Shown in pieces: positions 1 through 36,589 of a stretch of DNA of 36,589 bases (the stretch's first letter is position 1; every line of letters starts with the position of its first letter). This DNA comes from Candidatus Zixiibacteriota bacterium (GTDB lineage: Bacteria > Zixibacteria > MSB-5A5 > GN15 > FEB-12), in contig JBGSIV010000169.1 of NCBI GenBank assembly GCA_041742355.1, forward strand, positions 1 through 36,589, written 5' to 3'. The translations under genes and the position numbers were made by a program. Below the pieces are notes generated by a model. That model was given only the letters and a program-made list of their open reading frames with translations. It was not told the origin of the DNA and did not search any database.

Positions 1-2982
1 TTCATCCGGCCCGCTCACCACCACCCGCGCCTCGAACGAATGCACCTCGTCCTTGTGCGGCAACTGGTACTCCAGGATCTGTATCTCTCCCGATTCGAGG
101 GCTTCCTCTATTGTCGCCATCGTGCCCGCCGCCAGATCGGGCGGCAGGGTCTGGTTGACACTCAGCCCGACAATCTCGTCTGACTGCACTGCCAGCCCGC
201 TCCCCTTCGGTGCCCGGTAATCCAGGTAGACGCCGGTTCGGCTAAGACGGAACATCAGGTCGGGAATCACGCTGAGGAGCGCCTGGTTCTTGGCCTCGCT
301 GTTCCGCAGCTCCGCCGTCCGTTCCTCGATCCGTTTCTCCAGGTCGTCATGCGCCCGCTGCAAAGCTTCTTCAGCCCGTTTGCGGGCGGTTATGTCGCGC
401 CCCATACCGACCGTGTAGAGCACCTCGCCGCTATCATCACGGATCTGGAAGACAGAGAGGTCGATCGGCAGATCGATGCCGTCGCGGCGGCGCATCGCCA
501 TCTCGCCGCGGAATTCTCCCTGGGATCGCAGCGTTTCGATCACCTTGTCGACCGGCTCTTGTCCGACCAGATCGGCGGCTGTCATGCCAATCGCCTCTTC
601 GTCCGAATAGCCAGAATTGACCCGGTGCGCGGGGTTACGGGCGATGAGCCGGTTGTTCCTGTCGAAGATCGTAATACCGTCGCCGCTCGTTTCAAAAATC
701 CGCTGGTACAGCCGCAGCTTTTCCTCGGCCCGGCGGACTTCGGTGATATCGATACCGGTCGCGATTATGTATTCGACGCTGCCGCTGCCGTCGGTCAGCA
801 CCGTATTGGACCAGGATATGAGCCGTTTCTCGCCCGAACGCGTGACCCAGTTGTTTTCGGCTGTGTTCGGGAAGTCGCCTGCGAGCAGCGAGCGAAACAC
901 CCGTACAGTCGGTTCGCGCTCCTCCTCGGTCAACAGCAGATCCCAGAAAGGCGTGCCGAGCACTTCCTCGGCACGGTAACCCGTGGTCTGTTCGCAGGCC
1001 CGGTTGAAACTGACAATTTGCCCCTGCGGGTCGAGTACGGTGATGAGTGCGCCGGCCGTGTCGAGAATCGCGCTGACGAAATTGCGTTCCCGCCGCAAGG
1101 CGTCCTCCGCCTCCTTGCGTTGCGTGATATCGTATAATCCCCCGACAATAACATCCTCGCCGTTGATCCGCGTGACCACCAGCGACGCCAGCATCCACAC
1201 CGGCGTGCCGTCCCCTCGGCGTAGACGGACTTCAAAATCGCGCAGAATACGATCGCGACGAAGTCGCACCACCACTTCCTGCCGGTCCGCCTCATCGTAG
1301 TAGAACTCGACTGTGCGGCGCCCGATCACCTCCTGCCGAGACAGGCCGACCAGTTCGGCGAGGTGGTCGTTAATATACACGATGCGGCCGTCTTCGATCC
1401 GGCTGATGATGGTTGGAATCGGCGCCGCTTCGATCAGCGCCCGAACCTGATCCTCCGCCTGCTTGATCTTGGTGACGTCGCTGAACAGCCACACGCGGCC
1501 GATTTCGGCTCCGCCGCTGTCGTGCACCTTCATCGAATGTACCGCCACCCATCGTTCCCGCGGGCAGGTGACCAGTAACGCCCGCTCAACGATCGACTCC
1601 GGCAGTGCGATCCGCTCGACATCGGTGTCGGGGTTCGCCATGAGTTTCGCGACAAGGCGCCCCAGATCCGCCGTCGAGTGAAAACATCCGGCGACCTTGT
1701 CCAGGAACTGATCGAACCCCCTTCCCCGGATCAAACCCTCCGGAAGGCCGAAGAACCCCTCCAGTTGTGCGTTGGTGGCGACAATTGCTCCCGACGGATC
1801 GACCATCAGAATGACGTAGTAGGCGCTGTCGAGAATGGCCTGGAGCCGGTCCTTGCTGCGAGACAGTTCGCCGAGCAGTTGCTGCAGCTCATCGTTCTTC
1901 TCCTCCAGCCGCTCCTGTGTGCCAAGCAGATCGACATTGGCACGGGCCAGCTCGAGTGTCTTGTCCTCCAGTTCCACTGTCTGCCGCCGCAACTCGACCG
2001 TCCGCTCCTCGACCACCCGCTCCAGCGACTCGTATGCCCGGGTATTTTCAAAGGCCAGCCCCACCATATTGGCGAACATCTCGAAGCGCGCTACATCCTG
2101 GTCATCCATTTCCCGCACGTGGTGCTGCATGTTGCCGATGAGCAGCCCGATCACCGTGTGTTTCGTACGCACCGGCGAAATCACCATCGCCTTGGTGCGG
2201 ATAATCTGCCCCGGCTCTTTCGTCCAGCGCGGGTCGGCGTTAAGGTCGCGCACGAACACCGTGCGGCCGCCGAGCGCTTCTTCCAGAATGGCCGGCCCCA
2301 GCCGTTCCTCTCCCGACTCTATCCGGCGGAACAAGTCGCCAGCCAGATCCGGCGGATCCTTGGGAAAGCAGATCGATCCGACGCGCAGCCGCCCGTCCCG
2401 CAGAAGCAGCAGCAGCGCCCGGTCGAAATCAAGCGCTTCGGTGAGCAGCCGCGGCACCGCATCTACCAACCGCTCCTCGTTTTTGATCTGGATCAGACGA
2501 TTCGAGACATCGTTCAACGAGGCCAGCTGACGGTTGGCGAATTCGAGCTTGCCCGACCGCTCCTCGACTGTCTGCTCCAGCATCCGCGAATAATCGGCCA
2601 GCCGCTGCTGCAGCAAGGCGTGTTCGATCGCCTGGAAGATGGTCATTTCGAGGTCCGGGATCCTCGCCGGCTTGACGATGAACCGGTAAGCCCCCTGCTT
2701 GATCGCCTCGATCGCCAGTTCAACGGAGCCATGCGCAGTGAGGATTACGACCGGCACCTGCGGCCGGGCCTCCTTGACTGCGTGCAGCACCGCCAGGCCG
2801 TCGACCGGCGCCATATTCAGGTCGCACAGCACGAGATCGAACGGCTCCAGGGCAAAGCGGTCCAGCCCTTCCCGGCCATCAGCCGACGTCACTACGACAA
2901 AGCCGCGTTCTCCCAGGCGAGCGGCGAGACTCTCTCGCTGGCCCGGATCATCTTCAATGTACAGGAGGCGCACAGTTTCCAC
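1..2982 (-). CDS. Multi-sensor signalling protein (N-terminal REC, GAF, about five PAS domains); runs off the window at the 3' end, output domain not visible
   Basis: Hand translation from GTG 2982 (in-frame TGA just upstream at 2994-2992): METVRLLYIEDD...DLVLCDLNMAPVDG...ILTAHGS...FIVKP is a receiver domain. Then a GAF-like segment (ISPVRTKHTVIGLL...FANMVGLAFEN), coiled coils and PAS repeats ending DITQRK, DITEVRR, DITARK. The same frame reads FEARVVVSGPDE at base 1. Confidence 0.92.
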   Translation of the reverse strand, partial: METVRLLYIEDDPGQRESLAARLGERGFVVVTSADGREGLDRFALEPFDLVLCDLNMAPVDGLAVLHAVKEARPQVPVVILTAHGSVELAIEAIKQGAYRFIVKPARIPDLEMTIFQAIEHALLQQRLADYSRMLEQTVEERSGKLEFANRQLASLNDVSNRLIQIKNEERLVDAVPRLLTEALDFDRALLLLLRDGRLRVGSICFPKDPPDLAGDLFRRIESGEERLGPAILEEALGGRTVFVRDLNADPRWTKEPGQIIRTKAMVISPVRTKHTVIGLLIGNMQHHVREMDDQDVARFEMFANMVGLAFENTRAYESLERVVEERTVELRRQTVELEDKTLELARANVDLLGTQERLEEKNDELQQLLGELSRSKDRLQAILDSAYYVILMVDPSGAIVATNAQLEGFFGLPEGLIRGRGFDQFLDKVAGCFHSTADLGRLVAKLMANPDTDVERIALPESIVERALLVTCPRERWVAVHSMKVHDSGGAEIGRVWLFSDVTKIKQAEDQVRALIEAAPIPTIISRIEDGRIVYINDHLAELVGLSRQEVIGRRTVEFYYDEADRQEVVVRLRRDRILRDFEVRLRRGDGTPVWMLASLVVTRINGEDVIVGGLYDITQRKEAEDALRRERNFVSAILDTAGALITVLDPQGQIVSFNRACEQTTGYRAEEVLGTPFWDLLLTEEEREPTVRVFRSLLAGDFPNTAENNWVTRSGEKRLISWSNTVLTDGSGSVEYIIATGIDITEVRRAEEKLRLYQRIFETSGDGITIFDRNNRLIARNPAHRVNSGYSDEEAIGMTAADLVGQEPVDKVIETLRSQGEFRGEMAMRRRDGIDLPIDLSVFQIRDDSGEVLYTVGMGRDITARKRAEEALQRAHDDLEKRIEERTAELRNSEAKNQALLSVIPDLMFRLSRTGVYLDYRAPKGSGLAVQSDEIVGLSVNQTLPPDLAAGTMATIEEALESGEIQILEYQLPHKDEVHSFEARVVVSGPDE

Positions 2983-3024
2983 TTCTGCTTCTCATGAGCG
3001 GGTGGTTTCCTGATCGACACGGCC

Positions 3025-3054
3025 AGTATAATACATTCGGCGCCCTCATGCCAA
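3025..3054 (-). promoter_or_regulatory. Putative sigma70 promoter of the sensor gene
   Basis: TTGGCA-18 bp-TATACT on the - strand, about 40 bp upstream of the GTG start. Confidence 0.5.
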
Positions 3055-3370
3055 CCGAAACCGCCCCGCGGCCCGTCCGGCCGAGATGCAGCATGCCTCG
3101 GACCGGTATTGTCTACAATGTACGCAGGAACTAAGGCTCCGGTTGCCCCGAGCCTGATTTTGCCGGCACGGCGCAGCCGGGGTGTAAGTCCTGGCCCAAT
3201 ATCTGATCAGCCGGCGTGCCTCCCCCCTTATCCTCTGCCTCGGTAACATTTACGGGGGCCCTGATGCCGAATGGCTGCAGCCTACCCGCCAGCTCATCCG
3301 GAAGCTGAGTCCGGGCCGTTCTCCGTTCAGAACGCACGCGGTGCTGAGCAGCGCCCATGCTCACGCCGCC

Positions 3371-3859
3371 TCACTGCTCTTTCTCGATCACACTCACCTT
3401 GCCGTCTGTTTCGAGGTACGCCACTTTGACCTTGCTCACATCATCCACCCCCGATTGCCTGAGTTCGGACATCAATTCGTGCTCGGAGAGCAGGTGTCGA
3501 CGCATGTTGCCGTGCAGGTAGCGGCCCTCGTGTATCACCATCACCGGCGAGCCCCCAAGAAATTCCCTGACTACGTTGAACCGGTGCTGCAGCGCTTCGA
3601 TTACCAGATCCCAGAAGACAACGGTCAGCGCCAGCACCAGCGCCCCGGTCACTGTCTTGTATTCTCCCTGGATGCCGTTGGATACCGCGTCCGCTATGAT
3701 GACCGCGATGAGGATGTTGCCGATCGATACGCTTGCTCCCATGCGTAGCACCACGAAGCGAAACAGCAGGTACACGCTGAGGTAGACCACCGATCCCCGG
3801 ATGAACAGGTCCAGCAGGGAGTGCTGGGGCACGAATATTCCGCTCCAGTCGATACCCAT
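3371..3859 (-). CDS. DUF421/YetF (YcaP-like) membrane protein
   Basis: Three N-terminal TM segments, then GSPVMVIHEG...ELMSELRQSG...AYLETDGKVSV, typical of DUF421; AGGAG RBS upstream. Confidence 0.9.
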   Translation of the reverse strand: MGIDWSGIFVPQHSLLDLFIRGSVVYLSVYLLFRFVVLRMGASVSIGNILIAVIIADAVSNGIQGEYKTVTGALVLALTVVFWDLVIEALQHRFNVVREFLGGSPVMVIHEGRYLHGNMRRHLLSEHELMSELRQSGVDDVSKVKVAYLETDGKVSVIEKEQ

Positions 3860-4011
3860 ATAGTTCTCCTTTTCGATTGGCGCAGTTGCGGAGAGGAAGG
3901 CCCAAGGCGGTTACCTACAAGAACCGCGGCTTCCAGTTTCCGGTTCTCCCGGTTCTCGCCCTGGAGATTGCCGCCAACTCCCGGAATGAGGCCTGAAATG
4001 CCGAAATTGCG

Positions 4012-4040
4012 TTGACGGCTGCCGTTCGGCACCTTACTTT
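4012..4040 (+). promoter_or_regulatory. Putative sigma70 promoter of the ABC operon
   Basis: TTGACG-17 bp-TACTTT. Confidence 0.55.
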
Positions 4041-4077
4041 AGCTGAAACAGTAGGATGGGTGGACGAAGCACGAGTC

Positions 4078-4968
4078 ATGATAACCGCCAGTCACCTCCA
4101 CAAGCGCTTCGGCGCACTGACCGCTGTCGACGATATCTCGTTCGACATACGGCGGGGCGAGACATTCGGCCTGCTCGGGCCCAACGGCGCCGGGAAAACC
4201 ACCACCATCAGTATGCTCGCGGGAATTCTTGCCCCGGATCAGGGCAGTGTTCGGATCGACGGTTCCCAGAATCCGATGCAGGCGCAGACGCGCCTCAAGA
4301 TCGGCAATGCCCCGCAGGCGCTCGCCCTGTACGAGGACCTGTCGGCCTCCGAAAACCTCTTCTTCTTTGGCCGGCTCTACCGGCTCTCCGGCGCCCGGTT
4401 GTCCGAGCGGGTCGCGTGGGCGCTCGACCTGGCCGGCTTGACTGAGCGGCGACGAGACGCCGTCAGGACTTTCTCCGGCGGGATGAAACGCCGCCTCAAT
4501 CTCGCCTGTGCCGTAATCCATAATCCGCCGCTGCTCCTACTGGACGAACCGACAGTCGGGGTCGACCCCCAGTCGCGCAACCTCCTGTTCGAGCGCATCG
4601 AATCTCTCAAGCGCGACGGCTGCACCATCCTCTATACGACGCACTACATGGAAGAAGCCCAGCGGCTGTGCGACCGGGTGGCCATTGTCGACCACGGTCG
4701 ACTCCTCGCCCTCGATACGGTCGACAACCTGATTGCCCGTCACGGCGGCAAGTCGGTCATCGAAGCCGAGCTCGAACGCTTGCCCGATCGACCGGCCGAT
4801 CTTCCCGGCGATCTCCGCGATCACCGCCTGCGGGTCGAAACCGACTGTCCCTTGCAGGACGTCGCAAAACTCGCCGACTCCGGTTTGCGATTTCTAACGC
4901 TGCACGTGCACCGGGCCGATCTCGAGACGGTCTTCCTCAACCTCACCGGACGGAGGCTGCGCGACTGA
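4078..4968 (+). CDS. ABC-2 type exporter ATP-binding protein (DrrA/NodI-like)
   Basis: Walker A GPNGAGKTT, signature FSGGMKRR, Walker B LLLLDEP, H-loop TTHY; start moved to ATG 4078 (MITASHL). Confidence 0.93.
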   Translation: MITASHLHKRFGALTAVDDISFDIRRGETFGLLGPNGAGKTTTISMLAGILAPDQGSVRIDGSQNPMQAQTRLKIGNAPQALALYEDLSASENLFFFGRLYRLSGARLSERVAWALDLAGLTERRRDAVRTFSGGMKRRLNLACAVIHNPPLLLLDEPTVGVDPQSRNLLFERIESLKRDGCTILYTTHYMEEAQRLCDRVAIVDHGRLLALDTVDNLIARHGGKSVIEAELERLPDRPADLPGDLRDHRLRVETDCPLQDVAKLADSGLRFLTLHVHRADLETVFLNLTGRRLRD

Positions 4969-6233
4969 TGGGCCCGATATTCACCCTCGCCCTCAAAGAT
5001 CTGCGCCTGCTGTGGCGTGACAAATTCGGCCTCTTCTGGGTTGCCCTCTTCCCCCTTCTCATGGCGCTGTTCTTCGGATCGATTTTTTCGGGTGGCGGTT
5101 CGCGTGCCGGCAATATGAAGATCGCCCTCGTCGATCAAGTCCGAACCGATCAATCCGCCCGGCTGGCCGGAAAGCTCGCGGCCAAGGAGGTCCTGGCGGT
5201 ATCCCCCATGTCGTTCGATTCCGCCCGGGCACTGGTGCAGAAGGGCAAGTTGGCCGCGTACGTGCTGCTCAAGCCCCATGCCGACAGCTCTGAGAGCTTC
5301 AATCCGTTCGCCATGCCGCCAATAGAGATCGGGGTCGACCCCTCGCGCAAAGCGGAAGCGGGCTACCTGCAGGGGATGGTTACGGAAGCCTGGTTCAGTC
5401 TCGTGCAGGAACGGATGAGCGATCCCGCCGAAACAAAGCAGTGGGTCAATCAGGGCCAAGACGCGCTCTTGACTGACACCACGCTCCCGCCCGACCAGCG
5501 GGCTGTTATTTCCCGGCTGCTAGGCAGTCTGGGCGACTACGTATCGATGACCGACTCCTCCGGAACGGCTTCGGCTTCCCCCTTCGGATCAGCCGCCATC
5601 AGCGTTGTGGAAATCGCGGTCGAATCCAGCGGCCCCCGCTCCCCCTTTGAGATCACTTTCCCGCAGGCCCTTGCCTGGGCGCTGCTCGGCTGCACCCTTT
5701 CCTTTGCCGTGTCGATCGTGACCGAACGGCAGCGCGGCACCTATCTCCGCCTGCGATTGGCGCCGCTCACGCGCGCCCATATCCTCGCCGGCAAAGGCCT
5801 TGCCTGCTTCATCACATGCGTGGGCGTTTCCAGTGTGCTCCTGCTCATCGGCATGCTCATTTTCGACGTCCGGCTTGTTTCTCCACTCGGCATGCTCCTC
5901 GCCCTCGTCGCCGGCGGCATTTGCTATGTCGGGCTGATGATGCTCATCTCGGTGATCGGTCGGACCGAGCAGGCGGTCAGCGGCGCCGGCTGGGCCATCA
6001 TGCTGGTCATGGCCATGACCGGCGGCTCGATGGTTCCCCTCATGTTTATGCCGTCGTGGATGCTCTCGCTGAGCAACTTCAGTGTCGTGAAGTGGGCCAT
6101 CTACGCCTTCGAGGGAGCCATCTGGCGAGAATTTACGCTGACCCAGATGATGCTGCCGGTCGGAATCCTGATCGGCATCGGCGTGACCGCTTACGCTGTC
6201 GGTGTATCCATTCTCGTGCGCACGGACCGCTGA
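4968..6233 (+). CDS. ABC-2 type exporter permease with large extracytoplasmic loop
   Basis: TGATG overlap with the ATPase stop; KDLRLLWRD N-terminus, TM1, large loop, SIVTERQRGT..RL.LAP...ILAGK motif, five further TMs. Confidence 0.9.
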   Translation: MGPIFTLALKDLRLLWRDKFGLFWVALFPLLMALFFGSIFSGGGSRAGNMKIALVDQVRTDQSARLAGKLAAKEVLAVSPMSFDSARALVQKGKLAAYVLLKPHADSSESFNPFAMPPIEIGVDPSRKAEAGYLQGMVTEAWFSLVQERMSDPAETKQWVNQGQDALLTDTTLPPDQRAVISRLLGSLGDYVSMTDSSGTASASPFGSAAISVVEIAVESSGPRSPFEITFPQALAWALLGCTLSFAVSIVTERQRGTYLRLRLAPLTRAHILAGKGLACFITCVGVSSVLLLIGMLIFDVRLVSPLGMLLALVAGGICYVGLMMLISVIGRTEQAVSGAGWAIMLVMAMTGGSMVPLMFMPSWMLSLSNFSVVKWAIYAFEGAIWREFTLTQMMLPVGILIGIGVTAYAVGVSILVRTDR

Positions 6234-6242
6234 ACCTACCCC

Positions 6243-6277
6243 AAAAGAAAACTCCCGCGGCCGTCGGCGCGCGGGAG
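6243..6277 (-). terminator. Rho-independent terminator between convergent genes
   Basis: CTCCCGCG (6252-6259) / CGCGGGAG (6270-6277) stem with an A-rich tract on the left, i.e. a U-tract on the - strand. Confidence 0.65.
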
Positions 6278-6303
6278 CACAAATTCGATAATCAGTTCAA
6301 TCG

Positions 6304-6927
6304 CTATTTCACGATCGTGAAGCAGTACGGTCCGCCCCAGTCCGGCAGGTTGTCGGATTGGTCATCCAGCGACCACAGCCAGACACCGCCCGGAGGGAAG
6401 TACGACTGATCGAGGCAGATCTTCTTGCCGGCCATCGAGGGACTGATCGGGCCGATCGTAATCGTGAACGCGGTCCCGCTCCACTCGTTGGAGATTCCCT
6501 CCTTCATGATGCGGAAACCGCCGAATCCGACCGTATCCGCCCCGGCGCCGTCGATACCGAAATTGACGAAGAACACCCCGCCGTCCATCGAGCCGCGCCC
6601 CACTCCACCGGTGCTGTCAGAGGTCGTCGTACCCCAGGTCGCGCCATCCGGCGAGTATACCCGGAATCCGTTGGAGAAGCCGGCGACCGGTCGGCCGGTG
6701 TTGTTCGTATACCGAAGGTAAAATGTCACCTTCTGCCCCGCCTTCAACTGCCCCTCTCCTGCCAGGCCGTCGATCTTTTCAATCGTGATGCTGCCGCCCG
6801 GAACGACTTTCGGGGTGAACACCGGCTCCGGCTGTTCCAAAGGGCTCTTACTGCCCTGGGCCATAAGGTGCTGCGCTGCCAACAGCAAACCGCACAGGAT
6901 GAGAAATAGGGAGAGTCTCTTCAGCAT
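6304..6927 (-). CDS. Secreted hypothetical protein, single beta-rich (possibly cohesin/Ig-like) domain
   Basis: Signal peptide MLKRLSLFLILCGLLLAAQHLMA; Gly/aromatic beta-strand pattern; two C-terminal Cys; own promoter and terminator. Confidence 0.8.
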   Translation of the reverse strand: MLKRLSLFLILCGLLLAAQHLMAQGSKSPLEQPEPVFTPKVVPGGSITIEKIDGLAGEGQLKAGQKVTFYLRYTNNTGRPVAGFSNGFRVYSPDGATWGTTTSDSTGGVGRGSMDGGVFFVNFGIDGAGADTVGFGGFRIMKEGISNEWSGTAFTITIGPISPSMAGKKICLDQSYFPPGGVWLWSLDDQSDNLPDWGGPYCFTIVK

Positions 6928-6983
6928 GGAATCTCTTTCGTTTGATGAGTCATCTTCGCACTTCCGTGCCGCAACGTGTCCCC

Positions 6984-7012
6984 ATGATACGGCTTCGACG
7001 CCGATCTGTCAA
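6984..7012 (-). promoter_or_regulatory. sigma70 promoter of the 6927 gene
   Basis: TTGACA-17 bp-TATCAT on the - strand. Confidence 0.7.
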
Positions 7013-7231
7013 CCTGCCGACGTCCTTTCTCTTATACAGCCGGGTTCAATTCGGGACCGGTGATACCCGGCCGTTCTTCTCCTCCATCATGCTCCCCTCC
7101 CGCGAATTTCCGGCGTGCTTCTCCTTTCATTTGCCCCACCCTTCTTCTCACCCTATCTTGCGGCGGCTATGCCGGAGAAGCCCGGCCGACATCGACATAC
7201 AGACGCAAACCACATCTGTCGGGACCGCCGC

Positions 7232-9655
7232 ATGAAGACACGTTCTCGCCGAGTTCTTATCGGCACGCTGTTCACCATGGTCGCACTGGTGACCGGTCTG
7301 GCCATTGCCGCCTGGCTCAAGTTCGGCGACACCCTCCCGCCGTCGGAGGGAGCCATTCGCCTCGCGGGCCTCGACGGTCCGGTGGAAATCACGGCCGACA
7401 GCATGGGCATCGCGCAGGTCTGGGCCGAGACGGAACATGACGCCCTGTTCGGCCTAGGCTGGCTGCATGCCGCCGACCGCATGTTCAACATCGATTTCCT
7501 GCGGCGCGTATCGCAGGGCCGCCTTTCGGCCATGCTCGGCCCGACCACCGTAGAATTCGACATGGAGCGTCGCCGCGACGGCCACGTGGCCACGTCCCGG
7601 AACGCGCTCGACCGGCTCAGTCCCGCAAATCGCACACGCCTGCAGGCCTATACCGACGGTGTCAATGCCTGCGCTCAATCGGGGGTCGAACCCCCGCTCG
7701 AATTCATCCTGCTGCAGAAACCGTTCGAGGAGTGGCGCGTCTTCGACTGCCTCACTCTGCTTAACTTCATGACCTGGTACTCCGACGCCCTGCAGAACCG
7801 CGACGGCTTCTTTGCCTCGCTGGCGCATGCCGGTCACGCCGATGCTGTCCGGGCTCTCCCTATCGAATATCCCGCCTGGGCTCCGACGACCGTGCGCGCC
7901 GCAAGAACCGAACGCCGGCCAGCTTCCGGCAGCCTCCGCGAACAGGCCGCCTGCCTTTTGGCCCAGTCGGTACTCGAAAGCGGCGCTTCGTCCTTCACCC
8001 CAGCCCGCTCCTCCAACGCCTGGGCTGTCGCTCCCTCGCGCAGCGCGAGCGGGCAGGCTCTGTTCTGCAGCGACCCGCACCTGGAAATCGCCCGGCTTCC
8101 GCAGTTCTGGTACGCTGTCGGGCTTCATGTCCGGCAGACCGGGCTCGATGTCATCGGTATCACGATCCCCGGCCTCCCGTTTATCGTCATGGGGCATAAC
8201 GGCCGCGCTGCCTGGGCCTTCACCGCCGGCGGCGTCGATGTGGTCGACTACTACATCGAGCGACGGAACCCGACCGACAGCACACAGTATCTCGAACGGA
8301 TCGATCCCGCGCGCGGCGCTGACTCGCTCGTCTGGCGAACGATGGAGATCATTCGCGACACTATTGAAATCGCTCTGGAAGACACCATAGCTTCGTTCAC
8401 TATCCTGCGCACCCACCACGGCCCCGCCCGCGCCGAGTGGTCCGGCCCCGACTCCCTCTACGTTATCCGCTGGGCCGGCCAGGATAATGATCTCGATGCC
8501 GCCACGACCTCCGGCTTCAACCTCATGCGCATCGCCGACTTCGAGTCGTTTCGCGCCAGCGTCGCCTCGATGGGCGCACTCAACGCCAACTGGATGTACG
8601 CCGACCGCGACGGCAACATTGGCTATCAGCTCGGTACCCCGGTTCCCGTCCGGGGCGACGCCTCCCCCTACCTGCCGCTGGATGGGTGGGTTCCCGAAAA
8701 CGACTGGGATGGCTACCTCCCGCCGGATCAGGCTCCCTGGTCGCTGAATCCCCCGGAGGGCTGGCTGGCCAACTGCAACAACAAGGCGGCCGACTCACCC
8801 AACATTCCCGGCAGCTTCGCCGCCGACCGCATCCTGCGCATCAGCGACCTCCTGCAGTCGCAGGAGCTGTTCTCGGTCGCCGATATGCAGGAGTTCCAAC
8901 TCGACCGCACTGATGTCTACCGTCTGCGCTGGCGGTCACTGGTCGACGCCGCCGGAGCCCTCCTCACCGACACCACCGGCTCCCTTGCGGCAGTGCGGGC
9001 GTGGGACGGATCCACGGACACTGCGTCGCTCGCCATCAGCCTGGTGGTCGTCTTCCTCGACGAGTTGAAGAAGGAAGTCTTCGGCGATGAACTCCCGGCC
9101 CATGCAAACGAAATCGGCCGGCTCACCCTCGACGAGGTGATGTTCGGCGGTGATTCGGTCTGGGTCGATGACGTGACGACGGCCAGCCGCGTTGAGTCGC
9201 GCCTCGAAATCGCCCGCCGCGCTCTAGAGCGCTCGCTGCACATGATCGGCGGCAGGAAGTGGGGGCAGGTCCAGACCTTCACCATGGCCCATCCCATGGC
9301 TGGCGTGCCGCTGGTCGGCCGGTTCGTCGACCTGTCATTTGGCCCCTGGTCCTGGCCTGGATCTCCCGGATCGCTCAACGCCTCTTTTCACGAGCGGACA
9401 GGCGCCGCGTCGTTTCGTACGATTGTCGGCCCCAGCTGGCGGTTCGTAGTCGATTTCGCCGATGTCGACGGCGCCACGATGGTCCTGCCCGCCGGCAACT
9501 CCGGCAATCCCTTGAGCCCGCACTTCTTCGATTTCTTTGAGATGTGGCGCAACGGCGAGCGCTGGAATGTCCCCCTCAGCCGTGAGCGTGTTTATGCCCG
9601 CGCGGTGAGCATCCTGACGCTTGAGCCGGATGAATCAGCGAAGGTCGGCCAGTAG
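7232..9655 (+). CDS. Penicillin acylase family (peptidase S45, Ntn-hydrolase) protein, membrane-anchored
   Basis: N-terminal TM, DSMGIAQVWA, GWLHAADRM, catalytic SNAWAV (Ser codon 8012), DPHL, MGHNG, NWMYADRDGNIG, GPSWRFVVD, PAGNSGNP; start at ATG 7232. Confidence 0.93.
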   Translation: MKTRSRRVLIGTLFTMVALVTGLAIAAWLKFGDTLPPSEGAIRLAGLDGPVEITADSMGIAQVWAETEHDALFGLGWLHAADRMFNIDFLRRVSQGRLSAMLGPTTVEFDMERRRDGHVATSRNALDRLSPANRTRLQAYTDGVNACAQSGVEPPLEFILLQKPFEEWRVFDCLTLLNFMTWYSDALQNRDGFFASLAHAGHADAVRALPIEYPAWAPTTVRAARTERRPASGSLREQAACLLAQSVLESGASSFTPARSSNAWAVAPSRSASGQALFCSDPHLEIARLPQFWYAVGLHVRQTGLDVIGITIPGLPFIVMGHNGRAAWAFTAGGVDVVDYYIERRNPTDSTQYLERIDPARGADSLVWRTMEIIRDTIEIALEDTIASFTILRTHHGPARAEWSGPDSLYVIRWAGQDNDLDAATTSGFNLMRIADFESFRASVASMGALNANWMYADRDGNIGYQLGTPVPVRGDASPYLPLDGWVPENDWDGYLPPDQAPWSLNPPEGWLANCNNKAADSPNIPGSFAADRILRISDLLQSQELFSVADMQEFQLDRTDVYRLRWRSLVDAAGALLTDTTGSLAAVRAWDGSTDTASLAISLVVVFLDELKKEVFGDELPAHANEIGRLTLDEVMFGGDSVWVDDVTTASRVESRLEIARRALERSLHMIGGRKWGQVQTFTMAHPMAGVPLVGRFVDLSFGPWSWPGSPGSLNASFHERTGAASFRTIVGPSWRFVVDFADVDGATMVLPAGNSGNPLSPHFFDFFEMWRNGERWNVPLSRERVYARAVSILTLEPDESAKVGQ

Positions 9656-10366
9656 CAGACTCTCGATCCGGGCGATATCCTCGTTGGCCTTCAGGTAGTC
9701 CTCGACCCGGCCGATATCGAGCCAGTAACCGTCGAACGGATACGTCACGATCGGCTCGCCGCATTCCAGCAGCCGGAGCATCAGCTGATCGAATCCGAAC
9801 GCCTCTCCCCGTGGCACGAACCGGAGCACCTCCCGCGAAAACACGTACACTCCCGCGGACACGGTGTACTGCTGCGATGGCTTCTCGGCAAATCCCGTTA
9901 CCAGCCCCGTCGCTCCCACTTCCATCACCCCGTAGTCGATCCGGTGCTCCCTCTGGCAGGTCGCCACAGTCACCATCGCTCCATTCTCGACATGGTGCGT
10001 GTACAGGCGGCGGTAGTCCAGGTCCGTGAGGATGTCGCCGTTGAGTACAAGGAAGTGCTCCGGCAGGTCCGGTATGAGCGTCAGCGGTCCGACAGTCGAC
10101 AACGGGCGATCTTCGTGGGAGTAAGCGAGTTCCATGCCGAGCGCACTGCCGTCGCCGAGCGCGCTCGTAATCAAGTGGGCGAGATGGTTGACGGCGAGGC
10201 GAATCCGGGTGATTTCATGGCGGCGCAACGTGTGCAGCAGGATCTCGATGATCGGCCGTTCCCCAATCCGCACCAGCGGTTTCGGCACCTCCGCCGTATA
10301 CGGTTGGAGCCGCGTTCCCTGGCCCCCGGCCAGAATCACCGCCTGGATGTGTGTGTGCTCCTTCAT
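9635..10366 (-). CDS. Sugar-phosphate nucleotidyltransferase (NTP_transferase family)
   Basis: ILAGGQGTRLQPYT..PKPL, LNGDI, EKP, WLDIG. Confidence 0.92.
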   Translation of the reverse strand: MKEHTHIQAVILAGGQGTRLQPYTAEVPKPLVRIGERPIIEILLHTLRRHEITRIRLAVNHLAHLITSALGDGSALGMELAYSHEDRPLSTVGPLTLIPDLPEHFLVLNGDILTDLDYRRLYTHHVENGAMVTVATCQREHRIDYGVMEVGATGLVTGFAEKPSQQYTVSAGVYVFSREVLRFVPRGEAFGFDQLMLRLLECGEPIVTYPFDGYWLDIGRVEDYLKANEDIARIESLLLADLR

Positions 10367-10372
10367 GCAACT

Positions 10373-11359
10373 TCAGCCGTTCCGGTAGCCCGGGTGTTCG
10401 GCGTTGGTGATTATCCCCTGGGCCAGTGCCGCAATGATCTCCCGAACTCCGTCGACCACCTTTTTCCGCGGAATGAACCCGAGCGCATCGCGGATCCGGT
10501 CGCAATTCACCCGGTAGTCGCGCGGATCCTCCTCGCGCTGTACGAAAGAGACCAGTTCGGCCCGGTCGGGCAACTCCCGCAGGATCAGATCGACGAGGTC
10601 CTTCTTGCGGTAGTTTTCCGCCGTGTGCCCGACATTGAACGCCTGCCCCCCCACCGCTTCCGCCGGCGCCAGGAGCGCCAGGTAACAGGCCTGGGCCAGA
10701 TCGGTCGTATGGCAGTAGGGCCGCCAGAAGCCCTCGCCGAACACCTCGAGCCGTTTGTGCAGGTATAGATCCCTCGTGAATTCGTTGACCGTGAGGTCGA
10801 ACCGTGGCCGGGCAGAGAGTCCATAAGCTGTGGCAAAGCGCAGGCAGACCGCGCTCAGCTTGTCGGGATCGACCGCCATCAGTATCCGCTCGAATCCCAC
10901 CTTGAGTTCGGCGTAGAGCGAAATCGGCCGCAGGGGCGACCGCTCGTCGCACATGGCTGTGTCACCCATCTTACCGTAATTGGAGCAGGTCGACGCGAAG
11001 ATGAACCGCCTGACACCGGCAGCCTGCGCTTCGTGCAGGAGCGACTCGGCAGCCTGCTTGTTCACCGCCGTCGCCAGTTCCGGTTGCTGCCGGCAGGCCG
11101 GATCACCGACAATCGCCGCGAGATGCACGACGCTGTCGACCCCGGCCAGCGCCGTATCAATATCCCCCGGTCGTCGCAGGTCTCCATGGAGAAACTCAAA
11201 GCAGGGATCTCCCAGCAGACCGAGGAGCGCTTCACCGCCGAACGACAGGTTGTCTATAACGCGAACACGCAGCCCACTGCGCAGCAGGAGCCGCACCAGT
11301 ACCGAGCCGATGTATCCGGCCCCGCCGGTTACGAGCACTGTCTGCGGGCTGGTTTGCAT
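10373..11359 (-). CDS. NAD-dependent nucleotide-sugar epimerase/dehydratase (extended SDR)
   Basis: TGGAGYIGS, HLAAIVGDP, STCSNYG, YxxxK (YAELK), LRFAT. Confidence 0.93.
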   Translation of the reverse strand: MQTSPQTVLVTGGAGYIGSVLVRLLLRSGLRVRVIDNLSFGGEALLGLLGDPCFEFLHGDLRRPGDIDTALAGVDSVVHLAAIVGDPACRQQPELATAVNKQAAESLLHEAQAAGVRRFIFASTCSNYGKMGDTAMCDERSPLRPISLYAELKVGFERILMAVDPDKLSAVCLRFATAYGLSARPRFDLTVNEFTRDLYLHKRLEVFGEGFWRPYCHTTDLAQACYLALLAPAEAVGGQAFNVGHTAENYRKKDLVDLILRELPDRAELVSFVQREEDPRDYRVNCDRIRDALGFIPRKKVVDGVREIIAALAQGIITNAEHPGYRNG

Positions 11360-11368
11360 ACGGTCCGA

Positions 11369-13558
11369 TCAGGATCTCAACTTGGACAGGACATCTTTTG
11401 CTTCAATGAGCGCTTCCCCGACCAGCCCCTTGTCGATCGCTTCCTGCAGTCGGTTCTTCGCCTCCACGGGTTTCTGCTCCATGTAGAGCGCCATACCGAG
11501 ACAGAACAGGGGCAGCGGTTCACCTGCGAACGAGCGGGTCATTTTGCTCGCTTCCCCCCGGGCCAGATCGAAGCGCCCGGTCTTCAGGTAGACGTAGCTG
11601 AGGTTACACCACTCGTTGATACCCTGGTTGGAGTCGAACACCGCCCGCCGGGCGAGATCCTGCGCTTTGTTGGCATCCCGCCCCTGCAGAGCCAGAAGCC
11701 GGGCCAGCCAGTAATTGGAGGGGACATGGAATTGATCGATCTCGATGTTCCGTTGCAGCAGCGCGATCGCCTCGTCCGTCTGACCCATCAGGTAGAGAGC
11801 CCGGGCGCGCTGCGCCGCGGCATCGACGAGATCCGGTTTCACCTGCAGCACGGCATCGGCCAACGCCAGCCCTGCTTCTTTCTCGCCGATATCGACTTTC
11901 AATGTCGCAGCCAGAGTCAGCAGGTGCGCATTCTGCCCTCCGTTCTCTTTGAGCCAGTCGGCGAACTGCCCCATCTGAGCGGTCGACCAGTGCTTGCGCA
12001 GCGCCTGGTACATCTGGCGGTGCAGCTTTTCATCCCCGCGCGCCATCGGCGCATTCATGGCGTACACATCCATCCCTCGTTCGACCATTCCACCCTCAAC
12101 CAGGCAGATTCCCTCGAGCATTGCCAGTTGCGGGAAGCGTTCCGGGAAGTGCGCGTAAGTTTCGAAGAGCTTCGCAATGTCGTCGTACCGGCCGAGGAAG
12201 CGGTAGGTCGCCACCCACTTGGCGAACGCCGGCTGGTACCATGGGTTCAATTCGAGCGCCTGGGTGAAATACTCGGCCATCTTGTCGTAGTCGTGCACCT
12301 CGCGGTCGGCGTAGATAGTACCCAGCCCCGTCACCCAGTCAACCTGGTTGCGGTGGAACTTGAGAATTTCGTCAACCAACTGGTTGAACTCCTCGACGCG
12401 CCCCGACTCGTAGAGCGCCAGCGTGAAGAGCGAACGCAAGGGGGCCCGGTTTTGGAACTTCGGCCGCACGTCTTTCAAAAACGGAATTCCCATCGTGCCC
12501 TGCAGCCAGGAACCGGCCTGGAGGCCCAGGAGGTAGAACATCACTTCCTGAAATTCAGGATCGTATCCCTCGCGCACGAGCAGGGCGGAGAGCACCTGGT
12601 AGTTGTTCATGAGCGCGAGTTCGTCGGACGCCTTGATCTTGATCTCCGATTCGTACATGCGGGTGGAGATATTTGCGTCCCCCTGGATATTTGACTGATC
12701 GATCGCTTCCTTTGCCAGGGTGACCGTGCCCGCGGCGTCATACCGGAACGCCTCGAGGAGCTTCACAACCCCGACCGGGACTTCGTTCGAGCGAAGCTGG
12801 GCCAGGACATTGTCCACTTCTAAGAAATAGTTGTTTCGGGTCGCGAGGCGGGCATGTCGTACCGCCTGATCGAAATTGTTCTTCGACGCTGTCAGGGCCT
12901 TGCGGCTCATCACCACCGCCGAGTCCACCAACCCGAGCGCTTCGAGGTAGTTGGCCGCTTCGGCATACACCTCCGCCCTGCCGTCGGCCCCAACCAGACC
13001 GGCCTCGTAAACCGAATCCGCCTGGTGCGGCATGTCCTCGACAATGTACGCCCGCGCGTGAATCATGGCCGCTACCGAGGCATCCACACCCTGTGTCACC
13101 GCCGTATCCAGGTAGGCATGCGCCCGCCCGGCCAGTTCGCTCCGAATCATCGTCAGCGCCATCGCCACCGCCGCTACCCCGTCCTGCGGCAGCAGCTTGC
13201 GGTACTCGGTCGCCTCCATCATCGCTTCCGGCATCAGGTTCAGTTCCATATACATACGCCAGGCAGCAATATGGGCATCGGCGAACGACGGATGGGAATT
13301 GGTGATCGCGACATACTCGCCGAGCGCGTCGTAAAAGTGCAGACGCCGCTCGTGCGCCAACCCTGTGACGAACCGGGCCATGGGAGAACCGGGGACAGCC
13401 TGAGACAACTGCTGGCCGACTGCCTGTGCCTCGTCGAATTTGAATTCGTCAAGCGCCTCCACGGCATCGCCGTACAACCGCTTCTGCTTTTCTTCGGGGG
13501 ATTTGCTGCATCCGGTTATAAGAACAATGAGAGAGAGCGCTATCAGGAGGTGTTTCAT
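11369..13558 (-). CDS. Tetratricopeptide-repeat lipoprotein
   Basis: Lipobox LITGC after a hydrophobic signal; all-helical TPR-like repeats (LGTIY..., YFTQALELNP, LGMALY). Confidence 0.85.
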   Translation of the reverse strand: MKHLLIALSLIVLITGCSKSPEEKQKRLYGDAVEALDEFKFDEAQAVGQQLSQAVPGSPMARFVTGLAHERRLHFYDALGEYVAITNSHPSFADAHIAAWRMYMELNLMPEAMMEATEYRKLLPQDGVAAVAMALTMIRSELAGRAHAYLDTAVTQGVDASVAAMIHARAYIVEDMPHQADSVYEAGLVGADGRAEVYAEAANYLEALGLVDSAVVMSRKALTASKNNFDQAVRHARLATRNNYFLEVDNVLAQLRSNEVPVGVVKLLEAFRYDAAGTVTLAKEAIDQSNIQGDANISTRMYESEIKIKASDELALMNNYQVLSALLVREGYDPEFQEVMFYLLGLQAGSWLQGTMGIPFLKDVRPKFQNRAPLRSLFTLALYESGRVEEFNQLVDEILKFHRNQVDWVTGLGTIYADREVHDYDKMAEYFTQALELNPWYQPAFAKWVATYRFLGRYDDIAKLFETYAHFPERFPQLAMLEGICLVEGGMVERGMDVYAMNAPMARGDEKLHRQMYQALRKHWSTAQMGQFADWLKENGGQNAHLLTLAATLKVDIGEKEAGLALADAVLQVKPDLVDAAAQRARALYLMGQTDEAIALLQRNIEIDQFHVPSNYWLARLLALQGRDANKAQDLARRAVFDSNQGINEWCNLSYVYLKTGRFDLARGEASKMTRSFAGEPLPLFCLGMALYMEQKPVEAKNRLQEAIDKGLVGEALIEAKDVLSKLRS

Positions 13559-13805
13559 ACGTCGTCTCTTCAGAATAGTGGTATGCGTTGTCAGGCTGAA
13601 CCGATTCCGGCCCGCCGGCGCGAACTACTGAATTTACATCATTTTACCCGCCTGCCAACAAATATTTCCCAACGAAGAACGACAGGCGCTTTCATCCCCC
13701 GATGGGACAGGTGCTTACCGGCCCCTACCCACAGCGATCGCGCCACCGATGCCTCCCGTCTGCCGTCAGCGCAGAAAAAACGACGCCGATTATTCCGACT
13801 TTTTG

Positions 13806-13835
13806 TTGACGCTTCCCGGTCGAATGATGCACTAT
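13806..13835 (+). promoter_or_regulatory. Putative sigma70 promoter giving a leaderless DUF4416 mRNA
   Basis: TTGACG-18 bp-CACTAT, ATG 6 nt downstream, no SD. Confidence 0.5.
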
Positions 13836-13841
13836 TCATCC

Positions 13842-14405
13842 ATGGCGCGAATTCAGAAACCACCCGCTGGACGATTGTTTGTCTCGATAATCTACTCGTC
13901 CATGGATGCCCTCGCCGACAGCCTGAAGGCCCTCGAACGCCGATTCGGACGCGTGCAGTACGAGACGGTTGAAATCGCCTGCACCCAGAAGGACACGTAC
14001 CGCGAGGAGATGGGCGAGAATCTCCAGCGGCGGCTGTTCTCGTTCGAACGGATGTTTCCCCGCGACACGCTGGCGGAAATCAAAGGGGTTTGCCACCGGA
14101 TCGAACCGCAGTTTGCCGATGTCGTCGGGGATTTCGTGTTCCGGACGGTCAATATCGATCCGGGCATAGTCACCCCCGACCAGATCGTAACCGCCTCCCA
14201 CCGGGAGTTCAACCACCGGCTGTATGTCGGCGAAGGGGTCTACGCACAGGTGGAGTTGATCTGGGCGCGCGGGCAGTACCACCGCCTCCCCTGGACCAAC
14301 CCTGACTACTGCGAAGGGGAAGCGATCGAGTTCTTCCGCCGCATCCGCAACAGCTTCGACAACGCCGCGGAACGCGAGCAGCTCGCCAGCGGCCAGGCAT
14401 CGTGA
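13842..14405 (+). CDS. DUF4416 family protein
   Basis: Y.EEMG..L.R..FSFE, RTVNIDPG, HRLYVGEGVYA, WTNPDY motifs; start at ATG 13842. Confidence 0.8.
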   Translation: MARIQKPPAGRLFVSIIYSSMDALADSLKALERRFGRVQYETVEIACTQKDTYREEMGENLQRRLFSFERMFPRDTLAEIKGVCHRIEPQFADVVGDFVFRTVNIDPGIVTPDQIVTASHREFNHRLYVGEGVYAQVELIWARGQYHRLPWTNPDYCEGEAIEFFRRIRNSFDNAAEREQLASGQAS

Positions 14406-14626
14406 CGGCCGGGTGCCCCGGGCCCTCGACTGTCACTCTCCATCCCGTTTTTTAATTTCCTTTTTTCCGCTCATTAATCACATTGAACCAAAGGACTGTC
14501 ATAATCGTGTAATGGTAGGTCACACACCGCGCCGCGACCCCGGCCCGCCGCCACGCCTGTGAGTCAGGGCGTGACGCCCTGACCGCGCCGCACGAACGAC
14601 CTGCACAGGCAAGGACAAACATACCG

Positions 14627-15889
14627 ATGGACAAATTCGTCATTAACGGAGCGCGGCCGCTCTCCGGGCAGTTGAAAGTCGAAGGATCGAAAAACGCCGC
14701 CCTGCCCATCATCTTCGGCACCCTGCTCATCAGTAAAGGTGAATCCGTCATTCGCAATATCCCGCCGCTGCGGGACATTTATACGACGATCAAAGTGATG
14801 GAGTACCTCGGCGCGAAGATCAGCTATGATCCGGAAGCGATGGTCATGACGGTCAACGCCGAGCACATCACTGAGAACACCGCCCCCTACGACCTCATGC
14901 GCCAGATGCGGGCTTCGTTTCTCGTCCTCGGCCCGGTGCTCGCCCGCCTCGGTTCGGCACGCGTTTCACTGCCCGGCGGCTGCGTTCTGGGCGCCCGCCC
15001 GGTCGACTTCCATATCAAGGGCTTCCGCGCCCTCGGCGCCAAGGTCACCGAAGAGGCCGGCTATGTCCTCGCCGAGGCCAAGCCTGTCCGCGGCGGTTCC
15101 ATGTACTTCGACCGCCCCTCGCACACCGGCACCGAAAACCTCCTCTTCGGCACTGTCTTCGCCAAAGACAAGACGTACATTGCCAACGCCGCCTGTGATC
15201 CCGAGGTCCTCGATGTCGCCAACTTCCTCAATGAGGCGGGCGCGAAAGTCCATGGCGCCGGCACCCCGAATGTCGTCGTGGAGCCGGTCAAGCGTCTCCA
15301 CGCGGTCGATTACACGGTTTCGGGCGATCGCCTCGTCGCCGGGACCTACCTTATGGCCGGCGCCATCACCGGTGGCGAGGTCAAGGTGACCGGCTGCAAC
15401 CCGGAAGACATGCGGGTCGTGTTGCACAAGCTCGCCGAAATGGGTTGCGAGCACAAATCCACCCGGAACGGCATTCAAGTCAAGGGACCGAAACGGCTTG
15501 GCCCGGTTAGGGTGACGACTTTCCCTTTCCCCGGCTTCCCAACCGACTTGCAGGCGTGTATTATGGCTCTTGCCTGCGTGGCCGAGGGAACATCCCACAT
15601 CCGCGAGACTGTTTTTGAAGATAGGTTTAATCATACCATGGAGATGCGTCGGCTCGGCGCCGATATAAACGTTTCCTCCGACGAAGCCGTCATTAATGGT
15701 GTGAAAGAACTCAGAGGTGCGGCCGTGATGTGCTCCGACATTCGCGCCGGCGCCGGAATTGTCCTGACCGGCCTGGCCGCCCACGGCCAGTCGGAGATCC
15801 TCCGAGTCTATCATATCGACCGGGGGTATAACCGGATAGAGGAGAAGTTGCGCGCCCTCGGAGCCGATATTACCAGAGTATCGGAATGA
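14627..15889 (+). CDS. murA: UDP-N-acetylglucosamine 1-carboxyvinyltransferase
   Basis: GSKNAALP, MRAS, LPGGC.LGARPVDFH, FPGFPTDLQA, DIRAGA, HIDRGY. Confidence 0.97.
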   Translation: MDKFVINGARPLSGQLKVEGSKNAALPIIFGTLLISKGESVIRNIPPLRDIYTTIKVMEYLGAKISYDPEAMVMTVNAEHITENTAPYDLMRQMRASFLVLGPVLARLGSARVSLPGGCVLGARPVDFHIKGFRALGAKVTEEAGYVLAEAKPVRGGSMYFDRPSHTGTENLLFGTVFAKDKTYIANAACDPEVLDVANFLNEAGAKVHGAGTPNVVVEPVKRLHAVDYTVSGDRLVAGTYLMAGAITGGEVKVTGCNPEDMRVVLHKLAEMGCEHKSTRNGIQVKGPKRLGPVRVTTFPFPGFPTDLQACIMALACVAEGTSHIRETVFEDRFNHTMEMRRLGADINVSSDEAVINGVKELRGAAVMCSDIRAGAGIVLTGLAAHGQSEILRVYHIDRGYNRIEEKLRALGADITRVSE

Positions 15890-16013
15890 GCCGTCGACTC
15901 AACGATCTCATGGCCCGTACCGCCGTCCCGACCGGTCTCAGGCTCGCCCCGGACCGATCTCCCTGACGGCATTGCCCCGGATCGCCGGGAATAACCGAAA
16001 AGGTGATTGTAAG

Positions 16014-19000
16014 ATGCGAAAAATCCTCCTGCTCGCTTCCCTCCTGGCCTTCGTTGCCGCCGTTCCCTCCGGGGCACAAGAAACGTACTTCGGCAAGAAC
16101 AAGGTCCGGTACAAGGATTTCGAATGGAAGTTTATCCAAACCAAACACTTCGATATCCACTTCTATGAGGAGGCCTACCCTACCGCCAAGTTCGCCGCGG
16201 CCGTCCTCGAGTCCGCCTATGTCGAAATCACCAGCGAGCTGGGCTACTACCTCCAGGAGCCGGTCCCGGTTTTTGTCTACAACTCCCACAACGATTTCCA
16301 GCAGACCAACATAACGTCCGGCCTCATCCCTGAAGGGGTCGGCGGCTTCACCGAGGCTTTCAAGAAGCGTATTGTCATCCCCTTCACCGGCTCCTACGAA
16401 GACTACCGCCACGTCCTTCACCACGAGCTGACCCACGCCGTGGTCTACGACATGCTCTTCGGCAATTCCCTGTCCTCCCTCATTTCGCGCAACCGGCTGT
16501 TCAACCTGCCGCTGTGGTACGCCGAGGGCTACGCCGAGTACTCCTCCCGCCACGGCTGGGACTACTGGGCCGACATGGTCGTCCGCGATGCCACTATCAA
16601 CAACTACCTCGCCCCGCCCGACTACATCGGCGGCTATCTTGCCTACAAGCAGGGCCAGGCGATGATCAAGTTCATTGCCGAGAAGTACGGTGAGGACAAA
16701 CTCGGCGAAGTCCTGCGCAAAGGAAAAGTCTTTCTGACCATGGACCGCGCTCTCAAAGAAGCGATAGGTATTGACCAGGAGAAGCTCTGGAAAGAATTCT
16801 CGCTCGAAATGAAGCGACGCTACTGGCCGGAAATCGCGAACCGCAAGAATGTCGATGAGGCTGCCCGCCAGTTGACCAAGGCCCGCAAGGACGGCTCCTA
16901 CTTCAACGAAGAACCGGCCTACTCCCCCGAGGGCGACAAGATTGCAATCTTCACCGACCGCTCCGACTACACCGAGGTTGTCCTGCTCTCGGCCGCCGAC
17001 GGCCGCAGGCTCAAAACTCTCGTGAAAGCCGAACGCTCCGGTGACTTTGAGTCGCTCCACTCTTACGTCTCCGGCATGTCCTGGTCACCCGACGGCCGCA
17101 GCCTCGTGTTTGTCGCAAAATCCGACGGGGGTGACGCTCTGTTCATCCACAACGTCCGCAAAGGAGATGTCGAGCGCAAGATCCCGCTCCCCTACTACAA
17201 CGTCGTGTCTCCGGCCTGGTCGCCCGATGGAAAGAAGATCGCGTTTGCCGCCCTCAAGAACTACAAGCGGGACATCTTCGTGTACGACCTCGACGCCAAC
17301 GCGGTGACGCAGATCACCGACGACCGTTACGATGACAATTACCCGAGCTGGATGCCCGGCTCCGATGCCCTCGTTTTCTCCTCGGACCGGTCGCACCCGC
17401 AGACGCCCGATGTCTCGACCGGCGAAAACCCGTATGCCCACCCCGGCGCCCTCATGCCGGGTGACTTCGCCTATGGCTACTACAACATCTTCCGCGTCGA
17501 CCTGGCGAACCACATGGTCGAGCCGATCGATGTCGGACCGGGCCAGAACAAAGTCCCGAAGGTCTCCCCTGATGGCGCCCGGCTGGCCTTCATTTCCAAT
17601 CGCAACGGCATCGACAATCTCTACGTCGCTGTGCTCGAATCGGGCCAGCACTATGCCGTGACCGACATCCTCACCGGTATCAAATCTCTCTCCTGGTCGC
17701 CGGACGGCCAGAAGATCGCCTTTGGCGCCTTCCACCAGGCCGCCTTCGATATCTTCGTCCTCGAGGACCTTCAGCCCGCCGGGGACCATGGCACCCTCGC
17801 GCTGACCGCCTACATGAAGGGGGAGTACGACCTCTTCGCCACGAACGAAGCTGCGAAGGCAAAGGACAAAGCCGACAGCGCCGCGGCGGACTCCCTTGCG
17901 ACCGAAATTCCGGTCGGTGACAGCACCCTGGTTGCAGTCGACACCACTGTCATCGCTGCTGCTGATTCAACCGTGCCGGTCGATTCTGCCGCGACGAGCC
18001 TGCCCGATAGCAGCCTTGCCGCATCTGCCGAAGCCGCCGTTCCGATTGAGTCGGCGTCACTCGCTGCGGACACAGCCGTCTTGGCGGCAGATTCAGCGGT
18101 TGCCTCCGCGGATTCTTCCATCGCAGATTCCAGCGCTGCCGACACCACGGGTGTTATCAAGAAGACCGGTGTGTACGGCGGCGAGTACGTTTTCGTCGCG
18201 GATCCGAAGGTCGATCCGCTCGATTCCGTCCTCATGACGGTGGAAACCGATTCGGTCCTCGCTCTGCGCGCCGGACGGACCGAACCGGAGTTGTTCAGCG
18301 AGCGCCCGACCGCACCGGCCGACGGTGAGTTCGATGCCCAGGACTACAAGACCAAGTTCACGGCCGACTACGTCGGCGGCGGCGTCGCCTACGACTCGTT
18401 CTTCGGTCTGCGAGGCCAGACCTACTTCATCTTCTCCGACTACCTCGGCAATCACCAGATTTCGATCGCGACCGACCTGGTCAACACGCTCGACCAGTCA
18501 TACATCCAGGCCTACTACTTGAACAGCAAGTACCGCACAAATATCGGCGTCGGTCTGTTCCATACGAAGAACTTCTACCTCGACTCGGACGATTTCCTCT
18601 TCTCCGACCGCTTCTACGGCGTGCAGCTCTTCGCCAGCCGTCCCTTCTCGACTTTCGCGCGCGTCCAGTTCGGCGCCGCCCAGTACTTCATCGATCGCGA
18701 CTACCACGACTTTGATGATCCGCGCACGGCTCGCAGTTCCAAGGTGACTGTCGGTGAATTGTCCTACGTCACAGACAATATCGTCTGGGGCATCACCGGA
18801 CCCGTCAACGGACGGCGGGCCCGAATCAACCTCGAGGCCGGCGTCAACCTCTTCGATGCGAACGACATCTCTTTCCAGGCCCTTAACCTCGATTACCGTA
18901 AGTACTGGCACTTCAAGAAGACGTTTTCGATGGCCCTGCGCCTCACCGGCGGCGCGTCGTTCGGCACGACTCCCAAGCAGTACTTCCTCGGCGGAACGAC

Positions 19001-19436
19001 CAACTGGATCGGCAACCGAACGCTCGATGCCCGGGTCTACGACGTTGAGAACCTGTACTTCGCCGATGTCATCACACCGCTCCGGGGTATCGAGTACTAC
19101 GAGCTTTCGGGCAATCGCTACGCCCTCATGAACTGGGAGTTCCGCTTCCCGCTGATCGACATCTTTGTGATGCGCTTCCCCCTCGGCCTCGCTATTACCG
19201 ACATTCAGGGCGCCATCTTCACCGACATGGGCGCCGCCTGGAATGAGGAGAACTTCAAGGGCGGAACATCCGAAGGCGGTCGCAAGCGCCTCAATGACAT
19301 CAAGACAGGGTTCGGCTTCGGCATGCGCGCCAACCTCGGCTTCTTTCTCCTGCGCTACGACCTCGCGTGGAACACCAACTTCTACGATGTCTCTCCCCAC
19401 CCGACATCGTACTTCTCCTTCGGCGCCGATTTCTAG
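16014..19436 (+). CDS. Secreted fusion: MA-clan zinc metallopeptidase-like domain + PD40/TolB-like propeller + low-complexity linker + Omp85/BamA-type beta-barrel
   Basis: Signal peptide; HELTH (HExxH) and WYAEGYAEY; repeated P.WSPDG; C-terminal LRG, NWEFRFP, GFGFGMRAN, RYDLAW, FSFGADF; start ATG 16014. Confidence 0.88.
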   Translation: MRKILLLASLLAFVAAVPSGAQETYFGKNKVRYKDFEWKFIQTKHFDIHFYEEAYPTAKFAAAVLESAYVEITSELGYYLQEPVPVFVYNSHNDFQQTNITSGLIPEGVGGFTEAFKKRIVIPFTGSYEDYRHVLHHELTHAVVYDMLFGNSLSSLISRNRLFNLPLWYAEGYAEYSSRHGWDYWADMVVRDATINNYLAPPDYIGGYLAYKQGQAMIKFIAEKYGEDKLGEVLRKGKVFLTMDRALKEAIGIDQEKLWKEFSLEMKRRYWPEIANRKNVDEAARQLTKARKDGSYFNEEPAYSPEGDKIAIFTDRSDYTEVVLLSAADGRRLKTLVKAERSGDFESLHSYVSGMSWSPDGRSLVFVAKSDGGDALFIHNVRKGDVERKIPLPYYNVVSPAWSPDGKKIAFAALKNYKRDIFVYDLDANAVTQITDDRYDDNYPSWMPGSDALVFSSDRSHPQTPDVSTGENPYAHPGALMPGDFAYGYYNIFRVDLANHMVEPIDVGPGQNKVPKVSPDGARLAFISNRNGIDNLYVAVLESGQHYAVTDILTGIKSLSWSPDGQKIAFGAFHQAAFDIFVLEDLQPAGDHGTLALTAYMKGEYDLFATNEAAKAKDKADSAAADSLATEIPVGDSTLVAVDTTVIAAADSTVPVDSAATSLPDSSLAASAEAAVPIESASLAADTAVLAADSAVASADSSIADSSAADTTGVIKKTGVYGGEYVFVADPKVDPLDSVLMTVETDSVLALRAGRTEPELFSERPTAPADGEFDAQDYKTKFTADYVGGGVAYDSFFGLRGQTYFIFSDYLGNHQISIATDLVNTLDQSYIQAYYLNSKYRTNIGVGLFHTKNFYLDSDDFLFSDRFYGVQLFASRPFSTFARVQFGAAQYFIDRDYHDFDDPRTARSSKVTVGELSYVTDNIVWGITGPVNGRRARINLEAGVNLFDANDISFQALNLDYRKYWHFKKTFSMALRLTGGASFGTTPKQYFLGGTTNWIGNRTLDARVYDVENLYFADVITPLRGIEYYELSGNRYALMNWEFRFPLIDIFVMRFPLGLAITDIQGAIFTDMGAAWNEENFKGGTSEGGRKRLNDIKTGFGFGMRANLGFFLLRYDLAWNTNFYDVSPHPTSYFSFGADF
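17874..18149 (+). repeat. Low-complexity A/D/S/T linker with 12 D-(S/T) motifs
   Basis: DSA, DSL, DST, DTT, DST, DSA, DSS, DTA, DSA, DSS, DSS, DTT within about 92 aa. Confidence 0.85.
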
Positions 19437-19457
19437 CTCGGCCCCAGGTACAGACAG

Positions 19458-19492
19458 AAAAAACGCGGTCACTCGGTGACCGCGTTTTTTTT
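19458..19492. terminator. Bidirectional rho-independent terminator
   Basis: AAAAAACGCGGTCAC-TCG-GTGACCGCGTTTTTTTT perfect stem with A and T tracts. Confidence 0.92.
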
Positions 19493-19799
19493 GACGCTTG
19501 TGGGGCGCTGATCCTGCGTTGCCGGGTTCTCAGTTCCGGCGATCCGTGTCTCCTGCCTCGATCGCATCCGCGGAGCAGCTTTGCACGGATCCCGCCTGCT
19601 GCGTTTCGCACCGTCCCTGATGCCGCAGTGTTGCGCAAAAGTGTTGCTCTTTTAGCGTCGCGCCTTGAGCGTCAATCTGTCGCGCGTCGACAGATACGAA
19701 AATAGAAACGCATTCTCAATCAATGTCAAGGGAAAAAGTGAAAGCGTGGCGATGAGGTCGCCGGATCAAAGTCTCGACCCGTCAGCGCACTGACTCGCC

Positions 19800-19833
19800 A
19801 AAGAGATGCAACGGGCCTGAAGAGACCCGTTGC
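19800..19833 (-). terminator. Probable terminator hairpin of the lon-like gene
   Basis: GCAACGGG (19808-19815) / CCCGTTGC (19826-19833) stem just after the stop, with a weak U-rich tail. Confidence 0.55.
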
Positions 19834-19848
19834 GCGGATGACTTTCGT

Positions 19849-22416
19849 CTATGAGCGGCGCCTCGGTTTCGACAGCGCCGGTGTTGCCTTCTTCTTGCGC
19901 GGCGTCTTCCGCGCGCTCTTCTTCGCCGCAGCACCTTCTTTCTCGGGAGCCTTGCGCGACGCGTTATCCGCTTCGTCGCGTCCGAAATTCTGCAGTGTGA
20001 GCGCCATCTCCATGAGTTTCGTGTCGACTTGCGCGAACACCGAACCCGCCGTGAATTTCCCGTCGGCCTGCCGCTTGCCTGCCGGCACTCCGGTGAGCAC
20101 CTCTATCCCCTCTTCAATCGTGCGGATCGGCCAGATGTGGAACTCACCATTCTTGATCGCCTCGATGACGTCGGGGCGCAGGAGCAGATCGGCCACGTTC
20201 TGATGCGGTATCATCACTCCCTGGCTGCCGGTCAATCCCCGTGCGCTGCAGACATCGAACCACCCCTCGATCTTCTGGTTCACGCCACCGATCGGCTGGA
20301 TCTCCCCCTGCTGATTAATCGACCCGGTGACCGCGATTCCCTGGTCGATCGGGAGCCGCGCCAGGGACGAGAGAATGCAGTACGCTTCGGTCGATGAAGC
20401 CGAGTCGCCGTCGACCCCGGTGTACGCCTGCTCGAACGAGATCGAGGCCGACACCGCCATCGGCTTGTCCTGCGAGAACATTTGCCGCAGGTACCCCGAC
20501 AATACGAGCACCCCTTTGTTGTGAATGGGCCCCGAGAGATCCGCTTCCCGTTCGATATTGATGATTCCCGATCGGCCCAGCGCCGTGCTCGCCGTGATCC
20601 GGCTCGGACGGCCAAACGAGTAGTCGCCGATGTTGTAGACCGACAGTCCGTTGATCTGCCCGACCGCGCTGCCGGTGGTGTCGACCATGAGCACGTTGGT
20701 ATCGAACAGCTCCTGGATCTTCTCCTCGGCCAGATTCACCCGCTGCCGCTTGAGCTTGATCGCGCAGTGAACATCCTCCCGGGTGACCGCCCTGGCGTCG
20801 CGCTGACGGGCGCAGTAGGTCGCTTCGCGGATGATGTCCGAGATCGCCGACAGCCGCGAGGTCAGTTTTCCCCGTCGCCCCGACAGGCGCATGCCGTATT
20901 CGGCCACCGCCTGCATTCCCGACAGGTCGAACTTCAGGAGCTCCTCGTCGGCGATAATGCGGCGGACATACTCGAAATACCGCTGCAGGTGGCTGCGGTC
21001 GGCCTCCACCTCGGTGTCGAATTCCGCCTTGATCTTGAACACCTTTTTGAAATCTTCGTCGAGGTGCCACAAGAGCTGATAAACGCGCGGTTCACCCACC
21101 AGCACCACCTTGATTTCGATTGGAATCGGCTCCGGCTTGATCCCGGAACCCGCCATCATATAGAAGGGATCGAAACTGGCGATTTCGATTTCGTTGTTGC
21201 GCAGCGTCCGCTTCAGGTGAGTCCAGACTCCCGGCTCCACCAGCACATCGAGCGCGTCGAGCAAGATGAATCCGCCTGAAGCCCGCAGGAGCGAGCCGCC
21301 ATAAATCCGCGTGAAATCGGTGCGCCAGTATCCAAACCGGTCGACGACCCGTTCAAGGGAGCCGAAGAGGTTTTTGTACGAGGGGGATTTCTCATAAACA
21401 ACCGGCGCCCGTTTCGTTCCTGAGTTGTCCAGAAGGAGGTTGACCGAAAACTCCTCGAACGGCTCCCGTTTCCGGTAGGGCGGCGCATCTTCTTCCCCGC
21501 GCCGCGGCTGCGCCTCGCGGAATCGATCGAGATCCGACAGGAGGGCCTCTTCGACCTCGTCGAGGTACGCCCCCACATGCTCATCAGGGAACCGGCGGCG
21601 CATCAAGTTGATCTTGTCACCCACCAACGGCGCCACCATCGAAAAATTCAGCTTATCCAGCGCATCTTCCATTTTGCCGGTGAGCTTTTTCGACTCGATC
21701 GTAATAGTATCGAACTCACGGCGCAGGCTGTCCCAGGTCCGGCGCATCTGGTCGAGGCGCGACAGCGGGAACTTCCCCTCGCGCGCCTGCCGCTCGAGTT
21801 GCTCGATCGACACCGGGTTGTCCTCAATCAGCGGCTGGATCTCGTTGCGCACGCCCATCCCCGACTGGATCTGCACCATCACGAAGCCGACATTGTTGAG
21901 CCGCTCTTCGAAGCCGTGAATGAGATTTTTCTGACGGTTTTCGAATTCGCGGATGATCCTCCCCTGGCGCTCCTTGAAATCCTCCGACATGAACACCTTG
22001 GGAATGACCTTGCGCAGCGATTGGATCAGGTAGTTCATATCGTGCTTGAACTTGGCCCCCTGGCCCGCTTTGAAAAGGAGAATGCGCGGACAATCTTCGT
22101 TCTTGAAATTGTTGACATAGCAGACATCCTGCAGCGCGAGCGGCTTCTTCCTGGCATACTCTTCGAGCAGATGCATCGCGGCATCCACCCGGCCCGTGCC
22201 GACCCGGCCGGTAATGAAAATATTGTACCCCGGCGAGGTCATCGAAAGACCGGTGCGAATCGCCTCAATCGCCCGAGGCTGACCGATGACTCCTTCGCTC
22301 GACTTCAGATCGTCGGAAGACCGAGCTCCCCGCGGCACGAATTTAACCGTGTAGTCGAGGTCGGCGTATGTGAGTTCCTTAACCTTCTTCACCGTTCGCT
22401 TGGTCTTCGCAGGCAT
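19849..22416 (-). CDS. Lon-family (S16) protease of LonC/AAA_32 type
   Basis: IGQPRA, coiled-coil insert, GQINGL, DGDSAS (Ser) and GGVNQKIEG (Lys) dyad; degenerate Walker A GRVGTGR; GGAGGAG RBS before ATG 22416. Confidence 0.92.
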   Translation of the reverse strand: MPAKTKRTVKKVKELTYADLDYTVKFVPRGARSSDDLKSSEGVIGQPRAIEAIRTGLSMTSPGYNIFITGRVGTGRVDAAMHLLEEYARKKPLALQDVCYVNNFKNEDCPRILLFKAGQGAKFKHDMNYLIQSLRKVIPKVFMSEDFKERQGRIIREFENRQKNLIHGFEERLNNVGFVMVQIQSGMGVRNEIQPLIEDNPVSIEQLERQAREGKFPLSRLDQMRRTWDSLRREFDTITIESKKLTGKMEDALDKLNFSMVAPLVGDKINLMRRRFPDEHVGAYLDEVEEALLSDLDRFREAQPRRGEEDAPPYRKREPFEEFSVNLLLDNSGTKRAPVVYEKSPSYKNLFGSLERVVDRFGYWRTDFTRIYGGSLLRASGGFILLDALDVLVEPGVWTHLKRTLRNNEIEIASFDPFYMMAGSGIKPEPIPIEIKVVLVGEPRVYQLLWHLDEDFKKVFKIKAEFDTEVEADRSHLQRYFEYVRRIIADEELLKFDLSGMQAVAEYGMRLSGRRGKLTSRLSAISDIIREATYCARQRDARAVTREDVHCAIKLKRQRVNLAEEKIQELFDTNVLMVDTTGSAVGQINGLSVYNIGDYSFGRPSRITASTALGRSGIINIEREADLSGPIHNKGVLVLSGYLRQMFSQDKPMAVSASISFEQAYTGVDGDSASSTEAYCILSSLARLPIDQGIAVTGSINQQGEIQPIGGVNQKIEGWFDVCSARGLTGSQGVMIPHQNVADLLLRPDVIEAIKNGEFHIWPIRTIEEGIEVLTGVPAGKRQADGKFTAGSVFAQVDTKLMEMALTLQNFGRDEADNASRKAPEKEGAAAKKSARKTPRKKKATPALSKPRRRS

Positions 22417-22825
22417 TCTCTCCTCCACAGGCATCCAAAGATTTGCTCCTCAAATATAGGGCAGCATGGTATTGAAATAAACCCCAAATGCGGCCGTCCG
22501 GTCCCAGTCTTGATGATCTGCTGCTGTCATTCGGCAGATTTGGGTGGGACGGGCGCACCAAATAGACTAATCCGTTAGCTCCTAAGAACTTGATATGGAG
22601 TAACGGGCGTGGCGTTCAAATCCGCATGGAACGCTCATCAGCGCGCTGGCAGTATTGGCAGCACCAAACTGCCATTTTGGCGCTACCATGCACGTCACCG
22701 CTGCCGCTGAACCCAAAATAGCCAAAAAAACTTGGCAAAAGTTACGAGGGACTAATCGGTTCGGGTTCATTGTATTACACGAGGTGATTCTTGTAATTGC
22801 TTGCCCCGCAATCGTCTTAGGTCAC

Positions 22826-22855
22826 TTGACAGATGTTTTAGAAATTCTATATTCT
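22826..22855 (+). promoter_or_regulatory. sigma70 promoter of tRNA-Glu
   Basis: TTGACA at 22826 with TATATT (16 bp spacer) or TATTCT (18 bp spacer). Confidence 0.7.
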
Positions 22856-22891
22856 GAGCCGTTGCTTTTTTAGCATTGCGCGTTGAGTTTT

Positions 22892-22963
22892 GGCGGTATC
22901 GTCTAGGGGTTAGGACGAGTGGTTCTCAGCCATTAAACCGGGGTTCGAATCCCCGTACCGCTA
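22892..22963 (+). tRNA. tRNA-Glu (anticodon CTC), CCA not encoded
   Basis: Acceptor GGCGGTA/TACCGCT, D arm GTCT..GGAC, anticodon arm AGTGG-TTCTCAG-CCATT, T arm CGGGG-TTCGAAT-CCCCG. Confidence 0.96.
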
Positions 22964-22976
22964 AGAGTCAAGCTGT

Positions 22977-23012
22977 GAAGGGGTCAGGATGGTGGTCAAC
23001 CTGGCCCCTTTC
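22977..23012. terminator. Hairpin between tRNA-Glu and the convergent GNAT gene
   Basis: AAGGGGTCAGG / CCTGGCCCCTT stem with one G-U pair. Confidence 0.55.
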
Positions 23013-23058
23013 GGCTGTCTGGACCATTCTGTCCCCGTTGTCAACTATTGTCGTCCCG

Positions 23059-24177
23059 CTACAAATGTATCGGCCCGTCACCGTCACCGCGATTCACATG
23101 TACCCGTTCGAACGCCGCATCGCAACTCTCGATTGTCTTCGTCAGATCTCGCGAGGTCGCCAGCACGAAATTCGATGGTCCGACCAGAAAGCCGCTGTTG
23201 GCTAACGCCGAACACCACCACGGGTGCGCCTGGTTCGACACTACGAGGTCCACTCCCCGCTCCTCCAGAAAATCCGTCGCCCCGCCAATCACGGCATCCG
23301 CATGTTCGGGTGCGGCGAAACAGTCGGCGATTGTTCCGACCCGCATGCTGCCGAACTGCTTGTGGTCTTTCATCTGTGTATCGAGCACTACTACCCAGCC
23401 CGCCGGACGGCCATCGACCTGCACCAGCAGCCGGTAGTACCGTTTGCTCTCGCCCGGATACAAGACGGTCAGCACCGGTTTGTTGCGCACCGCGACAAAC
23501 GAGTAGTCCGCGCCATGCGCCTGCCACACCTCGTTGGCCCACTGGTCGAATTCGGTTACCACCTCGGTGCTCGCCCGCCCGAGACGGGTGCGTTTCTTCC
23601 TGCGCGAGGCCTGCAGCGACAGGATCCCCAGCGGCCCGACTCCGGTGGCCGACGCCACGGTGCTCAGGAGACGCCATGCGGGACGCTCCCGCAGCAGACT
23701 CAGATTGCGCAGAAACGACTGCGGATGGCACACGCGGAAATGAAATGGCACCGTCTGCACCCGCCACCCCATCGCGGAGAGCATCTTCGGCAACGGACGG
23801 TCCTTCCCGCCCATCCCGAGGGCATAGAGCAACTTCTGGCGCTGGAGCGCATGGGTCAACAGCAGCATGGCAACCGTCGCGTAAGCCTTGTCGATCGTTC
23901 CCTCCGACAGCGGCAGCTGATAGTTGCCGATCTCTTGCACCGTCGTTCCGACGAGGAACTGCTGATGTTTCAGAATGTATCCCCCCCGCACCTTGTCATC
24001 CTCATCCACCGCGACGAAGTACTCCTGGTACAACGACCGCCCCTCAACCTTTGGCAGCCATTCGGGTACAATCGCATCTGGGAACTGGAAGCGCACCCCG
24101 CCCTGGCGCAACCGCCGATTAAACTGAGTGACTTCGAACACCCGATTTTCAGTGTACGGCTCGATCCTGATCTTCAT
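23059..24177 (-). CDS. GNAT/FemAB-like tandem acyltransferase-fold protein (putative)
   Basis: GNAT-like patterns (YFVAVDEDDKVRGGY; YRLLVQVDGRPAGWVV..GTIADCF..DAVIGGATDFL); GGAGG RBS before ATG 24177; no signal peptide. Confidence 0.6.
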   Translation of the reverse strand: MKIRIEPYTENRVFEVTQFNRRLRQGGVRFQFPDAIVPEWLPKVEGRSLYQEYFVAVDEDDKVRGGYILKHQQFLVGTTVQEIGNYQLPLSEGTIDKAYATVAMLLLTHALQRQKLLYALGMGGKDRPLPKMLSAMGWRVQTVPFHFRVCHPQSFLRNLSLLRERPAWRLLSTVASATGVGPLGILSLQASRRKKRTRLGRASTEVVTEFDQWANEVWQAHGADYSFVAVRNKPVLTVLYPGESKRYYRLLVQVDGRPAGWVVVLDTQMKDHKQFGSMRVGTIADCFAAPEHADAVIGGATDFLEERGVDLVVSNQAHPWWCSALANSGFLVGPSNFVLATSRDLTKTIESCDAAFERVHVNRGDGDGPIHL

Positions 24178-24196
24178 CGCCTCCACTCAATCCTTC

Positions 24197-25135
24197 TCAT
24201 GTCGCTCCGACCCGCAGCTTGTGTGACAACCACCGCCGCTCGAGATGCCGCCGCTCCGCATCGGTCAGGATGCGATCTCCGCGTTGCCGCCGAATGTAAT
24301 CCAGTAACTCGCCGACCGGCACAAACCATCCGGGCAACCTTCCGAGCCGCGTCATAAGCTCCGCGAAACGGCGATCCAGCGCCCCGTCCCGGACAAATCC
24401 GCACGCCAGGTGGGTGTACATGATGCACGCCCCTCCCTCGGCGACCAACTGATCCTGGCTTCTTTCACTGAGGCATCGCACAAACGACTCGATCTCTGGT
24501 CCCTCCGAGGATGCATACCAGTGGTTCACGAAGGGTCGACGGGGATCGTGGTACGGCATCATCGGGCAGGCGGCCAGCGTGTTGATATCCGGGAAGACGA
24601 AATTCCGCACGTACGTCACTCGCTCTTTGCACAGATCGGCCCAGTAGAGCGGGTCTCCCTCGATATGCCCGCGAAACTTGCGGTAGTGGTGAAAACGAGT
24701 CAGCGCGTTGTACGCCAGCCTTTGCGACCCCGACAGCCGGGCATCCCCCCAGTAGATATTCTCGCGGCAGGCGCTATGATTGGCCATTGTCTTCGGCGGC
24801 CCGCCGAACAGCCCGGCGAACGCATTGAGTCCCCGTCTGGTTTGCTCTCGATCCGATGTATGGTAGGTCGCCATGTGGTATCCGATCTCAAAGCCGTCGG
24901 CCTGCAACTCCTTCACCCAGCGAAGATAGTCCGGATTCTCACAGGTAGCCCCGCCGCATGAGGGGGCTTGGTCCCCTCTGATCGGCCAGACACTCTTGGT
25001 CGTGCGCATCCCCAGGTTGCGCAACAGTGCGTACACCGGTCCGACATTCGCCACGTCGGCGAAGTCCGTGTCGTCGAAGATCGTGAACGCGAATCGTTTG
25101 CCGTCTGGCCACGTGATTGCTGGAGGATACGTCAT
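24197..25135 (-). CDS. Polysaccharide deacetylase (NodB/CE4)-like protein
   Basis: WPDGKRFAFTIFDDTD, GFEIGYH, ANHS, IMYTH, WFVPVGELLDY. Confidence 0.75.
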   Translation of the reverse strand: MTYPPAITWPDGKRFAFTIFDDTDFADVANVGPVYALLRNLGMRTTKSVWPIRGDQAPSCGGATCENPDYLRWVKELQADGFEIGYHMATYHTSDREQTRRGLNAFAGLFGGPPKTMANHSACRENIYWGDARLSGSQRLAYNALTRFHHYRKFRGHIEGDPLYWADLCKERVTYVRNFVFPDINTLAACPMMPYHDPRRPFVNHWYASSEGPEIESFVRCLSERSQDQLVAEGGACIMYTHLACGFVRDGALDRRFAELMTRLGRLPGWFVPVGELLDYIRRQRGDRILTDAERRHLERRWLSHKLRVGAT

Positions 25136-25156
25136 AGTCTGGTGCGTGAATCCGTT

Positions 25157-26839
25157 CTACTGCTGAAGCGTGATAGGGGGCGGCACCGGGTAATCCGCGC
25201 TCGTGGACCAGCTGTATGTGCCCGTCGCCTGATCGAGCTTAAACGAGGAGGCAGCAAAGAAGTCCCGGCAAGGACCATTCTTCTCGGTCGCGATCGGCCG
25301 CGCCTCGACATAGGTCGCTCTTTGTGCCCGCGCCCAACTGATCGCCATGTGGAGCATTGTCTCCTCCACCTTCCGCCCCATCACCCGGCAGCTGAGGACG
25401 AAATCGACGATCTTCGCCCGGTCGCCATCCAGCTCGCAACTACAAATGCCGGTCAAGCCGGCATCGCCAAACTTGTCGGCCACCCGGAATGTCCACAGCC
25501 GGCGGCAGGGGTTCTCCAACCACGACTCCAACTCGGCCGCGGTCATCCGACGTGTGGTCAGGTTCATTTGATTTGTCTTGTTGAGCAGCTGCACTGCCCG
25601 CTCGCGGTTGGTGTCGTTCAGCGGTTCAACCGTGACTTGCATCTGAAGGCTCGCCAGCCAGTCGTCGACTGAGCCGATCGCACCCATCAGATCCTGCCGC
25701 CGGCGTTCCGCCGCGTACATCTGCGCGCGGTTGCGATCCTCGCCGGACACAGCTACCGTGTCGAAACAATCGAGCGCCTCGAGCGTCGACAGGTAGAGCA
25801 TCGGGTCGGTCGGCCATTCCGGCACCAGGACCTCCGGCAGCGTTGAACGCACCCGATCGCATTCGACCGGGTTGTCGTCGATGAAGACGACCGATTGCAA
25901 CCCGAGATTCAGTTCCGCAGTGAGCTCGGCAAGATTCTGTGCCTTGTCCGACCAGTTAATCCGCCAACCGGCGAAATGCTCGCGCCGGAGCACCATTTCT
26001 GGATGGTTGTCGATCGCTTCAAGCGCCGTCTCCTCGACATTCTTGCTTACGATTCCCAGTAGAATTCCCCGGTTCCTGAGTGCCTTCAGACCCCGCTGGA
26101 ACGAGGCAAAGGCTTCGCCGATCGGATCGTGTCCCCCGAGGCGGATCTGATCCCGACCGATATCGCCGAGAATTCCACCCCACAGGGTATCATCCAGGTC
26201 GACTACCACGAGCTTGCGTGATCGCCCGAAAGCGGCGTTCACTGCGGCCTTGAGCGCCGCCATCGCAGCGACAAACACGTCGTTGCCGAACGTCACCTTG
26301 CCCATGAACCACAACTTGGGATTACTTGCTCGCGGTCCCGCCTGCGCCATCCACCGCCCGGCATCGAGGAAAAAGGTATTGGATGAACCGGCCAGGCGTT
26401 CCGCCAGCCGCAGGTTCATCTGCATGAGTACTGCGGCGTGTCCCAGTCCTGGCTTCATATCCAGCAGACCGTACCCGCGGTGGTAGTGCGGCATCGTCCA
26501 GGTCGGCACAAGAGCCAGGCGAGTGCGATCGTGAATTCCCGTAACCTGATCGGCAAACCGATCGACCTCGGCAAGGATGTTCTCCAACGGAACGTCCTCA
26601 TAATCAAGCAGACGCGCGAACGATTCGCTCACCCGTTCGGGACGGGTCCAGATCATGGTGACATCAGGGCGGGGGCTCCACGCCGGATGGGCGGCGTTCA
26701 GCAGGACCGGCGCGACCTGCTCGTACGGCGCCGTTACCGCTTCAACAAGCGGCATGGCCTCGTCATTGGCCAGCAGACCGGCCAGGTTGTCAATGGTGAA
26801 GTCGGCGACAAGCAGACACCGCAGCCGTTCGGTGCTCAT
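25157..26839 (-). CDS. fkbH: FkbH-family HAD-IIIC glyceryl transferase/phosphatase
   Basis: VVDLDDTLWGG, SKN, INWSDK, VFIDDNPVE, KTNQMNLTT, DKFGDAG, LSCRVMGR; ATG 26839 overlaps the ACP stop (ATGA). Confidence 0.93.
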   Translation of the reverse strand: MSTERLRCLLVADFTIDNLAGLLANDEAMPLVEAVTAPYEQVAPVLLNAAHPAWSPRPDVTMIWTRPERVSESFARLLDYEDVPLENILAEVDRFADQVTGIHDRTRLALVPTWTMPHYHRGYGLLDMKPGLGHAAVLMQMNLRLAERLAGSSNTFFLDAGRWMAQAGPRASNPKLWFMGKVTFGNDVFVAAMAALKAAVNAAFGRSRKLVVVDLDDTLWGGILGDIGRDQIRLGGHDPIGEAFASFQRGLKALRNRGILLGIVSKNVEETALEAIDNHPEMVLRREHFAGWRINWSDKAQNLAELTAELNLGLQSVVFIDDNPVECDRVRSTLPEVLVPEWPTDPMLYLSTLEALDCFDTVAVSGEDRNRAQMYAAERRRQDLMGAIGSVDDWLASLQMQVTVEPLNDTNRERAVQLLNKTNQMNLTTRRMTAAELESWLENPCRRLWTFRVADKFGDAGLTGICSCELDGDRAKIVDFVLSCRVMGRKVEETMLHMAISWARAQRATYVEARPIATEKNGPCRDFFAASSFKLDQATGTYSWSTSADYPVPPPITLQQ

Positions 26840-27141
26840 CGCACCCCTCCCCCAAGCGCTCCCTCGATATATGTCGCCAGCGTTCCTACAGTCGTGAAGG
26901 GCCCGTTTTCCCGGGCCCATAAGTCGGCATCGGTCAAAGTCACACTCTCGCCGAAGGCATCCTCGATTCTCTGCTCCACGGCTACCACGAATGTAACCAG
27001 TTCCAGTGAGTCGAGGGCGCCGGATGCTCCGGTCAGCGCGGTTTTCTTATCGCGCGGCAGTCGGCGGTCGGAGGGACGCTGTCGATTCAGTTCGTCGAGC
27101 GCGGAGTATATCGCCTGGAGTGTTTTTTCGCTGACAGTCAT
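26836..27141 (-). CDS. Acyl carrier protein
   Basis: GALDSLELVTFVVAVEQRIEDAFG phosphopantetheine motif; about 101 aa; coupled to fkbH. Confidence 0.9.
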   Translation of the reverse strand: MTVSEKTLQAIYSALDELNRQRPSDRRLPRDKKTALTGASGALDSLELVTFVVAVEQRIEDAFGESVTLTDADLWARENGPFTTVGTLATYIEGALGGGVR

Positions 27142-27254
27142 GGCCGTTCTTCGTTGTGCCGCCGGTCCCACACCGGACAGCCACGGCCAATCTACGCAAC
27201 ACCCCTCCGGTTGTCACGCGAAATAAGCCTCCGCACACTGGGGGAAATGGAACC

Positions 27255-27282
27255 TTGACAGCGGCTTCCGGTTTAGTAGCTT
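27255..27282 (+). promoter_or_regulatory. sigma70 promoter; predicted TSS at or near ATG 27289 (leaderless)
   Basis: TTGACA-16 bp-TAGCTT, ATG 6 nt downstream, no SD. Confidence 0.6.
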
Positions 27283-27288
27283 GTACTC

Positions 27289-27588
27289 ATGCTGCGACCA
27301 AGTACAAGCATATCCGGTAAAGCGCTGCTGCGCGTCTTGCTGGTAGCCCTGCTGCTGTCAGGATTCGTCGTCATGCTGCACCATGCCGCGCATTGCGACC
27401 ATCCCGGCAGCGACTGCTCCATTTGCAGCCTGCTTGGCTCGATTGTTGTCATCGCTGCGGTCGGATTGATCGTAATCTGTTCGCCGGCAAAGCCGATCCG
27501 CCATCATTTGTCGCGTGCTCACGTGCAGACGACCGGCCTGCCTCACCGTCCCGTTCGCGCCCCTCCGTCGATTCACTTTCCGTCCTGA
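27289..27588 (+). CDS. DUF2946-like regulatory leader protein with His/CxxC motif and C-terminal RAPP
   Basis: N-terminal hydrophobic segment, HHAAHCDHPGSDCSIC, second hydrophobic stretch, RAPP 5 residues before the stop; directly upstream of metal-uptake genes. Confidence 0.78.
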   Translation: MLRPSTSISGKALLRVLLVALLLSGFVVMLHHAAHCDHPGSDCSICSLLGSIVVIAAVGLIVICSPAKPIRHHLSRAHVQTTGLPHRPVRAPPSIHFPS

Positions 27589-27659
27589 CAATTTCACCCT
27601 GACGGACCATCCCTAATATCCGCTGCAGCCACTGTGTGCCGCAGCTAGCGGAGGATCGC

Positions 27660-28796
27660 ATGCGACCACTCTTGATCGCGGCCGCCGTCTGCCTTCTCGC
27701 GCTCGGCGCCGCCGCCCAGACTATGAAGAACCCTGAAATCTCCCTGATTGGTGATATACGCGCGTTCTCTCACAACGACACGACCCGGCCGGATGAACAC
27801 GAGGCTCTCAACCTGAGCGACCCCGAAATCGAGCTATTTGTCTCCGGCTACCTCAACCCGTATGCCCGCGCGGCAGCGGCTATCGCCTGGCATACGGGTA
27901 CCAACGCTGAGATTGAGGAGGCCTACGCCGAGTTCGTCCGCGGCCTTCCGCTCGGCGCGCAGCTGCGCGCCGGCAAGTACCTGCTGGAGTTCGGTCGGCT
28001 CAATCCGATTCACCCGCACGCCTGGTCGTTTGTGAAGCGCCCCCTCCCGCACGAGCACTTCTTCGGCGACCACGGACTGAACGACATGGCGATCCGCGCG
28101 TCGTTTCTGCTCCCCACCGGTTCGGCCTACACCGAGTTGATGGGGGCTGTGCTCAAGGGAGACGCTCTGGCAGGTCACGAGCATAAGCATGAGGGGACCG
28201 GTGAAGAGACCGGCCACGACGACGAACGCCTCGACCCCGCTTTCTTCGGCCGCCTGACCACCTCCCTGGCGACCGACGAGTTTTCCGAACTGGCTCTCGG
28301 CGTTTCCGTGCTCAATGCCGTCTACAGTGAGGCAGAACACGATGATGAACTGGTATTCCAGGCGGAGGAACCTGACTTCCTGCGCGCCTGGGTGACCGGT
28401 TTTGACCTCAAGTACAAGCGCAAGCCCTCGCGCCACAGCTCGCTGCAAATCGAGGCCGAAGCCCTCCGGCGTTCGAATGAAATGAGCGAGGGTGATCGTC
28501 TCAACTCGTACGGCGCCTACGGCTACCTCGACTACCGCTTCCGCCAGCGCTACAACGCCGGCGGCATATTCGAGTATGTCTCCGAGGAATCGCTCCACGA
28601 GGACCTCGGTGAGACCGTCGTCGAATCAGCCGACCTCTGGCGCGCCGGGCTCTTTGTCGGTTTCGCCCCGGTCGAGGAGACATCACTGATCCGCCTCGCC
28701 GGCCACTGGGCCGAAGCCGAGGACGCCGACGGCTTCTGGGAACTCACCCTCCAGCTGGTCTTCTCTCTCGGCCCGCACCAACCGCACAACTTTTGA
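27660..28796 (+). CDS. His-rich outer-membrane beta-barrel (porin-like metal-uptake protein)
   Basis: Signal peptide, EEAY, RAGK..LEFGRLN..HPH, GHEHKHE loop, C-terminal LQLVFSLGPHQPHNF; GGAGG RBS before ATG 27660. Confidence 0.78.
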   Translation: MRPLLIAAAVCLLALGAAAQTMKNPEISLIGDIRAFSHNDTTRPDEHEALNLSDPEIELFVSGYLNPYARAAAAIAWHTGTNAEIEEAYAEFVRGLPLGAQLRAGKYLLEFGRLNPIHPHAWSFVKRPLPHEHFFGDHGLNDMAIRASFLLPTGSAYTELMGAVLKGDALAGHEHKHEGTGEETGHDDERLDPAFFGRLTTSLATDEFSELALGVSVLNAVYSEAEHDDELVFQAEEPDFLRAWVTGFDLKYKRKPSRHSSLQIEAEALRRSNEMSEGDRLNSYGAYGYLDYRFRQRYNAGGIFEYVSEESLHEDLGETVVESADLWRAGLFVGFAPVEETSLIRLAGHWAEAEDADGFWELTLQLVFSLGPHQPHNF

Positions 28797-28809
28797 CCGG
28801 AGTGATGCT

Positions 28810-29697
28810 GTGAAATTCTCTCACCTGTACATACTGCCGGCGCTTCTGCTGCTCTCGGGGGCGGCAGACGCCCGCACCCAGGTAGTAGCCTCGACTGCCG
28901 ACCTCGCCTACTACGCCCGCCAGATCGGCGGCCAACATGTTGAAGCCGAAGCTATCGCTTCACCCAAGGCCGACGTCCATTTCGTTGAGGTGCGCCCGAG
29001 CTACATGATGAAGGTCAGCCGGGCCGATGTGGTCCTCAAGATTGGCATGGAACTGGATACCTGGATGGACGGGATCATCGACGGCTCCCGGAACGGCTCG
29101 GTCAGGATTGTCGATTGCTCGAAATACATCGAGCCGCTCGAGGTTCCCGCCGCCGATGCCGATGCCCGCCACGGCGATCTGCACCGTCAGGGGAATCCGC
29201 ACTACTGGCTGGGGCCCCAGAACCTCCTGGCCATTACCCGCGCGATCACCGAAGGTCTCTCGGCCGCGGACCCGGCCCATGCGACCGACTTCTCTGCCAA
29301 CCAGCAACGATTCATAGAGCAGGTCGAGGCCGGCCTGGCGGCGCTAAAGTGGAAGACCGAACTACTCCGCGGCACGTCTGTCGTCTTCTACCACAACTCC
29401 TGGCCGTACTTCAACGCGTATGTCGGCCTGGATGCCGCCGGGTTCGTGGAACCATTTCCCGGTGTGCCCCCTTCGCCCTCGCACATTAAAAGCCTGACCG
29501 TGCTTGTCCGGGAACGATCTATTCCCCTGATCGCGATAGAACCGTACTTCGATGACCGTGTACCCCGAAAGATCACCTCCGAAACGGGCGGCCGGATCGT
29601 TACGCTGTATCCATCGATCGGGGGAGGGAGATCCGACGAAACGTATTTGGAGTGGTTCGAGGGGAATCTCGATGCCCTCGCGGGAGCAGCCGAGTGA
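28810..29697 (+). CDS. Metal ABC transporter substrate-binding protein (ZnuA/TroA family)
   Basis: DVHFVE, HGDLH..GNPHYWL, YHNSWPYF, PGVPPSPSH. Confidence 0.92.
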   Translation: MKFSHLYILPALLLLSGAADARTQVVASTADLAYYARQIGGQHVEAEAIASPKADVHFVEVRPSYMMKVSRADVVLKIGMELDTWMDGIIDGSRNGSVRIVDCSKYIEPLEVPAADADARHGDLHRQGNPHYWLGPQNLLAITRAITEGLSAADPAHATDFSANQQRFIEQVEAGLAALKWKTELLRGTSVVFYHNSWPYFNAYVGLDAAGFVEPFPGVPPSPSHIKSLTVLVRERSIPLIAIEPYFDDRVPRKITSETGGRIVTLYPSIGGGRSDETYLEWFEGNLDALAGAAE

Positions 29698-30497
29698 GCG
29701 ACTACCTTCACTTTCTGCTCTGGCCGTTTCTGGCCGGACTCGTCCTGGTCGGTATCCACGTCTACTTCGGCTTGCATGTGATCAAACGCGGCATCATCTT
29801 CGTCGATCTGTCTCTGGCTCAGGTTGCAGCGCTGGGGGTAACCCTGGCGCTGCTGCTCGAGTTCGATCCGGACGGCGTCACCTCCTACTTCTTTTCGCTC
29901 ACCTTCGCACTGGTCGGCGCCACGATTTTCACCTTCACGCGCAATGTCGAGGGCCGTGTGCCGCAGGAGGCCTTCATTGGCATCGTCTACGCTGTTAGTT
30001 CCGCCGCCGCGATTCTCCTGGTAAGCCATTCCCCTGAAGGGGCCGAGCACATCCGCCACCTGCTCGTCGGCAGTCTCCTGACCGTTTCCCCGGCTGCCGT
30101 TCTGAAAACCGCCGCTGTGTACGCCGCGGTCGGCGCTGTCCACTGGTTCGCCCGGAGGCACTTCCTTGCCCTGACCTTCAACCATGGGGGCGGGGGAGTT
30201 CGGACTCGCCTGTGGGACTTTCTGTTCTATGCCACCTTTGCTGTGGTGGTAACCTCGTCGGTGAAGATCTGCGGCGTGCTGCTGGTTTTTATCTTCCTTG
30301 TGGTGCCCTCAGTTTTTGCGGCGCTCATTACCGACAGCATTGCCCGGCGGCTCATCTATGGCTGGATATTCGCGATCATCGGGACGGCGGCGGGGCTGGT
30401 CTTGTCCTTCTATCTGGACACGCCGACGGGGGCGACGATCGTGTGTACGTTCGGTCTGATGTTGCCCGGGGCGATGGTGATACGGCCTGGTCGTTGA
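29694..30497 (+). CDS. Metal ABC transporter permease (ZnuB/ABC-3 family)
   Basis: GLHVIKRGIIFVDLSLAQVAALG, QEAFIGIVY, LLVGSLL, GVLLVFIFLVVP, DTPTGATIV; GTG start overlapping the SBP stop. Confidence 0.9.
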   Translation: MSDYLHFLLWPFLAGLVLVGIHVYFGLHVIKRGIIFVDLSLAQVAALGVTLALLLEFDPDGVTSYFFSLTFALVGATIFTFTRNVEGRVPQEAFIGIVYAVSSAAAILLVSHSPEGAEHIRHLLVGSLLTVSPAAVLKTAAVYAAVGAVHWFARRHFLALTFNHGGGGVRTRLWDFLFYATFAVVVTSSVKICGVLLVFIFLVVPSVFAALITDSIARRLIYGWIFAIIGTAAGLVLSFYLDTPTGATIVCTFGLMLPGAMVIRPGR

Positions 30498-30543
30498 GGG
30501 GACTCTGTCGGGTCTTCGGCTGACAGCCCCTGGCGCAGGAAAT

Positions 30544-30563
30544 GCAATTTGTTAACGAATTGC
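30544..30563. promoter_or_regulatory. Near-perfect 20-bp palindrome, candidate operator
   Basis: GCAATTTGTT|AACGAATTGC (9/10 symmetric), 9 bp upstream of a -35 box. Confidence 0.55.
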
Positions 30564-30572
30564 TTGCCCCAT

Positions 30573-30601
30573 TTGACTTTCGCCGCCGAATACCATATGT
30601 T
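30573..30601 (+). promoter_or_regulatory. sigma70 promoter of the DUF6754 operon (leaderless)
   Basis: TTGACT-17 bp-TATGTT, GTG start 5 nt downstream. Confidence 0.6.
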
Positions 30602-30606
30602 CCGTC

Positions 30607-31485
30607 GTGCGGATATCAAGACTACAGGCCTTCTGGCACAGCACCATCACCCTCGGCACGCTCATTCTGGCCGACTGGTCTTCTGTCGCCGCCCAGGAAG
30701 CCGAGCGCCAGCTCTTCCGCACTGACCGGATCAACGCTCTCCTGTTTCTGCTGATCTTCTCCTCGGCTGTCCTCCTCTACACCCGCTGGGCCCGGCAGGG
30801 AAAACCCCTCTTTGTCCGCAAGATCGCCGGGCTGGATGCGCTGGAGGAAGCAGTCGGCCGCGCCACCGAGATGGGCCGCCCGGTCCTCTATATCCCCGGC
30901 ATTCTCGAACTCGATGATATCCAGACTATCGCCAGCATATCGATCCTCGGCCGAGTCGCCAAGGTGACCGCCCAATACGAGACCCCCCTCCATGTCCCGG
31001 TGCGTTACCCCCTCGTGCTGGCCGCCGGACAGGAGATTGTCGCCCAGGCGTATGCCGAGGCCGGACGGCCGGATGCCTACGATAAAGACATGGTCCGCTA
31101 CGTGGCCGGTGAGCAGTTCGCCTTCACTGCCAATGTAAACGGCTACATGGTCCGCGAGCGGCCGGCCACCAACATATATATGGGCGGTTTTTTTGCCGAA
31201 TCCCTCATCCTTGCCGAGACCGGCAACGCGGCCGGCTCGATCCAGATCGCCGGAACCGCCGAGGCGTCGCAGCTGCCGTTTTTTGTCGCCGCCTGCGACT
31301 ACACCCTCATGGGCGAGGAGCTCTACGCAGCGTCGGCTTATCTCTCCCACGAGCCGATTATGCTCGGTGGACTCAAAGGGCAGGACTTCGTAAAGATGCT
31401 GCTCATAATTGCCATCATCGTTGGCGTTCTGCTGACCGCTTTCGGGTTCGGCGAAACCTATCTCGAATGGTTCGAGTCAGTCTGA
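30607..31485 (+). CDS. DUF6754 domain membrane protein
   Basis: RKIAGLDALEEAVGRATEMGRPVLY, FFAESLILAETG..AGSIQIAGT, QLPFF, LMGEELYAASAYLS recalled as DUF6754; flanking TMs. Confidence 0.8.
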   Translation: MRISRLQAFWHSTITLGTLILADWSSVAAQEAERQLFRTDRINALLFLLIFSSAVLLYTRWARQGKPLFVRKIAGLDALEEAVGRATEMGRPVLYIPGILELDDIQTIASISILGRVAKVTAQYETPLHVPVRYPLVLAAGQEIVAQAYAEAGRPDAYDKDMVRYVAGEQFAFTANVNGYMVRERPATNIYMGGFFAESLILAETGNAAGSIQIAGTAEASQLPFFVAACDYTLMGEELYAASAYLSHEPIMLGGLKGQDFVKMLLIIAIIVGVLLTAFGFGETYLEWFESV

Positions 31486-31505
31486 GGAACAGCCGGTAAC
31501 AGCCC

Positions 31506-32165
31506 ATGAGAACAACCCTCCCCCTTACAGTCGCTTTCGTCACCGGCCTGATCTTTGTCGTCTCGTTCTTCTTCGCCGAGGACTCGATTATTGGCCAGGC
31601 TTCGGGGACCCTGCAGGTCTGGGTCTCGATCATCGGCGGCTTCACCCTTCTGCTCGGTGTCGTTTCGATTGTCCGGGTCAATTGGTCGGCCGTTTCGCGC
31701 CGCCGTCCCGGCTGGGTCTATCGTCTCTGCACCCTGGTTTCTGTCTTCGTGATGGCGATCCCGGCCCTCCTGCCGTCCTCGTGGTCCCCGCTCTTCGGAC
31801 GCGGCGAGGGTTCGGTGTACGACTGGCTCTTCCTCTACCTCGACAGCCCCATGATGGCCACCATGTTCGCCATGCTGGCCTTTTATATCGCTTCGGCCGC
31901 CTACCGGGCGTTCCGCGCCCGCAGCGGCGAGTCCACGGTCCTGTTGCTCACCGCCGTGATCGTCATGCTCTGGCGCGTCCCCATGGGCGAGGCCTTCCTG
32001 AACCTCTTCCCCGGCGACATTCCGCAGTGGCTCAACACGTACGTGATGCGCGGCGTCAATGTCGCCGTCCAGCGCGGCATCCTGATCGGCGCCGCTCTCG
32101 GCGCGGCTTCGATGTCCCTGCGCATCATCCTCGGTATCGAACGAACCTACATGGGGAAGGGCTGA
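31506..32165 (+). CDS. Conserved hypothetical polytopic membrane protein (DUF6754 cluster)
   Basis: About six hydrophobic segments; FYIASAAYRAFR and RGILIGAALG motifs; 20 bp after the previous gene. Confidence 0.82.
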   Translation: MRTTLPLTVAFVTGLIFVVSFFFAEDSIIGQASGTLQVWVSIIGGFTLLLGVVSIVRVNWSAVSRRRPGWVYRLCTLVSVFVMAIPALLPSSWSPLFGRGEGSVYDWLFLYLDSPMMATMFAMLAFYIASAAYRAFRARSGESTVLLLTAVIVMLWRVPMGEAFLNLFPGDIPQWLNTYVMRGVNVAVQRGILIGAALGAASMSLRIILGIERTYMGKG

Positions 32166-32168
32166 GCC

Positions 32169-33005
32169 ATGGCGTTCTGGACCAGAGTTGAAAAGATGGA
32201 TCGCCGCTGGATCTACCTCATGGTCATTATCGCGGTGATCATCCCCTTCATCATTCAGGCCAAGTTTCCGGTGAGCATCACCCAGGAGTCCCGCCTGCTG
32301 TACGAGTATGTGGAGGGGTTGCCCAACGGCAGTGTCGTTATGCTGGTTTTCGACTACTATCCCTCGACCATCGCCGAGTGTGAACCGATGACCCGCACCG
32401 CCCTGCACCACCTTTTCCGCAAGGACTGCAAGGTTATCACGCTCAGTAACATCCCCCTTGGCGGCCCCACGATGGCCGAATCGGTCACGCGCGAGATGGC
32501 CCAGTTGTACGGCAAGGTTTACGGCACCGATTTTGTCAACCTGGGCTACAAGGCCGACTACGTGGCCGTTCTCCGCGGCATGGGCTACTCGATCAAGGAC
32601 ATCTTCCCCGCCGACTACTCCGGCACGCCGCTGGATTCACTGCCCCTGATGCAGAAGGTCAAGAACTACGCCGATGTCGCCTTTATCTTCGAGGTCGCGG
32701 ACAACGCCACCGCCGACTACTGGGCCTCGATCGTCAACGCGCAGTTCGGCGTGCCAATGGGCTGCGGCACCACTGCCGTCAGCGCTCCCCGCTACTACGC
32801 GTTCGTCTCTTCCGGCCAGTTTGTCGGCCTCCTCGGCGGCATGAAGGGCGCGGCCGAGTACGAGATGCTCGTCGGCCACCCCGATATGGCTTTCCGGGGT
32901 ATGGATGCCCAGTCGCTCGTCCACCTGCTCATTATCGGCCTCGTCATGCTCGGCAACGTCAGTTTCTTCATCAGCCGCCGCAACCGGTGGAGGAGCACCC
33001 CATGA
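32169..33005 (+). CDS. Hypothetical membrane protein with soluble alpha/beta domain between two TMs (DUF6754 cluster)
   Basis: N-terminal TM after DRR, YGTDFVNLGY, GLLGGMKGAAEYE, MDAQSLVH, C-terminal TM. Confidence 0.85.
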   Translation: MAFWTRVEKMDRRWIYLMVIIAVIIPFIIQAKFPVSITQESRLLYEYVEGLPNGSVVMLVFDYYPSTIAECEPMTRTALHHLFRKDCKVITLSNIPLGGPTMAESVTREMAQLYGKVYGTDFVNLGYKADYVAVLRGMGYSIKDIFPADYSGTPLDSLPLMQKVKNYADVAFIFEVADNATADYWASIVNAQFGVPMGCGTTAVSAPRYYAFVSSGQFVGLLGGMKGAAEYEMLVGHPDMAFRGMDAQSLVHLLIIGLVMLGNVSFFISRRNRWRSTP

Positions 33006-34018
33006 CCGGCATGGAAATCTTCCAGATCTGGATTATCGCCTTCTTCACTGTGGCACTGCTGTCCTTCCTCTATAAGGACAACCCCCTTTACCGCTTGGCC
33101 GAACACATCTTCGCCGGCCTGTCGGCCGGCTACTATGTCGGCCTGGTCTGGCACGAGGTGATCCTGCGGCAGCTCTGGACCCCGCTCCAGTCGGGCGGAC
33201 ACTGGATGCTCCTCATCCCGCTCCTGCTCGGCACGCTTATGTTCGGCCGATTCTTCCCCAAGTATGCCTGGATCTCGCGCACGCCGCTGGCGTTCGTCAT
33301 GGCCGTAACCGCCGGTATCTTCCTGATCTCCCAGCTTCACGGCATGGTCCTCCCGCAGGTTAAGGACACTATGTCTCCGAGTTTCGAACTGGTGGTGGTC
33401 GACTCCACGGGGTACGACACCTTCCCCGACCAGCTCGTTATTGTCGATAGCATCGCCCCGGATTCGCCGCCGGTCCAATCAGGCAACCTGCTGCTGAGCA
33501 AGCGGGATGTTGCCCGCACCGGCGACAGCGTGACCATCAGCACGACTTTTACCGACCCCGAAATGCCTACCGTGGATCGCCTCGCGTTCACCCTCAAACT
33601 CCGTTTGCCCGACGACTTGACGCATAAAGCGCTCGTTCTGGCGGGCGGTCCGACCGCTCCGGGCGTACAAATTATTGACAATGGCGGCGGATCGTACACA
33701 GCCAGCTACACGTATGTTCCGGATACTCTCCGGCCCGTCGGCCCATACGACATCTCGTACTCCGTTTCCCGCGCCGAGCGGGAACTCGCCCTGAACATCC
33801 TGGTCCTCCTTGGCGTCATCTCCACTCTGATCTACTTCTACTTCTCCAAGGAGCACACCGGCGCGCTCGGTGTCGGCGCCCGCGTCGGCATCTGGTTCAT
33901 CATGATCGGCTTCGGCGCTCACTTCGGCTACACGGTCATGGGCCGCGTCTCCCTCCTTATAGGACGGGTGCAGTTCCTCATCGACGACTGGCTGGGCTCG
34001 TTCCCCCACATATTCTAA
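33002..34018 (+). CDS. Hypothetical polytopic membrane protein with inserted beta-rich loop domain (DUF6754 cluster)
   Basis: SFLYKDNPLYRLAEHIFAG, YFYFS, MIGFGAHFGYTVMGR; ATGA overlap with the previous gene. Confidence 0.85.
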   Translation: MTGMEIFQIWIIAFFTVALLSFLYKDNPLYRLAEHIFAGLSAGYYVGLVWHEVILRQLWTPLQSGGHWMLLIPLLLGTLMFGRFFPKYAWISRTPLAFVMAVTAGIFLISQLHGMVLPQVKDTMSPSFELVVVDSTGYDTFPDQLVIVDSIAPDSPPVQSGNLLLSKRDVARTGDSVTISTTFTDPEMPTVDRLAFTLKLRLPDDLTHKALVLAGGPTAPGVQIIDNGGGSYTASYTYVPDTLRPVGPYDISYSVSRAERELALNILVLLGVISTLIYFYFSKEHTGALGVGARVGIWFIMIGFGAHFGYTVMGRVSLLIGRVQFLIDDWLGSFPHIF

Positions 34019-34038
34019 CTCTGTTCGGAGATAGCGCT

Positions 34039-35145
34039 ATGTCTCGGATGCGGCTGCCCCGTCATATTCTTCGAGTTGCGCCCATTATCATCGCGGGTTT
34101 CGTCGCACTCATGTTCGCCGGCTGCGGCTACGACGGCAAGGAGCCGCCGTACGATTGCGACCGGAACCCCGCCAACTTCCCGGAAGTGGCTGTCGACTTC
34201 CTCCGGAGCATCGAAGGCGGTTACCTGCATACTGCCGATGAGATCTCCGAACGCTTCTCGGCCATTTACACGGCCCACCCTTCTTTGCTCAGTGACAGGA
34301 CGTGGAATAATGTCACGCAGCGGCTCGGCATTCGCCTCCGGTACCGCGCCGACCGTCTCGTGCAGGATGGTCTGTTGCAATTTGCCCAGGCGGCCGACTA
34401 CTATGCGGTTGCGGCCCAGACTCACCCCACCGACAGCGCTCTTGCCGCGCAGGCCCGGCTGTTCTCCACGTGGCGCACAGCTGTCGCCGACTCGACTTTC
34501 GATATTCCGCGACTGGCCGCCCGTGAGGATCTCACGCCCGAAGTCGTCACATTCAAACTGGCGGCCCTCACCCGCTTCGCTCTGTGCAGCGACGCCCATC
34601 TCCAGTTCGCCCGGCAGTACCTCGCCGGGGCGCTCTTCCCCCCCGATATCATTGCTCATTTCAAGAGCAGCGGTGCGGCCGGCCTCTCTCCTGCCGACGG
34701 CGCCCTCCTCTGCGCCCTCGGTCTGATGGGCGCCGACATCGATACGGCCGTTGTCCGATTCCGTCAACCGGACATCGAGGTTTCCGCGGTGCGCGTCACG
34801 CCCACTGCTGCCGACAGTTTTCGCATCGAGATCTACTTCCTCCCGCGGGAACCGATCCCAGCCGATCTCGGCATCTCGCTTTGGGTCGAAACGCCGGATT
34901 CGGTACTTCCGGCCGACAAACAGCCCCGATTTCCCTTCGACTTCATGCCCACTCCTCCCACCTCTACGTGGCCGGCGGGGGAAGTTGCGGTCGCACTCCG
35001 GCACATTTCTTTTGGCTATCCTGTCTCCGCCGTGTTACTTGGATTGTATGATACGACAAGCGGCCGCGCCGTGTACCTGCCCTTCGATGGCCCCGGAGGG
35101 GATCGTGTCAGGATCCCGATTCCGCCCGACTCCGGCAGACCATGA
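34039..35145 (+). CDS. Hypothetical lipoprotein
   Basis: Lipobox-like FAGC after a hydrophobic stretch; helical N-half, beta-rich C-half; fills the operon gap. Confidence 0.7.
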   Translation: MSRMRLPRHILRVAPIIIAGFVALMFAGCGYDGKEPPYDCDRNPANFPEVAVDFLRSIEGGYLHTADEISERFSAIYTAHPSLLSDRTWNNVTQRLGIRLRYRADRLVQDGLLQFAQAADYYAVAAQTHPTDSALAAQARLFSTWRTAVADSTFDIPRLAAREDLTPEVVTFKLAALTRFALCSDAHLQFARQYLAGALFPPDIIAHFKSSGAAGLSPADGALLCALGLMGADIDTAVVRFRQPDIEVSAVRVTPTAADSFRIEIYFLPREPIPADLGISLWVETPDSVLPADKQPRFPFDFMPTPPTSTWPAGEVAVALRHISFGYPVSAVLLGLYDTTSGRAVYLPFDGPGGDRVRIPIPPDSGRP

Positions 35146-35186
35146 GCGGGCGGTTCTGCTCAGCCGGATCGCCGCCAAGATAATGC

Positions 35187-35215
35187 TTGCGGAACCGCGG
35201 GGCGTGGCCTACCAT
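35187..35215 (+). promoter_or_regulatory. Putative sigma70 promoter for nucleotidyltransferase-metK
   Basis: TTGCGG-17 bp-TACCAT, 14 nt before ATG 35230. Confidence 0.4.
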
Positions 35216-35229
35216 TGTGCAGATTAGCT

Positions 35230-36216
35230 ATGAGCAGGAATATTCGTGTCATAATTCCAGTCGCCGGGTCCGGCAGTCGCTTGCAGCCCCACACGCTTAC
35301 CCTTCCCAAAGCGCTGCTGCCGGTCGGGGGCAAACCCGCCCTCGCCCATGTCCTGGATCCGATCGCCGCCCTCGAACCCGACGAGGTCGTTTTTGTCGTT
35401 GGCCACCTCGGCGATCAGATCATGAACTGGGTCCGCGACAACTTCACTTTCAAAACCAGGTTTATTCCGCAGGAGAAACTGCTCGGACTGGGATACGCCC
35501 TGCACCTGGCGATGAAGGATCTCGATGACCGTCCGACCCTGATTATCCTCGGTGACACCGTGGTCGACTGCGACTACGAGGCGCTGATCAATACGGGCGA
35601 CTACGTTCTCGGCCTGCGAGCGGTGGACAATCCCCACCGTTTCGGCATAGCCGAACTCGACGGCAGCTATATCGTCGGCCTCGAGGAGAAGCCCGAGCAC
35701 CCGAAGACCAACCTGGCCCTCATCGGCCTGTACTATTTTGCCGAAGTCGGGCAGCTCAGGGCGGATCTTGCCAACCTTGTCCGCTCCGGCCGAACGACAA
35801 GCGGAGAAATCCAGTTTACCGATGCCCTGCACAGCATGATCGAGGCGGGCGTACGCTTCGCCCCCTTCGAGGTCTCCGGCTGGTTCGACTGCGGCAAGAA
35901 GGAGACGCTCCTGTCGTCCAATCGGGCGCTGCTCGAAAGTCAGCCGCAGCCGAAAGCCCCAGATGGGTCTGCCTTCGTGCCACCGGTCTACATCGCCCCG
36001 ACGGCGAAGATTGTCAACAGCATCATCGGGCCGAACGTTTCGATCGGAGACAATGTCACGGTCGAACGCTCGGTTATCAGCAATGCCATCATAGGCGAGC
36101 GCTCGCGCATCACGCACAGCGTGCTCAACGATACCCTGATCGGTCGCGACGCCGTAGTCGAAGGACAGGCCGCGGAGTTGAACCTCGGGGACAAGTCAAC
36201 CCTGGGCCGCGTGTGA
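35230..36216 (+). CDS. Sugar-phosphate nucleotidyltransferase (long-form glucose-1-phosphate thymidylyltransferase-like, C-terminal left-handed beta-helix)
   Basis: IPVAGSGSRLQPHT..PK.L, LGDT, EEKP, GEIQFTDAL, WFDCG, hexapeptide repeats. Confidence 0.9.
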   Translation: MSRNIRVIIPVAGSGSRLQPHTLTLPKALLPVGGKPALAHVLDPIAALEPDEVVFVVGHLGDQIMNWVRDNFTFKTRFIPQEKLLGLGYALHLAMKDLDDRPTLIILGDTVVDCDYEALINTGDYVLGLRAVDNPHRFGIAELDGSYIVGLEEKPEHPKTNLALIGLYYFAEVGQLRADLANLVRSGRTTSGEIQFTDALHSMIEAGVRFAPFEVSGWFDCGKKETLLSSNRALLESQPQPKAPDGSAFVPPVYIAPTAKIVNSIIGPNVSIGDNVTVERSVISNAIIGERSRITHSVLNDTLIGRDAVVEGQAAELNLGDKSTLGRV

Positions 36217-36265
36217 CCGGAACGCTCGCCTGCAGCAGCCATCATGAGTTGAAGGAGTACTGAGA

Positions 36266-36589
36266 ATGTCCAGAGGGAACTTCCTCTTCACCTCGGAATC
36301 GGTGACCGAGGGTCATCCCGACAAGATGTGTGACCAGATTTCCGACGGCGTGCTCGACGAGGTCCTTCGTCAGGATTCCAAGGGCCGGGTCGCCTGTGAA
36401 ACCTTCGTCACCGTCGGCCTCGTCATCGTCGGCGGCGAAATCACCACCAAGGCGTGGGTCGATATCGAGAAACTTGTCCGAAGGATCGTGCGTGACATCG
36501 GCTACGTCGATCCGACCCTCGGCTTCTCCTACGACGCCTGCGCCATCCTGAACGCCATCGGAACCCAGTCGCCCGACATCTCCCAGGGG
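36266..36589 (+). CDS. metK: S-adenosylmethionine synthetase (5' part, truncated by window end)
   Basis: Hand translation [27 protein letters not shown]...RVACET...GGEITT...[17 protein letters not shown]. Confidence 0.97.

Follow-up and report, generated by a model that had tools for sequence, protein, structure and literature searches.

Does the small open reading frame in front of a porin-ZnuA-ZnuB-type operon work as a metal-sensing ribosome-arrest switch, and which metal would it sense? The question arises in a 36,589-nt stretch of DNA from a Candidatus Zixiibacteriota bacterium, called the window here. An initial annotation, made from the sequence alone, had described a 99-aa frame at 27289 with HHAAHCDH...CSIC and a C-terminal RAPP (27556-27567), ending 71 nt before the outer-membrane gene. 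All of these residues are present (H31, H32, H35, C36, H38 and C43-S-I-C46 in the ORF translation), and the gap is as given, with the leader stop ending at 27588 and the outer-membrane gene ATG at 27660. The N-terminus, read as export-signal-like, is basic and hydrophobic and does contain a membrane segment; the description is corrected by a second hydrophobic stretch between CxxC and RAPP. The features of the locus are listed in Table 1.

Table 1 Features of the leader and importer operon (window coordinates)
Feature	Position	Strand	Basis or remark
Sigma70-type promoter candidate, TTGACA-16 nt-TAGCTT	27255..27282	+	Ends 6 nt before leader ATG; top-ranked against 36 shifted positions
Leader ORF, 99 aa, ATG start; CruR/DUF2946-like arrest peptide candidate	27289..27588	+	Motifs, conservation, profile matches
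Hydrophobic N-terminal helix (residues 10-35), either membrane anchor or export signal	27316..27393	+	Hydropathy, predicted helix
Candidate His2Cys2 metal site (H32, H35, C43, C46)	27382..27426	+	Conservation in 123 aligned homologs
RAPP arrest motif, R90-A-P-P93, 43 residues after CxxC	27556..27567	+	R90, P92, P93 invariant in 24 leaders
Anti-Shine-Dalgarno strand in Pro-Pro codons	27562..27568	+	Predicted pairing with 27648-27654
Hairpin spanning leader stop codon, inside long-range helix	27579..27606	+	Predicted fold
Second intergenic hairpin; flanks can reach part of Shine-Dalgarno when stall site is covered	27622..27645	+	Predicted fold
Shine-Dalgarno GGAGG of outer-membrane gene	27650..27654	+	Sequence
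Outer-membrane porin-like gene, 378 aa, His-rich	27660..28796	+	Weak BBP2 match; homology
ZnuA-family binding protein, three His ligands (H57, H131, H195), no fourth Asp	28810..29697	+	E=8e-56
ABC-3 (ZnuB-like) permease	29694..30497	+	E=1e-30; no ATPase gene follows

The leader is conserved in front of the outer-membrane gene

In a six-frame scan of the whole 4.37-Mb assembly, a CxxC motif 20-70 residues before a C-terminal RAPP or RGPP occurs in one frame, the window leader. This uniqueness indicates that the combination exceeds chance; the control motif [AG][AG]PP gave three frames in the same scan, none of them at 39-48 residues from CxxC.

Of 61 genomes searched with the outer-membrane protein, 23 gave matches, two of which were weak, and a further search added five loci. 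Removal of the two weak, non-orthologous matches, two loci with too little upstream DNA and one duplicate reduced the resulting 29 loci to 24. A leader of the same build, with a membrane segment, a His cluster, CxxC and an RxPP end, precedes the outer-membrane gene in all 24 distinct loci, 23 being identified by pattern and one CxxY variant by hand. The initial annotation had proposed conservation upstream of orthologous operons as a test, and this is the outcome. The N-terminal hydrophobic segment is found in 24/24 leaders by hydropathy, CxxC in 23/24 and the second hydrophobic helix in just 14/24. The leaders share 14-28% identity with that of the window; C43, R90, P92 and P93 are invariant. 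The endings are RAPP (18), RSPP (2), RPPP (2) and RGPP (2), and the spacing from CxxC to RxPP in 23 leaders is 43 residues in 17, 42 in four, 44 in one and 45 in one. We regard the window leader as almost certainly a real gene.

In a second set of genomes, built around a Calditrichaceae genome, 52 of 81 have the outer-membrane gene. Among the 29 loci examined there, 24 have an RxPP leader, and three of the other five have a leader ending in HPP. The CxxC site varies in this set, as the spacing differs (43 in eight leaders, 48-50 in nine) and CxxC is absent in six. Three leaders (L110, L111, L113) end in DIFHPP rather than RAPP before the same outer-membrane family, a possible alternative arrest motif.

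The leader profile matches 1,449 clusters (50% identity) at E<=0.001, which are not counted as zinc systems; judged by these profile matches, the leader device is widespread. Among the best 150 matches, 148 end in RxPP and 144 have a spacing of 42-46, the profile itself favouring such leaders. Nine further matches lie elsewhere in the 61-genome set, with gene types assigned by eye: six before TonB-dependent receptor-like genes, two before His-rich exported proteins and one that joins a split locus of genome G008. The receptor-like genes (L086, L088, L091-L094) belong to genomes without the porin operon. The exported proteins (L090 and L095, in G023 and G038) contain repeated His/Glu-rich modules, one with a dockerin-like segment at its end by eye, and are candidate surface metal scavengers.

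A distant relative of DUF2946

In the Pfam search, DUF2946 (PF11162) is the one family common to the leader homologs. A DUF2946 search had also been proposed in the initial annotation, and its result is divided. The window leader reaches 9.1 bits (E=3, residues 34-93), below the Pfam cut-off of 23.7 bits, and was not found in a PF11162 search of the genome. Its homologs are related to the family, with 11/24 at E<=10 (best 4.3e-5) and, in the wider set, 37/123 at E<=0.01 (best 5.6e-8). PMC9426467 lists CxxC, a C-terminal RAPP, a spacing of 45 and an export signal as DUF2946 features. The window leader has the motifs, a spacing of 43, within 1-2 residues of 45, and the N-terminal hydrophobic segment. 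By these sequence features it is DUF2946-like, a distant DUF2946/CruR relative and not a member by score.

A candidate metal site outside the ribosome

Across 123 aligned leader homologs H32 and C43 are invariant, and H35 and C46 are at least 90% conserved. We infer that these four residues form a candidate metal-binding site. In a structure model of the leader (pLDDT 79, pTM 0.46) with helices at residues 10-35 and 44-64, the His pair lies at the end of the first helix and CxxC opens the second. A fold search with this model returned no matches at E<=0.001. The ribosome tunnel holds about 30 residues (PMC4571824). With 46-49 residues between it and the P site, CxxC would lie outside the tunnel, and we place it, by inference from this geometry, near the exit of the chain from the translocon. 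In an engineered system, a SecM stall is relieved when zinc drives folding (PMC4571824), a precedent for a pull on an arrest peptide.

The export segment of all leaders, and regulated products that are exported or membrane proteins, would also suit a monitor of secretion or periplasmic redox that responds to a SecM/ApdP-like translocon pull or a CxxC disulfide rather than to metal. PMC12992588 also describes RAPP leaders in front of sec and thioredoxin/DsbA genes. Since a secretion monitor would need neither the invariant His next to CxxC nor the constant link to metal import genes, we consider this reading very improbable.

The stall site is predicted to pair with the downstream Shine-Dalgarno region

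In the predicted fold, the stall-site Pro-Pro codons (27562-27568) pair with the Shine-Dalgarno region of the porin-like gene (27648-27654). When RAPP peptides stall, the first Pro occupies the P site (PMC10951233; CruR in PMC12992588), so that a stalled ribosome would cover the anti-Shine-Dalgarno strand. The stall was mimicked in folding by masking 31 nt around the P site. Averaged over 24 loci, opening of the ribosome-binding site was eased by 3.9 kcal/mol, with more than 1 kcal/mol in 19 loci and less than 1 in five. The corresponding values were 0.6 kcal/mol after synonymous recoding (native higher in 22/24 loci), 1.3 kcal/mol with swapped intergenic regions (20/24) and -0.2 kcal/mol with a shifted mask (21/24); the loci are kin, and p-values of these tests are overstated. 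Replication in the second set was weaker (2.5 versus 0.8 kcal/mol, native higher in 15/22). CCT, giving CCUCC, serves as first Pro codon in 14/24 leaders, compared with 13% of Pro codons in porin genes; in the second set it does so in 9/22 against a background of 17%.

The window's ribosome-binding site costs 20.6 kcal/mol to open, matched by one of 120 other genes sampled from 345. With the stall site covered it still costs 14.7 kcal/mol, a value reached by 7 of the 120 baseline genes, as the site is in part closed again by a local hairpin. Opening of the downstream Shine-Dalgarno by the stall is thus found in the folding prediction with its three controls, and is partial in the window itself. 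Gating by a stalled leader ribosome is, on these models, probable, and the controlled support for it is added by the present analysis.

A different output is known from CruR, where the stall shields a Rho utilisation site and release allows Rho to end transcription (PMC9426467). If the same held here, metal release would lead to termination, and the pairing would be a by-product of C-rich sequence. C exceeds G at the leader 3' end in 23/24 loci. Absence of Rho from the lineage would rule out the CruR mechanism, an idea rejected because the gene is present in 59/61 genomes; rho was not found in the source assembly (94% complete), probably an assembly gap given its presence in 59/60 relatives. 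The C-rich leader ends and the distribution of Rho would suit the CruR mechanism as well. Composition alone would not make native pairs better than swapped intergenic regions in 20/24 loci, and the intergenic regions, 49-124 nt in 23/24 loci, are shorter than the 162 nt of CruR. We judge this reading, with the pairing as a by-product, quite unlikely; Rho-dependent control may nevertheless operate, and it and the Shine-Dalgarno output can coexist.

The promoter candidate ends 6 nt before the leader ATG, and the mRNA in the window is therefore likely leaderless, as far as the sequence indicates; this does not extend to leaders in general. A stock promoter scanner does not list the candidate, whose -10 element matches at 3/6 positions. 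With weights of our own, scores of at least 6 in a leaderless register were obtained for 9/24 leaders versus 0/24 porin starts, and leader scores beat shifted controls in 17/24 loci. Twenty of the 24 leaders have no preceding Shine-Dalgarno sequence. An Rfam scan of 26500-31000 gave no matches at E<=1, hence no known riboswitch in this interval. No terminator-like site was found between the leader and the porin gene, and no palindrome common to the regions upstream of the 24 leaders.

An importer operon without an ATPase gene

The downstream operon had been called porin-ZnuA-ZnuB type, and we identify a porin-like protein, a ZnuA-family protein and an ABC-3 permease. Named homologs of the outer-membrane protein come mostly from Zixibacteria, and the protein matched two plasmid-collection records. 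Its profile found no solved-structure relative, and a single-sequence prediction (pLDDT 36) does not establish the fold. The trio is present in 22/25 extended loci (21 distinct); of the others, two stop at contig ends and one has no binding protein. In this last locus (L046, in G029) leader and porin gene are intact, and the permease is a remnant.

A ZnuC query (tblastn) against the window and 27 loci, three of which end less than 450 nt from the permease, found nothing but one weak, unrelated ATPase. ZnuC-like matches at E<=1e-35 occur in 2/5 genomes; none occur in two near-complete genomes in which no permease but this one passes the cut-off. As read from these sequences, the importer operon is without an ATPase gene (window 27660-30497 and loci L036-L055).

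Three His ligands without an Asp at the fourth position are the zinc-type pattern in ZnuA-family binding proteins. This pattern is kept in 17/17 related loci that yield a full binding protein, and the three-His hallmark is stated in PMC3794297. The best solved-structure matches of the binding protein are Fe/Mn proteins and Zn proteins, all weak. Separate canonical znuA and znuCB genes lie elsewhere in the genome, znuA being cut by a contig end; their presence leaves room for another metal at the leader operon. Just before the canonical znuA, a small gene (L034:1023-1364) encodes a protein whose N-terminus looks CopG-like by eye and whose C-terminus is rich in Cys and His. It has no NCBIfam match and is a possible zinc regulator.

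After the permease, a DUF6754 gene and three membrane-protein genes without a known family occupy 30607-34018. They are probably a separate unit, as DUF6754 lies near the operon in just 2 of 25 other loci. On the other side, acyl-carrier-like, FkbH-like, deacetylase-like and acetyltransferase-like genes (23059-27141, minus strand; by eye, with weak Pfam matches) are transcribed away from the leader. At L029:284-2271, two genes upstream of the leader operon resemble larB and larC of nickel cofactor synthesis.

Zinc as the probable signal

In Vibrio campbellii a homologous trio stands behind a perfect Zur box, TGTTAT-N3-ATAACA, in the position that the leader takes in the window; there is no leader, and a leader profile search beside this trio found nothing. 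The V. parahaemolyticus operon omr-znuAII-znuBII (VP_RS21430-21420) is described as a predicted Zur regulon member and as induced 283-, 543- and 1034-fold under zinc limitation (PMC9817125, which cites earlier work for the operon). A ZnuA-subfamily gene of this species supports low-zinc growth (PMC3794297). We connect the two Vibrio operons by gene order and label. In Sulfurovum mangrovi the leader before the trio ends in HAPP, and a Zur box is absent.

No Zur box with fewer than three mismatches was found near the 24 leaders. None of 11 Fur-family proteins from six genomes scores best as Zur, with the proviso that the NCBIfam Zur model covers one lineage and a divergent Zur could escape; most of these proteins adjoin feo or catalase-like genes. 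Judged by sequence, the same transporter appears to be placed under two regulators, the leader and, at a single Vibrio locus, Zur. This contrast with the Zur-box version of the same operon is added by the present analysis.

The binding protein and permease score 112 and 91 bits against the Zur-box Vibrio trio, and 61 and 50 bits against the ZnuA and ZnuB of their own genome. Met-rich sites mark Cu(I) binders; in the 20 residues before CxxC, 146 homologs have on average 3.55 His and 0.16 Met. The initial annotation left the metal among Zn, Mn, Ni and Co; the evidence favours Zn, and Mn, Ni and Co less so. The sequences make zinc a reasonably probable signal.

The same arrest switch could respond to Ni, Co, Mn or Cu, or to several metals. 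Copper is what both tested members of the family sense, by way of Cys motifs; CutF-like leaders of the His-only kind stand before Ni/Co genes, and Ni/Co sensing was proposed for these leaders (PMC9973294). The canonical Znu system elsewhere in the genome and the Fe/Mn proteins among the weak structure matches point in the same direction. The related leaders before TonB-dependent receptors and His-rich exported proteins weigh against the zinc-importer reading. The greater nearness of the binding protein and permease to the Zur-box trio than to the genome's own ZnuA/ZnuB argues against another metal, as do a third ligand that is His and not Glu, the absence of Asp at the fourth position and the Met-poor leader loop. 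We consider another metal signal unlikely.

Proposed switch and its relation to known systems

On balance, we favour a leader that acts as a metal-sensing ribosome-arrest peptide and switches a zinc-type importer on under metal shortage. The metal-switch reading in the initial annotation gains from leader conservation, DUF2946 kinship and the operon genes; the window ORF falling short of the family cut-off weighs against it. The chances attached here to each step (gene, arrest, release, gating and zinc) are our own estimates, and the steps are interdependent.

The conserved leader heads the operon. A constitutive promoter would give a leaderless mRNA, and the leader would be translated at once, engaging the translocon through its first helix. 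The ribosome would then stall with Pro92 in the P site, as in the RAPP family; by this analogy, arrest at RAPP is very probable. By folding prediction and its statistics, the stalled ribosome would cover the CCUCCG strand that pairs with GGAGG of the porin-like gene, allowing the importer to be translated. Owing to the fixed spacer of 43 residues, H32, H35, C43 and C46 would come to lie just beyond the ribosome, probably in the periplasm. Metal would fold this site, the chain would be pulled and the stall released, and the helix would re-form and turn the importer off. We consider metal-responsive release likely. The metal would most likely be Zn(II), and the leader would do for the importer genes what Zur does in Vibrio.

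Metal could also act in the opposite direction, inducing the stall and turning the operon on as in a buffering or detoxifying system. This is how CutF operates, through a periplasmic site and a stem-loop that covers the Shine-Dalgarno sequence; the RNA arrangement predicted in the window is the same. The targets in the window are import components, the Vibrio counterparts are induced by zinc lack, and the RAPP of CruR arrests unaided (PMC12992588); we regard a metal-induced stall as most improbable.

The preferred switch, with release by metal, is closest to CruR of Bordetella pertussis (Bp2923, DUF2946; PMC9426467). Both leaders are the first gene of a metal import operon and have an export signal, CxxC, a C-terminal RAPP, a near-fixed spacing (45 in CruR, 43 here) and stalling that is expected to mean ON. 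CruR differs in being Cu-specific, with a TonB-dependent target, a 162-nt spacer and Rho-dependent termination; the window leader has a ZnuA-type target and a spacer of 71 nt, is predicted to gate the Shine-Dalgarno sequence, contains a conserved pair of His and scores below the DUF2946 cut-off. CutF of Rhodobacter capsulatus (PMC9973294, bioRxiv 2025.02.05.636593) is likewise described as an exported leader with a Cys metal motif whose stall opens a stem-loop over the next Shine-Dalgarno sequence. It has CxxxC and PPP motifs in place of CxxC and RAPP, its stalling is induced by Cu and its target is a detoxifying oxidase. SecM, ApdA and ApdP (PMC10951233) share the RAP/P arrest chemistry, whose motif is present in the window leader, as well as exposure of a downstream ribosome-binding site by the stall and release by pulling; they monitor protein export and are described without a metal site.

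On the importer side, the Vibrio omr-znuAII-znuBII operon likewise has an outer-membrane protein, a ZnuA-family protein and a permease and is listed without an ATPase (PMC9817125, PMC3794297). Its control differs, by Zur at a DNA box, and V. campbellii has no leader. The window-type loci fall outside a Zur regulon in having no Zur box (fewer than three mismatches, 24 loci) and no Zur-best Fur-family protein (six genomes). Canonical ZnuABC differs in that the window operon has no ATPase gene.

The initial annotation knew of no description of such a system. The supplement of PMC12992588 already lists, in at least nine rows, RAPP leaders of the same build before genes of this outer-membrane family with a zinc-regulated label, one of them annotated DUF2946. 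These rows form an automatic list with no mechanism or test, undiscussed in the main text, in which the words 'zinc' and 'ZnuA' are absent. Experimental tests of the family concern CruR and CutF and, in both cases, copper (PMC9426467, PMC9973294, bioRxiv 2025.02.05.636593). No paper on a zinc-sensing RAPP leader was found in the literature searched, which mostly excludes subscription papers.

The leader in the window is real and widely conserved, resembles the arrest leaders CruR and CutF and heads a zinc-type importer operon without an ATPase gene; its stalling and metal response are predicted. We tentatively extend this, at somewhat less than even odds, to a nascent-peptide zinc sensor. Its His2Cys2 site would fold on Zn(II) at the translocon, free the RAPP-stalled ribosome and close the anti-Shine-Dalgarno helix of the Pro-Pro codons. 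It would replace Zur for an ATPase-less importer across several little-studied phyla and report periplasmic, not cytoplasmic, zinc.

If the zinc version is true, this class of regulator can be retuned by metal and can replace a transcription factor on the same transporter. The switch is short and self-contained, at about 400 nt, and suits cell-free testing. With it, the conversion of metal binding into a pulling force on RAPP arrest could be studied directly. The leader could explain how zinc uptake is controlled in lineages without an evident Zur.
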